From Candidatus Pacebacteria bacterium CG_4_9_14_0_2_um_filter_40_15 (GTDB lineage: Bacteria; Patescibacteriota; Microgenomatia; UBA1400; PJMF01), in NCBI GenBank assembly GCA_002788675.1, contig PFRS01000007.1, forward strand, positions 270 to 64,269: 64,000 nucleotides of DNA, given 5' to 3'. The position numbers and the translations under genes are program-made. How positions within the stretch are numbered: position 1 is the stretch's first letter; each line of letters opens with the position of its first letter. This document shows, piece by piece, positions 1-64,000 of the stretch. The notes under the pieces are model-generated. The model saw nothing but the letters and a program-made list of their open reading frames with translations. It did not search any database and was not told where the DNA came from.

Positions 1-35
1 GGTATTAATTATGTAAACATCAAATCGAAAAAAAT

Positions 36-938
36 ATGACAAGTTTGGATCAGACAGATGGTAGAGCCATAGGTGAAACAGGTGCCCTATTGGAAAAAAA
101 AACTGCCACAAATAAAATTTCTCAAGTTGAGTTTGATGCCCCAAAATATCAACCAAAAATTTTGAAGCTTTCTGAAATGGCATTGTCAATTTCAGATTCA
201 GACGGTGAGCATTATGTTAGTGAGGCGGGAAATAGTCATTATGGATTGCAAGAGATATTTGTTGTTGAGCAAACAACAGAAGGTGAAAAGATTGTATTAA
301 TCGAAGGTAAACGGGTTCAAAAAACTTTCCCTACTTGGGAGCTAACAGATACAGACCTTGTTAAATTGGGAAATTTTTTGGGATACATTCCAGTAACCAG
401 TTTTTTTGCCAAATGGGAACCAGGTTTATATAGTGATCGAGATTTTGTTTCGGAGTTAAGTCAACATGAAGCAGATGTAAAAAGAAGGCTTTTCTATGTT
501 GAAGTCTTAGTCAGAGCTGCTGGGACAAGTATTTTGCCTCTAGATTTTGATCAAGCAGTATGGGCACTAACTGCTCAACCAGAGAAAAAAAAGTACTCTC
601 CAGAGGATTTATTTGAATCATACACTGAAGTTTTATTGAGAAAAATTGAATTTTCCGATGAAGATAATCATGAAGCAGTGAAGATAATAAAAGAAAGTGT
701 GAAACGTTTAGAACTCTCAATTAAAAATGAAGAAGAGTTTATTGTTCAGTATTATTATGTATATGCAGCTTTGAAAATGATTGATTTCCAAGATATTGAA
801 CAAATAGTTGATTCATTAAGATATTTCCCATTTGTTGAAACTCTTATGAAGAAATTTGAAGATCAACCTGATGCTAGTTTTAGTGATAATTTGTTAGGGG
901 CTTTAAGTAGGTTCTCAATAGAATTCCGCAAAGATTAG
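36..938 (+). CDS. hypothetical protein (acidic, 300 aa)
   Basis: Long ORF with protein-like composition; no recognisable motif. Confidence 0.75.
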   Translation: MTSLDQTDGRAIGETGALLEKKTATNKISQVEFDAPKYQPKILKLSEMALSISDSDGEHYVSEAGNSHYGLQEIFVVEQTTEGEKIVLIEGKRVQKTFPTWELTDTDLVKLGNFLGYIPVTSFFAKWEPGLYSDRDFVSELSQHEADVKRRLFYVEVLVRAAGTSILPLDFDQAVWALTAQPEKKKYSPEDLFESYTEVLLRKIEFSDEDNHEAVKIIKESVKRLELSIKNEEEFIVQYYYVYAALKMIDFQDIEQIVDSLRYFPFVETLMKKFEDQPDASFSDNLLGALSRFSIEFRKD

Positions 939-1146
939 TTCTTTATTGGAAAGATTTTATGCATATACTTGATGAGCATAGTAGAGTGAAGCCAGGGGTG
1001 TTTATTTTGAAATAATTATTGGTATATGTCGGCCGTGTGGGAAGATGTTGGAACTTTTTTAAAGATTAATTCTAAAAAATCCGCAACAAATTTGAACAAT
1101 GTTTAGATATATAGTGTTTTATACATTTCATATATAATCTTTGAAT

Positions 1147-1815
1147 ATGCAAGAAAATCATCCTCAAACCCAAGATAATAATGAAATCAAGACTGTTCAA
1201 TCAGCTATGAATCTAACGTCAACAAATCCAATTCTATATATTCTTACAGGTTTTGGGGTTGCAGTAGTTGCATTTGGATTAGGATACATGGTCAGAGGAT
1301 ATTCAGTAGATGAATATATGGTTGCACAAGAAATCATAGCTCCAGAACCTATGACTCAAGAAGAAACTGTCAGTCCACTTGTAATGATGGAAGAACCAGC
1401 TGAAGCTAATTTACCATCAACAATTCTTGAAAGTGAAGATTTTGTGTATACAGATGAACAACTTGGTTTTTCACTAACATTGCCACCGAAATATTCAGTT
1501 ATTGGAGCAGATATTATGGGTAATGATGATGACAAAAGTGTTTCAATTATGTTTTATTTACCAGTAAATAATCTAGCTGGTGAATCATCAAGAGAAGACC
1601 TTTTTATAATAACTAGATTTGCACCTGGGACTGATATTTCTCAGCATGGCCCTGGAGGACAAAAAATAACTACTACTAAAGATGGAAATGACTATTATTT
1701 CTATGCAAATCGTGCTATTGGACTGCATCCAGAGCAACCAGAATACGAAGTCTACTTTTCTTTGGGGGGAGATCAAGCCTTTGATCTAGTTAAGGATGGA
1801 TTTAAATTACTTTAA
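1147..1815 (+). CDS. hypothetical single-pass membrane protein with extracytoplasmic domain
   Basis: One hydrophobic helix (ILYILTGFGVAVVAFGLGYMV), Pro/Glu linker, then YTDEQLGFSLTLP beta-rich (PsbP-like) start; ATG at 1147 preferred over TTG 1141. Confidence 0.75.
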   Translation: MQENHPQTQDNNEIKTVQSAMNLTSTNPILYILTGFGVAVVAFGLGYMVRGYSVDEYMVAQEIIAPEPMTQEETVSPLVMMEEPAEANLPSTILESEDFVYTDEQLGFSLTLPPKYSVIGADIMGNDDDKSVSIMFYLPVNNLAGESSREDLFIITRFAPGTDISQHGPGGQKITTTKDGNDYYFYANRAIGLHPEQPEYEVYFSLGGDQAFDLVKDGFKLL

Positions 1816-1824
1816 GAATTTTAT

Positions 1825-2073
1825 ATGAATAACCAGATTATTTCATATTGTTTTGTTTGTAAAAATCTAGTAGAAATTGACGCAAATAATTTATCATTTT
1901 CTCAAGATATTGAAAGTAAAACTTTAAATGCAGGAGCTTTTCCAGCTAAATTTGATGTTGATAAAGGCATTTATTGTATAGATATTGAAGAAGTAGAAAA
2001 TAAAAATGAGATACTAGAGGCAGTTAAATCTCTATTGCTGGGTTATGGTGTTGTTATTTTAGAAATTAACTAA
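1825..2073 (+). CDS. hypothetical small protein (N-terminal CxxC)
   Basis: 82-aa ORF 9 nt after previous stop, CFVC motif. Confidence 0.55.
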   Translation: MNNQIISYCFVCKNLVEIDANNLSFSQDIESKTLNAGAFPAKFDVDKGIYCIDIEEVENKNEILEAVKSLLLGYGVVILEIN

Positions 2074-2123
2074 ATAAATATTTTATTTTGCAGGTTTGTA
2101 TAAAAATGAATTTATATAGTACA

Positions 2124-2281
2124 TGTCGGGGAAACAGGACTCCTCGCTCGCTTCGCTCACTGCGGGATGCTCGTACTGTAGGAGGCTTACGCAATTTATA
2201 ACTCGCATAGCGACCCATAGGTTCAATCCTTTGCTTGCTCCAATACACAAAAAAACCCACCAAAAGGTGGATTTTTTCGTG
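2124..2281 (-). repeat. tRNA-Pro-associated ~158-bp mini-element with duplicated tRNA 3' end
   Basis: tgtcggggaaacaggactc at 2124-2142 equals 2282-2300; GTGAGCGAAGCGAG (rc 2147-2160) shared with the tRNA-Gly element. Confidence 0.8.
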
Positions 2282-2283
2282 TG

Positions 2284-2357
2284 TCGGGGAAACAGGACTC
2301 GAACCTGCGACCTCACGGTCCCAAACCGCGCACTCTAGCCATCTGAGCTATTCCCCG
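2284..2357 (-). tRNA. tRNA-Pro(TGG)
   Basis: CGGGGAA acceptor stem, anticodon loop TTTGGGA, T-arm GGTTCGAGTCC; CCA not encoded. Confidence 0.95.
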
Positions 2358-2426
2358 AATTGTTATGTAAAGAACAAGATCAAATTATACCGCACTAATG
2401 AGTATTATTCGAGATGGTCTTTTGTA

Positions 2427-2594
2427 CTATGACTCATGGTTGGTATCTTTTCGTAAGATATCTATCAGAGGTCGAGCAGGAATCAAGGCAAGTTTTTGCC
2501 AAAAGGCTTCTTGTTTTTTTTCTTTGTCTCTTCTCTCTTTCCAATCATCAAGATCTTTTTGGGAGATCTCTTGATGAGTTTCTTTTTGAGTCAT
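2427..2594 (-). CDS. hypothetical 55-aa charged protein between tRNA-Leu and tRNA-Pro
   Basis: ATG 4 nt after tRNA-Leu 3' end; MTQKETHQEISQKDLDDWKERRDKEKKQEAFW... fills the inter-tRNA gap. Confidence 0.5.
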   Translation of the reverse strand: MTQKETHQEISQKDLDDWKERRDKEKKQEAFWQKLALIPARPLIDILRKDTNHES

Positions 2595-2598
2595 TGTG

Positions 2599-2682
2599 TG
2601 CCGCGGGTGGGAATCGAACCCACACGATATTGCTATCACGAGATTTTAAGTCTCGCGCGTCTACCAATTCCGCCACCACGGC
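2599..2682 (-). tRNA. tRNA-Leu(TAA)
   Basis: GCCGTGG acceptor, anticodon loop CTTAAAA, long variable arm, GGTTCGATTCC T-arm. Confidence 0.95.
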
Positions 2683-2764
2683 TTGTTCACTTTAGAACAC
2701 TCACGATTATATCACCACAATTATCTTACTTGAAGTACAAGGAGAAGTTCTTTAGAATGAAACT

Positions 2765-5700
2765 ATGACTATGGATTCACGGCCTACGGCCGTACATACG
2801 ATCGAAAATACTCCGCCTCCTCCTCAAGAGCAGGAACATCCATTTATGGTTGGTGAACAACTTGGTGTTCTAAAGATTAATAATCCAGGTAGTGTTTTTG
2901 ATGGAATGGAGATTCCAATTCCAAGACAAAGACGAGAATTAAGTCGCAATGTGTCTGAAGCTTTGCTTTCTGAAATGCAGAATCCCGTACAACAACTCTT
3001 GCAGTTAGTGGAGAATGTAACCAATCAATCATTTGCACAAGGAGCTAAAACATATCAAGGTGAAAACAGAAAAATTCTCATACATAAGATACTTGAAAAC
3101 TTGTCTGATTCTCCTAAGTATAGAAAGCTACTCGAAAAATTTGCTAGTGGGAGCAGTGAATTTTCAAAAATAGTTATAAATGCGACTGTGTATATGTTAA
3201 GTAATACCAATTACTTGAAGGCAATTATTGGATTTGTTGTTGATGGTTGGGATAGTTCAAGAGCACCTCGAAGAATTCAAGACTTTGAGGATGCTATGCG
3301 CGAGGCAAGTTGGCAGGTGCAACAAGAACGCGATCCTGGTTTTTACCAGCAAACGCAAGCAGGACACTTTTCAGTTCAAACAGTACTTAATCCAGCAGTG
3401 GCATATGATCTTTTTTCATTTTATCAACTCACACAGCAGACAGAAACAGTGGGCTTAGTGCCCACTGAATCATTTGAATCTGATCATCCAAAGCAAATCC
3501 GACCAGGACAAGATGAAGAAGAGTATAAAAAAGAACAACTCGCACATTTAGAAAGATTGGAGGCTGAAAAGGCTGCTCGAGATGCTGCTGCTGCGCGTCC
3601 ACTTGCTCGTATAAAAAAGAAGCTGCAAGAGGCTGCTAATACATTTTCAGACCAGCAAAAGGAATTTCCTGAAGAGCCAGTGAGACAGGTTACATCTGAA
3701 GAATTTGAAGCAAAAGCTGCTGAGCGTCAACTTTTTGCAAATACCGAAAAACTTAATCGACTGGAAAAGGATTTTAGATCTGCAGTAGTGGGAGTAACCA
3801 TTGCAAATAAGATTGAGCTAATGCGAGAAGCAGCAGAGTTTCTCGAAACAGATTACGGTGAAGAAAAAGCAACACTCACAAGATATGAGCGACTTACAAA
3901 AAAATTAAAAGCAAAGTTATCTGGTAGACATTTTAGTCCTGAGTCAGCCGAAGCATTTTTACGATTACAAGAAGTGTATAAGTTTGATCCAAATAGTGAG
4001 GCTGTTAACCGATTACTTGATCAAGAATTTGGTTTAGATCAGGCTGAGATTACTGCATTAAATAGCACCAGAAATGGACGTAAAGATCTTGAAAAATTAA
4101 TCAGACGTGCTCGTGCAATAGTTACGCATGGTTTTACTAGAGATACCCAACATGGGATTGCTGAAGTTACTTTTGGTAAGGAACCAAGGCATTTTGTTAT
4201 ACTTGTTCATGGAGCACCTTACAAAATTGAATATTACAATAAGGATGGCTTTATAACTCAAGAATTGTTGATCAGAGCAGTACAAAATCTCGAATATACA
4301 CATGCTGATCAAAGTAAAGATCCAGAAGTACTCAAACAGAGACAAGTCATAGCTTCAATCTGGACTGAGTTAAGTTACAATCCTAAAAAAAATGAAATAG
4401 TAACTGATCCTCTTTTGTTAGACCAATTTATCAAAAAGTTTTTGAGGTCTGATTTAAAAAATACATCACAAGTTACACTGCAAATTGCTGATTCAATCAG
4501 GGCATTAATAAGTGCAGACTTTTCTGTCTCTGTGGGGGCAGATGAAGTTCCAGCTTTTGGAGCTGACGATCAAGCTGGGGAAATGCTCTCGTTGGTATTT
4601 GGAGGACAGCACATTGATATTTCAGATAATATTGGGGCGTTTTGTCAGCAATTTCTTGACTCTGATGAGATGAATAATAAACGAACACTATCAAACATTG
4701 CAAATTTTTTTGAAAAAGATAGTTGGGCGACACAATTACTTATAAAGATTAATTCACAATTTGATCATGGTTTGACTGATGGACGGGAAGCTCAAGAGAC
4801 TAATGCGGAATTATTACTGAGGTTATCTCAATATTTGGTAAGTGTGGGCAATGTTGCAGCAAGTAGAAAGATACTTCCAGAAGCACTACTCGCACAAAGT
4901 CTGAGTCTTGGTGTAATTGATGGTGAAATGGTGTTTGATGATGAAAAGGTTATTGCCGAGAATGTACACGAGTACAGTTATTCACTTCCGGACTTGCCCG
5001 AAGCCCTCGTTAACTCACCCAAAGCGTTAACTAAGGAGCTTGATAGAAGTGTCACTATTACTATGGAGAATGAGCTTAGAGATCGACTTGAAGCTATTGA
5101 TAGCATGAGTCTTAGGGAACTTTTTGACGGGGCAGGTACAATGGTTGATCGATTTGTAAATGTAACTGTTGATGTTCAGATGAATGCTATTAGAGAACCT
5201 GCATGGCAAGAACACTTGCGCTTGAATCCAGATATTCCATCCAAGAGTCCCAGGAAAATACAAGTTATCAAAGATACATTTTATATAGATTTGGAGACTG
5301 GTCTTCGAGACACAGTTAAAATTTTTCTAAATGGGGATCATGAGCTCATGAAGGAAGTACAAGAAAAATTACAGCTCAAAAAATATGATTTCTCAGCTGC
5401 GGCTCGGCTGTACGGGGTTGCTGATGTTTCAAAAATTTCTGCTGTTGAATATAGTCGATTTATGGCAGATCGTACTACATTGGCAGGAGAAAGCGATACA
5501 TTTAACATCCTTGCTCAATATGAACAAATTAATACTGTTGCACGAAAAGTAAAACGTAGGCTAACTGCAATTCAAAAACAAAAAAAAGAGGCTGAACATA
5601 CAAGAGATACTATTAGTGATGTTCTTGATATCAAGACTGTTTATGATGAGACTTACGCACGACTTAATTCAACTGAAGAGCAAGATTTATTACAGTTGTT

Positions 5701-6898
5701 AGATGAAATGAATGCGGCCCTTAAGCAAATTAATTTGGTGCTGACTCGATGTCTTTATGATAAAGAATTGTTTGCTACCGATGCCTCTGGGTCAGTGAGA
5801 GAAAGTGATCCGATTATAGCTCAAGTCCACAACCTACAATTAAACAGAATTAGTTCGGTCACCGCAATTCATTATGCTCAACTTATGGCGGACATGATGA
5901 ACATGATGAGTGATGATATGAGGCCTGCATTGCGTAGATTACCCACATCACGTAACATTGCTGAAATTCCTACGAGTAGGCTCGATTTTCACACTATGAC
6001 TGGGTATGCAGAAACAATGTTAAGTATGCAAAGCTTTGCAGAGATTTGGGCTGACACAAATAAAGATAGAACGGATGGGAAAGCACAAGTGCTTGAAGCA
6101 TTTAAGGATATAATTCAAGATTTTGTTGTAAATTATAGTATGCAGTTTCAAATAGGTGTTGATCAGGCACGAAAGCAAGTCAGTGATACGTCAGTATTAT
6201 CTGCTGGTACTAACAGATTTACTCAGTGGTTACTGGAAGTTTCTTTGCAATACACGGGTCTCACCGGGGTACTGGCTCAACAGCGCACGGGCAATATGAT
6301 TTCAGTGGTAGATTCAAATCCCGGTGTTGCTGGAGGGTATAGTTTACTGAGTCTGAGTGAAGGAGAGATGAGTGAAGCCGAGCATCTTACTGCGGTTTTA
6401 AATAGCAGCCATGGTCAAGATTCATTTCATACAGCTGGATCAAAAAATGTTGGTACTGCTATGGGAGTTACTCGAGTACACGATGGGGAAAATTCTCATT
6501 ATGCCTTTAAAGGTCGTAAGGCTGTCACTGATCAGCATCTAGATCAAATTGCCATGGCCATGCTGGGAGTAGAACGAAATGTAGCACGAGAATTAGTTGA
6601 AGGTATAAAACCTGGGTATTACTTTAATCAGCTGACTGTGCCGCAGCGCCGAGAGGCTCTCCATACAGCTAAGAGTGAGCTGGTTGAACAAACTAAATCT
6701 ATGTATTACTGGTACTTCTTTATTAACGTTATTACTAAAATGGATATGAATCAGGTGGGAACAAGGTATGATGAATGGGTGGTATCGGAAAGTTCACTCT
6801 CATTTATTAAATATGTTATGGAACAGGAACTGCCAAAGTATAACTTGAGTGAAGAGGCTATGGATTTCTATCAAAATGGTCCTAGATTGAACGCCTAG
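2765..6898 (+). CDS. large protein, putative divergent choline/carnitine O-acyltransferase family member
   Basis: 1377-aa ORF; collinear resemblance to PF00755 motifs incl. RHFVILVHGAPYKIEYY, FDHGLTDG (HxxxDG), SDPIIAQ, GVDQ. CDS is certain; family call is by eye. Confidence 0.6.
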   Translation: MTMDSRPTAVHTIENTPPPPQEQEHPFMVGEQLGVLKINNPGSVFDGMEIPIPRQRRELSRNVSEALLSEMQNPVQQLLQLVENVTNQSFAQGAKTYQGENRKILIHKILENLSDSPKYRKLLEKFASGSSEFSKIVINATVYMLSNTNYLKAIIGFVVDGWDSSRAPRRIQDFEDAMREASWQVQQERDPGFYQQTQAGHFSVQTVLNPAVAYDLFSFYQLTQQTETVGLVPTESFESDHPKQIRPGQDEEEYKKEQLAHLERLEAEKAARDAAAARPLARIKKKLQEAANTFSDQQKEFPEEPVRQVTSEEFEAKAAERQLFANTEKLNRLEKDFRSAVVGVTIANKIELMREAAEFLETDYGEEKATLTRYERLTKKLKAKLSGRHFSPESAEAFLRLQEVYKFDPNSEAVNRLLDQEFGLDQAEITALNSTRNGRKDLEKLIRRARAIVTHGFTRDTQHGIAEVTFGKEPRHFVILVHGAPYKIEYYNKDGFITQELLIRAVQNLEYTHADQSKDPEVLKQRQVIASIWTELSYNPKKNEIVTDPLLLDQFIKKFLRSDLKNTSQVTLQIADSIRALISADFSVSVGADEVPAFGADDQAGEMLSLVFGGQHIDISDNIGAFCQQFLDSDEMNNKRTLSNIANFFEKDSWATQLLIKINSQFDHGLTDGREAQETNAELLLRLSQYLVSVGNVAASRKILPEALLAQSLSLGVIDGEMVFDDEKVIAENVHEYSYSLPDLPEALVNSPKALTKELDRSVTITMENELRDRLEAIDSMSLRELFDGAGTMVDRFVNVTVDVQMNAIREPAWQEHLRLNPDIPSKSPRKIQVIKDTFYIDLETGLRDTVKIFLNGDHELMKEVQEKLQLKKYDFSAAARLYGVADVSKISAVEYSRFMADRTTLAGESDTFNILAQYEQINTVARKVKRRLTAIQKQKKEAEHTRDTISDVLDIKTVYDETYARLNSTEEQDLLQLLDEMNAALKQINLVLTRCLYDKELFATDASGSVRESDPIIAQVHNLQLNRISSVTAIHYAQLMADMMNMMSDDMRPALRRLPTSRNIAEIPTSRLDFHTMTGYAETMLSMQSFAEIWADTNKDRTDGKAQVLEAFKDIIQDFVVNYSMQFQIGVDQARKQVSDTSVLSAGTNRFTQWLLEVSLQYTGLTGVLAQQRTGNMISVVDSNPGVAGGYSLLSLSEGEMSEAEHLTAVLNSSHGQDSFHTAGSKNVGTAMGVTRVHDGENSHYAFKGRKAVTDQHLDQIAMAMLGVERNVARELVEGIKPGYYFNQLTVPQRREALHTAKSELVEQTKSMYYWYFFINVITKMDMNQVGTRYDEWVVSESSLSFIKYVMEQELPKYNLSEEAMDFYQNGPRLNA

Positions 6899-6927
6899 TT
6901 GCAGGTATAATTCGGGGTGTTAAGAGC

Positions 6928-6999
6928 GCGGGTATAGTACAACGGCTAGTATGACTGCCTTCCAAGCAGTAGATGGCGGTTCGATTCCGCTTACCCGCT
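6928..6999 (+). tRNA. tRNA-Gly(TCC)
   Basis: GCGGGTA/TACCCGC acceptor stem, anticodon loop CTTCCAA, GGTTCGATTCC; TATAAT at 6906-6911 upstream. Confidence 0.95.
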
Positions 7000-7200
7000 C
7001 AGAAATGAAAATAGGCCGTCAGGCCTCTTTTTATTTCTGAATGGTGTAGATACGGAACTAATCTAGCGAGATGAATATCGAGCTAAGTTCTGACGGAGAG
7101 TGCGATAGCACCCGCCTAATGCATGTGAGCGAAGCGAGTCGTAGATTCCGCTTACCCGCTCAGAAAATAAAAAAGGCCGTGAGGCCTGTTTTTATTTTAG
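7000..7200 (+). repeat. tRNA-Gly-associated ~161-bp mini-element with duplicated tRNA 3' end and terminator
   Basis: gattccgcttacccgctcagaaa at 6983-7005 repeated at 7144-7166, each followed by an AGGCC-GT(C/G)A-GGCCT hairpin; GTGAGCGAAGCGAG at 7125-7138. Confidence 0.8.
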
Positions 7201-7914
7201 AAGTTCTAACACTTTTTCTTCTGGCAGCTCAATGTATTTTTCACCATCTAAGTCACCAATATCAAATGGTCCCATTTTTGTGCGAACAAGTTCAATAGTG
7301 TCGTATCCTACTCTCTCAGTCATACGGCGAATTTGTCTGTTTCTGCCTTCTGTAATGGTTATTTCAATCCAGGTTTGGTTTTCTTCATGTGACAAAACAG
7401 TAACCTCTGCTGGTTTTGTGTAGCCATCTTTGAGTTTGACGCCTCTTCTGAGGTGATCAAGCGCTAAATTGGTGGGTTTACTACTGAGAAGAACTTCATA
7501 GGTTTTTGCTATTTCGTATCTTGGGTGAGTAAGTGTGTGAGCTAGCTCTCCATTATTGGTAACTAGCATAAGGCCTTCACTCTCTTGGTCAAGTCGTCCA
7601 ACTGGATAAACGCGTTCAGTTATTTTTGGTATGAGTTCAAGAACAGTTTTTCTGCCAACTTCATCTGAAGTAGTTGAAATATATCCCACTGGTTTATTTA
7701 TCAGAAAATAACGATGTTTTTGAGGTGCTGAGATAGGTTTTCCGTCGATTGAAACTTTGTCTTTGTGAGGGTTTACGCGTTGACCAATTTTTGCAACAGA
7801 ACCATTTACTGTTACGACTCCAGTTTCAATAAGAGCCTCGGATTTTCTTCGTGAAGCAATGCCAGCTCTAGCAAGGAAGAGTTGCAGCTTGATTGTTGAT
7901 GTATTGCTCGTCAT
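7192..7914 (-). CDS. rluB: rRNA pseudouridine synthase, RsuA/RluB family
   Basis: N-terminal S4 domain (LARAGIASRRKSE), catalytic VGRLD, EGRNRQIRRM. Confidence 0.9.
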   Translation of the reverse strand: MTSNTSTIKLQLFLARAGIASRRKSEALIETGVVTVNGSVAKIGQRVNPHKDKVSIDGKPISAPQKHRYFLINKPVGYISTTSDEVGRKTVLELIPKITERVYPVGRLDQESEGLMLVTNNGELAHTLTHPRYEIAKTYEVLLSSKPTNLALDHLRRGVKLKDGYTKPAEVTVLSHEENQTWIEITITEGRNRQIRRMTERVGYDTIELVRTKMGPFDIGDLDGEKYIELPEEKVLELLK

Positions 7915-7930
7915 AATATGTTCCTGTTGT

Positions 7931-8608
7931 ATGAAAAAAACACTTATTATCTCTGATCTTCACTTAAATAATAGCTTCGATAGAGAATTATCGCATTATA
8001 TCGCGAATTTAGTCAGATCTGTTGACCAAGTTATAATCAATGGGGACTTTTGGGATCACTATATTTGTAGTTTTGATGAGTTTGTTGCATCTGAATGGAA
8101 TCAGCTCTTTCCTATTCTTAGAGAAAAAAATGCCATATTTATATATGGTAATCATGATAAGGCTGCCTTTTCAGATGAACGTGTAACCTTCTTTAGTGCA
8201 AAGCAAGTTGTTGAATACACACTTCACTCGGGTGATAAACGTTTCATTATTGAGCATGGAAATCGAATCGCACCTGAAATGGATGATAAACATCCAACAC
8301 TTGCAAATCTATTTGATAGATTTTATCCTCGATTTTATTTTTACATGATGAAGGATCTGTGGGCAACACGATTTATTCATAGAAAATTTATGTATCCAAA
8401 GCAAGAAAAACTTGATGTCATCTTACAGAGATATTTCTCTCGACTAGATGATGCCTCTGTAGATGGCTACATTTGTGGTCACTCACATATATTTGCTGCA
8501 TCACCGACTTTTAAATATTATAATTCTGGTTACTTTTTTGCAGGTGAAGCGCACTATCTTATTATTGAAGATGGTACTATCTCAAGACATTCTGAGTTTT
8601 ATTGGTAG
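7931..8608 (+). CDS. calcineurin-like metallophosphoesterase
   Basis: ISDLH, NGDFWD, GNHD, EHG, CGHSH motifs; start at MKKTL avoids overlap with rluB. Confidence 0.9.
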   Translation: MKKTLIISDLHLNNSFDRELSHYIANLVRSVDQVIINGDFWDHYICSFDEFVASEWNQLFPILREKNAIFIYGNHDKAAFSDERVTFFSAKQVVEYTLHSGDKRFIIEHGNRIAPEMDDKHPTLANLFDRFYPRFYFYMMKDLWATRFIHRKFMYPKQEKLDVILQRYFSRLDDASVDGYICGHSHIFAASPTFKYYNSGYFFAGEAHYLIIEDGTISRHSEFYW

Positions 8609-8617
8609 AATACTTTC

Positions 8618-9688
8618 ATGAAAACATGGCAAAAGCTAGCTGTCTCAAATGCAGCAATCAGACCTTTCAAGATACGAGAAACGGTACTGGATACTATTAG
8701 ATCCTTTTTTAAAAAAGAGGGTTTTTTAGAAGTTGAAACTCCCCTTCTCTGTGAAAACCCAGGGACTGAGCCATATCTTGAGGTTTTTAAAACGACACTC
8801 AAAGCACAAAACTTTTCAGATAGACCTGGTTTTTTAGTTACGAGTCCTGAACTTTTTATGAAAAAATTGTTGGCTGCTGGAGTTGGTAGCTGTTTTCAAA
8901 TTTGTAAAAGTTTTAGAAACGAAGAAGGTGTGAGTGCCTTTCATAATCATGAATTCACTATTTTAGAGTGGTACCATGTTGATGCAGATTATACTGACGT
9001 GATGACTGATTGTGAGAATTTGTTGCTACGAATTCTTAGAACAGTTTCAGGGGATGAGACTGCCATTATTTTAACATATCAAGGCAAGGAATATGATCTT
9101 TCCCCAGGATGGGAGAGAATTTCTGTTGCTGAAGCATTCAAAAAATATGCAAACGTGGACATTGATGAACTTCTCACTGAAGAGTCATTACTCAAAATTG
9201 GACAGGAAAAAGGATATTCAGTTACAGAAACAACTGACTGGGAGGAAATCTATAACCAAATTTTTCTTAATGAAATTGAACCAAATTTAGGTAAAGCAAA
9301 GCCAACTATTATTTATGAGTATCCTGCTTCTCAAGCAGCACTTTCAAAACGCAAAGAATCTGATCCACGATTTGCTGAGCGCTTTGAGTTCTATATAGGA
9401 GGATTAGAGTTGGGAAATGCATTTTCAGAATTAACCGACTCTGATGAACAACGAGCTAGAATGCAGGAAGACCTTGAGATGCGAAAAAAAATGGATAAGT
9501 ATTCATACACCTTGGATGAAGACTTTTTTACAGCACTCAAAATGGGACTACCACGTACCGGTGGTATTGCTGTTGGTGTTGATAGATTAGTGATGCTTTT
9601 TGCAGATGTTGCATCTGTGCGTGAAACGCTTTTCTTTCCTATTAATGAAGTCTTTGATTTTTCTGTGACTGAATCTGATAAAAAATAA
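8618..9688 (+). CDS. epmA: EF-P lysine aminoacylase EpmA (GenX/PoxA)
   Basis: LysRS catalytic domain without anticodon domain; TSPELFMKKLL, FRNEE, HNHEFTILEWY, ERFE, ELGNAFSEL, GVDRL; adjacent to efp. Confidence 0.92.
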   Translation: MKTWQKLAVSNAAIRPFKIRETVLDTIRSFFKKEGFLEVETPLLCENPGTEPYLEVFKTTLKAQNFSDRPGFLVTSPELFMKKLLAAGVGSCFQICKSFRNEEGVSAFHNHEFTILEWYHVDADYTDVMTDCENLLLRILRTVSGDETAIILTYQGKEYDLSPGWERISVAEAFKKYANVDIDELLTEESLLKIGQEKGYSVTETTDWEEIYNQIFLNEIEPNLGKAKPTIIYEYPASQAALSKRKESDPRFAERFEFYIGGLELGNAFSELTDSDEQRARMQEDLEMRKKMDKYSYTLDEDFFTALKMGLPRTGGIAVGVDRLVMLFADVASVRETLFFPINEVFDFSVTESDKK

Positions 9689-9711
9689 AACCAATGATAT
9701 AATACTACTCT

Positions 9712-10278
9712 ATGTCTATCGTCAAAGCCGGAAACATTCGAAAAGGGATGTACCTACTCCATAAAGATCAACCTTACTATGTCACTCATACTGATTTTAT
9801 GAGTCCAGGAAAAGGCTCAGCATTCATGCGAGTAAAGTATCGTAATGTGATTACTGGTAATACTGAAGAATTTACCTATAAGTCAAGTGAATCTGTTGAA
9901 GAAGCTGAAATTCAAAGTACTCAAATGCAGTTCTTGTATGTTGATGGCAGTGACTCAGTTTTTATGGATAACAATACGTATGAGCAAGTTGAAATTCCAA
10001 CTGTTATGCTTGAAGATAAGCAGGGACTTTTAACACCTGATATTCAAGTATATGTTATGTTTTACAATGGAAAAGCACTCGGTGTTTCACTCCCTCCAAA
10101 AGTTCGCCTTAAAGTTACCTATGCTGAAGAAGCTACAGCTGGAAATACACAAGGTCAAGCTCGAAAAATGGTTACACTTGAAACTGGACTAGAAATTTCA
10201 GCTCCAATCTTTGTAAAAGAAGGTGACACACTTGTTATCGACACCGATACAGTAAGTTACGTTTCTCGAGCTAACTAA
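9712..10278 (+). CDS. efp: elongation factor P
   Basis: SPGKGSAF tip motif, MQFLY, LETG..P.FVKEGD. Confidence 0.95.
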   Translation: MSIVKAGNIRKGMYLLHKDQPYYVTHTDFMSPGKGSAFMRVKYRNVITGNTEEFTYKSSESVEEAEIQSTQMQFLYVDGSDSVFMDNNTYEQVEIPTVMLEDKQGLLTPDIQVYVMFYNGKALGVSLPPKVRLKVTYAEEATAGNTQGQARKMVTLETGLEISAPIFVKEGDTLVIDTDTVSYVSRAN

Positions 10279-10284
10279 TTTTTC

Positions 10285-11250
10285 TTAGAAAAGTCCCAGA
10301 GTTTTTACAACAAAGACAATAAAGAAGGCTATGAGTGCAACGCCAATTTTCTTTGGTACCTGCTTGCCTTTATACATGAATAGCATCAGGCAAAAGAAAA
10401 TAGTTATTATCAATAATGAATAGAGCTCCCAGGCTGAAATCGGTCCTTGATCGCCAAAGAGCAAAATAATTCCAGGAAATAGTGCTAGGTTAAACACGTT
10501 GCTTCCAACCAATGTTCCAATTACAACTTTATTTTCATGTTTGTGTGAAGCAATAACAGAGAGAATAAGTTCAGGTAATGAAGTCGAAATGGCTGTGAGA
10601 GTTAATCCAAGCACAGATGTTGCGTATCCTAAGATATGAGCAAGTCCATTTACAGCATTCACTGTAACCATACCGCCAACGGTTAAGCCTGCGGTAGTGG
10701 TAAGTAGGGTAATGATATAAAAGAGACGTGGGTGTTTTCTATTTTTTTTGTATAGATTCTGAAGTGCATCTAATAAGCGCTTATCTTCATGAAGTCTCCC
10801 CTGTTTTGCGGAAAAATATTGATACAAAAGTGAAATGCTTATTGTGAAGAAGAAGATTATCACTTTATTTTGGAGTGATATAGATGAAAGAAGTAAAATC
10901 ACAAACAAAACAGTGATTGCCAAGAGCAAAACAGCATTCTTCTGTGATTTATTATTGCCAAGCTTAACGCCTCCAAAAAGTGTCGCTACTCCAAAGATAA
11001 GAGTAATATTTGCAATACTGCTACCAATCAAGTTAGCCATAGCTAAGTCTGCATCATGTTGATAGAGAGATACACCAGTAACGGTGAGCTCTGGCAAGTT
11101 TGTGCCGAGCGCAACAATTACAAGGGAAATAAACAATGGTGAAAATCGCCATTTTGCTGCTAGTTCTTGAATTACCTTAAGAAATGCTTGTGAAGATACA
11201 AGCATAATACTTAAACCAATGGCAAATGAGAACAATGTGGGCAGTAACAC
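10285..11250 (-). CDS. Ca2+/Na+ antiporter (YrbG/CaCA family)
   Basis: Two alpha repeats GTNLPEL and STSLPEL, GSNVFN, ~10 TM helices. Confidence 0.9.
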   Translation of the reverse strand: MLLPTLFSFAIGLSIMLVSSQAFLKVIQELAAKWRFSPLFISLVIVALGTNLPELTVTGVSLYQHDADLAMANLIGSSIANITLIFGVATLFGGVKLGNNKSQKNAVLLLAITVLFVILLLSSISLQNKVIIFFFTISISLLYQYFSAKQGRLHEDKRLLDALQNLYKKNRKHPRLFYIITLLTTTAGLTVGGMVTVNAVNGLAHILGYATSVLGLTLTAISTSLPELILSVIASHKHENKVVIGTLVGSNVFNLALFPGIILLFGDQGPISAWELYSLLIITIFFCLMLFMYKGKQVPKKIGVALIAFFIVFVVKTLGLF

Positions 11251-11301
11251 ATGTTCAGTATAGCAACCTGAAGAGGTATTTGTCTACCGAGTGGAATAGA
11301 G

Positions 11302-11330
11302 TTGACATTTTATAAAAAATATCCTATAAT
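11302..11330 (+). promoter_or_regulatory. consensus sigma70 promoter
   Basis: TTGACA(11302)-17 nt-TATAAT(11325). Confidence 0.75.
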
Positions 11331-11381
11331 TATTAATTAGCTTTTTAAAATGTTACTTTATTTTAGCATCAGCCTTTTTGG

Positions 11382-11732
11382 TTGATGAATCATGGAGAGA
11401 CGATAATGGTCATCTTGGAATATGTATTTTATTTTGTTGTACTAGGTTGGAAGTCGATTACAGAGACGGCTGATTATTTAATTCAAGGTTGCATTGGTAT
11501 TGTGGTTGGTATATGTGTACTAGCATCGCCAGCAGCAACACCATTTGTTGTAGTAACGGGGGTATTTGCGTATGGTGTTGGCATGCTTGCTTTCAGCTAT
11601 ACGAAGAAACTCGCCTTAAATTCTGATCCGGATCCCATAATGTATTATATAATTTGTGGATTTGCTACAGGTTACCTTTGGGGATACATTTTCTACTGGG
11701 TTGCATCATTGGCAACCACAGTTCCTAGCTAA
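11382..11732 (+). CDS. hypothetical membrane protein
   Basis: Hydrophobic 116-aa ORF; upstream TTGACA-17-TATAAT promoter; downstream terminator. Confidence 0.65.
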   Translation: MMNHGETIMVILEYVFYFVVLGWKSITETADYLIQGCIGIVVGICVLASPAATPFVVVTGVFAYGVGMLAFSYTKKLALNSDPDPIMYYIICGFATGYLWGYIFYWVASLATTVPS

Positions 11733-11753
11733 TTTATTTAACATTTTTTTGCT

Positions 11754-11786
11754 AACTGCTCGGTCATGTACCGGGCAGTTTTTTTT
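11754..11786 (+). terminator. intrinsic terminator
   Basis: aactgctcggt-catgt-accgggcagtt followed by T run. Confidence 0.75.
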
Positions 11787-13020
11787 ATAAAATTTCATTT
11801 AGCTCACGCTGAGGCATGCGAATTTTTTTAGGTGTCACAAAGAGTAATCCAAGAGAAATTATTGCTAAGCTAATTCCCAAGAGTGAAAAAGCACCTTTAA
11901 TGCCAATAATTGATGCTAAGAATGTAGCAACAATGGGCCCAATCACATAGGCAAAACTGCTAGATGAACCTTGTAGACCAATCAATTCATTACCATCATC
12001 TTTCAGTCGACTTATGTAATCTTCAAAGGTGGCTTTCATTTCTGGTACAGCAATTCCCATAAAGAATGAAACCAGTAGTGTGACAACTAATATTACAACT
12101 ACCGAATGAAGGAGCACATAAGTACCTAAAGCAACACCGGCCAAAGCGCTACAAATGAGTGCTGTTTTCTTTTTACCAATGGGAAGGGTTAATTTTGTTA
12201 GGAATAGGCCTACAAAGGTAGCTGGTAGAATGTAGGCTGTAAGCAAAAAGCTACCCAAACTGCTTTCCTGCGATAATGACTGCATTAGAAGGGCCCCAAT
12301 TGTCCAAAAGCTGGCGTCAACACTAGAAACAATAAGCTGTAGTGCTAGTAGTGGCCAAACGCTTTTAAAGAGAATTTTCCATACTTTGAACTCCGAAATC
12401 CAAGACTTGTGAAGTTCTTTTTTTTGATTTCTATGTGAGTGTGGATTAATAAATACAATTCTAAAAAATAGAGTAAGAAAAAGTGCGATTCCCAAAAAAA
12501 ATAACACGGCAGTGAACCCAAGCTCAAAACTACTTGAAAGTAGATGTACCGCAAGTAACGGCCCAAGTGCATATGCTCCAGAATGAAATGCCTGGAGTAT
12601 TCCCCATGCTTTGGTATGTTCTGACAAATGGATGTAACTGTTCACAAACTGAAATGATGAAAACATGTTGAGTTCAAAATACACCCCCCATATTGCCATA
12701 GCCAGAAAGAGTGTCATTATATGCTGTGGAAAAAATAGAAATGTGGTTGGAAACAGTATGGCCGAAAGTAACGTAACTTTTAAGAAAAAAAAGTGAGATT
12801 TATTGGTAAATATTTTTGGAAATACTATGTCACAAATAATGCCGACAACAGATGAAAATGCAAAAATAAGCCCCATTATAAACGTGCTACTTACCTGTGC
12901 CTCAATGAAGATCGGACTGATGTAAGACATGATTGCATCGGCAAAAGAAATCAAGAAAGATATCACTGCAAAGGATAGCAATACAAGCCACTGTGGTTTT
13001 TTACCTCGAATGAAAAACAT
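11785..13020 (-). CDS. MFS transporter
   Basis: ~12 TM helices in two halves; likely start MFFIRG (ORF track extends to 13059). Confidence 0.85.
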   Translation of the reverse strand: MFFIRGKKPQWLVLLSFAVISFLISFADAIMSYISPIFIEAQVSSTFIMGLIFAFSSVVGIICDIVFPKIFTNKSHFFFLKVTLLSAILFPTTFLFFPQHIMTLFLAMAIWGVYFELNMFSSFQFVNSYIHLSEHTKAWGILQAFHSGAYALGPLLAVHLLSSSFELGFTAVLFFLGIALFLTLFFRIVFINPHSHRNQKKELHKSWISEFKVWKILFKSVWPLLALQLIVSSVDASFWTIGALLMQSLSQESSLGSFLLTAYILPATFVGLFLTKLTLPIGKKKTALICSALAGVALGTYVLLHSVVVILVVTLLVSFFMGIAVPEMKATFEDYISRLKDDGNELIGLQGSSSSFAYVIGPIVATFLASIIGIKGAFSLLGISLAIISLGLLFVTPKKIRMPQRELNEIL

Positions 13021-13122
13021 GTATACAGTATGCATCTTTTTTATCGAAAAGGGAAGCAAATATGAGCTTAATGAGTATGTTGAACACTGTAATTTCTATT
13101 TGATGCAATGTGAAAGAAATAA

Positions 13123-13145
13123 CTCTCCGGCTTTTGGCCGGAGAG
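13123..13145. terminator. hairpin, probable terminator
   Basis: ctctccggc-ttttg-gccggagag just after the 13151-13477 stop. Confidence 0.55.
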
Positions 13146-13150
13146 CGTGT

Positions 13151-13477
13151 TTATTTTGAAACAACAAAAGTGCCATCACTGGCTTGCCAGTGATGAGAGT
13201 AGATATCTGTGCACAACTCATTATTAAAGCGTGCATCAGATACAAAGTCTTGCATCATCCACCAATAATCGGTGGTGCATGGAAACTTCATTTTTTTATG
13301 ATTCCCTGGTTGTTGGCCAAGTTCATCAAAAGTGCAATGACGGATATACCGCCGCATGCTTTTTTTGAACTGCCGAACAAGATTACCTTTGCCTGCATAG
13401 CCACGGTACACAGCTTTTTTGTAACTGTTACCGCTCCGACGCCCGGTTTTTTTTGCTACTTTCCCATCTTTTGCCAT
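13151..13477 (-). CDS. hypothetical basic protein
   Basis: ATG with upstream GGAGA; K/R-rich 108 aa with DYWW motif. Confidence 0.65.
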   Translation of the reverse strand: MAKDGKVAKKTGRRSGNSYKKAVYRGYAGKGNLVRQFKKSMRRYIRHCTFDELGQQPGNHKKMKFPCTTDYWWMMQDFVSDARFNNELCTDIYSHHWQASDGTFVVSK

Positions 13478-13641
13478 TTATTAATGTTCTCCAAATTACG
13501 GTTAGCAGTTATTTTTGAAAAAAACTGCCAATGATAATGGTAGATGAGTGTATTATATCGTGAAAAATCAAAAAGTAAAATACTATGAGATGTATATAGT
13601 TGAGTAAATAAGATTGAGCTTGTTGTGCTCTACTTAACTAT

Positions 13642-13938
13642 TTATTCAGTAAATGCTGTAATCCAAGCAGTAATTTCACGATTGAATGCTCTTGGCATGG
13701 TATAAGCTGAAAGCATAAGGTATTGATCTGTACCTTTGTGATGAATGTAGAGATTATTACGATCCATTCGCAGATCAAGTTGATCGGCTAATTCTGGTTC
13801 CATTTCATAATCATCTTTAGCACCGTTATAGTCGAATGCTGCATCAAAGAGTGCTTTGAGTTCATTTTGACGAATGCCAGCTTGAATTTCAGCAGGGCTA
13901 GGAATATCATCTGGTGTTGGTTTTTTTCGTTCAGACAT
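13642..13938 (-). CDS. hypothetical protein
   Basis: 98-aa ORF with TGGTATAAT 6 nt before ATG. Confidence 0.7.
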   Translation of the reverse strand: MSERKKPTPDDIPSPAEIQAGIRQNELKALFDAAFDYNGAKDDYEMEPELADQLDLRMDRNNLYIHHKGTDQYLMLSAYTMPRAFNREITAWITAFTE

Positions 13939-13996
13939 GTGCCTATTATACCACTCTGAAGCGTTTCAAGAGTTTTTCTTAAAGAAAGCAATAATT

Positions 13997-14515
13997 TTAG
14001 TTTTTTACTACACCCCACTGAGCATCTGAGTATTTAGGATTATTTTGTATGTTTTTTTCAATTAGGTTACCGATTACTTTCATATCGTCATCAGTCAGTG
14101 GCTTGAAACCATCGTAAAAACCTGTAGATCTGTCAGGTAACGAGACTGCTTCAGGAAGTGTTTGTGGGCCATTTGAAAAGACTCGACCGAAGATATGGAT
14201 ATGGAGTGTTGGTCGCTCATTTCGCTTAAACGCCCAATTTCCTAGGTCTTCCAGGTTTACCCATGCTACTTTTATCCCCTGCACGTTTAATCCTGCCATC
14301 ATAGATTCCCTTACCACCATTTCTAGCCTGGCAAGTTCAATCATCTCGAGAGGTGTGAGGTCATTTATACAGCTAATTGTGTGGTCTTTTGGGAAAATAC
14401 GTATGTGGCCACCTTCTTCTCGCGATACGAAAGGATGAGGTGATCTTTCTACGGTAAAAGATTTTGATGCAAAGATTAGGTTTGTTTGTTCAATTGTCAT
14501 AGAGTTCTCTTCCAT
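13997..14515 (-). CDS. HIT-like family protein
   Basis: GGHIRIFPK and TLHIHIFGR (first triad His absent). Confidence 0.75.
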   Translation of the reverse strand: MEENSMTIEQTNLIFASKSFTVERSPHPFVSREEGGHIRIFPKDHTISCINDLTPLEMIELARLEMVVRESMMAGLNVQGIKVAWVNLEDLGNWAFKRNERPTLHIHIFGRVFSNGPQTLPEAVSLPDRSTGFYDGFKPLTDDDMKVIGNLIEKNIQNNPKYSDAQWGVVKN

Positions 14516-14561
14516 TTTTTTGTTTACTTTAACTCTCTCTCCCTACAGCCATATGTTCAGG

Positions 14562-15422
14562 TTAGAGGAATAAAAGTATTAATCCAGCTGTTACTCCTAC
14601 TATTCCAATCATCTTTTTAGTCGTTAATTCGTCTTTAAAAAAGAAGGAAGACATGATTGTTAATAGTGAAATTGATGCGGCATTTGTGGCATTAACATAG
14701 CCAACATTTGGAGCCAAATTAAATCCAACTTGCATAAAGTAAGCATAGCTCGAGCCAAATAAGCCAATAAAAATGAGTGTTACGAGTTGTGTTTTATTAA
14801 TGTGAAAAACTGGAATTTTCTTAACGAGTATTTCTCCGAGTATTAAGACAGTTACAACCAGCATTGATAAAATAAGCCGAGTAAGAATAGGCACACCCAT
14901 ATTGAGTAGATATTTTGAGCTTAGTGCCAGAAATCCCCAGCAAAAAAATGCACCCATCGTGTAAGGGAACCATACTGAATTTGAAGTAGCTTTATTTTTT
15001 TCTTTATCGATCGTAATGAAAGCTGAAAATAATACGATAGCTAGAATGGCAATTGCGGACTTAAATGTTAGTGGAGCAAAAAAAATGAATATCGAAGCTA
15101 TTGCGGTAAAAACCACATAACTTTTTGAGATAATTAAACTATATCCCGGGTTTGGAGAATTCTCCATTCCTTTTAAGGAAAAAACATTTCCAAAATAACT
15201 AAAGAAAATACCTGAAACTAAAATGAGTATTAACTCGACTGGTGTAAGCGCATAACTAGTTGGGGTTTTAATCGTTACAGCTATGTACACAAGTACTGGT
15301 ATTAGAAACATAGCCAAGTTATTTAGTTGTTGAGGAGTTTTGAGTGCATTGCTTTTTCGCACGCAAAGATACAGTGCAACCGAGCTGAAAAACATTAGTA
15401 GGCTGGCAATAATCCAATTCAT
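14562..15422 (-). CDS. EamA/DMT family transporter
   Basis: Two 5-TM repeats, FFFKDELTTKKMIG C-terminal signature. Confidence 0.85.
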   Translation of the reverse strand: MNWIIASLLMFFSSVALYLCVRKSNALKTPQQLNNLAMFLIPVLVYIAVTIKTPTSYALTPVELILILVSGIFFSYFGNVFSLKGMENSPNPGYSLIISKSYVVFTAIASIFIFFAPLTFKSAIAILAIVLFSAFITIDKEKNKATSNSVWFPYTMGAFFCWGFLALSSKYLLNMGVPILTRLILSMLVVTVLILGEILVKKIPVFHINKTQLVTLIFIGLFGSSYAYFMQVGFNLAPNVGYVNATNAASISLLTIMSSFFFKDELTTKKMIGIVGVTAGLILLFL

Positions 15423-15498
15423 ATATATAGTATAGTTCAAGTGAAGAAATAATTTGGATTTAAACTTGAGTTGGTGATGTTCAGAGTAAAAAGATATG

Positions 15499-15573
15499 GG
15501 TGGCTAACCGGGTTCGAACCGGCGACCTTCGGTACCACAAACCGACGCTCTAACCAACTGAGCTATAGCCACC
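15499..15573 (-). tRNA. tRNA-His(GTG)
   Basis: G-1 plus GTGGCTA acceptor, C73, anticodon loop TTGTGGT, GGTTCGAACCC. Confidence 0.95.
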
Positions 15574-15704
15574 ATGCATAGGTACAAAAAGTGCACCAAT
15601 GTAAAATAAAGAACGAAGCATATTATAGCTTGAATTCAGAGTTTAGCCAAGTCACTAACAGGACCCTGGGCAATTATTTTTGATCTGATACAATCAGTTA
15701 CCAA

Positions 15705-17081
15705 ATGGGACTTTTTTTATTTTTAGTTTCACTCTTTTCAGCTGTTGGGTTTATGCTTACGTTGTTAGGATTTTGGGGCTGGTTGCCCAGCTTTTTTTTG
15801 TACCTACTCTTTAGTGTCTTTCTTGTTGTCCCAGTTAGTATTCTCTATCGTCTCTTTCTTTTTATTCCTCAATTATCAAAAAATGAGAGAGTATTTCTAT
15901 TTGTTATACTTACTATTTGGTTTGGACATTTTATACAAGTCCTTGTGCCTGAAACAGGGTTTGATGCGCTCTGGTATCACTTGCCAGTAGTTGAACATAT
16001 TTTATCTATTGGTAAAATTACGTATCTCCCTGAGTTATATCAAACCATGAATCCCCTCTTTGCGGATATGTATTTTTTAGTGGGCTACTTTGTTGCTGGA
16101 TCAGTAGGCGCAAAGCTAGTTGCATATCTCTTTGGAATGATGTTGGCTGCAACTACCTATTTTGTAGCGCGTTTCTTTTTACGTAGAGATTTGTCATTAC
16201 TTGTTGTAGCAACTGTATCACTCTTTCAGGTGGTGGCTTGGCAATCTAGTAGTTTTTATGTTGACGTGGCTAAAGCATTTTTTGAGCTAGCTGGTCTTCT
16301 AGCTATATTGAATGTTTCAAAGAAATCAACACGGTTTTTATTATTAGCAGCCCTGCTCTTTTCAGCAAGTTTAGCAACAAAAATGTTTTCACTGTTTTTA
16401 GTGCCACTTTTCTTGGGAATTCTTTGGAGCAGTTGGAAAGAAAGAAAGTTGAAAGTGAGTTTCTTTGTTGTTTTAGTTGTTGTTCTTTTTGTATGTGCGC
16501 TACCCTATTATCTAGGAGCATGGAGGTATACGGGTAATCCTGTATTTTCTTTAGTGGTTCCACTGGCTATCTTGGGTGAAATTGGTGGGTCTGGTTCAGT
16601 TGTGGGGTATGTGCTAAGAAGAATAAAGTTAAGCCCGTTACTATTTGTTACATTACTCTTTGCTAGAGATTATGTTCCGCCACTTACTCTTTTGGCAGTT
16701 ATCCCAATAGCTAAACGGTTCAAAGATATTTCTCGTGATTATACATTAAAGTTACTTGGAGTATTTTCGTTTTATCAGCTTGGAATTTGGTGGTTTGTGC
16801 CACCATTTTCAACTAGGTATGCGTTGTCTGGGTTTATTACACTCTTTTTGCTTGGAGTAATCGTTGTTGATCGGTACTTTGTACATACAAAAAGGCAACG
16901 ATTTGTGTTTATGGTTATGCTTTGCCTACAGATAGCAGTCTTGTCGATTCCCAGAGTTATTGTGGCCGGAAGGAGTCTAACCTATTTACTTACAGCACAA
17001 ACTCAACGTGAGTATCTACAGCAGTTCTATGATGGAACGATTGACGATAAAATTAATGATTGGTACTATCCAAAAAAATAA
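15705..17081 (+). CDS. GT-C fold (ArnT/PMT-like) polytopic glycosyltransferase
   Basis: FDALWYHLP, YVD, LATK, YTGNPVF, TRY motifs; ~13 TM helices. Confidence 0.75.
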   Translation: MGLFLFLVSLFSAVGFMLTLLGFWGWLPSFFLYLLFSVFLVVPVSILYRLFLFIPQLSKNERVFLFVILTIWFGHFIQVLVPETGFDALWYHLPVVEHILSIGKITYLPELYQTMNPLFADMYFLVGYFVAGSVGAKLVAYLFGMMLAATTYFVARFFLRRDLSLLVVATVSLFQVVAWQSSSFYVDVAKAFFELAGLLAILNVSKKSTRFLLLAALLFSASLATKMFSLFLVPLFLGILWSSWKERKLKVSFFVVLVVVLFVCALPYYLGAWRYTGNPVFSLVVPLAILGEIGGSGSVVGYVLRRIKLSPLLFVTLLFARDYVPPLTLLAVIPIAKRFKDISRDYTLKLLGVFSFYQLGIWWFVPPFSTRYALSGFITLFLLGVIVVDRYFVHTKRQRFVFMVMLCLQIAVLSIPRVIVAGRSLTYLLTAQTQREYLQQFYDGTIDDKINDWYYPKK

Positions 17082-17105
17082 CGCACATGATGGTGCGTTT
17101 TTTTG

Positions 17106-17179
<74 letters not shown>

Positions 17180-17232
17180 ACGTATTGGTTGTAGGGGTTT
17201 ATTATACCACCGACTTTTGTGATTTAAACGTT

Positions 17233-17260
17233 TAAGCCGCAGGCAAAAGCCTGCGGCTTA
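17233..17260. terminator. perfect hairpin, probable terminator of pyk transcript
   Basis: taagccgcaggc-aaaa-gcctgcggctta. Confidence 0.65.
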
Positions 17261-17288
17261 TTTCTCAGAGCAAAACTCTGGAGACAGG

Positions 17289-17552
17289 CTATTCTTTTTG
17301 TGCTGTTTTTTTAGCAGCAACCGTAGCTTTTTTGACAGCAGTTTTTGTTTTCTTCACTGTTTTTTTAGCTGTTTTTACTTGTTTTTTAACTTCCTTCTCT
17401 GCTTTTTTTGCAGAGCTTTTAATATCTTGGGTTGCTTTGGTAACGGCTTCCTTTGCCTTTTCTCTGTTTTCATCTTTTGAGAAGAAAACAGCTGCGGCTC
17501 CAGCAACTGCGCCAAGTGCGAGTGTAAAGAGACTGTTTGATTTTTTCCCCAT
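17289..17552 (-). CDS. YtxH-like membrane-anchored protein with Lys/Ala-rich tail
   Basis: LALGAVAGAAAVFFS..ENREK anchor followed by AKK/VKK repeats. Confidence 0.75.
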   Translation of the reverse strand: MGKKSNSLFTLALGAVAGAAAVFFSKDENREKAKEAVTKATQDIKSSAKKAEKEVKKQVKTAKKTVKKTKTAVKKATVAAKKTAQKE

Positions 17553-17573
17553 AGTACCCCTTTCGGATATTTA

Positions 17574-19001
17574 TTAGTTAATTTGTAAAATAGATAACGT
17601 ATTGGTTAGTCCTGGTTTCTTCCAGAAAGTACCGTGTACAAGTAATACTGTTTCACCAACTTTAGCTATATTCAATTCTTTTATTCTATCCAAAAGTGCT
17701 TCAGAACTTTCTAATTTATCTTTACTTGAAAGCTCTACCATGTGAGCTTCAACGCCGTAAAGGAGAGAAAGCTTGCTGTAGGTTGAGACGCTACTGGTAA
17801 GGACGTGCACAGGCACATGAGGTCTAAATCTTGAAAGATTTCGAGCAGTCTGACCTGTTTCTGACAAACAGACAATCTTATCGATTTGGATATTATTACT
17901 TTGGAGCAAAGAAACTTCAAGTAGAGAGACAGCTGAGTGTGTGATGTATGCAGATGCATCAGAGTCTTCGGTAGCAATTGGCTGTGGATAGGCATGATCT
18001 TCATTGAAGGCTGCAATGCGTGCCTGAGTAGCAACTGCTTTTACAGGGTAATCGCCAATTGTAGTTTCTTCAGAAAGCATCACGGCATCGGTTCCGTCGT
18101 AAATAGCATTGGCAACGTCTGAAACTTCTGCTCTTGTTGGCCGTGGATTATTGACCATTGATTTGAGCATTTGTGTAGCTGTGATAACTGGTTTGCCAAG
18201 TTCACGACACTTCAAAATTATTGTCTTTTGCCAGAAAGCTAACTCTTCAAATGGAACTTCAACTGCTAAGTCACCTCGAGCCACCATGATTGCATCAGAT
18301 GCAACGATAATTTCGTCGATGTTATCGATTGCTGATTGGTTCTCAATTTTTCCAACAATTCTACAATCTTCAAGTCCACGAGCATCGAGCTCATTTCGTA
18401 GGATTTTAATGTCTTGTTCGTTACGAACAAATGAAAGTGCAACAAAATCTACGTTCCCTTTTTTAATACCATCTAGCTGGACAAAGTCTGTAGGAATAAG
18501 TGAAGGTAGCTCAATTGTTACACCTGGAGTATTGAGCGTTTTTCTGTTTGAAACAGTAAAGCTGCCGAGTGCTGTGGCGTGTAAATCAATTCCTGAAATT
18601 TGAGAGACCACAAATTCACCAAGACCATCATCAATGAGAATGCGGTCGCCGGTTGAAAGCGTTTCAATTACTATTTGAGGAATAAAAGCTGATCGCTTGC
18701 CATTACCTTTTTCATTAGAAGTGAAGATCATATCTTCACCTTCTTTAATTTCAAAAGCTTCTCCATTTGGAATGGTGATGCGGATTTCTGGACCCTGAAG
18801 ATCAAGAAGTACTCCAACTGGTGTATTAAGTTCTTTTGCAACTTTTTTTACACGTTCAATACGCTCCTGATGCCACTCTGGGGTGCCATGTTTAGTGTTA
18901 AAACGGGCAACGTTCATTCCTGCTCGGATGAGTTGTTCGATAACTTCTTCTGTTTCGGTTGCTGGGCCAATTGTGGCCACGATTTTGGTAGATTTTTGCA
19001 T
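17574..19001 (-). CDS. pyk: pyruvate kinase
   Basis: TKIVATIGPA, DLQGPEIR, IMVARGDL, TATQML, PTRAEVSDVANAIYDGTDAVMLS. Confidence 0.97.
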   Translation of the reverse strand: MQKSTKIVATIGPATETEEVIEQLIRAGMNVARFNTKHGTPEWHQERIERVKKVAKELNTPVGVLLDLQGPEIRITIPNGEAFEIKEGEDMIFTSNEKGNGKRSAFIPQIVIETLSTGDRILIDDGLGEFVVSQISGIDLHATALGSFTVSNRKTLNTPGVTIELPSLIPTDFVQLDGIKKGNVDFVALSFVRNEQDIKILRNELDARGLEDCRIVGKIENQSAIDNIDEIIVASDAIMVARGDLAVEVPFEELAFWQKTIILKCRELGKPVITATQMLKSMVNNPRPTRAEVSDVANAIYDGTDAVMLSEETTIGDYPVKAVATQARIAAFNEDHAYPQPIATEDSDASAYITHSAVSLLEVSLLQSNNIQIDKIVCLSETGQTARNLSRFRPHVPVHVLTSSVSTYSKLSLLYGVEAHMVELSSKDKLESSEALLDRIKELNIAKVGETVLLVHGTFWKKPGLTNTLSILQIN

Positions 19002-19176
19002 ACGTCTTTCTATTATCTGCTTTTCTTACTATTACTTCAAGTATGTAATCTGGTTGCCTCTTGTCAGTCCTAAGTGTCTACGATACAGTGGTATTCTGAA
19101 AACAAAGAATCATGTTTACTTAAGTCAAGGAGACAAGGTGAAATTGTAACATATTTTAGGATAAATGAAAGGAACT

Positions 19177-19731
19177 ATGACTGACGACACTCAGAAATTA
19201 GATGCACCAGAAGATACTACGGCACTTCCGGCAGCAGAAGAAGAAATGATGTTAGAAAGTGGTGATGACTTAGCAGCTGCTGCTCTTGCAAGCAGTGTTA
19301 GTGATGATTCAGACGATGAGACCATTGCATCCGATCAACTCGCTACCACACTTTCTTCTTTGCAAAATGTGATTGAGCGAAACGCGGATTTACTCACACA
19401 GCTTGGTTCAGATTTAAAGCTTAAACGAGAGAGTTTGAAGAATGTTTTTGATAACGATACCCAGCTTTCTGAAGCAACTCAACAACAACAAGAGGTTTCA
19501 CAGCAAGTTAAGGAACGTAAGTCAAAACTTCTAACCAGTCCAGAAGTGACTCAACTTAAGACTCAAATTGGAGAATTAAATGAGCAAAAGAAAGAAATTG
19601 AAGAAGCACTCAGTAATCACTTACTTAATTACTACCAGCTTACGAACTCAATGAGTTTTGATACCAGTGATGGTGATCAATGGGAATTTGGGATTCGTGC
19701 AAAAGTTAAAGGTAGAAAGAAACAAGAGTAA
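19177..19731 (+). CDS. hypothetical acidic coiled-coil protein
   Basis: AAGGA before ATG 19177; heptad-rich helices; followed by terminator. Confidence 0.8.
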   Translation: MTDDTQKLDAPEDTTALPAAEEEMMLESGDDLAAAALASSVSDDSDDETIASDQLATTLSSLQNVIERNADLLTQLGSDLKLKRESLKNVFDNDTQLSEATQQQQEVSQQVKERKSKLLTSPEVTQLKTQIGELNEQKKEIEEALSNHLLNYYQLTNSMSFDTSDGDQWEFGIRAKVKGRKKQE

Positions 19732-19756
19732 CTTAACTTTGTTTGAATGTAACTGA

Positions 19757-19785
19757 AAAGCGCCAGGCAATTTGCCTGGCGCTTT
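19757..19785. terminator. bidirectional terminator
   Basis: aaagcgccaggca-att-tgcctggcgcttt between convergent genes. Confidence 0.75.
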
Positions 19786-19832
19786 CCGTTTTACTTTAAA
19801 AAACATTTCAATAAGATTGAAACATGTATGTA

Positions 19833-20087
19833 TTAACTCTTTCCTAATCTTTCACCGATTCTTTGAAGAACTAGAGGAGCAATATTTTTCATGCGTTTAA
19901 GAGCTCGAGAACGCTTGCGCAGTCTACGAACTTCAGTTTTCTTAATGGTACGTTTTAGTGATGGCTTCTGAAAATAGCGACGATCACGTGCTTTGGTTAC
20001 GATGTCAGCTGCTGCTGTAGCCTTTTTAAACTTCTTAATGACGTCAAAAGTGCTATCGTTACCTTGTGCTTTTACGATAATTGGCAT
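19833..20087 (-). CDS. rpsU: 30S ribosomal protein bS21
   Basis: IKKFKK...ARDRRYFQKPS motif; strong SD GGAGGTGA; downstream of HIT gene (conserved HIT-rpsU order). Confidence 0.85.
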   Translation of the reverse strand: MPIIVKAQGNDSTFDVIKKFKKATAAADIVTKARDRRYFQKPSLKRTIKKTEVRRLRKRSRALKRMKNIAPLVLQRIGERLGKS

Positions 20088-20205
20088 GTACTCTCACCTC
20101 CTCTCCAAAAAAATTACAAATAAGTACATAAGGCTAAGCCTTAGTGCTTCTCGGGTGAAAAGCAGACTGCTATTATAACCTATAGAATTGGAAATGTCAG
20201 TAGCG

Positions 20206-20586
20206 TTACTCGTTGATGAGTGTGGCGGCTTCTTCTTCGATTTTTTCGATGCTGGCTGCCTGGTCCCAGCCACCGGTAAGGTGTACGTGTATGTGATGTA
20301 CTTGTTGTACTTTTTTACCTACGTTGAGAAACACTTTATAGTTTTCAGAAATGTTTAATTTTTTTGCAACTTTTCGAACGGTGGTAAGCAGCTGAGCATG
20401 AAATGCCTCGTCTTCCAAATCGACTTGTTCGAGTGTTTCATACTGCTTTTTAGGAATAATCAGTACATGAACAGGAGCCTTAGGGCTAATATCATTAATG
20501 GCAATGAAGTCTTCATCTTCATACTGAATTGTGGCAGGAATTTCACGATTAATTATTTTGGTAAAAATGGAAATGGAATCTGACAT
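20206..20586 (-). CDS. hinT: histidine triad nucleotide-binding protein (HinT)
   Basis: SIFTKIINREIPA, DISPKAPVHVLIIPK, HIHVH. Confidence 0.93.
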   Translation of the reverse strand: MSDSISIFTKIINREIPATIQYEDEDFIAINDISPKAPVHVLIIPKKQYETLEQVDLEDEAFHAQLLTTVRKVAKKLNISENYKVFLNVGKKVQQVHHIHVHLTGGWDQAASIEKIEEEAATLINE

Positions 20587-20598
20587 GTGCTCCTTCAG

Positions 20599-21480
20599 TT
20601 ATTTTTTGCCGTAGGTGTCTATGATAAGTGCGGTGATTTCATCGAGGGTAAGTGGAGAGGCTTTTTGATCTTTATTTTTGATAGAACCGTTAAGTAACAT
20701 CTTGCCACTTGAGTGTAAAAACCAATCACCGACTGTGTCACGAGCAGAAATTTTTTCAGATAGTGCAGATAAATCAATGTTAACGTCTGGCCGAGCTTTG
20801 ATACGAATATTTCCTAATTTGGGATTTTTCTTTACTACCAGTACAAACCCTTGTTTTTGTGCAGACTTTATAGTGTCATCATTCCGGGTTTCGAGTGCTA
20901 GGCACTTGCCTTGTGGAAGATCAAATGGTTTTCCTTTTTCATTAATTATTTCATTTGCTTTCACTTGCTGAGTAATAGTTGCATATACGTAATCAAGACA
21001 CTTCATTCCAAAGTGAAGTTGCGATTCATCGTCATGTGGATCGGAAAATTCGTTGCCTCTAATGAGTTCATGGATCATAAAACTATAGCGATAGGATTCT
21101 GCTTCTGGCCAGTATATTTCTCCAAAGTGATCGATTTCAGTTATGAATTTTACGATTATGTCGAGTGCTTGATCTTCTTCAAGTTCAGGATGGATTTGAA
21201 TGAGGTGATCATGCACCAGAGAGGATGCACAAATGTCTGTGCTAGCACGTTCTTTTTGATGATGATCGAACTCGCCAAGACCAGTATCTACATGTCGTAC
21301 ATCTCGTTCATCAATTCCAAGCTGCTCTATCTCATATTCTTCGATTAGACTGCCTGGATTCACAAATGCAACTTTTGCATCTCCGAAATCTTGCGTATCA
21401 AATTTTTTTAGTAACCAAACTGAGCCGATTGCATCAAGGTCTGGAGCATGATGTGTGACAATTAATCTTCTTTTTTGCAT
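20599..21480 (-). CDS. DHH-superfamily (MYG1-like) phosphoesterase/nuclease
   Basis: VTHHAPDLDA, VDTG..EFDHHQ, EIDH, WFLHSSG motifs; start MQKRR 7 nt after TGGTAAACT. Confidence 0.7.
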   Translation of the reverse strand: MQKRRLIVTHHAPDLDAIGSVWLLKKFDTQDFGDAKVAFVNPGSLIEEYEIEQLGIDERDVRHVDTGLGEFDHHQKERASTDICASSLVHDHLIQIHPELEEDQALDIIVKFITEIDHFGEIYWPEAESYRYSFMIHELIRGNEFSDPHDDESQLHFGMKCLDYVYATITQQVKANEIINEKGKPFDLPQGKCLALETRNDDTIKSAQKQGFVLVVKKNPKLGNIRIKARPDVNIDLSALSEKISARDTVGDWFLHSSGKMLLNGSIKNKDQKASPLTLDEITALIIDTYGKK

Positions 21481-21797
21481 TACCTGTAGTTTACCAGACA
21501 TTTTACTATTGGTCAGACTAAGATAAAAGTTTGCCAAAGATATGCATTTGCTGGTAAATCAAAACCCACCACATTTGCCTTAGATAAATCTAGAAAAAAT
21601 GTAGTGGGCATCCTCACCGGGATTAATTAGTACTATACCTTTTGTTCTAGAAATATGTAGTGTTAAAAAGTCACTATCTATGGGTGTATAACATCAATAC
21701 CAGGCTAACTTAAAATTTCTATATGGGTTATATTAATACGCATTATATACATAATATTTACCGCAATTTTTTAAGTAATTGCCGAATGTGCACCCCA

Positions 21798-22145
21798 CTA
21801 TAGTTTTGAAATTCGTTTAATTATAAAGAGTGCAATTTTCCACAAAAGTTTAAATGGTAACGTAATGAGTGTCCATGCAAGCGGCACGCGATCATCTTCT
21901 CCTCTTATCCATGTAGAAACCACCAGATATTTTTTTTCAGCTGGTAAATATGAAGCTACTACAAAATGGCGTCTTCCATTAATTGTTTTAATATATCGTT
22001 TCGATTGTTTTTGCTCAGATTTTACTGATTCAGGGTATGTAATAGTTTCCCATACTGAGTGATCAGCTATGCTGCGGAGCGCCATGCGCTCCGCAGCATG
22101 CTTTGTAAAGACAATATTTTTATATGTTCGTTGATGTGATGCCAT
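21798..22145 (-). CDS. DUF4258-like protein with C-terminal amphipathic/hydrophobic helix
   Basis: IVFTKHAAERMALRSI...YLVVSTW pattern. Confidence 0.7.
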   Translation of the reverse strand: MASHQRTYKNIVFTKHAAERMALRSIADHSVWETITYPESVKSEQKQSKRYIKTINGRRHFVVASYLPAEKKYLVVSTWIRGEDDRVPLAWTLITLPFKLLWKIALFIIKRISKL

Positions 22146-22154
22146 AACAGAGTA

Positions 22155-23600
22155 TTAATATGCCTGAGCAAACAACCAAGTGTGCGTTGCTGGTTTACCA
22201 CAGTGTACACATGTTCCGTGTGCTTCTTCAACATCACCTTCGTGGTTCGTGAACGGTAAACATCGAGTAGTTGCTTTTGTTTCTTCTTTAATTGCTGTTT
22301 CACAGGCTGTATCTTCGCACCAAAATGCTTTAATGAAGCCGCGATTCTCTGTCATTATTTTCTTGAAATCATCAAAGGTTGAGGCTTCAAACGTAAGTGC
22401 CTCTTGCCGCTGCTTTGCAGCATCAAATAATGCTAACTGAATATCTTCAAGCAATTTTGGAATTGTTTGACCCAATGTGGCAATGTCCATTGATATTTTT
22501 TCATGATTATAGCGAACTGAAACAGAAACTTTTCCTGAAGCAAGTTCTCTGGCTCCTACCACTATCACGAGTGGAATACCTTCAAGCTCTGCATCATTTA
22601 TTTTCCAGCCCATGGAGGTTGCAATTTCTGTGTTTGCTTCTGCACGGACTTCTTCCTGAATGAGAACATCGGTTATTGTTGCTACTGTATCGAGTGTTTC
22701 TTGATCTTTGGTTGCATTAACTACAAGTACCTGAGTAGGTGCAATTCTTGGTGGTAATACCAACCCTTCATCATCTCCATGTGTCATAATTAGCGCGCCA
22801 ATAATTCGAGTTGAGAGTCCCCAGCTATTCTGCCAAACATACTGGAGAGTATCAGAAGAGTCTTGGAACGAAATATTAAAAGCTTTAGCTTTTGAAAAGT
22901 TTTGACCCAGATGATGACTTGTTCCAGATTGAAGGGCTTTTCCATCTGGCATGAGTGCTTCAATCGTTGTAGTTACAACTGCGCCAGCGAATTTTTCAGA
23001 TTCACTTTTTCGTCCTTTTACAACAGGGATAGCTAGAAAATCTTCTGAAATTTTTCGATAACTTTCCAGTGCATCGTACATTGTTGTCAGTGCTTCAGCT
23101 TGGGTTGCATGGGCGCTGTGAGCTTCTTGCCATAAAAATTCTGTTGTTCTGAGGAAGAAGTTAGTTCGTTTTTCCCATCGCACAACATTATTCCACTGAT
23201 TAATCTTAAGTGGTAAGTCACGATGTGATTGAATCCATTTACTGTACATGTGGTACATGATTGTTTCTGAAGTTGGTCGAACTACAAGTTTCTCAGTGAG
23301 TTCTTCACCTCCTGCGTGGGTAACTACAGCCAGTTCAGGGGCAAAGCCCTCGACATGGTCAGCTTCTTTTTCTAGAAATGACATTGGAATGAAAAGTGGA
23401 AAATAGGCATTTTTAACACGCATTGCAGATAACATTGGTTGATAACTCTGCTGGATATGTTCCCACAAACCATAGCCGTTGGGACGAATAACCATACATC
23501 CTTTAACTGGCGAGTAATCGGCAAGCTTTGCTTGCTGAATGACTTGTGTATACCATTTGCTCATGCTCTCCGATTTAGGAGTTAGATCTCGTTTAGCCAT
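22155..23600 (-). CDS. proS: proline--tRNA ligase (archaeal/eukaryote-like type)
   Basis: KEADHVEGFAPE, RPTSET, VVRWE, FLRTTEFLWQE, C-terminal Zn-binding domain ending FAQAY; start MAKRD. Confidence 0.97.
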   Translation of the reverse strand: MAKRDLTPKSESMSKWYTQVIQQAKLADYSPVKGCMVIRPNGYGLWEHIQQSYQPMLSAMRVKNAYFPLFIPMSFLEKEADHVEGFAPELAVVTHAGGEELTEKLVVRPTSETIMYHMYSKWIQSHRDLPLKINQWNNVVRWEKRTNFFLRTTEFLWQEAHSAHATQAEALTTMYDALESYRKISEDFLAIPVVKGRKSESEKFAGAVVTTTIEALMPDGKALQSGTSHHLGQNFSKAKAFNISFQDSSDTLQYVWQNSWGLSTRIIGALIMTHGDDEGLVLPPRIAPTQVLVVNATKDQETLDTVATITDVLIQEEVRAEANTEIATSMGWKINDAELEGIPLVIVVGARELASGKVSVSVRYNHEKISMDIATLGQTIPKLLEDIQLALFDAAKQRQEALTFEASTFDDFKKIMTENRGFIKAFWCEDTACETAIKEETKATTRCLPFTNHEGDVEEAHGTCVHCGKPATHTWLFAQAY

Positions 23601-23624
23601 GATTCCTTTCAGTTTATTTTGGGT

Positions 23625-23878
23625 AAAAAAAAGACCCATGTAAACAACTACTTTGTGTTTACAAGGGCTCTCTTATGAGGGCGGTACCACCTTGTTTTTG
23701 ATTATTTCTAATCAAATCTTGATGATTGCACTGGTATGCAATCGAGCACATGATTTCGGGTGCTTGCCGGATAAGTTAGCAGTTCTATCTAAATAGACAA
23801 AGGATCCTTATCGATTCTCGCTTGTTTGCGACCTCAAGTTAGGAGCTTAAGGTATACACAACCTGTGTATGAAATCTA
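23625..23878 (-). ncRNA. T-box riboswitch (proS leader)
   Basis: AAGG-TGGTACC-GC...GCCCTT antiterminator overlapping terminator CCCTTGTAAAC...GTTTACATGGG-TCT8; TATACT at rc 23885-23890. Confidence 0.85.
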
Positions 23879-23922
23879 GTAGATAGTATACTAAAAATTG
23901 ACCTGATATACCAGTACTAACT

Positions 23923-24822
23923 TTATATCCAGGCTTTGAGTGCATTTGCAAAGAGTTCAGATGCATCAAGTATAGTGACTTTAGGAGGGAGATCTTTTTG
24001 GACAATAGTATTTGCTACAACGACACTATCTATGCTTTCGTGAGATAATTTTTCTCTAGCTCCCTGAGTTAAAACTGGATGTGTTGCTAGAAAGTGTACT
24101 TCTTTAGCACCCTTTTCTTTAAGAAGCTTGCTCGCTTCAAGAACAGTGCCACCAGAAAGTATTGAATCATCAAAGACTACAACAATCTTACCTTCAACAG
24201 ATCCCCCTTGGAGAGATTGGGCGGTAACTTCACCCGTGCTTAGGTCTCGGTGTTTATCCACATTTACCAAATTAGTATGTAATTCGTTTGCAAACATATG
24301 TGCGCGTTTTAGGCCGCCAAAGTCTGGGCTAGCTACCACAATCTCATTTAGATCAAATGATTGACGGACGTACTCAGTGAAGAGTGAAATTGCAGAAAGA
24401 TTTTGGGTTGGAATGGTGAAAAATCCTGGAACGCTACTATTATGTATATCAAGTAATGTTGCTCGTTTTACATAACTGTTTGAAACTAAGTTCGCGACTA
24501 CTTTTGCTGCAATTGGTTCACCTAAGCGGAATGATTTATCCTGAAGTGAGTATCCCATCCAGGGAATGATCGCATGGATATGACGGGCACCCAATCGCTC
24601 TAAGGCGTCGGTGATAAGTAAGAACTCCATGATGTTTTCATCGGTTGGATCGGAAAATGACTGAACAAAGGCGATATTCTCCCCTTCGATCTTGTCTTTA
24701 ATCCAGATGCGTTTTTCACCATTGGCAAATTTTGAAATCTCAATTGAGATTGTTTCAAGTCCAAGTCTGGTACTAAGATTTTTTGCAAAATCTGGGTTAG
24801 ATGATCCTGAGATTAGTTTCAT
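23923..24822 (-). CDS. prs: ribose-phosphate pyrophosphokinase
   Basis: FANGE, PWMGYSLQDK, VASPDFGGLKRA, VFDDSILSGGT. Confidence 0.95.
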   Translation of the reverse strand: MKLISGSSNPDFAKNLSTRLGLETISIEISKFANGEKRIWIKDKIEGENIAFVQSFSDPTDENIMEFLLITDALERLGARHIHAIIPWMGYSLQDKSFRLGEPIAAKVVANLVSNSYVKRATLLDIHNSSVPGFFTIPTQNLSAISLFTEYVRQSFDLNEIVVASPDFGGLKRAHMFANELHTNLVNVDKHRDLSTGEVTAQSLQGGSVEGKIVVVFDDSILSGGTVLEASKLLKEKGAKEVHFLATHPVLTQGAREKLSHESIDSVVVANTIVQKDLPPKVTILDASELFANALKAWI

Positions 24823-24842
24823 ACTCCCTATTGTATCGTATT

Positions 24843-27779
24843 TTAGCCCTTATGTTCAGGCGCATCGATAAGTCCGCACTTTTTATACTTGAGTCCACTG
24901 CCACAAGGACAAGGATCATTGCGTTTTATTTTTACCTTTGAGACTCCAGGTTTAGGTCTACTCGTAGCTTTTGCAGAACCCAGAGCTGAGGCTAAGTCAC
25001 CTAAAGATCCTTGTTTTGACTGAGGAGCTGTGCTTTTTTGTGATTGGTCTACATTTGAAACAGCCTGAGCAAGATTCGATGTAATGGCTTGCTTTTGAGC
25101 AACAGCTTGTTTCTGTGGAGATGACTCAACTTTTTGTTGCACTCCTCGCAATTGTACTCTAAAGAGTCTGTTTGCAATTGTGCTTTCGATTGACTGTACT
25201 AAGTCCGCAAACATTACAAAGCCTTCTTTTTTATACTCAGAAAGTACCGTCTTTTTATCACCGCGCAGCCAAATTCCTTCGCGAAGCGCATCCATGGCAT
25301 CAAGATGATCCATCCACTTTTCATCAATTGTTGAAAGTGTTACCAGTCTTTCCAGAATAGAAAGCTGTTCAGCTCCGAGAGCTTTTTCCCTGGAATCGTA
25401 TGCATCTGTTGAGATCTTTAGAAGCGTATCTTCAATATTGTTAGACGTAGTTAAAGATTTTGCTAGTTGTTGTTGTGAAGCATGGTCAAAAGGAATGAGT
25501 TTAGAAAACTCGTTTACTAACTCGTGATATTCTTCATCAACTCCTTCTGCTGGAGCATGCATTGCAGCAATACTTTTGACTTCATCCTCAATATATCCAA
25601 CTATTTGGTCATGGAGGGATTCCTCAGTCTCAGATTCAGTAGAGGCTTGTTTAAGTAGACGACGACGTCGTTCGTAAATGATTTCGCGCTGTTTGTTCAT
25701 GACGTCATCAAACTCAACTAATCGCTTACGTTGGTCAAAGAAGAATCCTTCAACTTTTACTTGAGCAGATTCGATTGATTTACTGACCATGCCATGTTCA
25801 ATGGGTTGGTTTTCTTCGATTTTGAGCATGTCCATGACTTTAGCAATTTGTTCACCTCCAAAAATGCGCATAATGTCATCTTCTAGAGCAACATAAAATT
25901 GTGAGGCACCTGGATCACCCTGACGACCTGAACGACCTCTCAGCTGATTATCAATACGACGGGATTCATGTCGTTCGGTACCAAGAACGTACAAACCACC
26001 GAGATCTTTTACTTCTTGATGCTCTTTTTTCCATGTATCGAGATCTTTGACGTATTCAGAAAGTTTGTAGTTATTTGGGTTAACTGATGGAGGCACTTGC
26101 ACTCCATATTTGTCTTGAATTTCTTTTCGTTCTTTTTGAGTTGGAATGTCTTTAGAGCGAGTTTTTTTTCGATACTCTTTTAATTCTGGAGCCGTGCCAC
26201 CTAGTACAATGTCAACACCACGACCAGCAATGTTTGTAGCAACGGTTATAGCACCTTTTTTACCTGCGTCAGAAATAATGAATGCTTCTTTTTCGTGATT
26301 TTTAGCATTAAGAACCTGATGTGGAACATTTTTTCGCTTTAGGAAGTTTGAAATTATTTGGTTGTGTTCAATGGATTTGGTACCAATCAAAATTGGTTGG
26401 CCAGTTGCATGAATTCGGGCAACCTCATTACTAATTGCTGAATACTTAGCAGCAGTGGTTTTATAAATGATGTCACTTTTATCGTTGCGAACAACAGGTT
26501 TATTTGTTGGGACCACCAGGACTTCAGCAGCATAAATCTTCATGAATTCTTCAGACTCAGTTTGTGCAGTACCAGTCATACCACTCAGTTTTTCGTAGAG
26601 ACGAAAATAATTTTGAATTGAAATAGTTGCTAAGGTACGTGATTCACTCTGAATATTGACACCTTCTTTAGCTTCAATTGCTTGATGGAGACCATCTGAG
26701 TAACGGCGACCATACATTAAACGACCTGTATGTTCATCAACAATAACAACTTCTCCTTCACGGACAATGTAGTCTTTGTCCCGCTGAAAAATAGTTTTTG
26801 CCTTAAGAGCGGACTCCAGCTGATGAATGGTATCAAAACTTTCTTCATACAGATTTGAAACACCAAGTTTAGCTTCAATTCGTTTAACACCCAAATCTGT
26901 TAAGGTTACAGAACGGGCTTTTTCATCAATATTGTAGTCAACATCTCTGCTCAAAATGGTAACCATTTTTGCATATTCAAAATATTGTTTAGTAGGAGTT
27001 GAGTCTGGTGCTGAGATAATCAGAGGAGTTCTGGCTTCATCAATCAAAATAGAGTCAGCTTCGTCCACAATGGTGTAGTGGTGCGCGTTGTCGAAACGTT
27101 GGACCATTTGGGCTTCTTGTTGCACCATGTTGTCTCGAAGATAGTCGAAACCAAACTCATTATTTGTACCATACGTAATGTCTGCGGCATATGCTTCACG
27201 GCGACTAATATCTTGGAAGTGCTCTAGACGTTCATCACCACGTTCTTCACTATCGATTTCAGGATTATAGAGCCGAGAGTGATCATGCACGATAACAGCT
27301 GATGAGAGGCCTAAGAAGGTATAAACTGGTCCCATCCAACCAATTCCAAGTTCAGCCAAGTAGTCATTTACTGTAATGAGGTGGGCGCCTTTGCCTAGAA
27401 GCGCATTAAGATACAAAGGAGCGGTAACGGTTAACGTTTTACCTTCACCTGTACGCTGTTCAGTGATCATGCCTTTGTGCAGAGCAATACCAGCAATGAG
27501 CTGAACGTCGTAGTGGCGCATTCCAAGTACACGTCGTGAAGTCTCACGTACCGTTGCAAACGCTTCTGGAAGGAGTGCATCAAGAATATCAGCATCGGAT
27601 GTCCCCCTTGAGGTTTCTTCAGCGATTCTCTTTTTGAATTCTTGTGTTTTTTTTGCAAGTTGAGCATCAGTTAATTTAAGAAACTCTGGCTCGAGTGCAT
27701 TAATTGCATCGACAATGCCTTGAAAAGAATTAAGATTCTTTTTGTTATCGTCGAACATGTTGGAAAGGAATTTAAGCAT
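24843..27779 (-). CDS. secA: protein translocase ATPase SecA
   Basis: TGEGKT, DEADSILIDEARTPLIIS, ATNIAGRGVDI, RRIDNQLRGRSGRQGDPG, C-terminal SEC-C. Confidence 0.98.
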   Translation of the reverse strand: MLKFLSNMFDDNKKNLNSFQGIVDAINALEPEFLKLTDAQLAKKTQEFKKRIAEETSRGTSDADILDALLPEAFATVRETSRRVLGMRHYDVQLIAGIALHKGMITEQRTGEGKTLTVTAPLYLNALLGKGAHLITVNDYLAELGIGWMGPVYTFLGLSSAVIVHDHSRLYNPEIDSEERGDERLEHFQDISRREAYAADITYGTNNEFGFDYLRDNMVQQEAQMVQRFDNAHHYTIVDEADSILIDEARTPLIISAPDSTPTKQYFEYAKMVTILSRDVDYNIDEKARSVTLTDLGVKRIEAKLGVSNLYEESFDTIHQLESALKAKTIFQRDKDYIVREGEVVIVDEHTGRLMYGRRYSDGLHQAIEAKEGVNIQSESRTLATISIQNYFRLYEKLSGMTGTAQTESEEFMKIYAAEVLVVPTNKPVVRNDKSDIIYKTTAAKYSAISNEVARIHATGQPILIGTKSIEHNQIISNFLKRKNVPHQVLNAKNHEKEAFIISDAGKKGAITVATNIAGRGVDIVLGGTAPELKEYRKKTRSKDIPTQKERKEIQDKYGVQVPPSVNPNNYKLSEYVKDLDTWKKEHQEVKDLGGLYVLGTERHESRRIDNQLRGRSGRQGDPGASQFYVALEDDIMRIFGGEQIAKVMDMLKIEENQPIEHGMVSKSIESAQVKVEGFFFDQRKRLVEFDDVMNKQREIIYERRRRLLKQASTESETEESLHDQIVGYIEDEVKSIAAMHAPAEGVDEEYHELVNEFSKLIPFDHASQQQLAKSLTTSNNIEDTLLKISTDAYDSREKALGAEQLSILERLVTLSTIDEKWMDHLDAMDALREGIWLRGDKKTVLSEYKKEGFVMFADLVQSIESTIANRLFRVQLRGVQQKVESSPQKQAVAQKQAITSNLAQAVSNVDQSQKSTAPQSKQGSLGDLASALGSAKATSRPKPGVSKVKIKRNDPCPCGSGLKYKKCGLIDAPEHKG

Positions 27780-27898
27780 ACGACTCTTTTCTGTGTTTTT
27801 TTGAGCTTACTTGAAGGGTCATTATACCCCACTCTGCCGTGATGTTATAGCAGAAAGTCGAGTTAAAATGAAGGCTGAATTGTGATTTTCTGTCTTTT

Positions 27899-27930
27899 TA
27901 GAGCGACTGAGTTATAGCTCAGCCGCTCTA
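27899..27930. terminator. hairpin after serS
   Basis: tagagcgactgag-ttatag-ctcagccgctcta. Confidence 0.6.
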
Positions 27931-27947
27931 TTTTTGGACGCTTTTCT

Positions 27948-29228
27948 TTATTTTTTGAGCGTAATTATTTCAGTACCAACAAAATCTTGTAATACTTCAG
28001 GCACAATAATACTTCCATCTGCCTGCTGATAGTTTTCGATAACAGCAGCGAGTAAGCGAGGTGTTGCTGCCATTGTATTATTAAGTGTGAAGACATGTTT
28101 TGTAGTACCGTCTTTAGCCTGATACTTTATGCCCAGTCTTCTAGACTGAAAGTCATTAAAGTAACTGGCTGAATGTGTTTCTCGATATTTATTTTGGCCT
28201 GGGAACCAAGTTTCAATGTCATACTTTTTGCGCTGTCCTGCACCCATATCGCCTGTGCACATTAAGAGTACTTGGTAAGGTAAACCGAGGTCGTGCAAGA
28301 GTTGTTCTGCATAACCAGTCATTTTTTCGTGCCACTTCTGTGTTTCATCTTCATCAGCAATAGTGTAGACGACTTGTTCCACTTTATTAAATTGATGGAC
28401 CCGGATTATCCCTTGGGTGTCTTTCCCATGGGTGCCCACTTCTCTTCTAAAGCATGGTGAAATGCCGACCATTTTGACAGGTAAATCTGCTTCACTCAGT
28501 GTTTCACCCATGTGATATGCAGTGAGTGCGACCTCTGCAGTTCCTGCTAAAATTTGACCATCTTGGGTTTTGTAGTGATCTTCTTTTCCCCAGGGAAAAT
28601 ATCCAGTTCCTTCCATGGCTTCTTTGTTTACCAAAATTGGTGCAGACATGGCTGTGAAGCCTTCATTGCGTAAGAGTTTTAGAGAATAGTTGAGAATGGC
28701 TTGTTCAAGCAAGAGCCCTTCATTTTTTAAGAAATAAGATCTAAATCCACCAATGCGGACAGCTCTGACTGTGTCGACTAAGTCAAGTGCTTCCATGAGT
28801 TCATGGTGTTGTTTTGGCTCAAAATCAAGTTTTGGAAGTTCTCCAACAGTTCTAACAACTACATTACCTTCTTCATCTTTTCCAATGGGAACTTCATCAG
28901 CAGGCACATTTGGCACACTGTACATAAGTGTGGTAAATGCTTCTTCTGCAAGTTTAAGTTCTGGTTCGATGCCTTGGAGTTCTGTTTTGATTTCTTTGCC
29001 GTTGGCGATAAGTTCTGCAGAAGGTTTGCCGTTTGCTTGAACTTCTTTCTTTACGGCGTCAGCATTCTGATTGGCTGTTTGACGAAGGTTATCGACTTCG
29101 TATTGTAGTTTACGGCGTTTTTCGTCGACAGCTAGAAGTTCGTCAATGATAGAACTTTCAAGTTGCTTATTTTTACAGGCATTTTTTACTACTTCTGGGT
29201 TATCGCGAATGAACTGAATGTCCAACAT
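27948..29228 (-). CDS. serS: serine--tRNA ligase
   Basis: MLDIQFIRDN, GTAEV, CFRREVG, RVHQFNKVEQ, TLNNT..ATPR. Confidence 0.98.
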   Translation of the reverse strand: MLDIQFIRDNPEVVKNACKNKQLESSIIDELLAVDEKRRKLQYEVDNLRQTANQNADAVKKEVQANGKPSAELIANGKEIKTELQGIEPELKLAEEAFTTLMYSVPNVPADEVPIGKDEEGNVVVRTVGELPKLDFEPKQHHELMEALDLVDTVRAVRIGGFRSYFLKNEGLLLEQAILNYSLKLLRNEGFTAMSAPILVNKEAMEGTGYFPWGKEDHYKTQDGQILAGTAEVALTAYHMGETLSEADLPVKMVGISPCFRREVGTHGKDTQGIIRVHQFNKVEQVVYTIADEDETQKWHEKMTGYAEQLLHDLGLPYQVLLMCTGDMGAGQRKKYDIETWFPGQNKYRETHSASYFNDFQSRRLGIKYQAKDGTTKHVFTLNNTMAATPRLLAAVIENYQQADGSIIVPEVLQDFVGTEIITLKK

Positions 29229-29293
29229 AGCACCCTTTCTGCACGTTTGTGCAAAATAATTTATAGTGTGCTTGGCTTTTGGGAAAAAGGTAC

Positions 29294-29467
29294 AAAAAAA
29301 CTCTTACCCATCGACACAAGCGATGTAAGTAAGAGGGTTCTAAGATGACTAGAACGGTGCCACCTCTCCGTACTCATTCCTGCTGTAACGGGCTTACCCG
29401 GCTTGGTTGTTACCCCAAGCAGCATCGATAGCTGCTAACTATCTCAAGTGCTGTTGTTGTTTTAACT
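29294..29467 (-). ncRNA. T-box riboswitch (serS leader) with ultrashort K-turn stem I
   Basis: AGAGG-TGGCACC-GTTCTAG...TTAGAAC-CCTCT antiterminator, terminator plus T7, CCGTTA stem IIA/B motif, K-turn stem with AGC in apical loop; TGCTATACT promoter. Confidence 0.9.
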
Positions 29468-29527
29468 GATGGTAGTATAGCAGAAAGCTTTTTTTTTTGA
29501 AGTGACGTGTGTGTTTAGCATGTATTA

Positions 29528-30079
29528 CTAAACTATGTGTACACTTCTTTTGCCGTTAGGATTTCTGTGTCGGGGATCATCAAATAGTAATTTTCGGGCA
29601 GCGTCTAATGCAACTTCTTGTTCGATTGTTCGATTTAATCCTGTAGATTGGTTTTCTTGTGCACTAACTTCAAAACTATTTGTAGCCACTTCTTCGCCTG
29701 CGGCTTGATTATCTTTTCGTTGTTTTTCAGCCGCTTCTTTTTTTTCTTGTTCTATCCGGTCTTCTTCATCTTGGATAGCTCGCCATTCAGCAAGAGCGGT
29801 ATTGGCATCTGGGTCAAGTACTTCACCTAAGTCGTTTTCAATTCGTGCTTCTTCATTGAGGTCTCTTGCGTACTCTGCTTCACCGGTAAAAGCATCTCGC
29901 ATTGCTTCTTGAAGAATAAATGCTTGAGTTCTGCTTCTATTCTCAGCAGTTCTTTGTGTTGCTTTTCTTTTTTCCCGATGAACTCGTTCACTTTCACGTT
30001 GAGGTGCTGATTTCTCGCGTGGTTTTGCTTTTTGAAGTAAATCAGGTCGCTTAAAAAAATGTCTCTCTTCTAATGGCAT
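29528..30079 (-). CDS. hypothetical charged protein
   Basis: 183-aa ORF, E/R/A-rich helical composition. Confidence 0.7.
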   Translation of the reverse strand: MPLEERHFFKRPDLLQKAKPREKSAPQRESERVHREKRKATQRTAENRSRTQAFILQEAMRDAFTGEAEYARDLNEEARIENDLGEVLDPDANTALAEWRAIQDEEDRIEQEKKEAAEKQRKDNQAAGEEVATNSFEVSAQENQSTGLNRTIEQEVALDAARKLLFDDPRHRNPNGKRSVHIV

Positions 30080-30085
30080 AGTATA

Positions 30086-30114
30086 AGAATAGCACCCATC
30101 TGGGGTGCTATTCT
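30086..30114. terminator. hairpin after lysS
   Basis: agaatagcaccc-atctg-gggtgctattct. Confidence 0.65.
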
Positions 30115-30141
30115 AGAGTTACTTTTATATTTTAAAAACAA

Positions 30142-32244
30142 TTAGTCGTTTTTTGAAAAGACAGAAATCAAAAACTCAAAGTGCTCATCAGCAGTTTTAC
30201 CAATAAGTTGCAAACCCTCTTCAATATCTTCTCTACTTACATTGGCAGCAAACGCTTTAGTTTTAAGTTTTTTCTTGATTGATTTTGATTTCATACCCTC
30301 AAGACCAGTTGGGCGAAGTAGTGAAACGGCATTAATGAAACCAGAAATTTCGTCACAGGCAAAGAGGTAGCGGTCCAATGTTGTGATTGGATCACGTCCA
30401 GTTCTAGATGGAGCATGTGCCGCAATAGCATCAAGCATGGCTTGTGGGTACGCTGTTAAGATTTCATTGATGGCTTTATTTGGATGTTCGTCGGGGTACA
30501 TTTCCCAGTCTAGATCGTGGAGCAAACCAGTTTGGTACCAGAGTTCTTCATCCTCACCAAGTTCTTTTGCGTAAGCAGTCATAGCTTGAGCGACCATGCG
30601 TGAGTGGTTGCGTAGTGCTTCATCTGAAATATACTTTTCCAAAAGTGCTGTTGCAGCTTCTCTAGAGGGCATTTCTACAGAATCTGCTTTTTTCTCTGTT
30701 GAAGCATTTTTACCTGTGATATGCAGTGGAACAAGTGGGCGTAGCGTTGGAAAGGCAATCACCTCTTTAATACTCCAAGTGTTAGTAAGGAACATGACTA
30801 AACGGTCAATTCCCATTCCAATTCCACCAAGTGGTGGCATACCATGTTCCATAGCTTCAAGGAAGTCTTCATCAAGTGGATGAGCCTCGGTGTCACCATG
30901 AAGCATATTTGCTTGTTCATTTTCCCAGATGTTTCGTTGATCGACTGCGTCGACAATCTCACTCCAACCATCGGCAAGCTCTTTCCCTCCTATATAGGCT
31001 TCAAAGCGTTCTGCAAATTCTGGTTGGGTGCGATGTTGTTTTGCTAATGGAGAAATGTCACGTGGGTAGTCGACAATCCAAATTGGTGCGATTAAATGAG
31101 GAGTGACTAGTTCATCAAAGAGCTCAAATAATGCTTTACCTCTGGTGAACTCGCTTTTTAGTTCAATTCTGTGGGTTTTCATGAGTGCTTTCACTTCTTC
31201 GTCTGAAAGAGAGTCAAAGTCGATATTTGCGTGTTGTTTAAGTGCTTCATCCATTCGTACTCGAGGCCAGTCACCAGCAATATCAATGATTTTTTCACCA
31301 ACGGTAATCTCATGGTTACCGTAGAGTTTAAAGGTGAGGTGTTTAACCAGAGCTTCTGCTACATTCATCATGCGAGTGTAGTCTGCATAGGTCTCGTACC
31401 ATTCGATCATAGTGAACTCAGGTTGATGGGTTTGATCAATACCCTCATTGCGGAAGTTGCGGGCAATCTCAAAGACTCTATCGTAACCACCTACAATTAG
31501 CCGTTTTAAGTAGAGTTCTGGAGCGATGCGTAGGTAGAAATCACTATCAAGTGCATCCATGTGAGTGGTAAATGGAGTTGCATTTGTGCCGCCATATAAA
31601 GGTTGTAAGATTGGCGTTTCAACTTCAATAAAATCATGTTGATCTTGAAGAAACCGACGGATCTCTTTTTCAATTAACCAGCGAGCATCAAGAATTCTTT
31701 TTGTGTCTGGATTAATGAGCATGTCGACGTATCGTTTTCTAAAACGAACTTCTTTATTATCTGCTGCATTAAAGGCTGTTGGAATTGGTCGAAGTGCTTT
31801 AGAAAGCATCTGAAACTCAGTTGCTAAGATGGTTAGTTCTCCAGTTTTTGTGGTCATTACGGTACCAGACACTCCTAGATAATCACCTCGGTCGACTAAT
31901 GTTTTTAGCCACTCGAATGCTTTGGAATCAACTTCAGCTTCTCGTACCATTACTTGGATATTGGTTGTAGAGTCTTGTAGATCAAGAAACACAACTTTTC
32001 CATGTGCTCTGATGGACATGATGCGACCAGCAGTTTGAACTGATTGATCCATCATTTCTCGAACTTGAGCAATAGTAAACTTCTTATCAAAGAAATGAGG
32101 ATGCACAGTAATACCTTGTGCTTCTAATTGAGCTCTTTTATCTTTTTTTGCTTGAATTGTTTCGTCCATTCGCGACATGCCGGCGGTCCTTTTTGTGCTT
32201 TGTACTGCTTTATTTTGATTAATTTGTGCGTCTTGATTATACAT
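30142..32244 (-). CDS. lysS: lysine--tRNA ligase (class II) fused to C-terminal HD-domain (HDIG-like) hydrolase
   Basis: OB fold, YLRIAPELYLKRL, FRNEG, GIGMGIDRL, then ~175-aa domain with H..LLHDLD..EHP..H..ACDE; true start may be MSRMD at 32178. Confidence 0.95.
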   Translation of the reverse strand: MYNQDAQINQNKAVQSTKRTAGMSRMDETIQAKKDKRAQLEAQGITVHPHFFDKKFTIAQVREMMDQSVQTAGRIMSIRAHGKVVFLDLQDSTTNIQVMVREAEVDSKAFEWLKTLVDRGDYLGVSGTVMTTKTGELTILATEFQMLSKALRPIPTAFNAADNKEVRFRKRYVDMLINPDTKRILDARWLIEKEIRRFLQDQHDFIEVETPILQPLYGGTNATPFTTHMDALDSDFYLRIAPELYLKRLIVGGYDRVFEIARNFRNEGIDQTHQPEFTMIEWYETYADYTRMMNVAEALVKHLTFKLYGNHEITVGEKIIDIAGDWPRVRMDEALKQHANIDFDSLSDEEVKALMKTHRIELKSEFTRGKALFELFDELVTPHLIAPIWIVDYPRDISPLAKQHRTQPEFAERFEAYIGGKELADGWSEIVDAVDQRNIWENEQANMLHGDTEAHPLDEDFLEAMEHGMPPLGGIGMGIDRLVMFLTNTWSIKEVIAFPTLRPLVPLHITGKNASTEKKADSVEMPSREAATALLEKYISDEALRNHSRMVAQAMTAYAKELGEDEELWYQTGLLHDLDWEMYPDEHPNKAINEILTAYPQAMLDAIAAHAPSRTGRDPITTLDRYLFACDEISGFINAVSLLRPTGLEGMKSKSIKKKLKTKAFAANVSREDIEEGLQLIGKTADEHFEFLISVFSKND

Positions 32245-32250
32245 TATTTG

Positions 32251-33336
32251 CTATCTTTCCTCTTGGCTAATTTTTGTTGAGCTATCGGCGAGTTTGAGAA
32301 TAAGCTCTTGCATACGTTCGAGTGCATATACACTAGTTTCTTCTCTGGTTGTATGTGCATGTTTGCTTCCATCCCCAAGGTTATATACATTCAGATTTGG
32401 CGACTGGTTAAAAATGTTTGCGTCTGAAACACCAAACGATTTTTTGTGAGTGGTGGTTGTATTCAGTGCTGAATCAATAATTTTTGTCATGGAATCTATT
32501 TCATCTTCTGTATGACTGTACCCAGGATTCTCAATCACGATTTCTGATATGATCTCACATGCATAAGGAGTATCTAGTAATGCTTGCAATGTACTCAGTC
32601 CGTTCTGAAAGGTGGCTAGATCAAAACTTCTTACTTCACCATGCATTATTATTTTTCCCATCACTGTATTTCGAGCATTTCCCCCAGATATCTTACCAAT
32701 ATTTATGAGCAAATCGTTTGATCGCAATTTTTTTATTTCAGTAGCTAAAGAAAGAAATGTAGGAAGTGCTGCGGTAGCTTTTTCTGGATAGCCAGCATGA
32801 GCTGATTTTCCTTGTATTTCAATGTCAAATCGTGCGTAGTAGGGAGATGCCGACATGATTGTTTCGATTGGTCCTGTGCCATCAAAAATGATTCCTGTTT
32901 TTGCTCTAAGAGCTGATGTATCATATCCCTTTGCGCCCTTGCACTCTTCTTCCTCAGAAACAGTAAAGACAATATCAAGAGGCCGCCATTTAATCTTTGA
33001 GTTTGTTGTTATGTGTTGAAGCGCTACAAGTATGGCAGCAACGGCACCTTTATCGTCGGCACCAAGAATAGTGTTGCCAGTACTGCGAATAATGCCATCT
33101 TTGAGTTCTGGAATAATTCCTCTACCTGGTTCTACAGTATCTAAATGGGCGCATAAGAAAAGTGCCTCACCTGTTCCATCTGTTTGGATTGTTACATTGC
33201 CATGTGAGTCAACATTTGCTTCGAGATCACAGTTCTGTTTTGAAAAACGGACTATTTCTTGAATCATCTCTTCCTCTTCGCCGGAGACACTATCAATTTG
33301 GACAAGATCCATAAAAAGTTCAGTTACTGATTGCAT
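32251..33336 (-). CDS. M20/M25/M40 family peptidase (PepT-like)
   Basis: AHLDTV, LGADDK, SEEE, GKSAHAG, SDAN, HTTRE. Confidence 0.9.
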   Translation of the reverse strand: MQSVTELFMDLVQIDSVSGEEEEMIQEIVRFSKQNCDLEANVDSHGNVTIQTDGTGEALFLCAHLDTVEPGRGIIPELKDGIIRSTGNTILGADDKGAVAAILVALQHITTNSKIKWRPLDIVFTVSEEEECKGAKGYDTSALRAKTGIIFDGTGPIETIMSASPYYARFDIEIQGKSAHAGYPEKATAALPTFLSLATEIKKLRSNDLLINIGKISGGNARNTVMGKIIMHGEVRSFDLATFQNGLSTLQALLDTPYACEIISEIVIENPGYSHTEDEIDSMTKIIDSALNTTTTHKKSFGVSDANIFNQSPNLNVYNLGDGSKHAHTTREETSVYALERMQELILKLADSSTKISQEER

Positions 33337-33352
33337 TAGTTCCTTTAAAACT

Positions 33353-33380
33353 AAAAACCCCGCTTGTATGCGGGTTTTTT
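33353..33380 (-). terminator. intrinsic terminator after greA
   Basis: aaaaaccccgc-ttgtat-gcgggtttttt. Confidence 0.7.
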
Positions 33381-33403
33381 ACATTTTTTGTTAGTATTAG
33401 TAC

Positions 33404-33883
33404 TTATTTGATTTCTACTATTGTGTATTCAATTTCCCCCGCTGGAGCTTGAAAGACTGCTTTATCGCCCTTCTTCTTACCAACTAGAGCTTCCCCTAAT
33501 GGAGAGCCAACTGAAATTTTTCCTAAAACTGGATCCGCCTCAAACTCACCAACAACCTTAAGTTCTTTTTTCTCTTTTGAACCTTTTTTTGAAACTATTA
33601 CAGTTGTGCCAATACCGATATTGCTTTTACTGCGTGTATTTTGAACAACTACAGAACGAGAAATGATAAGTTCAATTTCTTCGATACGAGTTTCAATAAA
33701 TTCTTGCTCCTCTTTTGCGCTATGGTATTCGGCGTTCTCAGAAAGATCTCCATATTCGCGAGCTTTTGCAACGCGTTTGATAACGGCAACAAGTTTTTGC
33801 TCTTTTAGTTGGGTAAGTTCAGTCTGGAGTTCTTCTAGACCTTCTTTTGTAAGTTCGATTTTGTTTGTGTCGTTGTTTGACAT
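33404..33883 (-). CDS. greA: transcription elongation factor GreA
   Basis: LTKEG, GDLSENAEYHSAKE, ISVGSPLGEALVGKKKGD; start MSNND. Confidence 0.95.
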   Translation of the reverse strand: MSNNDTNKIELTKEGLEELQTELTQLKEQKLVAVIKRVAKAREYGDLSENAEYHSAKEEQEFIETRIEEIELIISRSVVVQNTRSKSNIGIGTTVIVSKKGSKEKKELKVVGEFEADPVLGKISVGSPLGEALVGKKKGDKAVFQAPAGEIEYTIVEIK

Positions 33884-33962
33884 AATGTTCCTAGTATACC
33901 GTGTCTTTTGTATGTGACAAGCAGATAATGTAATTTTTGTGTGAAAATAAGTGAAAATGGAC

Positions 33963-34373
33963 TTATAGACCGCGCTTTTGAGCAACTTTGATTTCAAGCA
34001 TTGCTCTCTTCAAAGACGCTTCAGCCATGATAAGTTCTCGACGATTTTCAGAAATTTTCATGGTCTCTTTAGCGGCAGAAATCGCTTCTTCAGCCTGAGC
34101 GACACTTATGTCACGTGCAAGAGTTGCACTGTCCACCATTACTATTACTTCATTGTTAGGATTAACCGTTAAGAACCCGTCAGATACCACAATTGAGTGT
34201 TCTCTCTCTCCCTCAAAGTATCTTAGCTCACCAGTCTTCAACTGAGTAAACAATGGGATATGACGAGCTAAGATAGTAATTTCGCCTTGAGTTGTGATCG
34301 CAGAAACTGACTCGACTTCAGTTTCGAGTAACTTTCTTTCTTGTGATACGACGGTTAACGTTAATTTTTGCAT
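33963..34373 (-). CDS. atpC: F1 ATP synthase epsilon subunit
   Basis: GEITILARHIPL beta sandwich plus helical C-terminus; last gene of atp operon. Confidence 0.93.
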   Translation of the reverse strand: MQKLTLTVVSQERKLLETEVESVSAITTQGEITILARHIPLFTQLKTGELRYFEGEREHSIVVSDGFLTVNPNNEVIVMVDSATLARDISVAQAEEAISAAKETMKISENRRELIMAEASLKRAMLEIKVAQKRGL

Positions 34374-34377
34374 TTGG

Positions 34378-35808
<1,431 letters not shown>

Positions 35809-36678
35809 TTATGAGTCTTGGGCTAATAATGCGGTTACCACATCAAGTAGTTCTGAGGTGATACTTGCTTGACGTGATTTATTGTATACGAGTCGAAGAT
35901 CAGACATCAACTCTCCAGCGTTCTCACTTGCATTCTTCATACTCACCATGCGAGCACTGTGTTCACTGGCACGTGCTTCAAGAAATGCCTGATACACACT
36001 GTTTTCCAGATAATAAGGCAGCAAGTTATTTAAAATAGCATGTGCACTAGGCTCAAAGATGTATTCAGCTTCATTTAGTTTATCAACAAGAGCTTCATTT
36101 TCGGCCTGAATTTTTGGTAGAGGTAATACCTGTTGTACACATACTTTTTGGACCAAGGTACTTACAAAGTCCATGTAGATGAGCGAAACTGATCTAAATT
36201 CTTGATCAAGGAATCCTTCACGAATGAGTGTACTAATGGCAATGGTGTCAGAAGAAGATACTTGGTCTGGTAGCTCAATAAACTGAGCGTAGAGCTCAAT
36301 GCCAGATATTCGAGCAAAACCAACTGATTTTTTACCAACAGCCACAACTTTCCCGTTGGGATGAGATTTAAGCCAACTTATTGTTTCTTTAAATAATGTT
36401 TGGTTTAAGCTTCCACAGAGACCTTTGTCAGTCGAGATGATCACGGCAATATCAACACCAGTATCGTGCTCGGTGAGCAGCGGGTGAACAGTTGTGCTTG
36501 AGGCCGCAGCGAGTGATTGAAGTGATGCGTTAAGGGCGTTGGTGTAAGGTCTAGTAGCTAAAGCGGCTGCTTGAGCACGACGCATTTTACTTGCAGAAAC
36601 CATCTCCATTGCTTTTGTAATCTTAGAGATATTACCGGCAGTCTTAATTCGCTGAACGATTTGTCGTGTATTCGGCAT
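35809..36678 (-). CDS. atpG: F1 ATP synthase gamma subunit
   Basis: KITKAMEMVSASK, DKGLCG, ASEHSARM, YNKSRQASIT. Confidence 0.97.
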   Translation of the reverse strand: MPNTRQIVQRIKTAGNISKITKAMEMVSASKMRRAQAAALATRPYTNALNASLQSLAAASSTTVHPLLTEHDTGVDIAVIISTDKGLCGSLNQTLFKETISWLKSHPNGKVVAVGKKSVGFARISGIELYAQFIELPDQVSSSDTIAISTLIREGFLDQEFRSVSLIYMDFVSTLVQKVCVQQVLPLPKIQAENEALVDKLNEAEYIFEPSAHAILNNLLPYYLENSVYQAFLEARASEHSARMVSMKNASENAGELMSDLRLVYNKSRQASITSELLDVVTALLAQDS

Positions 36679-36690
36679 ACAAGTCCGTTA

Positions 36691-38226
36691 CTACTCCTCT
36701 TCTGCTACTGGAACTAATTCGGTGTGAGTATCATTAAACACCTGAATGGCTGTCTTTAACTCTGCCTCGATTGCATCATTTAATTTTAATTCCTTAACAA
36801 GGTTTTCAAAAATTTGAGGATAAGAACTATGCATGTACTCTAAAAACTCTTTTTCCCACTTCTGCATGTCATCAATGGCTACTTTATCAAGATATCCTTT
36901 TACTGCTGAGTAGATTACAACGACTTGTTCTTCCATTTTTAAAGGAACATCCCAACCTTGTTTAAGGATCGCATTAACGTGTTCTCCTCTATCAAGAATA
37001 GATTTGGTTTTTTCATCCAAGTCAGAGCTAAATTGCGCAAATGCCTGAAGTTCTCTGAATTGAGCTAGATCAAGTTTCATAGTTCCAGCAACTTGCTTCA
37101 TTGCTTTTCTTTGTGCAGATGAACCAACACGAGATACTGACAGACCCACATTAATAGCTGGCTTCATACCTGCGTTAAAAAGGTCAGACTCTAGATAGAT
37201 TTGGCCATCAGTAATACTAATAACATTAGTAGGGATGTAGGCAGATACGTCGTTTGCTTGGGTTTCGATGATTGGAAGCGCTGTGACTGAGCCACCACCG
37301 TTCTTTTCATTCAAGCGACAAGCTCTTTCAAGCAGACGTGAGTGAAGATAAAAAACGTCACCAGGATATGCTTCGCGACCAGAAGGACGGCGGAGCAAGA
37401 GTGAAATTTCACGGTATGCTTGAGCGTGTTTGGTAAGATCGTCAAAAATAATAAGTACGTCTTCACCCTGTGCTAAAAAGAATTCTGCAATTGCTTGACC
37501 AGAATATGGTGCTAAAAATTGCTCAGCAGCTGTTGAAGAAGCTGTGGCTGAAACAATAGTTGTATATTCCATTGCCCCACGGTCTTCAAGCATTTTAATT
37601 GTTTGTGCAAGTGATGATCGTTTTTGGCCAATACAGACATAGACACACTTCACGTTTTGATCAGCTTGATTTAAGATAGTGCCAAGTGCTACAGCAGTTT
37701 TACCTGTTGAACGGTCTCCGATAATAAGTTCACGCTGTCCTCTACCAACTGGAATCATGGCATCAATCGCTTTTATACCAGTCTGAAGTGGTATAGATAC
37801 TGATTGTCGTGGCATAATACCTGGCGCTTTTTGTTCGAGAAGCATATATTTTTGAACGGGAAAATCGCCTTTACCATCAACCGGTTGACCAAGAGCATCA
37901 ACAACTCTACCTAAGATAGCGTCAGATGCACCAATGGAGAGAATACGGCCAGTTCTTTTTACTGTTTGGCCTGCAGATAGATGTGAAGCGTCTCCGAGTA
38001 CAACAATACCTGTTTTTTCTTTTTCAAGGTTGAGTGTGAGTCCAAACTCGCCTGAACCTAAGTCAATAAGTTCTCCTGATTGAACATCATCGAGTCCAGT
38101 GACAGTAACAACTCCATCTCCAAAGGAGAGAACGGTTCCTACAGCCTCAGCTTCTGTGACTACATCTAGATTAGAAATAATCTTCGAAATTGATGTGCTA
38201 AATTCCTTTTGTGTATTCTTTTTCAT
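36691..38226 (-). CDS. atpA: F1 ATP synthase alpha subunit
   Basis: GRGQRELIIGDRSTGKT, GREAYPGDVFYLHSRLLERA. Confidence 0.98.
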   Translation of the reverse strand: MKKNTQKEFSTSISKIISNLDVVTEAEAVGTVLSFGDGVVTVTGLDDVQSGELIDLGSGEFGLTLNLEKEKTGIVVLGDASHLSAGQTVKRTGRILSIGASDAILGRVVDALGQPVDGKGDFPVQKYMLLEQKAPGIMPRQSVSIPLQTGIKAIDAMIPVGRGQRELIIGDRSTGKTAVALGTILNQADQNVKCVYVCIGQKRSSLAQTIKMLEDRGAMEYTTIVSATASSTAAEQFLAPYSGQAIAEFFLAQGEDVLIIFDDLTKHAQAYREISLLLRRPSGREAYPGDVFYLHSRLLERACRLNEKNGGGSVTALPIIETQANDVSAYIPTNVISITDGQIYLESDLFNAGMKPAINVGLSVSRVGSSAQRKAMKQVAGTMKLDLAQFRELQAFAQFSSDLDEKTKSILDRGEHVNAILKQGWDVPLKMEEQVVVIYSAVKGYLDKVAIDDMQKWEKEFLEYMHSSYPQIFENLVKELKLNDAIEAELKTAIQVFNDTHTELVPVAEEE

Positions 38227-38245
38227 GGATCTCTGCTTTCAATTC

Positions 38246-38485
38246 TTACAACTGACTCATAAGTTGAGACTTGAGCTTGGTTAGCTTTCCTGTGATGGTG
38301 CCATCATACTCGACTGAATTAATAGTGAGTTTAATACCACCAATAAGGGCTGGGTCAACAACTTTTTCGATAGTTACAGACGAAACTGCATGTTTCTGTT
38401 TTATAGCTGCGATAATGTCTTTTTCTTGAGCTGGGCTCAACTGGACAGCCGTGGAAACTGTAACGGTAAGTTCTGTACTTTTCAT
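38246..38485 (-). CDS. atpH: ATP synthase delta subunit, C-terminal domain only (79 aa)
   Basis: VTVSTAVQL...VDPALIGG...YDGTI between atpF and atpA. Confidence 0.85.
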   Translation of the reverse strand: MKSTELTVTVSTAVQLSPAQEKDIIAAIKQKHAVSSVTIEKVVDPALIGGIKLTINSVEYDGTITGKLTKLKSQLMSQL

Positions 38486-38490
38486 AGTAT

Positions 38491-38976
38491 TTATAATGCC
38501 TTAATGATTTTCTTAAGTTCGCTGTCAATGAGTTGAGATGCTGCTTTTTTATCAAGAGCATCACCAATTACTTTTTCAGAAATCGAAAGAATTGATTCAG
38601 CCATATCTTTTTCAGCTTTCTTAAAAAGCATTGCTTTTTCGTTTTCCCATTGAGTTTTAAGTTCAGCAATTTCAACTTTTGCTTGAGCTTTTGCATCTGA
38701 GATTATTGTATCTCTGCGTTCTCCTGCTTCTGTTTGTGCATCCTTAATAACTTTGTTTCGCTCTTTTTTGAGCTCTGATTCTACTATTTTTTGTCGTTTC
38801 TCAATTTCACTGTAAGCTTTTTGTGCTTTGACGGCAGCTCTTTCTCCTTCGGCTATACGTTTCGATCTTTCATCAAAGATTTTAAGTACTGGCTTGTAGA
38901 GTAAGAAACTAACAGCACCAACAACTACAGAAAAGTTGATTATCTGAAAGAGAATCTGTGTAAGTTGTATATCCAT
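38491..38976 (-). CDS. atpF: F0 ATP synthase b subunit
   Basis: QIINF..LYKPV..DER TM anchor followed by coiled coil. Confidence 0.92.
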   Translation of the reverse strand: MDIQLTQILFQIINFSVVVGAVSFLLYKPVLKIFDERSKRIAEGERAAVKAQKAYSEIEKRQKIVESELKKERNKVIKDAQTEAGERRDTIISDAKAQAKVEIAELKTQWENEKAMLFKKAEKDMAESILSISEKVIGDALDKKAASQLIDSELKKIIKAL

Positions 38977-39012
38977 ACTATTTCCTTTTCGTGTTTCTGT
39001 TTCTAAAGTGTA

Positions 39013-39243
<231 letters not shown>

Positions 39244-40194
39244 TTAATGTTGTTCATGGCTTTGGGTAGCCATATTAAAAAATACTAATGATAACATTGC
39301 GAATACGAGAGCTTGGATGAATCCAACAAAGATCTCGAGACCATAAAATGGCATTGGTGCGATAATTGGTAACAGTGCTGAAATAACTACCAAGAGAACT
39401 TCACCTGCAAAGATGTTTCCAAAGAGACGGAAGGCAAATGAAATGATTTTGGCAAATTCTGAAATAATTTCCAAGAATCCAACAAATGTCATAATTGGAT
39501 TTGAGAAATTAATATATTTTTTAAAGTAACTCAAACCCAATGCCTGAACACCAAATACTTGAGTCATAAAGACTGAGACAATAGCGAGTGCAAGTGTTGT
39601 GTTGAGGTCGGCTGTTCCAGGACGAAGGAATGGTACAAATTTTGTTTTTGCTTCTCCGTGAGCTGATTCTTCCTTATATTCAGATTCAGCAGCAGGTTCT
39701 TGGTGTGCTTCTTCTATAGTTACTTCTTCGTTTGTGTCAACTAATTCTACCTCAGTGTGGGTAGTAGCATCTATCTCTACTGGTTCAGTAACCGCATATG
39801 TTTGTGTAACTAAACTACTAGCATGTTCTTCAATTTCAGTGGATTCAACTTCCTCTTGCAAGCCAATAGTTCCAACTCCAGGCAATAAACCAAGCCAGTT
39901 ATTAAGCAAAATCCAAATGAGGAATGTACCGACAAATGGTAAAAAAAGACGGGTCTTTTTTAAGTCACCCGTTACGCCGTGTACTAAGTTGTGGAGAGAT
40001 TCGATAATCCATTCAGCAAAATTCTGAAGGCCTCTCGGGTTTGATGTGTCCTTAAGTTTAAGGTTAACCATCAAAGCGAAAGCGATGATAAGTCCACTGA
40101 CAATTAGACTTGTGAGCATTGAATTGGTGATAGAAATACCACCGATTGTGAGAAGTGTCTCAGCAGAAATTGAGATGTGTAGTCCTGCAGCCAT
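39244..40194 (-). CDS. atpB: F0 ATP synthase a subunit with acidic insertion
   Basis: NWLGLLPG, TADLNTT, SFAFRLFGNIFAGE, FIQALVF; start MAAGL. Confidence 0.95.
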   Translation of the reverse strand: MAAGLHISISAETLLTIGGISITNSMLTSLIVSGLIIAFALMVNLKLKDTSNPRGLQNFAEWIIESLHNLVHGVTGDLKKTRLFLPFVGTFLIWILLNNWLGLLPGVGTIGLQEEVESTEIEEHASSLVTQTYAVTEPVEIDATTHTEVELVDTNEEVTIEEAHQEPAAESEYKEESAHGEAKTKFVPFLRPGTADLNTTLALAIVSVFMTQVFGVQALGLSYFKKYINFSNPIMTFVGFLEIISEFAKIISFAFRLFGNIFAGEVLLVVISALLPIIAPMPFYGLEIFVGFIQALVFAMLSLVFFNMATQSHEQH

Positions 40195-40336
40195 GGTTTG
40201 ATCTTTTCTATGTTTACTACTTAATTTCACAAAAAAAGAACAACAGACACATTATGTGTTTATTTGTATGTAATGTGTATGTCGGTCAGACAATTTGAAT
40301 TATATCGTTCTTTTCGGGTAGAACAAGGGACAAAAT

Positions 40337-42253
40337 CTACTCTGATAGCACTATTACAAAGTCATAGGCGCTTGCTGTGTCTTCTTGTTCTTTATTTTCT
40401 AAATCTAATTCAAATGTTAAATTTGTTGCTTTTTCGATGTATTCTTTCAGTCCAGGCATTTCTTCATCAACTAAAATAAAGTTGCCTTCTTCATACTCAC
40501 CTTTAGCATTTGCCGCATCGACATCATCAAAGTCGGCGTCGGTTAAGTCTGTTTTGATAGTGCCTGCATACCCGGCTTTTGTTGTAGCATTTACGATGAG
40601 TACAGAGTATCCCGTTGTTGGGTCAAACTTAACAATTTCTTGTATTTCTGCTGATTCTGTAGCCTCTGGTTCCGGTGACTGAGTTTCAACAACAACTGGA
40701 GTAGCCTCATTTTGAGTATCCTGTTGGGTTACTTTTAGAAGTCCTAATCCAACTCCAACACCTACAGCAACAGTTGCGAAAAATACGGCGAGAGTTATGA
40801 AAACCATTTTCATCATAGTACCAACTCCAGAACTATTTTTTATAACATTTGATGTTTTTTTTGAATTTTTTGCTGTTTCCGATTTTGTAGTGTCGCCACC
40901 GTCTATTGAAAACTTGCGTAAATCAATTGAATCTGCATCGTAAAGTGAACTATCTGTTGAGAGTTCTTTTTCTTCAGCTGTTGTTTCTATTTCATCAGAC
41001 ATTTCTGTGTCCTCCTCTGGTTCAGTCACTTTAGAAGTACTTTTAGATTCTTCAACGTGGTTGGTATCAGGTTCTTTGGTTTCAAGCGTATCACTGTTAC
41101 TATCTATTTTACTATTCTCATCTGATGTTTCCGGTTCCTCAGGTTTGACTTCTACTGAAGCTAGTTCATCTTTTGTATCTGTCTGGTTCTGTTCTTCAAT
41201 GGATATATTAGATGTATCTACTGAGAGGTCTAAGTGTTTAATCTGACTCAGAGCTGCGGTTGTTGTGGCTGAGGCATCAGGAAGAGTTGGAGTAGGAAGA
41301 GTATCAGTTGTATTCGTATCTTTTGTTTCTACTTCTTCAGAATCCTCTTCTGTGTCTCTTTCCTGGGCTCCTTGTGTTAATGCTTCGATTGTTTTTTCGT
41401 CCTCAGCGGTTGCTTTTTCAATTTCAAATGAAGGTGCCAGATAATCTGGAATTGAGAGAGTCTTCATGCCAGACTCAATAATATATTTAATGTAAGATGG
41501 CATCTTTGCATCTTCTTCTTTAAATGATGCCAGCTGTTGTATAGGAAGTATCGATTTGAGTTTATCTGTTAATTCTTCTTCTACAATTGCGTTTGAAAGC
41601 AAGTAGATGGTTTGAATGCTTGGTTCTCCACCTTTGAGTGTTTTAATTGTCTCAATTATATTTGAAATTTCATCAAGCTCCGCAACAGTCGTTTGGTCAA
41701 TACCAATGTAGTGAAGTGATGAATATAATTTACTACCGACTTGAAGAATACTAATACTTGGTTCAAGAGAGATGATAGATTTAGCACTCCAACTTAACGC
41801 AGTGACACCTTCAAAACTGACGTCATGATTTTTAGCGCTGACTCTAATTGGAGCTAAGAGACTTTTTTCAATCGCACTAATCTGCACTTTTGATTCGCCT
41901 TTGAACTGGTTGAGTACGAAAGTATTTACATAGTGAGAGTCTGTTGTTAATCCAAGTGATGGAAGCAATTTTTCTTTGAGATGTACTATTACAGCTTTTT
42001 CATCAGTTTCTTTTACAGAGACGATTGTGTCAGTAAAAAGAAAATCTGGAAGAATGAGTGATGTGAAGTTTTCTCCCTTAAATTTACTAAAGAGTTTATC
42101 TACATTTTCAGGCAAAAATTCTGTATCATCTAGAAATTCTCCATTTACTTGACGGAATGACTGCACGGCAAAGGTGAATTCTTTTTTTGTCGGAAGTAAT
42201 TCTGCAAAGTAAGTGACGTCTGGAAGTATATAAAGTAGTTTATTGCTTGGCAT
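40337..42253 (-). CDS. membrane protein: PilM/GspL-like cytoplasmic domain, acidic linker, TM helix, LytR_C domain
   Basis: Single TM (VFITLAVFFATVAVGVGVGLGLL); C-terminal VLIVNATTKAGYAG..ANA..DFVIVL typical of LytR_C; N-terminal assignment tentative. Confidence 0.65.
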   Translation of the reverse strand: MPSNKLLYILPDVTYFAELLPTKKEFTFAVQSFRQVNGEFLDDTEFLPENVDKLFSKFKGENFTSLILPDFLFTDTIVSVKETDEKAVIVHLKEKLLPSLGLTTDSHYVNTFVLNQFKGESKVQISAIEKSLLAPIRVSAKNHDVSFEGVTALSWSAKSIISLEPSISILQVGSKLYSSLHYIGIDQTTVAELDEISNIIETIKTLKGGEPSIQTIYLLSNAIVEEELTDKLKSILPIQQLASFKEEDAKMPSYIKYIIESGMKTLSIPDYLAPSFEIEKATAEDEKTIEALTQGAQERDTEEDSEEVETKDTNTTDTLPTPTLPDASATTTAALSQIKHLDLSVDTSNISIEEQNQTDTKDELASVEVKPEEPETSDENSKIDSNSDTLETKEPDTNHVEESKSTSKVTEPEEDTEMSDEIETTAEEKELSTDSSLYDADSIDLRKFSIDGGDTTKSETAKNSKKTSNVIKNSSGVGTMMKMVFITLAVFFATVAVGVGVGLGLLKVTQQDTQNEATPVVVETQSPEPEATESAEIQEIVKFDPTTGYSVLIVNATTKAGYAGTIKTDLTDADFDDVDAANAKGEYEEGNFILVDEEMPGLKEYIEKATNLTFELDLENKEQEDTASAYDFVIVLSE

Positions 42254-42458
42254 GCTGTTGAAAATCCTTACACATAGTATCTATAATTTTCGTGTTAATT
42301 TCAAGTGTATTTATAGTATTCATTAAGATACATAGTTTATAGTGTTATATATGTGCTTTAAAATTCGCCTCTGTGCTCAAGAGACGCTGCTGTCTTGGTA
42401 CTTTTCTATTCTTTGATTTTGAGATAAAATACTCCAGTTCTTATTAATGAAGAAAAGT

Positions 42459-42532
42459 GGGTCCGTAGCTCAGTCGGTTAGAGCGACAGCCTTTTAAGCT
42501 GTGCGTCCCGGGTTCGAGTCCCGGCGGACCCA
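42459..42532 (+). tRNA. tRNA-Lys(TTT)
   Basis: GGGTCCG/CGGACCC acceptor, anticodon loop CTTTTAA, GGTTCGAGTCC. Confidence 0.95.
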
Positions 42533-42546
42533 CCCAGCATTCCACC

Positions 42547-43074
42547 TCAGGTGGATTTTTTTGTAGCAATCAGGCTTAGTATACTTATTGCTTGTGAAGT
42601 GAGCATTTTTTCAAGTACATCTAGCGTTGCTCTGCTTTGTTCAACAACTGAGTCTTCAAGATTTATATACACATCGTGGTTTGCAATTCGTTGAATTGTA
42701 GTATAAAAATGTGTTGATTCCCCTATATATGTCGCAACTCTATCAAGAATACGAGCGAGAGTTTCTGCTTGAAGCAGGTATTTTGCAGCTTCCTGGGGCT
42801 TGTTTAGGGCATCATACATTGTTAGGTCTAAATGTACCTGTCGGGTGAAGCTTTCTAGTCTCTGTTCCAAATACACGGTTTCTGCTGAAAGAGTAATTAT
42901 TTCTAGTGAGCTCTCAACAGTAAAGTCATGTTCAGATATTGATTCAGCTGATAGTAGCAAAAACAATAGATGTAAGTTTTTGAAGACTGTATTTCTAACG
43001 GTAACAACGTCTAAAGAATCTATCTTATTTTTTAAACCTTGTATATTAAGTGATCGTTCTTGTTCTTTTTGCAT
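42547..43074 (-). CDS. hypothetical helical protein
   Basis: Start MQKEQ 9 nt after TACAAT; no motif recognised. Confidence 0.65.
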   Translation of the reverse strand: MQKEQERSLNIQGLKNKIDSLDVVTVRNTVFKNLHLLFLLLSAESISEHDFTVESSLEIITLSAETVYLEQRLESFTRQVHLDLTMYDALNKPQEAAKYLLQAETLARILDRVATYIGESTHFYTTIQRIANHDVYINLEDSVVEQSRATLDVLEKMLTSQAISILSLIATKKST

Positions 43075-43156
43075 CGTGCGACATTGTAATACTCGACTAC
43101 AGAGAAAGCAATGTCGCTTTGTAACAATTGCAGTGACGTGTACAATAGGGCACATC

Positions 43157-44002
43157 ATGCCAGAATTACCAGAAGTTGAAACGGTAGTGCGTAGACTACA
43201 AGAAGTTTTGCCAGGAAAGCAATTGGCAAATCTAATTGTTCACAAGGAAAAATCCTTTGAAGGTACCGTTAAAGATTGTCTTGGTGGCACTATCACTGAT
43301 ATCTCAAGAAAAGCGAAGCTTATTAGAATTCATTTAAACAATGAAATGAGTTTTTTGGTTCATCTTAAGATGACAGGTCAATTGATTTATGTTGACGGAG
43401 AAACTCGGTTTGGTGGCGGGCACCCGACTGCAGATTGGGTTGAGTCACTTCCCAGTGGACACACGCGGATTACTTTTGATTTTGGTGATGGCTCATTTCT
43501 CTTCTTTAATGATCAACGTATTTTTGGCTGGGTTCGATTGCTAACTGCAACAGAAGTGCAACATGAGTTTTCTAAATATGCTCCTGATGTGATTGATGAA
43601 GTAATTTCAACACACTATCTTTGGCAGCACGTTCTGAAGACAAATAGAGTCATTAAATCTGTGTTATTAGATTCCAAAATTATGAGTGGATTAGGAAATA
43701 TTTATGTATGTGATGCACTTAACTTGGCTCAAATAAGCCCGTATCGAAGAGCTACAACACTTTCATATTCAGAAACTGAACGATTACTTGATGCTTCAAA
43801 AGCTGTTTTGGAAAAAGGTATTACATTGGGTGGTGCTACTATTGAACATTTTCGACATGTGGATGGATTTTCTGGAGATTACCAAAAAGAGGTTCTTGTG
43901 TATGGTCGTGAAGGTGAAGCTTGTTTTAATTGTGGAGCAAAAATAATTAAAGAAAAAATTGCCGGCCGAGGAACCTATTTCTGTCCGGCTTGTCAAATAT
44001 AA
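43157..44002 (+). CDS. mutM: formamidopyrimidine-DNA glycosylase
   Basis: MPELPEVE N-terminus, HLKMTG, GLGNIY, C-terminal C4 zinc finger RGTYFCPACQ. Confidence 0.97.
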   Translation: MPELPEVETVVRRLQEVLPGKQLANLIVHKEKSFEGTVKDCLGGTITDISRKAKLIRIHLNNEMSFLVHLKMTGQLIYVDGETRFGGGHPTADWVESLPSGHTRITFDFGDGSFLFFNDQRIFGWVRLLTATEVQHEFSKYAPDVIDEVISTHYLWQHVLKTNRVIKSVLLDSKIMSGLGNIYVCDALNLAQISPYRRATTLSYSETERLLDASKAVLEKGITLGGATIEHFRHVDGFSGDYQKEVLVYGREGEACFNCGAKIIKEKIAGRGTYFCPACQI

Positions 44003-44022
44003 CTGTTTTGTTAGAGCAGCGT

Positions 44023-44961
44023 TCAAAGTTCATCGAGTACTAATGCAACTGCGGCTTCAGCTGTAAGCTCATATTTCTTAAGCAGTTCTCTATCTGGTCC
44101 TGATTCTCCAAAGGTATCGAGCATTCCCATTCGATGCAGCGGTGGATGATGAGACAGTTCAGAAAGCACCTCAGCAATTGCAGATCCTAGTCCTCCAGTG
44201 ATTTGGTGTTCTTCCATCGAGATAAGTAGTTTTTTTTGTTGTACTAACTCTAGAATCGAGAATCGATCGAACGGTTTAATCGTGTGCATATTCAGTACTT
44301 CGACACTAATAGAATACTTCTCAAGCAATTCAGCGGCTCTGAGTGCTTCAGAAACCATTGTTCCACAGGCAATTATAGCTACAGTGTTGCCTTGACGTAG
44401 TGTGGTTGCTCTACCAAGTTCAAAAGTCGCTGACTCAGTTGTGACAGCGTTAGTTGGAAATTTTCCAATACGAAGGTATGCTGGCCCGTGATGTTCAATG
44501 ATTGCATGAGTTGCTTTTTTTGCTTCTTGGTAATCTGCCGGTACAACCACAATCATGTTTGGCAGCGTTCTCATAAGGGCAATGTCTTCTAGGGCTTGAT
44601 GCGTTGCCCCGTCTGGTCCAGTAGATATCCCAGCATGCCCGCCGATAATTTTGACATTTGTTTTTGAATAACAGACTGAAGTCCTAATCGGACCCATCGC
44701 GTTTTGAGGGTTGAAGACTGCATAGCTACAGGCAACAGGAATTTTTCCAGCTAGCGCAAGACCCGCAGCAGCTCCAACCATATTTTCTTCGGCAACACCC
44801 ATCTCGAAAAAACGATCTGGAAAAGTTTGGGCAAAAGCATCAAGCCGCATTGATTCTCTTAAGTCTGCAGTCAGAGCTACAACGGCTGAGTTTTTTGTTG
44901 CTGCTTCGACTAATGCTTCGCCGAAACCATCTCTAGTGGTTTTATTGTTTTCTTTTGCCAT
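44023..44961 (-). CDS. transketolase, C-terminal subunit
   Basis: GVAEENMVG, GPDGATHQALED, EEHQITGGLG. Confidence 0.95.
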   Translation of the reverse strand: MAKENNKTTRDGFGEALVEAATKNSAVVALTADLRESMRLDAFAQTFPDRFFEMGVAEENMVGAAAGLALAGKIPVACSYAVFNPQNAMGPIRTSVCYSKTNVKIIGGHAGISTGPDGATHQALEDIALMRTLPNMIVVVPADYQEAKKATHAIIEHHGPAYLRIGKFPTNAVTTESATFELGRATTLRQGNTVAIIACGTMVSEALRAAELLEKYSISVEVLNMHTIKPFDRFSILELVQQKKLLISMEEHQITGGLGSAIAEVLSELSHHPPLHRMGMLDTFGESGPDRELLKKYELTAEAAVALVLDEL

Positions 44962-44963
44962 AG

Positions 44964-45791
44964 TTATGTGAGCTCTTCTAGAGCACGTTGTAATTCTGAT
45001 TCTGTAGGTGGTTTACCATGCCAGGTAAAATCATTCTCAATAAAACTGACCCCTTTACCGGGTGTTGTATTGCATATAATTGCCGTAGGCTGATCAGATT
45101 CTTGGGCATCTGACACGGCATTCTCAATTGCTGAATATGAGTGCCCGTCAATAGTTATCGTATTCCAACCAAAGGCTCGAATTTTTTCATCGAGTGGGTT
45201 AATGGGAAGAACTTGGTCTGTGGTGCCCCCAATTTGAATGTTATTTCTGTCAATAAAAACAGTAATGTTTGATAATGAGTGACTACCTGCGTACATATAT
45301 GCCTCCCATGTTTGGCCTTCTTGTTGCTCACCGTCGCTGAGTATGCAAAAGACATGATTCGTTTTTTTGTCTAATTGAAATGCCATTGCCAAACCAATTG
45401 CTTGGGATAGACCTTGTCCCAGTGGTCCAGAAGAAATTTCGATTCCAGGTAGTGAATGCAAATGTGGATGCCCTTGTAATCGTGAGTTTATATCACGGAG
45501 TGTTGCTAGTTCTGACAGAGGAAAGTATCCCCTTTCAGCCAACGTTGCATACAGCACAGGACAGATGTGACCTGCAGAAAGGAGCACATAGTCTCTTTCT
45601 GGCCAGCTGGGGTTATCAGCTTTTTGCTCTGCGAGTTTAAAATATAAACTTACAAACACCTCAACCATGCCAAGAGCTCCAGCGGTATGTCCACTGCCAG
45701 CTTCAGTCAACATAGTAAGAATTGACCGTCGAATTGATCGTGCATGGAGTGATAAATCTTCGTTTGATGGTGATGTTGTGATGCTGTTCAT
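44964..45791 (-). CDS. transketolase, N-terminal (TPP-binding) subunit
   Basis: GSGH, LSAGH, LQGHP, SDGEQQEGQTWEA, WHGK. Confidence 0.95.
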   Translation of the reverse strand: MNSITTSPSNEDLSLHARSIRRSILTMLTEAGSGHTAGALGMVEVFVSLYFKLAEQKADNPSWPERDYVLLSAGHICPVLYATLAERGYFPLSELATLRDINSRLQGHPHLHSLPGIEISSGPLGQGLSQAIGLAMAFQLDKKTNHVFCILSDGEQQEGQTWEAYMYAGSHSLSNITVFIDRNNIQIGGTTDQVLPINPLDEKIRAFGWNTITIDGHSYSAIENAVSDAQESDQPTAIICNTTPGKGVSFIENDFTWHGKPPTESELQRALEELT

Positions 45792-45857
45792 GGGCGGTAT
45801 CTATATAGTGTACTGGCTTAATGAGGGGGCTGTAAAGATCAATGATACAATGCCAAC

Positions 45858-46592
45858 ATGCATGATCTGGATACGGTTCAATCTATTTTGGAAAACAAGG
45901 GCGGTTTGTTAGCTGTAGATAAGCCTAGTGGTGTTTCAAGTCATACATTAGTGAATTGGGCTAGAAAAGTGTTTGGAATACGAAAAGTAGGACATACTGG
46001 TACTCTGGATCCGTTAGCCTCGGGATTGCTGTTACTGCTAGTAGGTAGAAAATACACCAAACAACAGCCCAAATATTTAAAGCAAGATAAAAAATATTTA
46101 GTTACTGCTCAGCTTGGTATAACTACCGACACCTATGATGCGATGGGGAGACGTGTATCTGAAAAATTTTGGACAGAGATTGAAGATATTACTGAAAAAG
46201 CTATTAGTACTGCGCTTAATTCATTTCAAGGTGAATCTGAGCAAACAGTTCCAGCCTTCTCTGCAGTTAAAAGAAAAGGTAAAAAAATGTATGATCTTGC
46301 TCTATCGGGCGAACTTTCTACTGCAGATTTACCTAAAAGAACAATTACGATACTAGATATTACTCTCATTTCTGTATCTAAAGATAGTTCTGCCCAAGAA
46401 TTTTTTGTGACTTTTTCTGTATCTTGCGGATCTGGTACGTATGTCAGATCATTGGTTCACGATGTAGGTCAACTCCTTGGTTGTGGAGCTATTGTGAAAG
46501 AATTGCGGAGGACTAGAATTGGTAGCACGCAGATTACTGATGCTACTGTTTGTCCTGTACTTCCAAAACAATATATTATTCACAAAAAATAA
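45858..46592 (+). CDS. truB: tRNA pseudouridine(55) synthase
   Basis: VDKPSG, KVGHTGTLDPLASG, SGTYVRSL, LRRTRIG. Confidence 0.96.
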   Translation: MHDLDTVQSILENKGGLLAVDKPSGVSSHTLVNWARKVFGIRKVGHTGTLDPLASGLLLLLVGRKYTKQQPKYLKQDKKYLVTAQLGITTDTYDAMGRRVSEKFWTEIEDITEKAISTALNSFQGESEQTVPAFSAVKRKGKKMYDLALSGELSTADLPKRTITILDITLISVSKDSSAQEFFVTFSVSCGSGTYVRSLVHDVGQLLGCGAIVKELRRTRIGSTQITDATVCPVLPKQYIIHKK

Positions 46593-46697
46593 ACCGTATA
46601 TTCAGTATTTTTTCGAGATTTACGCTTGCACAGCACATCCTAAAAGTATTACACTGAAAACATGACTGAAAAACGGTCTACTTTGTGATGCGTTACT

Positions 46698-47945
46698 ATG
46701 AATAATCAAAATGTATTTATGATTGGCTGGGAATATCCTCCCCACAACAGTGGTGGTTTGGGGGTTGCCTGCAAAGGCCTGACAGAAGCTCTTTCTCAAG
46801 ATCAGACTACTATTCAGTTTGCTCTGCCCTATCACTTTTCGCAGGGTGTTGATCATATGAAAATTATTTCTTGTGTCGATCCAACCTGGGAAGAACGGCT
46901 GGGACAAAAAGTGTTGTATCCTCCCTTTGCGAGTTATAGTTCAGATGGTGTGATTAGAAGTTTCGTGACTGCTAAGGATAGTTTATCTCCAGAAAAGTTG
47001 AGATTGTTACCTCACTCTGAGCTTGAACAACGGGTGCAAGAGTATGCCCGTGTTATTGGTTCTCGCTCTGGATCAATTGAGAAGCATACTGATGTTATTC
47101 ATGCGCACGATTGGATGTCTTTTCCAGCAGCACAGACACTCAAAAAGAAGACAGGAAAGCCTTTTATTGCTCATGTGCACAGCACTGAGTATGATCGCGC
47201 TGGATTAAATCAAGGTAATCACTTTATTTCACATATTGAACACGAAGGTATGACTCAAGCAGATAGAGTTATTGCGGTAAGTTATTACACCAAGAGTTTA
47301 TTAGTCAATAAGTATGGTATAGATGCTCAAAAAATTGACGTAGCGCACAACGGAGCCTCTTCACCTGAGTCCCAACCTAATCCGGGGAATCATCACTTTG
47401 CACAGAAACGACCGGTCGTTGTGTTTATGGGTAGGCTTACTCTCCATAAAGGAGTGCAGTACTTTATACAACTTGCCCAGTCGGTGCTTGCTTCAATTCC
47501 TAATGCGTTGTTTATTGTTGCCGGTTCGGGTGATATGTATCATGAACTCTTATTAACCTCTGCAACGAGGCATCTATCTGCATCAGTTCTTTTTAGTGGT
47601 TTTGTTCGTAGCGAGCAACGCGATACACTTCTTGATCGAGCTGACGTGTTTGTGATGCCATCAATCTCTGAACCATTTGGTTTAGTTGCCGTTGAAGCAG
47701 CACAACGTCACACACCAGTTATAATTTCAAAAAATGCCGGGGTAAGTGAAGTGTTACATGGAGCAGTTGCACTAGATTTTTGGGATTTAGATAAGATGAC
47801 AACCGCAATTAAAGAACTTATTTTGGATCCAAACCACTCGAGAAAAGTTGTGAGTAATCAACTCAACGACTTAGAGCACATTACTTGGGGTAATGCAGCT
47901 ACAAAAGTAAAGCAGTCGTACTTACGAGCTATTCTTGGAAAGTAG
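46698..47945 (+). CDS. GT4 family glycosyltransferase (glycogen-synthase-like N-terminus)
   Basis: WEYPPHNSGGLG, HAHDW, HVHSTEYDR, PSISEPFGLVAVEA. Confidence 0.92.
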   Translation: MNNQNVFMIGWEYPPHNSGGLGVACKGLTEALSQDQTTIQFALPYHFSQGVDHMKIISCVDPTWEERLGQKVLYPPFASYSSDGVIRSFVTAKDSLSPEKLRLLPHSELEQRVQEYARVIGSRSGSIEKHTDVIHAHDWMSFPAAQTLKKKTGKPFIAHVHSTEYDRAGLNQGNHFISHIEHEGMTQADRVIAVSYYTKSLLVNKYGIDAQKIDVAHNGASSPESQPNPGNHHFAQKRPVVVFMGRLTLHKGVQYFIQLAQSVLASIPNALFIVAGSGDMYHELLLTSATRHLSASVLFSGFVRSEQRDTLLDRADVFVMPSISEPFGLVAVEAAQRHTPVIISKNAGVSEVLHGAVALDFWDLDKMTTAIKELILDPNHSRKVVSNQLNDLEHITWGNAATKVKQSYLRAILGK

Positions 47946-47950
47946 TCCTC

Positions 47951-49180
47951 ATGCCCAAAGTATGTTTTTATTTTCAGTTGCATCAACCGTACCGCTTAGC
48001 AGATATTAGTGTTTTTGATGTAGGTACTGGGACAGATTATTTTTCAGGTGTAGGGAAAAAGAACCAAGCGGACGATAATAAAGAAATCTTTTTAAAAGTG
48101 GCTGAAAAGTCATATCGGCCGATGCTTACTCTGTTACTTAAGCTGGTTAAAAAGCATTCTGACTTTTATTTTTCTATGTCCCTGTCAGGGGTTTTTCTCG
48201 AACAGGTTGAAGCGTATGCTCCAGATCTCATTCCGATTTTAAAGAAACTTGCCAAATCTCGCCAAGTCGAGTTCTTAGCTGAAACGTATTATCATTCTTT
48301 GGCTGCCCTCTACTCTCCAACTGAGTTTAAAAAGCAGGTGCAGCAGCATTCCGACATTTTATTCAATTTGTTGGGTGCACGGCCAAGTGCTTTTAGAAAT
48401 ACTGAGCTTATTTTTAATAATGATATAGCTCAATTAGTTGAAGAACTTGGGTATGCAGGCATGCTTACTGAAGGAGTTGATAGATACCTTTGGGGTAGAA
48501 AACGCACGGTTCCTTATATAGCTAAAACAAAATATCAATTGCCCGTTTTGTTAAAGCATGCTCAGTTATCGGATGATGTGGCTTTTCGATTTTCAGAAAA
48601 ATCCTGGCCTGCATGGCCATTAACGGTTAAGCAGTACTTAGAGTGGATTGAGGTGTATCCTGAGGAAGAAATAGTTAACCTATTTATGGATTTTGAAACC
48701 TTTGGTGAACACCAGTGGGCAGATACAGGTATTTTTACTTTTTTTGAAGCATTCGTAGCTGCATTTTTACAAAAAAAATGGAATAGGTTTGTTACGCCCA
48801 CACAGATATTTACTCCTGTATGTGATCGGAAAATTAAGAAAAACTGTTTAGATAAATCAAAATTAGATACTTACGATGTTGTTGAACCAATTTCATGGGC
48901 CGACGTAGACAGAGACATAACGGCTTGGCGAGATAATCCCTATCAGATAGATACTCTAGAAATTATGTATGACATGGAGTCTCGAGTCCTTTTAAGTAAT
49001 GATGCAGAGCTTGTAAATGATTGGCGTCGTCTACAGACCAGTGACCATTTTTACTACATGTGTACAAAATGGGCTGCTGATGGAGATGTTCATGCGTATT
49101 TTAGTCCATATTCTGATCCACATGAAGCGTATAGAAGATTCACTATCGCATTAGCTGATTTGCAAGAACGATTACTCTAA
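47951..49180 (+). CDS. glycoside hydrolase family 57 (alpha-amylase-like)
   Basis: FQLHQP, ETYYHSL, FRNTEL, MDFETFGEH, LQTSDHFYYM. Confidence 0.93.
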   Translation: MPKVCFYFQLHQPYRLADISVFDVGTGTDYFSGVGKKNQADDNKEIFLKVAEKSYRPMLTLLLKLVKKHSDFYFSMSLSGVFLEQVEAYAPDLIPILKKLAKSRQVEFLAETYYHSLAALYSPTEFKKQVQQHSDILFNLLGARPSAFRNTELIFNNDIAQLVEELGYAGMLTEGVDRYLWGRKRTVPYIAKTKYQLPVLLKHAQLSDDVAFRFSEKSWPAWPLTVKQYLEWIEVYPEEEIVNLFMDFETFGEHQWADTGIFTFFEAFVAAFLQKKWNRFVTPTQIFTPVCDRKIKKNCLDKSKLDTYDVVEPISWADVDRDITAWRDNPYQIDTLEIMYDMESRVLLSNDAELVNDWRRLQTSDHFYYMCTKWAADGDVHAYFSPYSDPHEAYRRFTIALADLQERLL

Positions 49181-49256
49181 CGATTTTTGCTTTTGTGGTA
49201 GCTTGAGTGCCTTTGATATCTTGTAGAAGGTTTCCTTACACTGGTATAGTTATAGT

Positions 49257-51266
49257 ATGCCCAGAGCTCTTACACTTGGAAATGGAAAAATGTTGGTTTG
49301 TCTCGATGAATTCGGTTTTGTCAGAGACTTTTATTACCCATACGTTGGTTTAGAAAATCATGTTGCTGGTCATAAGCACAGAATTGGTGTTTCTGTGAAC
49401 AATGCTTTTTCTTGGTTGAATGATGGTAGCTGGGAGATATCTATTGGCTATAAGCCAGAATCAATGGTTGGATACTTAGTGTGCAAAAGTTCTAAACTTA
49501 ACATTACTCTCGTTATGGAAGACTCAGTGTATAATGAGAAAGATGTCTTTCTGCGACAAGTCGATGTGTATAATCACTCTGACGAATATGTTGATGTAAA
49601 GATCTTTTTTCATCAAATATTTCATATTTCAGAATCTAAAAAGCGTAATACAGCATTTTATGACCCCACACATAATTCAGTAGTTCACTATAAAGGTAGA
49701 CGTGTGTTTATTGTGAATGGTCAGACTGAGAATGGTTCAGGGATAGATGATTATACTGTTGGGGCGTTCGAATATGAAGGAAAGGAAGGCTCATTTAGAG
49801 ATGCTGAGGACTCAGTTCTCACACAGAATGCTGTTGAGCATGGTTCCGTTGACTCTGTTGTTCGTTTTAGTACCTCTTGTGCTAATAAATCAAAATCTCG
49901 TGTGTATTATTGGATAGCAGTAGGTAAATCTCTGGAGGATGCCTATGAACTTAATAATTTAGTAGTTAGTAAGACTCCAAAGGCAATGTTGCATTCAACC
50001 GAAAGTTATTGGAATGCTTGGTTAAACACGCGCGAGTTTGATACAGATAGCCTGCCTCCTGAACAGAAAAAATTATTTGATACGTCTCTCTTTGTACTGA
50101 GAAGTCACACAGATAATAGAGGCAGTATTATTGCCAGTGGTGACAGTGAAATGATTGAGTATGGCAAAGATGACTATAGTTATATGTGGCCAAGGGACGC
50201 TGCGTTTATTGCTACTACTTTAGATAAAGCTGGATATCATGAAGCTACCAAAGAATTTTTCCTTTTCTGTAAAGATGTTATGCATCCTGATGGCTATTTG
50301 CATCATCGCTACCGAAGTGATGAAAGTTTAGGTTCAACTTGGCACTCAACGACTTCACAAGGTGAATGGCTGAAGGACAAGATTCTTCAGTTACCTATTC
50401 AGGAAGATGAAACTGCGGGCGTGCTCTTTGCACTTTGGAATCACTACGAAAAATCAAAAGACTTAGAATTTATTGAATTTTTGTATAAGCCGCTTATTGA
50501 AAAGATGGGTCGTTTCTTAATTAGTTTCAGAGATAAAGATACTGGATTGCCTCTGGCATCATACGATCTCTGGGAAGAAAAGATCGGTGTATCAACATAT
50601 ACTTGTGCTAGTACGTATGGTGGATTAATGGCCGCAGCGAAGTTTTCTGAACTTTTGGACAAAAGAAATCATATGCGTGATTATAAAAAGGCAGCCAATG
50701 AAATCAAGAAAGCCATGACAGATAATCTCTTTTCACCAAGTTTAGATGCCTTTGTTAGAATTGGGTATTATAAGCAAGAAGGTTTTGTAAGAGATGAAAT
50801 TGTAGACTCAAGCTCTCTCTTTGGTCTATGGTACTTTGGCATGTTTGATCAAGATGATCCTCTTTTTCAGAAGACCTATCAAGCTACCCGAGAACGATTG
50901 TGGAATCCGACAGAAATAGGTGGTTTTATACGGTACGAACATGATAATTATTTTAGGTCTACCAACAAATCAAACCCCTGGTTTATCACAACATTATGGG
51001 AAGCACAGATGAAGTTATCAAAAACTACTGTAACGGCAGAAGATTTGCAGTTTGCAAGCGATACATTCGCTTGGGTTACAAAACATGTCTTTAGTTCTGG
51101 TGTCTTAGCTGAGCAGCTTAATCCCTACACAGGTGAGTCACTTTCTTCAACCCCACTCGTTTGGAGTCATGCGGTGTATGTTGAAACGATGCTTCTCTAT
51201 TTAGAAAAGAAACAACAGTATGATCTTCAGAGTCAAGACGTCTCGGAAGCTACGCATACGTTATAA
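49257..51266 (+). CDS. glycoside hydrolase family 15 (glucoamylase-like)
   Basis: YSYMWPRD, QEDET, YDLWEE, LAEQ, PLVWSHA. Confidence 0.93.
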   Translation: MPRALTLGNGKMLVCLDEFGFVRDFYYPYVGLENHVAGHKHRIGVSVNNAFSWLNDGSWEISIGYKPESMVGYLVCKSSKLNITLVMEDSVYNEKDVFLRQVDVYNHSDEYVDVKIFFHQIFHISESKKRNTAFYDPTHNSVVHYKGRRVFIVNGQTENGSGIDDYTVGAFEYEGKEGSFRDAEDSVLTQNAVEHGSVDSVVRFSTSCANKSKSRVYYWIAVGKSLEDAYELNNLVVSKTPKAMLHSTESYWNAWLNTREFDTDSLPPEQKKLFDTSLFVLRSHTDNRGSIIASGDSEMIEYGKDDYSYMWPRDAAFIATTLDKAGYHEATKEFFLFCKDVMHPDGYLHHRYRSDESLGSTWHSTTSQGEWLKDKILQLPIQEDETAGVLFALWNHYEKSKDLEFIEFLYKPLIEKMGRFLISFRDKDTGLPLASYDLWEEKIGVSTYTCASTYGGLMAAAKFSELLDKRNHMRDYKKAANEIKKAMTDNLFSPSLDAFVRIGYYKQEGFVRDEIVDSSSLFGLWYFGMFDQDDPLFQKTYQATRERLWNPTEIGGFIRYEHDNYFRSTNKSNPWFITTLWEAQMKLSKTTVTAEDLQFASDTFAWVTKHVFSSGVLAEQLNPYTGESLSSTPLVWSHAVYVETMLLYLEKKQQYDLQSQDVSEATHTL

Positions 51267-51273
51267 AGGTAGT

Positions 51274-52209
51274 ATGGCAGAGTATTATTTAGCAGTTGAT
51301 GGCGGTGGAACCAAGACAGATGTGGTTTGTGTAGATGAAACTGGGGCCATTATTGGTAAAGGTTCATCTGGACCCATGAGCTTAACAGTTACCACCATTG
51401 GGGCTGCGAGCTTTAATTTAATTGAAGCAATTCGTATTGCTATTGAGTCACATCCAGAAATTAAACAATTTAAACGTGTTGTACTTGGTTTGGCTGGAGT
51501 AGATACAACTGAGGAAAAGACCCGAGCAGAAGAAGTGTTTAAGCGAGCGCTTTCCCACTATCAGTTTGATGATTTTGTATTGCTTAACGACAGTGAAATA
51601 GCGCTAGTTAATGGGTCTGATAGTCCTAATGCCCTCATTTTAGTGAGCGGAACGGGTAGTATTTGCTATGGTAGAAATAGTAAAGGTGAGACGGCTCGCG
51701 TTTCTGGTATGGATTATTTGTTGGCTGATCAAGGTTCAGGATATAGCATTGGCCGTAAGGTGTTACAAGCAGCTGTGAAGAGTTTTGATGGTCGTGGCAA
51801 GTCAACATATCTTGAAGGTTTGGTTTGTGAACAGTATATGGTCCCTAAAATTTCCTTCTTAAAAGAAGAAGTCTATAATCCAGATTTAACTAAAAGTGAA
51901 ATTGCACGTCTGTCGCCGCTTTGCACAAAAGCAGTTGAGGCAGGAGATGAAGTTGCTATCTCAATTTTACATGAAGAAATCGATGAAATGATTCTCTCTG
52001 CATCTACTGTATTAAAAAAATTACACTCGGGTGATGAATTATTTGAAATAGTTTTTGCTGGGGCAATTTTAGAGTTAGAGTATGTTTCTAGTAAAGTAAA
52101 AGAACAACTTTCAACACAATTTAGTAATCTTCATTTTGTTCGCCAGGATAGTGATCCAGTCTATGGTGCAATAAAACTAGCGCTGCGCAAACAAGATAAA
52201 CAGGTATAA
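51274..52209 (+). CDS. BadF/BadG-type sugar kinase (N-acetylglucosamine kinase-like)
   Basis: VDGGGTKT, GLAG, ND, SGTGS, LADQGSGY. Confidence 0.9.
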   Translation: MAEYYLAVDGGGTKTDVVCVDETGAIIGKGSSGPMSLTVTTIGAASFNLIEAIRIAIESHPEIKQFKRVVLGLAGVDTTEEKTRAEEVFKRALSHYQFDDFVLLNDSEIALVNGSDSPNALILVSGTGSICYGRNSKGETARVSGMDYLLADQGSGYSIGRKVLQAAVKSFDGRGKSTYLEGLVCEQYMVPKISFLKEEVYNPDLTKSEIARLSPLCTKAVEAGDEVAISILHEEIDEMILSASTVLKKLHSGDELFEIVFAGAILELEYVSSKVKEQLSTQFSNLHFVRQDSDPVYGAIKLALRKQDKQV

Positions 52210-52217
52210 TACCGCCA

Positions 52218-52715
52218 ATGCAACCTCATACAGGCGCAATTATCACACTTTTGGCACAACTCCGTTATGATATTGGCGATAGTTACTACAAAGTTGATTG
52301 TGCCATGAATAACCGGCAATATCAGATAACCTTGCATGACGTCTATCGTCATCAGCTTATTTTGCGTGTTGGAAACATCTATCCGTGTTATACAAAGGTG
52401 CATCTTGAAGTTGGTGGGGATTTTTCAATTGAGAGCACTATGCAAGGAAATACGGAAGTAAATTTTTTGTACATGCGGAAAGAATGTCATCTGCGCATTG
52501 AACATTCTCACTCAAATATAGTTTCTGAAAAATATAAATTTGAATTTGATCGAGACACAGTTTGGATACGCAAAGGTGAGTACGATAAAGAAAATGGGGC
52601 TCGTGCTACTTTTGAAGGTCGGTATGAGGCAGCGTATCGTCGTTCTGAGTTGAAGGATACGATTTACTTGGATGGACACCGCACAGATGAGGTTTTTCAG
52701 TATACCTTGCCTTAG
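52218..52715 (+). CDS. hypothetical protein
   Basis: 165-aa ORF 7 nt after TATAAT. Confidence 0.65.
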   Translation: MQPHTGAIITLLAQLRYDIGDSYYKVDCAMNNRQYQITLHDVYRHQLILRVGNIYPCYTKVHLEVGGDFSIESTMQGNTEVNFLYMRKECHLRIEHSHSNIVSEKYKFEFDRDTVWIRKGEYDKENGARATFEGRYEAAYRRSELKDTIYLDGHRTDEVFQYTLP

Positions 52716-52749
52716 TTTTCTTATTTTGAACGTTTTTTTTGAAAAATAA

Positions 52750-53052
52750 TTATTTTTCTTTTGTAACCTCTAATTTTTCGAACCAACCGCGTCGATATAA
52801 AATTCCAATTATTGCGTAGACGCCAATATCTGTCCAGGTATCGTCAATGGATTCATTTTCAGGTTCACCACTTTTCATGAGTAGATTTTTGAGTCTCTCA
52901 CCTTTTTCACTAATGCGGAAGGCTATGCCAAGTTCCTTAATGGAGAGGACATTGCCCTTACCATAGTCTTTATGTTTCTTTAAAAATGTTTGAAGAAATT
53001 CTTCAGCGACGATTTCAATAGCTTCATTTAGTGATTGAGGATCTTTACTCAT
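52750..53052 (-). CDS. DUF1599 / nucleotide-modification-associated domain protein
   Basis: KKHKDYG...RISEK..RLKNL...ESIDDTWTDIGVYAII pattern. Confidence 0.75.
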   Translation of the reverse strand: MSKDPQSLNEAIEIVAEEFLQTFLKKHKDYGKGNVLSIKELGIAFRISEKGERLKNLLMKSGEPENESIDDTWTDIGVYAIIGILYRRGWFEKLEVTKEK

Positions 53053-53221
53053 GGATTCTTTCTGAAAGTGTCAAATTATCAATAGTTTTTTATAAACTAT
53101 CTACCTGATGTTCCGCAAGGGTGAATCTAGTGCAAGCAGGCGGAACCCGCAGTGTGTATTTCAAAAAATTGGGAAAGTGATACACTATGATTTGGTTACA
53201 TGTCTTAATTAGAAAGGCACC

Positions 53222-53950
53222 ATGCGACTCAAAGAAGCAGAGTTTCTTAGAGAAGAAAACGTTGAAAAACAAGAAAAGTTTGGACATAAAATTATCAGTG
53301 TACCACCACTTTTAGAGTATGTAGAAAATGCAATTTGGAAGGCTGAAGATGAAGCTGAAGTAAAAAGACTTCTTGATGCTTCACGAGAACATGAAAGACG
53401 ATACTTTGGTTGGGAAATGAACAGAAAAGGCATCACTCCTGTTGGTTTTCTGTATACAGGATTAGAAGGATTTTTAGTTGGTCTAGGACTCTCAGCTGAT
53501 GAGGCACATGCTCGGATTATGCAGTATGGTTTAGATATTGTTGATGGTATATACAGAGCTCATTCCACTTCGTATGACAGTCGGAAACAACTAGAACGAG
53601 TTATGCGTGGTGAGTCTAGCAGAGCTGCAGCAGTTGAAGAGTGGAGTGCCATATTGGGAGCAACTTTAGCAAGACGGAGAGCTGAGATCACTACAAATCA
53701 CTCTGCTCAGGAATATCGCAGAATGGTTTCTGAGAGAGCTCAAACATTGCCTAAAATAAAGTATACGGTCGATTCAAATGGGCAAATTAAGCAAGAGTAT
53801 TTTATTGCGACGGAGCCAGTTTCAGCGACAAATGCTCCAGCATATAGTCCAAAAAATGATAGAGAAGCGTATGCGCAGCTTGTTACTCGTCGAATTGGTA
53901 TTGTTGGTCACCCTCTACTACGAGCTGCCATGCGACATGCTCACCGTTAG
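53222..53950 (+). CDS. hypothetical protein
   Basis: 242-aa ORF with AAAGG before ATG. Confidence 0.75.
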   Translation: MRLKEAEFLREENVEKQEKFGHKIISVPPLLEYVENAIWKAEDEAEVKRLLDASREHERRYFGWEMNRKGITPVGFLYTGLEGFLVGLGLSADEAHARIMQYGLDIVDGIYRAHSTSYDSRKQLERVMRGESSRAAAVEEWSAILGATLARRRAEITTNHSAQEYRRMVSERAQTLPKIKYTVDSNGQIKQEYFIATEPVSATNAPAYSPKNDREAYAQLVTRRIGIVGHPLLRAAMRHAHR

Positions 53951-54020
53951 TACTTTATTGTAGATTTGAAGTGAGTGGTGGTACTATGTGTACACAGTAG
54001 TTACGAAAAGGTTTGTATTT

Positions 54021-55211
54021 ATGCAGAATACTTCAGATCGCGCCATCAAAATTCACACACAATTTCAAGGAAAACTGGAAGTACAATCTCTTGTTCCCAT
54101 TGAAAATGCTGATGATCTTTCTCTTGCATATACACCTGGAGTTGGAGCTGTATCAAGAGTGATTGCCGAAGATAAAACCCAAGTTAAAAATTTGACACTT
54201 GCAGGTAGAACAGTAGCAATTATTTCAGATGGAAGCGCTGTACTAGGTCTTGGAAATATTGGACCAGAAGCAGCGCTGCCAGTTATGGAGGGAAAAGCCT
54301 TGCTTCTTAAGCAGTTTGCTGGATTAGATGCGTTTCCTTTAGTTATTACAGCAACTGAAGCTTCAGATATTGTTCGTTTTGTTAAACAGGTATCCCCCAC
54401 CTTTTTTGCTATAAATCTTGAAGATATTACCGCTCCAAAATGTTTTGAAGTTGAAGAGGCTCTACAAGATATTGGTATTCCTGTGTTTCACGATGATCAA
54501 CATGGTACAGCCATTGTAGTTGCAGCTGCATTACTCAACGCTGCCAAAGCTGTAGGCAAGAACTACGCTGACCTTAAGGTGGGTATTGTTGGAGCAGGTG
54601 CTGCAGGACTTGCCATTGCTAAGATGTTGTTAGGTGCAAATTGTCGAGCCTCAAGTTGTTCAATTGTTGAATCGCTCCCTAGAGTTTCAGACGTTGTGGT
54701 ATTTGATAGACAGGGGGCTTTGTATCGTGGCAGAAAAGGTATGAATGTCTACAAGCAAGCAGTTGCTGGTATTAGCAACAGGGAGCACAGTATTGGCCAG
54801 CCAGAAGAAGTATTAAGTGGGTTTGACGTAGTTATTGGAGTTTCTGGTCCTGGTAGCATTACTAAAAAAATAGTCAGTGGTCTTGCTGAAGATTCAATTG
54901 TATTTGCTATGGCAAATCCAGATCCTGAAATCATGCCAGAGGATGCTCTTGCTGCAGGTGCAACAGTTGTTGCCACAGGTCGCAGTGATTTTGGAAACCA
55001 AATAAATAATGTACTTGCATTCCCAGCAATTTTTAAAATTGCTCACGAGTTACAGTTACCTCGAATAACAATGGAAGTTAAAGTAGCTTTGATGAAATCA
55101 CTTGCGGAATTAGTTGAGTCTCCTACTCCAGAAGAGGTGATCGTGTCGCCATTTTATCCAAATTTAGTTGAAATTTTAGTTGAAAAAACAAAGCAGAAAA
55201 TTGCGCACTAA
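54021..55211 (+). CDS. NAD(P)-dependent malic enzyme
   Basis: LSLAYTPGV, PVMEGK, INLEDI, FHDDQHGTA, GAGAAG, ATGRSD..NQINN. Confidence 0.95.
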   Translation: MQNTSDRAIKIHTQFQGKLEVQSLVPIENADDLSLAYTPGVGAVSRVIAEDKTQVKNLTLAGRTVAIISDGSAVLGLGNIGPEAALPVMEGKALLLKQFAGLDAFPLVITATEASDIVRFVKQVSPTFFAINLEDITAPKCFEVEEALQDIGIPVFHDDQHGTAIVVAAALLNAAKAVGKNYADLKVGIVGAGAAGLAIAKMLLGANCRASSCSIVESLPRVSDVVVFDRQGALYRGRKGMNVYKQAVAGISNREHSIGQPEEVLSGFDVVIGVSGPGSITKKIVSGLAEDSIVFAMANPDPEIMPEDALAAGATVVATGRSDFGNQINNVLAFPAIFKIAHELQLPRITMEVKVALMKSLAELVESPTPEEVIVSPFYPNLVEILVEKTKQKIAH

Positions 55212-55237
55212 TGAATAGCATTGGGTGTGAAATTGAT

Positions 55238-55268
55238 AAAAAAAAGCGGAGCGCATTGCGCTCCGCTT
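55238..55268. terminator. terminator between convergent genes
   Basis: aagcggagcgc-att-gcgctccgctt with flanking A run. Confidence 0.7.
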
Positions 55269-55305
55269 GAGCATATGCTCATTGGGGGGACACCCTTGTT
55301 ACTGT

Positions 55306-55515
55306 TTACAGATAAAACAGTAACCAGATTATGCCCCAAAAAAATCCTATGATAGCTAGACATATACCAACCCAGATTCCAACCACAGAAAGATTAGTGC
55401 CTGAGTTTGTAATGTGCTGTTCTTCATCTTTGCCTGTGATAATATCCGAGGCGCTTGAAAAAACAATTGCAATTCCGGCCAGTAAAAAGAGCAATGGATA
55501 AAGAAATGTTTCCAT
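55306..55515 (-). CDS. small two-TM membrane protein
   Basis: AGGAGG SD, two hydrophobic helices. Confidence 0.75.
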   Translation of the reverse strand: METFLYPLLFLLAGIAIVFSSASDIITGKDEEQHITNSGTNLSVVGIWVGICLAIIGFFWGIIWLLFYL

Positions 55516-55683
55516 TTTTATCCTCCTTTTTTATAGAATATATCCCATAGTATATAACAATTTTGATACAATGCAATATGGAGGTCTGTAATTAAAAAAA
55601 ATATTTTTTTGTACATATCCATCAAGGTATTTAAATAGGTGAATGATTCTTCATTTTTAATGCATACTACTGCATAATAGGGT

Positions 55684-57453
55684 ATGAAACGTTTATTCTC
55701 TTTTATTGCTGTGTTCGTTGCAGCAAGTAGTTTTTTTATTTCATCAGTACACGCTCAATCTGTATTGCCAGAAGAAATAGCATCTTTTCACTCCGATATA
55801 ACGATAAACAAAAATACATCTGTCTCTATTACTGAAACCATCGACTATACAACTACGTTGCAAAAACATGGTATTTACCGCTACATTCCAGTTACGTATG
55901 GGGCCGGTGGGAGAGAAAAAGAAACGCATCGAATTTCACACATTTCAGTCAAAGACGAAAGGGGTAGGACAATTCCTTTCACTCGATCTCAAGATGGTCT
56001 CAATCTTAATCTAAAGATTGGTGATGCTGATGTAACTTTTACAGGTGATAAAACGTATATTATTTCGTATGAGGTGGAGCAAGCGCTTGATCACTATGAT
56101 GATCATGTAGAGTTCTATTGGGATATAACTGGTGAAGGATGGAAAGTCCCGATTGCTTCATCAAGTGCGACGGTCACTTCTCCTTTCTCACCTATAGAAC
56201 GTGTTACCTGCTACTCAGGGTTGGTAGGGCGTGACGATGGTGGCTGTACCTCTAGTTTCATTGAAAGATCTGCTTCATTTGTATATCCACAGGAAGTTGC
56301 CTATGGTGAAAATTTCACAATAGTTGTTGGTTTACCTAAAGAGTCTCAACTGGTGTTTCCAACCCAACAAGAATTACTGCGATCATGGATTGAGGATAAC
56401 TGGGTGCTTTTTCTACTCCCCTTACCTACTTTGTTAGTTATTCTAGTATGGATAAAAAAAGGCAGAGATATTCAATTTGTCTCGCCTGATGTGTTTAATC
56501 TTGATCCTAATCGACCCGTGCAGCGACGACCACTGAGTTTTAAGGCACGCGAACCATTTGTGTATGAGCCTCTTAAAATGCTCACACCTGGTGAAGCAGG
56601 ATCACTGATTGATGGGCAAGCCAGCCCCCGAGATGTAGTTGCTGAAATCCTCGAGCTAGCTCGTAAAAAATATCTTAAAATTGATCGTGTCGAGAGCAAG
56701 GTGCTCTTTTTCAGTGTAAAGGACTACACGTTTACAAAATTGAAGCCAATGACCAGTCCTGAACCTGCAGCTCAGACCTATTTGTTTGGGCAACTCTTTA
56801 AGATCCAGGATGTAGTTTCACTTTCTTCCCTCAAGGGTACTTTTTATCAAGAAATGGCTGCAGTTCGGGCGATGCTGAAATCTAGTTTAGAGCAGAAAGG
56901 CATTTACGAAACAAAACCATCAGTTACAAAGGCTTGGGCTCTAGGAGTGAATTTTGCCTCCTCTGCTGCTGTGTTTGGATTAGTTTCTGTGTATCTGTTA
57001 CCACTTGATATAGTTTGGCCAGTAATTGTACTTTTTGTGCAGTTTGGTTTGTTAAGTCTCTGGGGAGGTCTGCTTGCACAGAAGTCAGCCGTCGGCACCA
57101 ATCTTTGGTTGCAAACACGTGGTCTTCGCAAAACTATTACGTATGGTAAATGGCGTGAAGAGATCAAAGAGAAAAATTTGTTTATTGAAGAAGTACTCCC
57201 CTTTGCAGTGGCTTTTGGTGTGGTGGACAAGTTAGCCTCAGATATGGACAAGTTGGGTGTGAATCCTCCCGATTATTTGGGTAGTGCAAATCTTGGTGGC
57301 TTAACAGCTGCACAGTTTGTAAATGACTTTAGTACCACTGTTGGACAGAATTTATCGTACAATCCGTCATCTTCCTCTAGGAGTGGTGGATCCGGTTTTA
57401 GTGGTGGTTCTTCTGGTGGCGGAGGTGGCGGCGGAGGTGGTGGTAGCTGGTAA
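55684..57453 (+). CDS. DUF2207 family membrane protein
   Basis: Signal peptide, HGIYRYIP, EFYWDITGEGW, LPFAVAFG, Gly-rich ..GGGGGGSW end. Confidence 0.92.
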   Translation: MKRLFSFIAVFVAASSFFISSVHAQSVLPEEIASFHSDITINKNTSVSITETIDYTTTLQKHGIYRYIPVTYGAGGREKETHRISHISVKDERGRTIPFTRSQDGLNLNLKIGDADVTFTGDKTYIISYEVEQALDHYDDHVEFYWDITGEGWKVPIASSSATVTSPFSPIERVTCYSGLVGRDDGGCTSSFIERSASFVYPQEVAYGENFTIVVGLPKESQLVFPTQQELLRSWIEDNWVLFLLPLPTLLVILVWIKKGRDIQFVSPDVFNLDPNRPVQRRPLSFKAREPFVYEPLKMLTPGEAGSLIDGQASPRDVVAEILELARKKYLKIDRVESKVLFFSVKDYTFTKLKPMTSPEPAAQTYLFGQLFKIQDVVSLSSLKGTFYQEMAAVRAMLKSSLEQKGIYETKPSVTKAWALGVNFASSAAVFGLVSVYLLPLDIVWPVIVLFVQFGLLSLWGGLLAQKSAVGTNLWLQTRGLRKTITYGKWREEIKEKNLFIEEVLPFAVAFGVVDKLASDMDKLGVNPPDYLGSANLGGLTAAQFVNDFSTTVGQNLSYNPSSSSRSGGSGFSGGSSGGGGGGGGGGSW

Positions 57454-57530
57454 AACAGCATCCCCATGAAGCATCTGCTGATTTCTGGCAAAAAATTAGA
57501 ACACTTTTCCATTTTTCTTTGAAAAAATAA

Positions 57531-57656
57531 GGTATGAGTGCAGTCTTACAGAGTTTCATGAGGTCGTCAGCAAATACTGTTTGCAACTTGCAGGTTATGT
57601 GAGGTCCGAATGAAAGCGACCTGTTGGGAGCGGCTCTGTAAGACTACACGTATACC
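57531..57656 (+). ncRNA. unidentified 126-nt structured element (long closing stem)
   Basis: GGTATGAGTGCAGTCTTACAGAG pairs with CTCTGTAAGACTACACGTATACC; inner AGGTCG/CGACCT; G-U pairs favour + strand. Confidence 0.5.
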
Positions 57657-57834
57657 ATCTCCTGCTATACTTCCCCCAATAACCTGTTACAATTACACCA
57701 TAGTTTTGAGCAGTTCGAATGACGGACAACATGAATTTCATTTTCCTTCGGTCTAACATGTTCTTAACTGAGTAAAAAAAGCTCAGTATATTTACTGAGC
57801 GTTGAGAGTTCTCTAAGAACTCGGTAGGAGTAGG

Positions 57835-58182
57835 ATGCAAGACGCACCACAAGAAAATCCCAAGAAGCTATTCGTGGGTAATCTTCCTTTCAGTACAACT
57901 GAAGAAGATGTAGTAAGTATGTTTTCAGATTTCGGAACAATTGCTGACGCAGCTTTGATTATGGACCGCATGAGTGGTCGATCAAAAGGTATCGCTTTTG
58001 TTACTTTCGAAACTGAAGATGAAGCTAAAGCAGCAATCGATGGTTTGAACGGTCATGAAATTGACGGTCGTGCAATCGTTGTTAACGTTGCTCGCCCAAG
58101 AGTTCCTCGAACTGACTTCGGTGGAGGACGTGGAGGTGATCGCCGTGGAGGTGATAACCGTGGTGGCCAACGCCGCTACTAA
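57835..58182 (+). CDS. RRM-domain RNA-binding protein with RGG tail
   Basis: KLFVGNL (RNP2), KGIAFVTF (RNP1), Gly/Arg tail; ~160-nt leader from TGCTATACT. Confidence 0.95.
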   Translation: MQDAPQENPKKLFVGNLPFSTTEEDVVSMFSDFGTIADAALIMDRMSGRSKGIAFVTFETEDEAKAAIDGLNGHEIDGRAIVVNVARPRVPRTDFGGGRGGDRRGGDNRGGQRRY

Positions 58183-58202
58183 TCTTTACAAAAAGAAACT
58201 AG

Positions 58203-58229
58203 AAAAAGGCAGGGTAACCTGCCTTTTTT
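58203..58229 (+). terminator. intrinsic terminator
   Basis: aaaaaggcagg-gtaa-cctgcctttttt. Confidence 0.8.
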
Positions 58230-58323
58230 GGTGGTTCAACGTTTTCGGTCTTGAGCTCAACAGTCCCTAGGAGTATAAACGAGCCATAAAGTGCATTAGT
58301 TTGGTAGTAGTGAGGTGTTAAAA

Positions 58324-58824
58324 ATGTCTGAAAAAATTGAGAGATCAGTTGCACGAGTCGTATTGCGAGTGCCTGTAGTACATCCAAAAAATAATCAAAA
58401 AGTTGGAAATGAAGTTGCGCTAACTATGCGACCAGGCTGGTCTAACTTGGGTAGATATGCTTATACACTTCCTGGTGGAAAAATTGAAACTGCTGATTTT
58501 GCAGCTGGAATTGCTGAAAATATAACTCCTGATCAGATGCAGAGTGCTGGAATTCGGGCAGCTGTTCGAGAATTGTCAGAGGAATTGGGTATAACTCTTT
58601 CACACCAATTACTACAATTTGTGCTCTGTGCAACCAATGAATCTAATTGGACAACCTATGTATATGCGGCTGATTTAGAGAGCAAGCCTCAGCTGCTTGT
58701 ATTGCCAGAGAGCGCTGGAACACTCTGGTTGCCTGAATCAGAGTTGCTGAGTGGAACAATCCCATTGTTTGCTGATCATGGTGCATTTGTTGTGGCTGCA
58801 TTGCAGTTACTTTCAAATACCTAA
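58324..58824 (+). CDS. NUDIX hydrolase
   Basis: LPGGKIE...AAVRELSEELG with an insertion inside the Nudix box. Confidence 0.85.
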   Translation: MSEKIERSVARVVLRVPVVHPKNNQKVGNEVALTMRPGWSNLGRYAYTLPGGKIETADFAAGIAENITPDQMQSAGIRAAVRELSEELGITLSHQLLQFVLCATNESNWTTYVYAADLESKPQLLVLPESAGTLWLPESELLSGTIPLFADHGAFVVAALQLLSNT

Positions 58825-58886
58825 TTTTGTTTTTTCTCAGTGACCCAGTATAATGCTCTACTAGATACGTCTACCAAAAGGAATGC

Positions 58887-59390
58887 ATGCCTGTTCTCAC
58901 CCACGATGAGATTAAAAAGGAAATTGAAAAAGGAACTCTAACGTTCTCTCCTCCAATTTCAGATGATCAAATAAGTGTGGCCTCTGTAGATTTACATTTG
59001 GCTCCAGAATTCAGAGTGTTTGAAAAGGGTACTCGTCAGTTAGATCTTGTTGAAGAAACAAACTACATGGATTGTACGCGTGAAGTTCTAAGTGACAGTT
59101 TATTTGTTAAGCCAGGTGAAACGGTGCTTGGAGTGACGACAGAAATAATAGGTATTCCAAGTACTATGTGTGGTTGGCTTGAAGGCCGTAGTCGCTTTGC
59201 GCGTCTTGGATTGCTGATACACATTTCAGCTGGATTCATTCAACCTGGTGTGGCAAATAGACAAGTTCTTGAAATTACCAATTTAAGCCCAAATACTCTT
59301 GTATTACATGCAGGTGAGCGTTTGTGTCAGATAATATTCCAACGATGTGAGGGTGAAGCAACCTATTCAGGAAGATTCGTGTCACAGTAA
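58887..59390 (+). CDS. dcd: dCTP deaminase
   Basis: ASVDLHL, LEGRSRFARLGL, AGFIQPG, LEITN, CQIIF. Confidence 0.92.
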   Translation: MPVLTHDEIKKEIEKGTLTFSPPISDDQISVASVDLHLAPEFRVFEKGTRQLDLVEETNYMDCTREVLSDSLFVKPGETVLGVTTEIIGIPSTMCGWLEGRSRFARLGLLIHISAGFIQPGVANRQVLEITNLSPNTLVLHAGERLCQIIFQRCEGEATYSGRFVSQ

Positions 59391-59564
59391 TTACTGATTT
59401 GGACACATTCTTTCACAATCGAACTGTGGTTTTATAAAATAAAACTCAGTACTACAACTGCACGAACTAAAATAGTTTCCAGGCTGAAAAATCTCAATAT
59501 ATGCAGCTAAGAGTCCAATAACGATCACAATCAGAGCCAGAGTGGTGTTGGGAATGGTCTTCAT
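59391..59564 (-). CDS. 57-aa membrane-anchored Cys-rich small protein (absent from ORF track)
   Basis: MKTIPNTTLALIVIVIGLLAAYIEIFQPGNYFSSCSCSTEFYFIKPQFDCERMCPNQ; TGATACACT 6 nt before ATG; stop abuts dcd stop. Confidence 0.7.
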   Translation of the reverse strand: MKTIPNTTLALIVIVIGLLAAYIEIFQPGNYFSSCSCSTEFYFIKPQFDCERMCPNQ

Positions 59565-59617
59565 ACTGATAGTGTATCAACCAAACAGATTTCACACAAT
59601 TCTGATACAATACCTCA

Positions 59618-60097
59618 GTGCAAATACCTAAAAAAACCATTCCTTTTACTAAAGAAAAATATGAACAGATGCAACAAAAAGTTGCAGATCTTTTGGCTCT
59701 TCGAGTTGAAGTCATGGAAAGATTGGTCACTGCCCGAGAGATGGGGGACCTTTCAGAAAATGGTGCATATAAATATGCTAAGTTTGAGTTAGGAAATATT
59801 GGTAGAGAACTTAAAAAATATCAAGGTTTGCTTGATAGAGGGTATACTCAAGAGCGGTCCGCTGCTTCACGTCAGGTGATTGATTTTGGAAGTGTGGTTA
59901 CCGTACAGCACTCTGATAACCCAGAGAAAAATAAAACATTCACTATTGTAAGCAAACATGAATCAAACCCTGTTGCCGGGTTATTGGCCTTTTCTAGTCC
60001 TATTGGTAGAGCTGTGATGAAGAAAAAAATTGGTGATAGTGTTGATGTTTTAACTCCTCGTGGTACAGTCTCATACCTTATAACTGAGATTAATTGA
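59618..60097 (+). CDS. greA: GreA/GreB family elongation factor (second paralog)
   Basis: AREMGDLSENGAYKYAK, SPIGRAVMKKKIGD; GTG start 6 nt after TGATACAAT. Confidence 0.88.
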   Translation: MQIPKKTIPFTKEKYEQMQQKVADLLALRVEVMERLVTAREMGDLSENGAYKYAKFELGNIGRELKKYQGLLDRGYTQERSAASRQVIDFGSVVTVQHSDNPEKNKTFTIVSKHESNPVAGLLAFSSPIGRAVMKKKIGDSVDVLTPRGTVSYLITEIN

Positions 60098-60148
60098 CAT
60101 ACTCAATGTTAATTGCATCTTGTGTGCTTTTATTGTTACTATAGGTAC

Positions 60149-61645
60149 ATGGATATAACAAAACTCCCCTTTTCTTCCTTTCGCGAAAATACTGTGTGGG
60201 AAACATTTATTACAGAGAAATTGCGTCCACTTGAAAATGACCTGACTAACTATTTAAGATATTGGTACATAGAAAGTCAGGAAAATAATCGTGCTTACCC
60301 AAGTCAGGGTCTGTTAAAAACACCCTTTGATGAATTTGAGTATAAGCAAAGAGGTATGATTCCTGTCAAAGAGATTCTTCATATTTTACGTGTGAGGCAG
60401 TATTTTTTGGAAATTTTTAATCATCCTGAACGTATTGCTGCACTTAAAAAAATGCAACGCAAGCCATTTATTGCCCCTTCTGCTATTGCTTCAACGGTTA
60501 TGGAACAAACAATTGCAGACGGATTGGCACTTTCAATTTCTGATTTAGGCATACGGGTAGTTGGATCTCAGCGGGAACGAGTGTCTCGCAAGCAGCGACT
60601 TACGCATGGTCCATTTGTTAAGTTGGGAAAATATGCTCGATCGATGCTGGTTGGTTCAGCAATGCCTGACGTTTGGGGTAGTGTCTATGCAATTTCAACT
60701 ATGGCTCAGTGTTTGTCTTTAGTTGGTGTTCCACGGAATGGTCCATTTAATAAAATTAGTCGTCAAGCTGCACTGGCTCAGGAGGTTTTTAAGGCACTTG
60801 AAGAAAGCGAAGTGCTTATTGGAAGGAGTCACTATCAGAAACAATTTCTACTTGAACAGTGGAAACATAACGTTATGGGAGTCATAGATGCTGATCCCAA
60901 GAAGGCACTAGAACGTGCAAAGGCTTTATATGCAGTTGGAGTAAGAACCTTTAGAGTGTATTCACCTGAACCAGGTAAGGGTCCAGTGCGTACAGTCAAG
61001 ATGTTGCGAAAGCACTTTGGAGACGAAATTGAAGTGTTTGCTGGCCAAGTAGTTGATGTTTTACAAGCACAGCAACTCGAGGCAGCAGGAACAGATGGTC
61101 TCTATATTGGAATTGGTGGAGGTGGTCGGTGTATTACTGGCGTTCGGAGTGGTTCGGTGATAGATTGGCCAGTTCTTTTATGGGAATTGCGTGGTACGAT
61201 AACGATTCCTGTTATTGTTGAAGGTGGAGCAAGTGATCATATTGCGACCACTTTGGCTCTTGGGGCTTCAGGCATTGGTGTATCTCGAGTTGTAGCTGGG
61301 GGTACAATTGAGTCCCCTGGCGGTATGCTCTACTATATAGATAAGAATGGCAGCTACTTTAAGCCTTATGGTGGCGAAGCTTCAGCAAGGACAAAATACC
61401 TTGATAATAAAATGCTCCCTTTTGATTTACCATCTTTTGTTGAAGGTGAAACACGACGAGCATATATGAATCATGTACCGTATGGCGTACCTACAATTCC
61501 ATTCCATGTGCACAGCTTAACCGAAGATATAATTTTGTCGTTAGTGTTTAGAAGTGCCGAAGATATTACTCAGTTTCAGGCATTCGATCCGTCACCTATT
61601 CGCAGAAATACCTCTCAGGGATCTTGGCAGCAGAATACTCATTAA
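60149..61645 (+). CDS. divergent IMP dehydrogenase/GMP reductase family protein
   Basis: GSAMPDV, AGQVV, IGIGGGGRCITG (catalytic Cys), VIVEGG, LALGAS, ESPG, VEG; novel N-terminal extension. Confidence 0.8.
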   Translation: MDITKLPFSSFRENTVWETFITEKLRPLENDLTNYLRYWYIESQENNRAYPSQGLLKTPFDEFEYKQRGMIPVKEILHILRVRQYFLEIFNHPERIAALKKMQRKPFIAPSAIASTVMEQTIADGLALSISDLGIRVVGSQRERVSRKQRLTHGPFVKLGKYARSMLVGSAMPDVWGSVYAISTMAQCLSLVGVPRNGPFNKISRQAALAQEVFKALEESEVLIGRSHYQKQFLLEQWKHNVMGVIDADPKKALERAKALYAVGVRTFRVYSPEPGKGPVRTVKMLRKHFGDEIEVFAGQVVDVLQAQQLEAAGTDGLYIGIGGGGRCITGVRSGSVIDWPVLLWELRGTITIPVIVEGGASDHIATTLALGASGIGVSRVVAGGTIESPGGMLYYIDKNGSYFKPYGGEASARTKYLDNKMLPFDLPSFVEGETRRAYMNHVPYGVPTIPFHVHSLTEDIILSLVFRSAEDITQFQAFDPSPIRRNTSQGSWQQNTH

Positions 61646-61677
61646 TCTGTGTCTTAATGGGACTGAGTCTCAAGGAA

Positions 61678-62613
61678 TTACTGCAAGCCTTCAAATACTA
61701 TTTTTGAAAGTTCTTGAATAGTTTTTTGTTGCTCGCTAATATTGGTACCTTTAGTCATAATGCACAACACATACGGTCTATTGGGGTTATAGATAATGCC
61801 GCAGTCGTGCAGTTGTTTAAGTTCTTGGCTATGAGAAATGCCATATTTATGAGCAACTATAATGTCGCTGGGTACGCCTGCCTTAAGTCCGTCATCAAAA
61901 TCTGAGGTAGTTAATAATTGCAAGATTTTTTCTGAGTTTCCCCAAGAAAGATATGAGGCATTAAAGAGCACTCGGAATAATGATGCGTATGACCTAACAG
62001 AAACAAAATTTTGAGGGGTGGTTGCTGATGGAAACGGAATTCCCAAATCATCATGTGTTTTTTTTATTTCTGAGTCTGAAAGTGAGTTTGTGAGCATGTT
62101 GAAAGCTTGATTATCCGAAAGTACTAGTGCTCTCTCAATAAGGGACTGCACGGAATAGCTTTTGCCTAGTTCTAATGAGGGTTGATCAGCTCTATTTGAG
62201 GGAATTTCTTCTGAGTATGTGAGCTCGCTGGATAATAAGTTCGGATCAAGATCTGCTTTTTTATAGTAGCTCATTGCAATGGGAAGTTTTAATAAACTTT
62301 GAGGTGAAAAAGTTGTTTCTTCGTTGATACCAAACCATGGCCCATTATTCAAATCACGATAGTACACACTTACTTCTTCAGTATGACGACTCTTAATGGT
62401 ATCCTCAAGTTTATTTTTAACTGATTGCAAATGTATGTCAATTTTTAATTCAGATTCTGCACATTCTAAGAGTGGATTGATGAGTTTGTAGCCAGTTTCT
62501 CTTTTTTCAGTGATGGTAGTGCTAGAAGTACCCTTTTTAAGATACGGTGAAATGGCAATTCCTACAATAAAAAATAGTACAGAAGATAGAATGAGTAGGG
62601 ATATATATTTCAT
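61678..62613 (-). CDS. serine hydrolase, class A beta-lactamase-like/PBP fold, membrane-anchored
   Basis: SLLK (SxxK), SDN, HKYG, HDCGI motifs; N-terminal TM; start MKYIS. Confidence 0.88.
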   Translation of the reverse strand: MKYISLLILSSVLFFIVGIAISPYLKKGTSSTTITEKRETGYKLINPLLECAESELKIDIHLQSVKNKLEDTIKSRHTEEVSVYYRDLNNGPWFGINEETTFSPQSLLKLPIAMSYYKKADLDPNLLSSELTYSEEIPSNRADQPSLELGKSYSVQSLIERALVLSDNQAFNMLTNSLSDSEIKKTHDDLGIPFPSATTPQNFVSVRSYASLFRVLFNASYLSWGNSEKILQLLTTSDFDDGLKAGVPSDIIVAHKYGISHSQELKQLHDCGIIYNPNRPYVLCIMTKGTNISEQQKTIQELSKIVFEGLQ

Positions 62614-62743
62614 ATAGGAAGTAAGTATTTTAAATTGTATGGATAGTACTCGATATAGTATGAGGCTAGTTTGTACGTATGCAAGATTGAAATCAATGCA
62701 TTTTGTATTATTCTCGAGCTGATTTGGGAGCGTAATTAGTTCC

Positions 62744-62776
62744 AAAAAATCAGGGAAGCATTTTGCTTCCCTGATT
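62744..62776 (-). terminator. intrinsic terminator
   Basis: aatcagggaagca-ttt-tgcttccctgatt with A run. Confidence 0.7.
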
Positions 62777-62801
62777 GATTTGAGTATTTGCTTTCTTAGA
62801 T

Positions 62802-63584
62802 CTATTTATCAAGATGTTTTGTGTACTTTACACACTGTCCCTGATTTTTGAACTGCATAGAACCATAATTTTCCCATGCATAGTTTTTGCACTGGTCAGT
62901 TTCAATTGGGGATACGTTTTCGACAAGTATATCGATACTACTTGTTGCTGTATTTCCTGCACTATCAACAACATGTGTAGTAACAGTATATGTTCCTTCT
63001 GCAAGTTGACGAGTGTCTAATGTATATAGAATTTCATCTGAAATTGGGATATCACTATACACTTGTGCAGTTGTATCAATAACGACATTTGCTTGATTTG
63101 TGACATCAACCCAGTATTTTTGAAGATTTGCATCGTTCAGTGTGACTTTAAAGTCAATGAGACCTTCCGTTGAGCCAACTAAATTAGTCATTTGAACTGA
63201 AGGAGTTGTGTTGTCTGTGGTAAAGCTATTGAGAGTGCTCCAGATGTAGTCTTCGTTTACTGTATCTATTGCTTCTACTCGCCACCAGAAAGTACCTTCT
63301 TGGCCAAAACCATTTAATGCAACTTCAGAGTTTGGCGTGAAATATGAATATACAGGTTGTGAGGAGAGATCTGCAGAACTATACACTTCGACAATATAGA
63401 ATTCGCTTCCTGAGACATCATCCCAATCTAGAATCGTTGAACCTGAATTTATAATTGAGCCATTTTCTGGTGAAGTAAGTATTGGCTCTGATAAAGCAGC
63501 AAATGCAGGTGATACGCTTGTTGTTAGCAATATTCCCAGTGCAAGTGCTAAGGCCATTTGTATTTTTTTTAACTGTTTTTTCAT
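62802..63584 (-). CDS. secreted protein with Fn3/Ig-like domains and C-terminal Cys motif
   Basis: Signal peptide ..PAFA, LTSPENG..WWRVEA..WS, DSAGN, CK..W..FKNQGQCV. Confidence 0.8.
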   Translation of the reverse strand: MKKQLKKIQMALALALGILLTTSVSPAFAALSEPILTSPENGSIINSGSTILDWDDVSGSEFYIVEVYSSADLSSQPVYSYFTPNSEVALNGFGQEGTFWWRVEAIDTVNEDYIWSTLNSFTTDNTTPSVQMTNLVGSTEGLIDFKVTLNDANLQKYWVDVTNQANVVIDTTAQVYSDIPISDEILYTLDTRQLAEGTYTVTTHVVDSAGNTATSSIDILVENVSPIETDQCKNYAWENYGSMQFKNQGQCVKYTKHLDK

Positions 63585-63589
63585 ACTTT

Positions 63590-64000
63590 TTACTTTCGCT
63601 TTCTTTTCTTCTTCACTGGTTTAGGAGTATGCAGTTTGATAAGACCCAAACTTGCAAATAGTGCATAGAATTTACAGCCAAGACAATAATTTAGGAATGA
63701 TGCTGAAAAGGTAGCACCTACCAAAAATCCGACTGTGAGGATGAGTGGGATTTGAAATCCTAGATAGTAAAAAGCATACACGAGAATGGTCATAAAGAGG
63801 CCAATTTTGGCTGCAAAAAGTTTTGGCGCTCTGTCAATCATGTATGGTTTTATACCAGCTACTCTTATTATTATTTGATTCAATCTATACACAGGGCTGA
63901 GTTCAATGGCGTAAGCTCTAAGAAAAAAAGACACAATTAAGAAAAGCCATATGGCTGGATATAACCAACCAGCGATAACTAAGAATAAAGAAGCAAGACA
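63590..64000 (-). CDS. DUF4395-like membrane protein (5' end outside window)
   Basis: APKLFAAKIG...NYCLGCKFY; frame stays open to the window edge. Confidence 0.8.
   Translation of the reverse strand, partial: CLASLFLVIAGWLYPAIWLFLIVSFFLRAYAIELSPVYRLNQIIIRVAGIKPYMIDRAPKLFAAKIGLFMTILVYAFYYLGFQIPLILTVGFLVGATFSASFLNYCLGCKFYALFASLGLIKLHTPKPVKKKRKRK

Follow-up and report, generated by a model that had tools for sequence, protein, structure and literature searches.

Short units that hold no open reading frame and end in a second copy of the host tRNA 3' end lie behind 19 of the 44 tRNA loci in the genome of the tiny groundwater bacterium Candidatus Pacebacteria bacterium CG_4_9_14_0_2_um_filter_40_15 (G000). 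These units share an anatomy, are conserved in structure, and occur as filled, empty, and tandem alleles, and they look like mobile elements. A gene-less family targeting the T-loop of many tRNAs had been proposed in a first-pass annotation of one 64,000-nucleotide stretch of this genome (the window), and the wider survey bears this out: about 17 tRNA kinds serve as hosts, as does one tmRNA. The units measure 79 to 221 bp, and G000 alone has at least six core types.

Anatomy of the two units in the window

Six tRNA genes were detected in the window by ARAGORN. Two of them carry a unit, and the remaining four are without a 3'-end copy, as first annotated. The terminator-like hairpin, the degenerate inverted copy, the 14-mer, the exact direct copies, and periods of 158 bp (Pro) and 161 bp (Gly) were all recovered. 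On the minus strand, the whole tRNA-Pro(tgg) gene (2283-2357) is followed by a terminator-like A-tract/GC hairpin/T-tract that opens the unit (2245-2282) and by a degenerate inverted copy of the tRNA-Pro T-arm and acceptor 3' strand, which runs across the T-loop and ends in GAACC (2220-2244). The type-B core (2143-2219) comprises a T-loop mimic (2211-2216), a first hairpin, and a second hairpin with the 14-mer GTGAGCGAAGCGAG (2147-2160), and an exact 19-nt direct copy of the tRNA 3' end (2124-2142) completes the unit. Homologues of this core lie behind Pro, Leu, Lys, Val, and Trp tRNAs in genomes G000, G001, and G003.

The Gly unit, on the plus strand, has a core of a different type. Its host, the whole tRNA-Gly(tcc) gene (6928-7000), is an empty allele in G001 and G003. 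A terminator-like hairpin (7001-7038) opens the unit, followed by a degenerate inverted copy of the tRNA 3' end (7039-7063), which, read from the sequence, pairs perfectly with positions 59 to 63, and by an additional linker hairpin between arm and core (7064-7085). The type-A core (7087-7143) contains a GTTC T-loop mimic (7087-7090), a covarying hairpin H1 (7095-7116), and a hairpin H2 (7122-7143), of which the exact 14-mer (7125-7138) is the minimal-loop form. An exact 23-nt direct copy of the tRNA 3' end from position 57 (7144-7166) overlaps a second, diverged homologue of the Gly terminator (7162-7198), which is either an older resident or the leftover of an earlier unit. Contigs from other runs cross both units with unchanged letters (Pro: X13 record 1, X23 record 17, and X24 record 24; Gly: X13 record 8 and X17 record 16); thus, the duplications are not an assembly artefact. 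Both copies had been read as starting at GGTTC|GA. This stands for Gly, but for Pro it is partly coincidence, since orthologous Pro units begin at A58.

The 14-mer had been taken as the mark of the family. Chance would give 0.14 matches in the window even with two mismatches allowed, and the whole genome holds two exact matches, three with at most one mismatch, and nine with at most two; the third place with at most one mismatch is at the 3' copy of a tRNA-Glu. However, core types are numerous, and the 14-mer varies even among orthologous Pro units of one genus. A scan of genome contigs for the 14-mer with a T-loop tail likewise spoke against such a role: among the matches listed, a tRNA was present at 10 of 123 loci and a duplication at 7. 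Applied to viral contigs, where it gave 121 loci, the scan returned no unit. One hairpin varies in form, and the 14-mer is its shortest version rather than a family marker.

Distribution and alleles

Orthologous tRNA loci in relatives, compared as proposed at the outset, were filled, empty, or tandem. The spread is patchy, with core A present in 19 of 140 family genomes. Near-identical cores occur behind the Gln, Cys, and Asp tRNAs of a single genome. A metagenome scan with the core A pattern returned 116 stretches, mostly chance, and 11 of the 13 among the matches listed were unit-like; in viral contigs, the patterns of cores A, B, and C hit 2, 2, and 7 stretches, none of them tRNA-linked. 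No circles or empty-allele joints were present in the contigs examined from four runs, and no lagging-strand bias was seen (9 of 19 versus 11 of 25). In these small genomes, units are also interspersed among the gene cassettes arrayed behind tRNAs. No description of such elements was found in a literature search that reached few subscription papers.

Position and structure of the core

The core is lodged within the second T-loop copy, on one or the other side of base 57, and its register compensates between the two ends (26 of 26 for both). This register follows base 59, with agreement at 10 of 10 pyrimidines and 17 of 20 purines. The duplication is 16 to 23 nt long, in two registers, and starts at position 57 or 58 in 41 of 46 units (some loci counted twice), within an overall range of 57 to 61; at locus L190 it takes in the terminator, a further 43 nt. 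A complete T-loop copy was retained in none of 28 unselected Patescibacteria units and in 1 of 48 overall, the exception lying in an unrelated contig. Copies differed from their hosts at 17 of 84 sites at positions 58 to 60 and at 10 of 336 sites at positions 61 to 72, an excess that may be natural T-loop variability, with mismatches limited by the search at 61 to 72 only.

The core stems covary (paired cells, 94% versus 80% when shuffled; double changes, 58 versus 18), and the core has invariant bases and mismatches. GNA triloops are a DNA-stable motif. In the 28 unselected units (2.5 kb), C-GNA-G triloops numbered 13 on the tRNA-sense strand versus 0 on the antisense strand; the sequence behind empty tRNAs (12.5 kb) had 10 versus 4. 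Together with the covarying stems, these sense-strand triloops uphold the initial view that the hairpins are of the single-stranded DNA (ssDNA) type; nothing seen pointed to a link with replication origins. A hammerhead-like CTGACGA in core C was discarded because inspection showed no GAAA after it; it had no Rfam match, core C being outside the Rfam scan. Inspection of the unit ends showed no terminal inverted repeats.

Relation of the inverted arm to the host tRNA

The inverted arm spans exactly the first 3'-end copy and, as suggested earlier, follows the host tRNA. Type-C arms paired perfectly with positions 59 to 63 in 11 of 17 cases, against 3.5 by permutation, and relatedness among the arms of one tRNA extends over different genera (0.66 versus 0.58 to 0.60). 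The arms are G/T-rich, and host specificity overall is modest (score, 21.9 versus 19.3; 35 of 43). In general, arms track the tRNA and cores track the genome.

Repeats of the same layout in Escherichia coli

The E. coli RtT repeats (RF00391), namely the 178-bp repeats of tyrT/tyrV and the proK repeat, have the same order of parts: they lie behind a tRNA, contain an inverted copy ending over GAACC, an internal GGTTCG, and GAGC-loop-GCGA hairpins, and close with a duplication of the tRNA 3' end from A58. The proK unit contains GAGCGAAGCGAG. Copy number varies from 0 to 2 across strains; at proK, where 2,683 of 5,426 genomes cover the full query, 0, 1, or 2 units occur and the arm is kept in the empty allele. 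The RF00391 model gave five matches (101 to 138 bits) on E. coli loci, none in window positions 1 to 12000 at E ≤ 5, and none in 10 non-E. coli loci at E ≤ 0.5. In annotation, RtT figures as a small RNA that is processed out of the tyrT transcript and not as a mobile element, whereas the units described here comprise six or more core types at about 17 tRNA kinds. The CoCoNuT preprint contains no text on RtT. E. coli TRIP repeats were set aside as relatives since they lack the tRNA linkage; in the relevant passages of PMC10888264, TRIP1 copies adjoin protein genes.

Comparison with known elements

Like the tRNA and tmRNA islands catalogued by Islander, the units leave an intact tRNA with a displaced 3' fragment, form tandem arrays, and also use tmRNA. 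Islands inserted by tyrosine integrases have an identity block that spans the 7-nt T-loop spacer. The block in our units begins at 57 to 61, and the duplicate is short of most of the 7-nt T-loop, so that the classical tyrosine-integrase crossover proposed at first is not supported; the units also differ in size, in having no integrase gene inside, and in their inverted arm and structured core. Candidates shorter than 2 kb or without an integrase are excluded by Islander, as stated in parts of its description (PMC4383910).

With integron attC sites and gene-less cassettes the units share variable sequence, conserved imperfect hairpins, short junction homology, and a GAA loop. Passages of PMC2727003 describe attC as defined by structure, with a conserved 3-nt triplet and single strand exchange; in the units, too, an imperfect single-strand hairpin is conserved in structure. 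They differ in having no RYYYAAC/GTTRRRY boxes, no attI, a tRNA T-arm as the target, and no linked intI in G000. An attC-like context was found at none of the motif-bearing loci, and the unit ends are tRNA sequence.

REP/REPIN-RAYT and IS200/IS605 derivatives are small ssDNA-hairpin elements mobilised in trans. They make no target duplication, whereas the units do, and neither a fixed tetranucleotide nor a cognate Y1 with shared ends was found for the units. Casposons likewise depend on the T-loop at the tRNA 3' end; PMC5137440 gives, in the portion concerned, a target duplication of about 15 bp, of which only 5 bp lie within the tRNA. Their terminal inverted repeats and Cas1 were not found for the units.

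Search for a mobilising enzyme

No partner was identified among the tyrosine recombinases, Y1, serine recombinases, Cas1, IS110, and reverse transcriptases examined. In G000, the two PF00589 matches, the Y1 match, and two of three PF07508 matches are on contigs other than that of the window, and the GIY-YIG genes are not located at units. Two Xer-like recombinases are present in 139 of 140 genomes and are therefore uninformative on partnership. A 270-aa IntI-like recombinase (210 to 222 bits against TIGR02249, below the cut-off of 265) was detected in 8 of 140 genomes, G000 not being among them; its co-occurrence is weak (P = 0.08; 3 of 19 core-A genomes versus 5 of the other 121), and it adjoins tRNAs at 29 of 75 loci, only 2 of the 29 with a unit. 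An IntI-like island at Leu merely ends in a truncated core. Y1 co-occurred in 7 of 19 versus 17 of 121 genomes (P = 0.02, kin not being independent), but the Y1 transposases beside units were ordinary IS200-like insertions with their own, unrelated ends (20 loci inspected). Large serine recombinases (102 of 140 genomes) match 3'-end cassettes and not units. Among five unit-rich genomes, Cas1 (PF01867) and IS110 (PF02371) were absent from all and reverse transcriptase from two. Mobilisation in trans is what we infer.

Possible mechanism and alternatives

It is plausible, though tentative, that the units are non-autonomous elements that act as folded ssDNA and are inserted in trans at the T-arm by an integron- or Xer-type tyrosine recombinase. 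Each unit has a tRNA-specific arm (3' end, terminator, and inverted copy), and its hairpin core, which is exchangeable, sits inside the second T-loop copy. On folding of the strand, the inverted copy would pair across the T-loop/T-stem junction and re-form a duplex resembling the T-arm, from which the core would loop out next to base 57. A trans-supplied recombinase, most likely of the integron or Xer type, would carry out single strand exchange as at attC and join the unit to the tRNA in the chromosome, at a point between positions 57 and 61. The tRNA would be restored and its former 3' end displaced downstream; repeated events would build tandem arrays, and cores would be exchanged between arms within a genome. 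Polarity argues against such an enzyme: with a 7-nt T-loop spacer, a tyrosine recombinase makes its cut at 60/61 on the antisense strand, whereas the sense strand carries the DNA-type loops.

Guide-paired insertion, which we consider unlikely but serious, would move only the terminator, inverted arm, and core; the wobble-rich arm would base-pair with the T-arm of the target, and positions 57/58/61 to 74 would be duplicated through staggered cutting or primed resynthesis. A target duplication of this length would make a captured tRNA piece unnecessary for retargeting. Such insertion fits the exact 3'-end copies of each host, the G/T-rich arms of modest specificity, the near-identical cores at Gln, Cys, and Asp, and the variable duplication length, and the casposase, as described in part of PMC5137440, is a natural case of T-loop-dependent duplication. 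However, the arms found at one kind of tRNA are related between genera, the two Gly terminators in the window are diverged rather than fresh copies, the unit ends showed no inverted repeats, Cas1 and IS110 were absent from all five unit-rich genomes, and two of the five had no reverse transcriptase.

Quite unlikely, in our judgement, is gain by homologous recombination or annealing (for example, of incoming DNA), with gain or loss by repeat slippage and no dedicated enzyme. The folded strand would bury the first 3'-end copy in a long hairpin and therefore present a continuous "empty allele"; the exact span of the arm, the proK alleles, and the lack of any correlated enzyme agree with this, but the invariant core bases and mismatches, the two-register rule, and core movement between tRNA types are left unexplained. 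Still less likely are collapsed relics (attL-attR with arms) of bigger integrase islands. The tRNA with its displaced fragment is the island signature in the section concerned of PMC4383910, and remnants of cores are found at the close of a 30-kb island at Glu and of a 5.7-kb stretch at Leu that bears an integron. Nevertheless, in the islands and cassettes seen here the crossover is at the tRNA 3' end and the arm is different, the units are gene-less, no viral contig has a tRNA-linked core, and the compensatory changes in the stems show that selection continues. A host-selected RNA or terminator module, in which processing of a read-through transcript yields a small RNA that resembles RtT and has a tRNA-like end, is very unlikely: the layout and the structure on the transcribed strand favor it, but GNA triloops outnumber GNRA tetraloops (13 versus 6), most relatives, as well as orthologous loci, lack units, and no Rfam match reached gathering level.

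Returning to folded ssDNA elements inserted in trans, we would extend the proposal, with equal caution, to minimal self-guided elements from Patescibacteria to E. coli, whose DNA arm pairs with the T-arm and whose swappable core recruits a host or mobile enzyme, leaving the tRNA whole. If mobile, they would be among the smallest site-specific elements known, aimed at a motif common to all tRNAs with no damage to the gene. Their target would then seem to be set by DNA base-pairing, suggesting a retargetable insertion chemistry. If the self-guided reading is true, the RtT repeats are resident mobile DNA and not primarily an RNA gene, and the copies at tyrT and proK in E. coli K-12 open an old unexplained repeat to direct laboratory test.

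Anatomy and extent of the units

The tRNA-linked units are real, polymorphic and widespread, and their structure is under selection. Both units in the window, at tRNA-Pro(tgg) on the minus strand and tRNA-Gly(tcc) on the plus strand, have the anatomy described in the first-pass annotation: the tRNA 3' end is followed by a terminator-like hairpin, a degenerate inverted copy of that end (the arm), a core, the 14-mer and an exact direct copy, with periods of 158 and 161 bp for Pro and Gly, respectively. No genes were found inside the units. DNA folding gave a z of -8.7 for the Gly region and -2.5 for the Pro region. Contigs from other runs span both units (4 of the 24 listed runs examined, none flagged as a possible source, and possibly all from one campaign), which argues against an assembly artefact. 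Between the two units, a 1377-aa open reading frame (window 2765-6898) had no match in Pfam; a distant homologue begins at the same place in the relative genome G003.

In the genome of the window (G000; 1.22 Mb, 10 contigs), an unselected search placed units no longer than 300 bp 3' of 12 of the 41 scorable tRNAs, and a by-eye count that added truncated units and those beyond gene cassettes reached 19 of 44 tRNA loci. As the annotation had proposed, different tRNA kinds are targeted (among them Ala, Arg, Asn, Asp, Cys, Gln, Glu, Gly, Ile, Leu, Lys, Met, Pro, Ser, Trp and Val, plus a tmRNA). At least six core types exist. The type A pattern, to which the window Gly unit belongs, had 8 matches in G000 and was present in 19 of 140 family genomes and 11 of 57 genera (the unpublished genome G105 is used in family tallies alone, and no claim depends on it); the reversed pattern gave 0 matches. 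Type C had 11 matches in 10 loci among 24 stretches scanned, every one preceding a tRNA 3' copy. The 14-mer did not hold as a marker of the family. In type A it is the shortest-loop form of a variable hairpin (loop length 3 to about 25 nt), and the orthologues of the type B Pro unit in the relatives G001 and G003 lack it. By their unchecked labels, 28 records sharing G000 cores fell to Patescibacteria-type groups (15), "Pseudomonadales" (12) and TM6 (1). Upstream of a probable threonyl-tRNA synthetase gene, with no tRNA nearby, GAGCGAAGCGAG tops a hairpin that follows a leader-peptide/terminator-like region (G000:C1:168860-168920). Two tRNA-Gln units from other stretches (L400 and L401) have a common arm and different core loops, with the terminator loop inverted between them.

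Alleles and relation to RtT repeats

Filled and empty alleles were both seen at orthologous Pro and Gly(tcc) loci. Of 27 scorable genomes, 5 carry units at the tRNA-Pro locus, and these comprise four different cores and one tandem array (3 of 30 loci were left out, two at contig ends and one without a Pro call). G001 and G003 have no unit at Gly(tcc). Tandem units of unlike type occur at Gly(gcc) and Ser(tga) in G000, and G003 holds 5 kb of five units interleaved with gene cassettes.

The same layout is found in Escherichia coli K-12, with four units at tyrV/tyrT and one at proK, all matching the Rfam RtT model RF00391; proK carries 0, 1 or 2 units, depending on the strain. In contrast, the Patescibacteria units do not match RF00391 and thus resemble RtT repeats in look or working without being members. 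They are RtT-type repeats of a new variant form. Our literature search found no published description of such elements, and Islander leaves out elements this small (PMC4383910). A preprint reports enrichment of the tyrT/rttR region in exonuclease-resistant DNA and ascribes such signals to RNA/DNA hybrids (10.1101/2024.07.17.603846). TRIP1 was rejected as kin of the units, being described without tRNA linkage (PMC10888264).

Junctions with the host tRNA

In 41 of 46 units, identity with the host begins at position 57 or 58; the other 5 begin at 60-61 (some loci are in two sets). In type A, a pyrimidine at base 59 goes with a start at 57 (10/10) and a purine with a start at 58 (17/20). The 5' end compensates, with an extra purine after the internal GTTC if, and only if, 58 is the start of the copy (15 + 11 cases, 26/26); the core is therefore lodged within a second T-loop copy, on either side of base 57. 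An uninterrupted T-loop copy was found in 0 of 28 Patescibacteria units. A 135-bp tRNA-Arg unit on a GC-rich metagenome contig (L378) has a whole T-loop copy, a single case among 48.

Differences between copy and host fell at 17 of 84 sites at 58-60 versus 10 of 336 at 61-72, a contrast in which 59-60 vary naturally and a mismatch cap applied to 61-72 alone. Units at Leu(tag) and Met terminate in fixed triplets that do not match the host. Together, these two features suggest that the host-derived part of the copy may begin no earlier than C61.

Structure and proposed mechanism

In 31 type A cores, 94% of cells were paired versus 80% after shuffling, with 58 double changes versus 18; here and in the strand, arm and core counts below, related genomes are counted and kin are not independent. 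In the first helix, each of the 4 pairs varies on both sides; the last helix has invariant pairs that are a product of the search pattern. In unselected units (2.5 kb), the sense strand had 13 C-GNA-G triloops and the antisense strand 0, versus 10 and 4 in sequence 3' of empty tRNAs (12.5 kb). GNA triloops, like tandem sheared GA pairs, are particularly stable in DNA.

The fold, the two registers and the alleles are observed; mobility, an enzyme and an intermediate we infer. Our tentative preference is for a folded single-stranded DNA element that recombines in trans at the T-arm: the unit strand would fold as single-stranded DNA, and a tyrosine recombinase, the most likely enzyme, would join it to the T-arm by one strand exchange, as at attC. 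Single strand exchange at attC and linear single-stranded substrates are both described in earlier work (PMC2727003 and PMC12614218, respectively). The main difficulty is polarity, with loops on the sense strand versus an expected antisense cut at 60/61. The units make a credible case for a putative new class of guided single-stranded DNA elements.

Arms track the host tRNA, as first suggested: arm similarity was 0.66 for the same tRNA across genomes versus 0.58-0.60 otherwise, and core similarity was 0.74 inside one genome versus 0.63-0.64 between genomes (tRNA labels were automatic, three visibly wrong and 4 of 38 missing). Pairing of arms with the tRNA end comprised 583 Watson-Crick, 122 G-T and 74 A-C pairs, although pairing at 59-64 alone does not separate the two strands (9 versus 4.2; 11 versus 7.1). 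In type C, 11 of 17 arms form a perfect duplex with 59-63 (permutation, 3.5). Insertion guided by such pairing, with a long target duplication, is a rather unlikely explanation.

Candidate enzymes, cassettes and islands

G000 encodes two Xer-like tyrosine recombinases, which 139 of the 140 family genomes possess. One of the two genes is about 1 kb away from a tRNA gene (G000:C1:52045-54142), as in several family genomes. G000 also has three large serine recombinases, one IS200-like Y1 and two reverse transcriptase matches; Cas1, IS110 and a 270-aa IntI-like recombinase had no match there. The latter, which lacks the integron insert, is widespread in Patescibacteria (L592-L599 and L611-L690) and heads integron-like arrays; upstream of it lie an attI-like site and cassettes of attC-like type. 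Among the best 80 of 216, it is convergent to the adjoining tRNA in 29 of 75 scorable loci, and a unit is present at only 2 of these 29. Mobilisation in trans, as proposed earlier, is retained as a tentative reading; the recombinase and transposase search yielded no mobilising enzyme. Gain and loss through the repeats, with no enzyme, is unlikely.

The units would be spreading DNA in every reading except two: relics of islands, an improbable origin, and function as RNA, which is very doubtful. No tRNA-linked cores were found in viral contigs.

Gene cassettes at tRNA 3' ends close with a fixed arm (Trp, G000:C1:144413-149620; Ser(gct), G000:C10:153516-156600; Pro of G003, L036), in which GGTTC lies 28 nt from the tRNA end versus 23 nt in the tRNA, exactly 5 nt farther. 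In large serine recombinases, the zinc-domain motif is shifted by 5 bp between attP and attB. This equal shift, and the same arm at the end of a serine-recombinase island at tRNA-Glu, suggests that large serine recombinases move the cassettes. With genes named by inspection, this 30-kb island (G000:C8:128781-159210) carries, besides the serine recombinase, genes for type IV secretion, a TatD/QueC/KAP block and a diversity-generating retroelement that an IS1595-like gene interrupts. It closes with a mini-unit whose 14-mer has one mismatch.

What the first reader, a model, noticed from the sequence alone, without database searches (positions are those of the whole stretch)
29294..29467. Minimal transcriptional T-box on serS: 34-nt K-turn stem I with apical Ser codon
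Seen: CAGCA-CUU-GA-GAUAG-[UU AGC AG]-CUAUC-GA-UGCUG (29420-29453) is a textbook kink-turn capped by a 7-nt loop with the Ser codon AGC followed by A, then stem II, CGGG-UAAG-CCCGUUAC, antiterminator bulge UGGCACC and a U7 terminator; the whole leader is ~175 nt. Known: ultrashort stem I with an apical specifier is described for translational ileS T-boxes of Actinobacteria, while transcriptional T-boxes normally have a long stem I gripping the tRNA elbow. Inference: a distinct compact class of terminator-type T-boxes in this lineage, likely missed by standard models.
Basis: partly seen in the sequence, partly recalled or inferred. Interest (0 to 1): 0.75.

Follow-up and report, generated by a model that had tools for sequence, protein, structure and literature searches.

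The report
Minimal serine T-box with terminator
The leader of the seryl-tRNA synthetase gene in this small-genome bacterium is a conserved T-box RNA that shows the serine codon on a tiny hairpin and lacks both parts thought necessary to grip the tRNA, yet it ends in a predicted transcription terminator, so it likely switches the gene on when tRNA-Ser is uncharged and is a natural test of how little RNA a T-box needs.

Summary
Confirmed: a T-box leader on the minus strand before serS, missed by Rfam. It has a 34-nt K-turn stem I with AGC in a 7-nt loop, stem IIA/B, the UGGC-ACC bulge (fits G73 of tRNA-Ser) and an overlapping terminator. Helices covary. Terminators: 105 of 117 related leaders against 0 of 29 high-GC ultrashort ileS-type leaders. 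Added here: stem II is also cut down. None of 56 serine leaders keeps the S-turn; 63 of 65 Ile and 14 of 14 Val leaders do. The sensor resembles Class III (actinobacterial, translational) but fails two of its features. Function is untested. No paper describing it was found in ten searches; the key 2015 paper was not held. This scan reported the same kind on other genomes many times.

The parts
29474..29501 (-). Predicted sigma-70-type promoter (-35, 16-nt spacer, extended -10); transcription start inferred near 29467
   Evidence: 9 of 12 matches, TG present; 0.6 such sites expected in shuffles, so weak alone; a -10-like hexamer precedes stem I in many relatives
29420..29453 (-). Ultrashort stem I: C-stem, 3-nt bulge, tandem GA (kink-turn consensus), 5-bp helix, 7-nt apical loop; no distal double T-loop (IDTM)
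   Evidence: 4 of the 5 helix pairs show two-sided changes in 17 aligned serine leaders
29433..29436 (-). Specifier AGC (29436-29434, Ser; reads tRNA-Ser GCU) followed by the conserved A (29433)
   Evidence: cognate tRNA-Ser(GCU) with G73 lies on contig C10:153516-153601
29401..29420 (-). Short stem II: 6-bp hairpin with 8-nt cap (RGU-N3/4-AA type), no S-turn
   Evidence: 5 of 5 tested pairs covary; cap type in 37 of 56 serine leaders, S-turn in 0 of 56
29382..29400 (-). Stem IIA (29400-29389) with F-box (29391-29386) and a two-pair IIB pseudoknot (29393-29392 with 29383-29382)
   Evidence: invariant in alignment A1; register supported by covariation of the next pair in the all-bacteria sample (76 of 96 vs 37 permuted) but not within the order (52 of 132 vs 46)
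29369..29381 (-). Purine-rich linker and vestigial stem III (one or two pairs at most)
   Evidence: sequence; relatives carry full hairpins at this place
29331..29368 (-). Antiterminator: helix A1 (29368-29363/29336-29331), 7-nt bulge UGGCACC (29362-29356), helix A2 (29355-29349/29343-29337)
   Evidence: minimum-energy fold -11.3 kcal/mol; N = C in 28 of 34 serine leaders with a bulge call
29294..29335 (-). Predicted intrinsic terminator: bulged hairpin 29335-29301 plus U7; its 5' arm uses the 3' strand of helix A1
   Evidence: -14.9 kcal/mol, z -4.9; -19.8 with helix A2 kept; 105 of 117 relatives vs 11-24 in shuffles
27948..29239 (-). Ribosome-binding site (29239-29231) and serS, seryl-tRNA synthetase, 426 aa (27948-29228)
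   Evidence: (TIGR00414, 459 bits, cut-off 302)

Best explanation
It is a T-box leader with an ultrashort stem I, a shortened stem II and an overlapping predicted terminator, which likely lets transcription run into serS only when tRNA-Ser(GCU) is uncharged. Shown by sequence comparison: the parts, the covarying helices, the match of the loop codon and the UGGN base to the downstream gene, and the terminator. Inferred from the established T-box mechanism: the tRNA anticodon pairs with AGC in the apical loop; the free GCCA end of uncharged tRNA pairs with UGGC and holds the antiterminator; charged tRNA cannot, so the terminator forms 72 nt before the start codon. Inferred and untested: with no elbow-binding platform and no S-turn, binding would rest on the strong AGC/GCU duplex, the stacking A after it, and the conserved purine cap of the short stem II held in place by the kink-turn and stem IIA/B.
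For: Own genome: six leaders whose triplet fits the gene (Ser AGC, Pro CCU, Gly GGC, Ile AUC, Asp GAC by eye; alaS has a long Rfam-type stem I). Order: first blind rule, 62 matches in 84 calls among 124 labelled leaders, permuted mean 20.4, maximum 37 of 10,000. New loci: 27 of 29 calls among 40. Synonymous switch AGC 16 / UCC 8 before serS; UCC before serB (L066), GAC before an aspartate aminotransferase (L048). UGGN: Ser C28/U6, Asp C18/U3, Ile U43/C4/A1, Val U7, Cys A1. 95.5% of cells paired, 47 two-sided changes vs 14.7 shuffled. Terminator in 105 of 117 leaders (31 of 34 Ser) vs 11-24 shuffled; 89 of 118 overlap the A1 3' strand. No Rho_N match in the genome, consistent with intrinsic termination. 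C-ending codons are kept although five tRNA-Ser isoacceptors exist.
Against: No binding or read-through data. A review states that transcriptional T-boxes generally require the IDTM and that mutating the S-turn adenosines of Nocardia ileS cuts binding over 1,000-fold (PMC7583486); this leader has neither part. The first blind rule gave no call for 40 of 124 leaders and 22 mismatches; the second rule was written after seeing the first set, and the 40 new loci were picked by a model trained on serine leaders (4 dropped for lacking the IIA motif, 7 not called, 1 miscalled, 1 before a histidine-phosphatase gene). Kin are not independent, so permutation figures overstate. Only 11 of 30 serS loci had a T-box pattern within 400 nt; many of the rest follow another gene directly. 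The IIB pseudoknot shows no covariation inside the order. The promoter match is weak.
Confidence: 0.8

Rival explanations
1. It is a tRNA-responsive terminator switch, but the RNA alone is insufficient and a protein (a kink-turn binder, SerRS itself or an elongation factor that lengthens pausing) supplies the missing grip on the tRNA.
For: Both known reinforcing elements are absent; the review notes that B. subtilis thrS gained in-vitro function only with a protein fraction (PMC7583486); the kink-turn consensus is well kept.
Against: No L7Ae/YbxF family match in this 100%-complete genome. S-turn loss follows codon strength across amino acids (Spearman 0.68, n = 10), as expected if the RNA duplex itself compensates.
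Confidence: 0.1
2. It is a decaying relic of a long T-box that now acts as a fixed attenuator, with no tRNA response.
For: Stem I, stem II, the pseudoknot and stem III are all reduced; many relatives have no T-box directly before serS; the host has a reduced genome.
Against: Compensatory changes in the helices, an exposed triplet that switches only between Ser codons, a matching discriminator base and new codons in paralogues within one genome need selection on tRNA recognition.
Confidence: 0.06
3. Control is translational or dual, as in actinobacterial ileS: the switch hides or frees the ribosome-binding site.
For: The sensor has the actinobacterial layout; a predicted hairpin covers the ribosome-binding site in this leader (pairing 0.86) and in three of four congeners.
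Against: That hairpin lies wholly downstream of the U-tract and shares no bases with the antiterminator; only 14 of 31 serine leaders show any such pairing, with no common geometry; the start codon is 72 nt past the U-tract; 0 of 29 high-GC ultrashort ileS-type leaders pass the terminator test that 105 of 117 of these pass (base composition favours U-tracts in the latter, hence the shuffle control).
Confidence: 0.04

Closest known systems
Class III T-boxes: ultrashort-stem-I ileS leaders of Actinobacteria (Nocardia farcinica, Mycobacterium tuberculosis; PDB 6UFM, 6UFG as named in PMC7583486)
   Same: Kink-turn, 5-bp helix, specifier in an apical loop followed by A, no IDTM, near-identical stem IIA/B and F-box, 7-nt T-box bulge (actinobacterial records; definitions in PMC10482949). 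The ileS and valS paralogues in this phylum keep the same S-turn stem II.
   Different: Serine (and many other) specificity instead of Ile; intrinsic terminator instead of a sequestrator; stem II without S-turn in the serine form (0 of 56); vestigial stem III.
Class I transcriptional T-boxes (Bacillus subtilis tyrS; Rfam RF00230)
   Same: Antiterminator/terminator output, UGGN-ACC bulge, kink-turn, stem IIA/B, C-ending specifier, aaRS target. The alaS leader of the same genome is of the long type (97.5 bits).
   Different: Stem I is 34 nt with no IDTM and no internal specifier loop; no stem II S-turn; no RF00230 match at E up to 10.
Class II T-boxes (B. subtilis glyQS)
   Same: Transcriptional, and works without an S-turn stem II, explained in the review by a strong codon-anticodon duplex.
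   Different: Class II keeps the long stem I with IDTM, is glycine-specific and has no stem II domain; this leader has the short stem I and keeps a stem II hairpin and IIA/B.

Membership tests
T-box riboswitch (general) | 5' stem I with a specifier codon matching the regulated gene | tested here: met
   AGC before serS; 62 of 84 and 27 of 29 matches in relatives
T-box riboswitch (general) | Antiterminator with 7-nt UGGN-ACC bulge, N pairing the tRNA discriminator | tested here: met
   UGGCACC, G73 in all five tRNA-Ser genes; N tracks amino acid
T-box riboswitch (general) | Response to uncharged cognate tRNA | not testable with these tools
   needs in-vitro transcription or a reporter
Class I (tyrS type, RF00230) | Long stem I with IDTM and internal specifier loop | tested here: not met
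   34-nt stem I, apical loop; no Rfam match
Class I (tyrS type, RF00230) | Stem II bearing an S-turn | tested here: not met
   0 of 56 serine leaders
Class I (tyrS type, RF00230) | Intrinsic terminator overlapping the antiterminator | tested here: met
   (prediction by sequence)
Class II (glyQS type) | Long stem I with IDTM, glycine specificity, single-stranded linker in place of stem II | tested here: not met
   short stem I, Ser codon, stem II and IIA/B present
Class III (actinobacterial ileS type) | Short stem I without IDTM, specifier in a 5-6-nt apical loop | tested here: met
   7-nt loop, equal to 5 nt plus a mismatched or wobble closing pair; same layout as actinobacterial records
Class III (actinobacterial ileS type) | Stem II with S-turn and 5-purine string | tested here: not met
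   6-bp hairpin with 8-nt cap; met by the Ile and Val paralogues
Class III (actinobacterial ileS type) | Stem IIA/B pseudoknot with F-box | tested here: met
   invariant IIA and F-box; IIB cut to two invariant pairs without covariation in the order
Class III (actinobacterial ileS type) | Mostly translational output (sequestrator, no terminator) | tested here: not met
   terminator 105 of 117 vs 0 of 29; no conserved ribosome-site pairing
Class IV (Actinomyces ileS type) | Intermediate stem I with side-bulge specifier | tested here: not met
   apical loop here; two relatives (L066, L148) look side-bulged by eye

The most novel reading that the evidence does not exclude
Patescibacteria carry a fifth T-box architecture: a terminator-coupled switch with neither the elbow clamp nor the S-turn latch, in which an anticodon-like 7-nt loop (YU-NNC-AN) kisses the tRNA anticodon loop and a conserved RGU-N3/4-AA cap on a 6-bp stem II replaces the S-turn. 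Across its ten or more specificities the S-turn is kept for weak codons (AUC, AAA), variable for middling ones (GUC kept, GAC mostly lost) and dropped for strong ones (AGC, UCC, UGG, CGC), a natural series that would test what the IDTM and the S-turn are for and whether the C-rule needs the S-turn.
Probability: 0.45. Interest if true: 0.8.

Novelty: new variant of a known kind. Interest (0 to 1): 0.63.

Why it matters
Reviews hold that terminator-type T-boxes need the long elbow-binding stem I for speed, and that short stem I works only with the stem II S-turn (PMC7583486, PMC10482949). A conserved 174-nt leader with neither, still coupled to a terminator, makes both statements directly testable and offers a very small, reprogrammable tRNA-charge sensor. 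It also shows a regulatory layer in Patescibacteria that Rfam-based annotation misses: up to six aaRS genes in one 1.2-Mb genome.

Tried and rejected
Rfam at gathering and E-value thresholds: no T-box match for this leader. Whole-leader folding was uninformative (z -1.26); the consensus terminator scan missed the bulged hairpin. Pairing of the stem IIA loop with the following UUAC was rejected: not above permutation in any set. A label-informed hairpin search found a candidate in every leader and often the wrong hairpin, so it was not used for counts. A conserved ribosome-site sequestrator was sought and not found. L7Ae/YbxF and Rho_N: not found in this genome with these families. No RNA holder was listed for the stretch. 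Cluster look-up of three window proteins gave no names; a plasmid search with SerRS gave only distant matches. Sherwood 2015 was not held by DOI or PMC id; the TBDB supplement held only 122 characters, so its figure on class I hits with truncated stem I could not be seen. No tree was built: the leaders are too short to settle whether the short stem I came from the actinobacterial ileS leader or arose by local truncation.

Full report
1. Observation. The element is on the minus strand between a weak sigma-70-like promoter (29501-29474) and serS (27948-29228; TIGR00414 459 bits). The antiterminator folds at -11.3 kcal/mol and the terminator at -14.9 (z -4.9), and they share bases 29335-29331. 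Rfam finds only tRNAs in the window, nothing T-box-like here at E up to 10, and RF00230 does not list this place in the genome. Results that did not help: the whole leader folds no better than shuffles, the consensus scan finds no terminator, and the energy model prefers a 3-nt AGC loop; in relatives loop positions 1 and 7 are mismatched in 29 of 30 loops counted.

2. The genome. G000 is 1.22 Mb and 100% complete; its relatives are mostly 0.5-1.6 Mb, and records named Patescibacteria, Parcubacteria and Magasanikbacteria carry the same short-stem-plus-U-tract layout, so I place it in Patescibacteria by inference. It has six T-box-like leaders: alaS with a long stem I (97.5 bits), and serS, proS (also in this window), glyS, ileS and aspS, each with a short hairpin whose loop holds the cognate codon (read by eye). 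tRNA-Ser(GCU) is present and ends in G73, which pairs with the C of UGGC.

3. Does the triplet track the gene? A stem IIA/B pattern hit 163 of 286 genomes of the order, reversed control 0 (the tally includes one unpublished genome, G159, on which no other claim rests). Of its 310 matches 150 were listed; I held 30 as loci and fetched 100 more, plus serS loci. After removing duplicates 139 leaders remained, 124 with a gene label (N-terminal motifs; 33 checked with NCBIfam). A label-blind rule (first 7-nt-loop hairpin after a -10 box, loop positions 3-5) made 84 calls and 62 matched; permuted labels gave mean 20.4, maximum 37. Forty leaders got no call, mostly Ile with 5-6-nt loops, and 22 calls picked another hairpin or register. 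serS leaders show AGC (16) or UCC (8). A second, kink-turn-anchored rule written after seeing these data matched 70 of 77 calls on the same set, and on 40 further loci chosen with a covariance model it matched 27 of 29 calls (Ser, Asp, Ile, Trp); 4 loci were dropped for lacking the IIA motif, 7 had no call, one was miscalled and one UCC leader precedes a histidine-phosphatase gene. UCC also precedes serB and GAC an aspartate aminotransferase. The UGGN base is C in 28 of 34 Ser and 18 of 21 Asp leaders, U in 43 of 48 Ile and 7 of 7 Val, A in the one Cys leader; the expected discriminators for other species are from my own knowledge. Kin are related, so these figures are not probabilities.

4. 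Structure. In 17 insertion-free serine leaders (of 37) 95.5% of cells pair, with 47 two-sided changes against 14.7 shuffled; 4 of 5 stem I helix pairs and 5 of 5 stem II pairs covary, stem IIA is invariant. The IIB register (loop GC with downstream GC) is supported by the next pair in the all-bacteria sample (76 of 96 vs 37) but not inside the order (52 of 132 vs 46), so here it is two invariant pairs.

5. Output. A hairpin of -8 kcal/mol or better directly before a U-tract follows the bulge in 105 of 117 leaders (31 of 34 Ser), in 11-24 after dinucleotide shuffling, and in 0 of 29 high-GC ultrashort ileS-type leaders from the all-bacteria scan (that scan stopped at 120 rows). In 89 of 118 the hairpin overlaps the A1 3' strand. 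A hairpin over the ribosome-binding site is predicted in this leader, but it lies beyond the U-tract and is not conserved in form (14 of 31).

6. Stem II has no S-turn. By rule, S-turns occur in 0 of 56 Ser, 6 of 30 Asp, 1 of 4 Trp, 0 of 2 Pro, 0 of 1 Arg, 0 of 1 Ala, 63 of 65 Ile, 14 of 14 Val, 1 of 1 Cys and 1 of 1 Lys leaders (19 of the Ser leaders came from a model trained on short stem II, but the pattern-selected set already gave 0 of 37). Retention follows the stacking energy of the codon-anticodon duplex (Spearman 0.68, p 0.03 over 10 amino acids, several with one leader; Cys is an exception, and Val and Asp differ at equal energy). In 37 of 56 serine leaders the hairpin is capped by RGU-N3/4-AA and in 15 by a GRAA-type loop. 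The review attributes the C-rule to the S-turn, yet these leaders keep C-ending codons with five Ser isoacceptors on hand; I infer that the cap may still touch G34, which is untested.

7. Mechanism. Best reading (0.8): co-transcriptional tRNA sensing as in other T-boxes, with codon-anticodon pairing in the apical loop, capture of the uncharged 3' end by UGGC, and read-through into serS. The anatomy and covariation are shown; binding, switching and the role of the cap are inferred. Rivals: a protein helper (0.10; no L7Ae family match), a relic (0.06), translational or dual control (0.04).

8. Known families. It works like a T-box and passes the sequence tests of the general family. It is not Class I or II (no IDTM) and fails two Class III features (S-turn, translational output), using the four-class scheme in PMC10482949 (passages read). 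Its ileS and valS paralogues are Class III sensors with terminators. Origin is open: the ileS leaders closely resemble actinobacterial ones, but long and intermediate stems also occur in the order (L053, L057, L082, L066, L148).

9. Spread. 103 of 150 genomes of the order by covariance model; 43 of 401 across the phylum by the strict pattern, whose control also hit 8 genomes, and 5 of the 26 new loci examined had no T-box bulge by my rule. Firmicutes and Chloroflexi hits in the all-bacteria sample had long stem I as far as the cut output showed.

10. Literature. Ten searches found no paper joining T-boxes with Patescibacteria, CPR or Microgenomates, 30 of 163 papers were listed and none of those contained 'T-box'. 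Read: PMC7583486 (passages; sections 5, 7 with subsections), PMC10482949 (passages), PMC10651847 (passages), PMC7778990 (passages; part 2 of section 3; supplement not readable), PMC7913692 (passage; section 38), PMC11665869 (passages). Sherwood 2015 was not held; Vitreschak 2008 and Gutierrez-Preciado 2009 were not read. TBDB applied its class II model to class I hits with truncated stem I, so some terminator-coupled short forms may sit in that database unremarked. Earlier notes of this scan describe the same kind on other genomes for Ser, Asp, Asn, Gly and Tyr; they are unchecked and not counted as evidence.

11. Verdict. Real, conserved, a new variant of a known kind; interest 0.63.

Noticed in passing
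window 23600-23870 (-), before proS (22155-23639): Second T-box leader in the window: hairpin 23853-23831 with loop CU-CCU-AA (Pro codon CCU, an exception to the C-rule), UGGUACC bulge near 23690, terminator and U-tract; it lacks the IIA/B pattern and scores 29.5 bits on RF00230.
   Followed up: partly
G000:C4:119540 (-), C4:93272 (-), C8:103093 (-), C8:281643 (-): Further T-boxes before glyS (short hairpin with GGC, UGGA bulge, no IIA/B pattern), ileS (AUC), aspS (GAC) and alaS (long canonical stem I): short and long forms coexist in one genome.
   Followed up: partly
G000:C10:164955-165040 (L317); L318-L324: A fifth tRNA-Ser gene with anticodon ACU, kept as ACU in all 7 relatives examined. 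A34 outside tRNA-Arg is rare in bacteria (own knowledge). ARAGORN lists tRNA-Arg GCG, UCG, UCU and CCU but no ACG, and a tRNA-Ile(UAU) at C1:334100; a deaminase-motif ORF lies near C10:158287.
   Followed up: partly
L105, L150, L152: aspS leaders that by eye show AAC (Asn) instead of GAC, as expected for a non-discriminating AspRS.
   Followed up: no
L042, L076, L078 (G044); L039, L069, L070 (G042): T-boxes of different specificity in one genome share the same stem III insertion, suggesting local duplication, conversion or a small repeat.
   Followed up: no
L052, L083, L036, L070, L102: Short T-boxes with the Arg codon CGC in front of genes with no family match, a nucleoside hydrolase-like gene, or a contig end; possible unrecognised arginine-related genes.
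   Followed up: no
L340; L066; L048; L078: Non-synthetase targets: UCC before a histidine-phosphatase-family gene (possible phosphoserine phosphatase), UCC before serB, GAC before an aspartate aminotransferase, UGC before a PIG-L family gene.
   Followed up: partly
window 30142-32244 (-): A lysyl-tRNA-synthetase-like ORF of 700 aa with a C-terminal extension that looks HD-domain-like by eye; in several relatives serS follows such a gene directly and has no leader of its own.
   Followed up: no
window 29270-29226 (-): A predicted hairpin encloses the serS ribosome-binding site downstream of the terminator, also in three congeners, without conserved form further out.
   Followed up: yes
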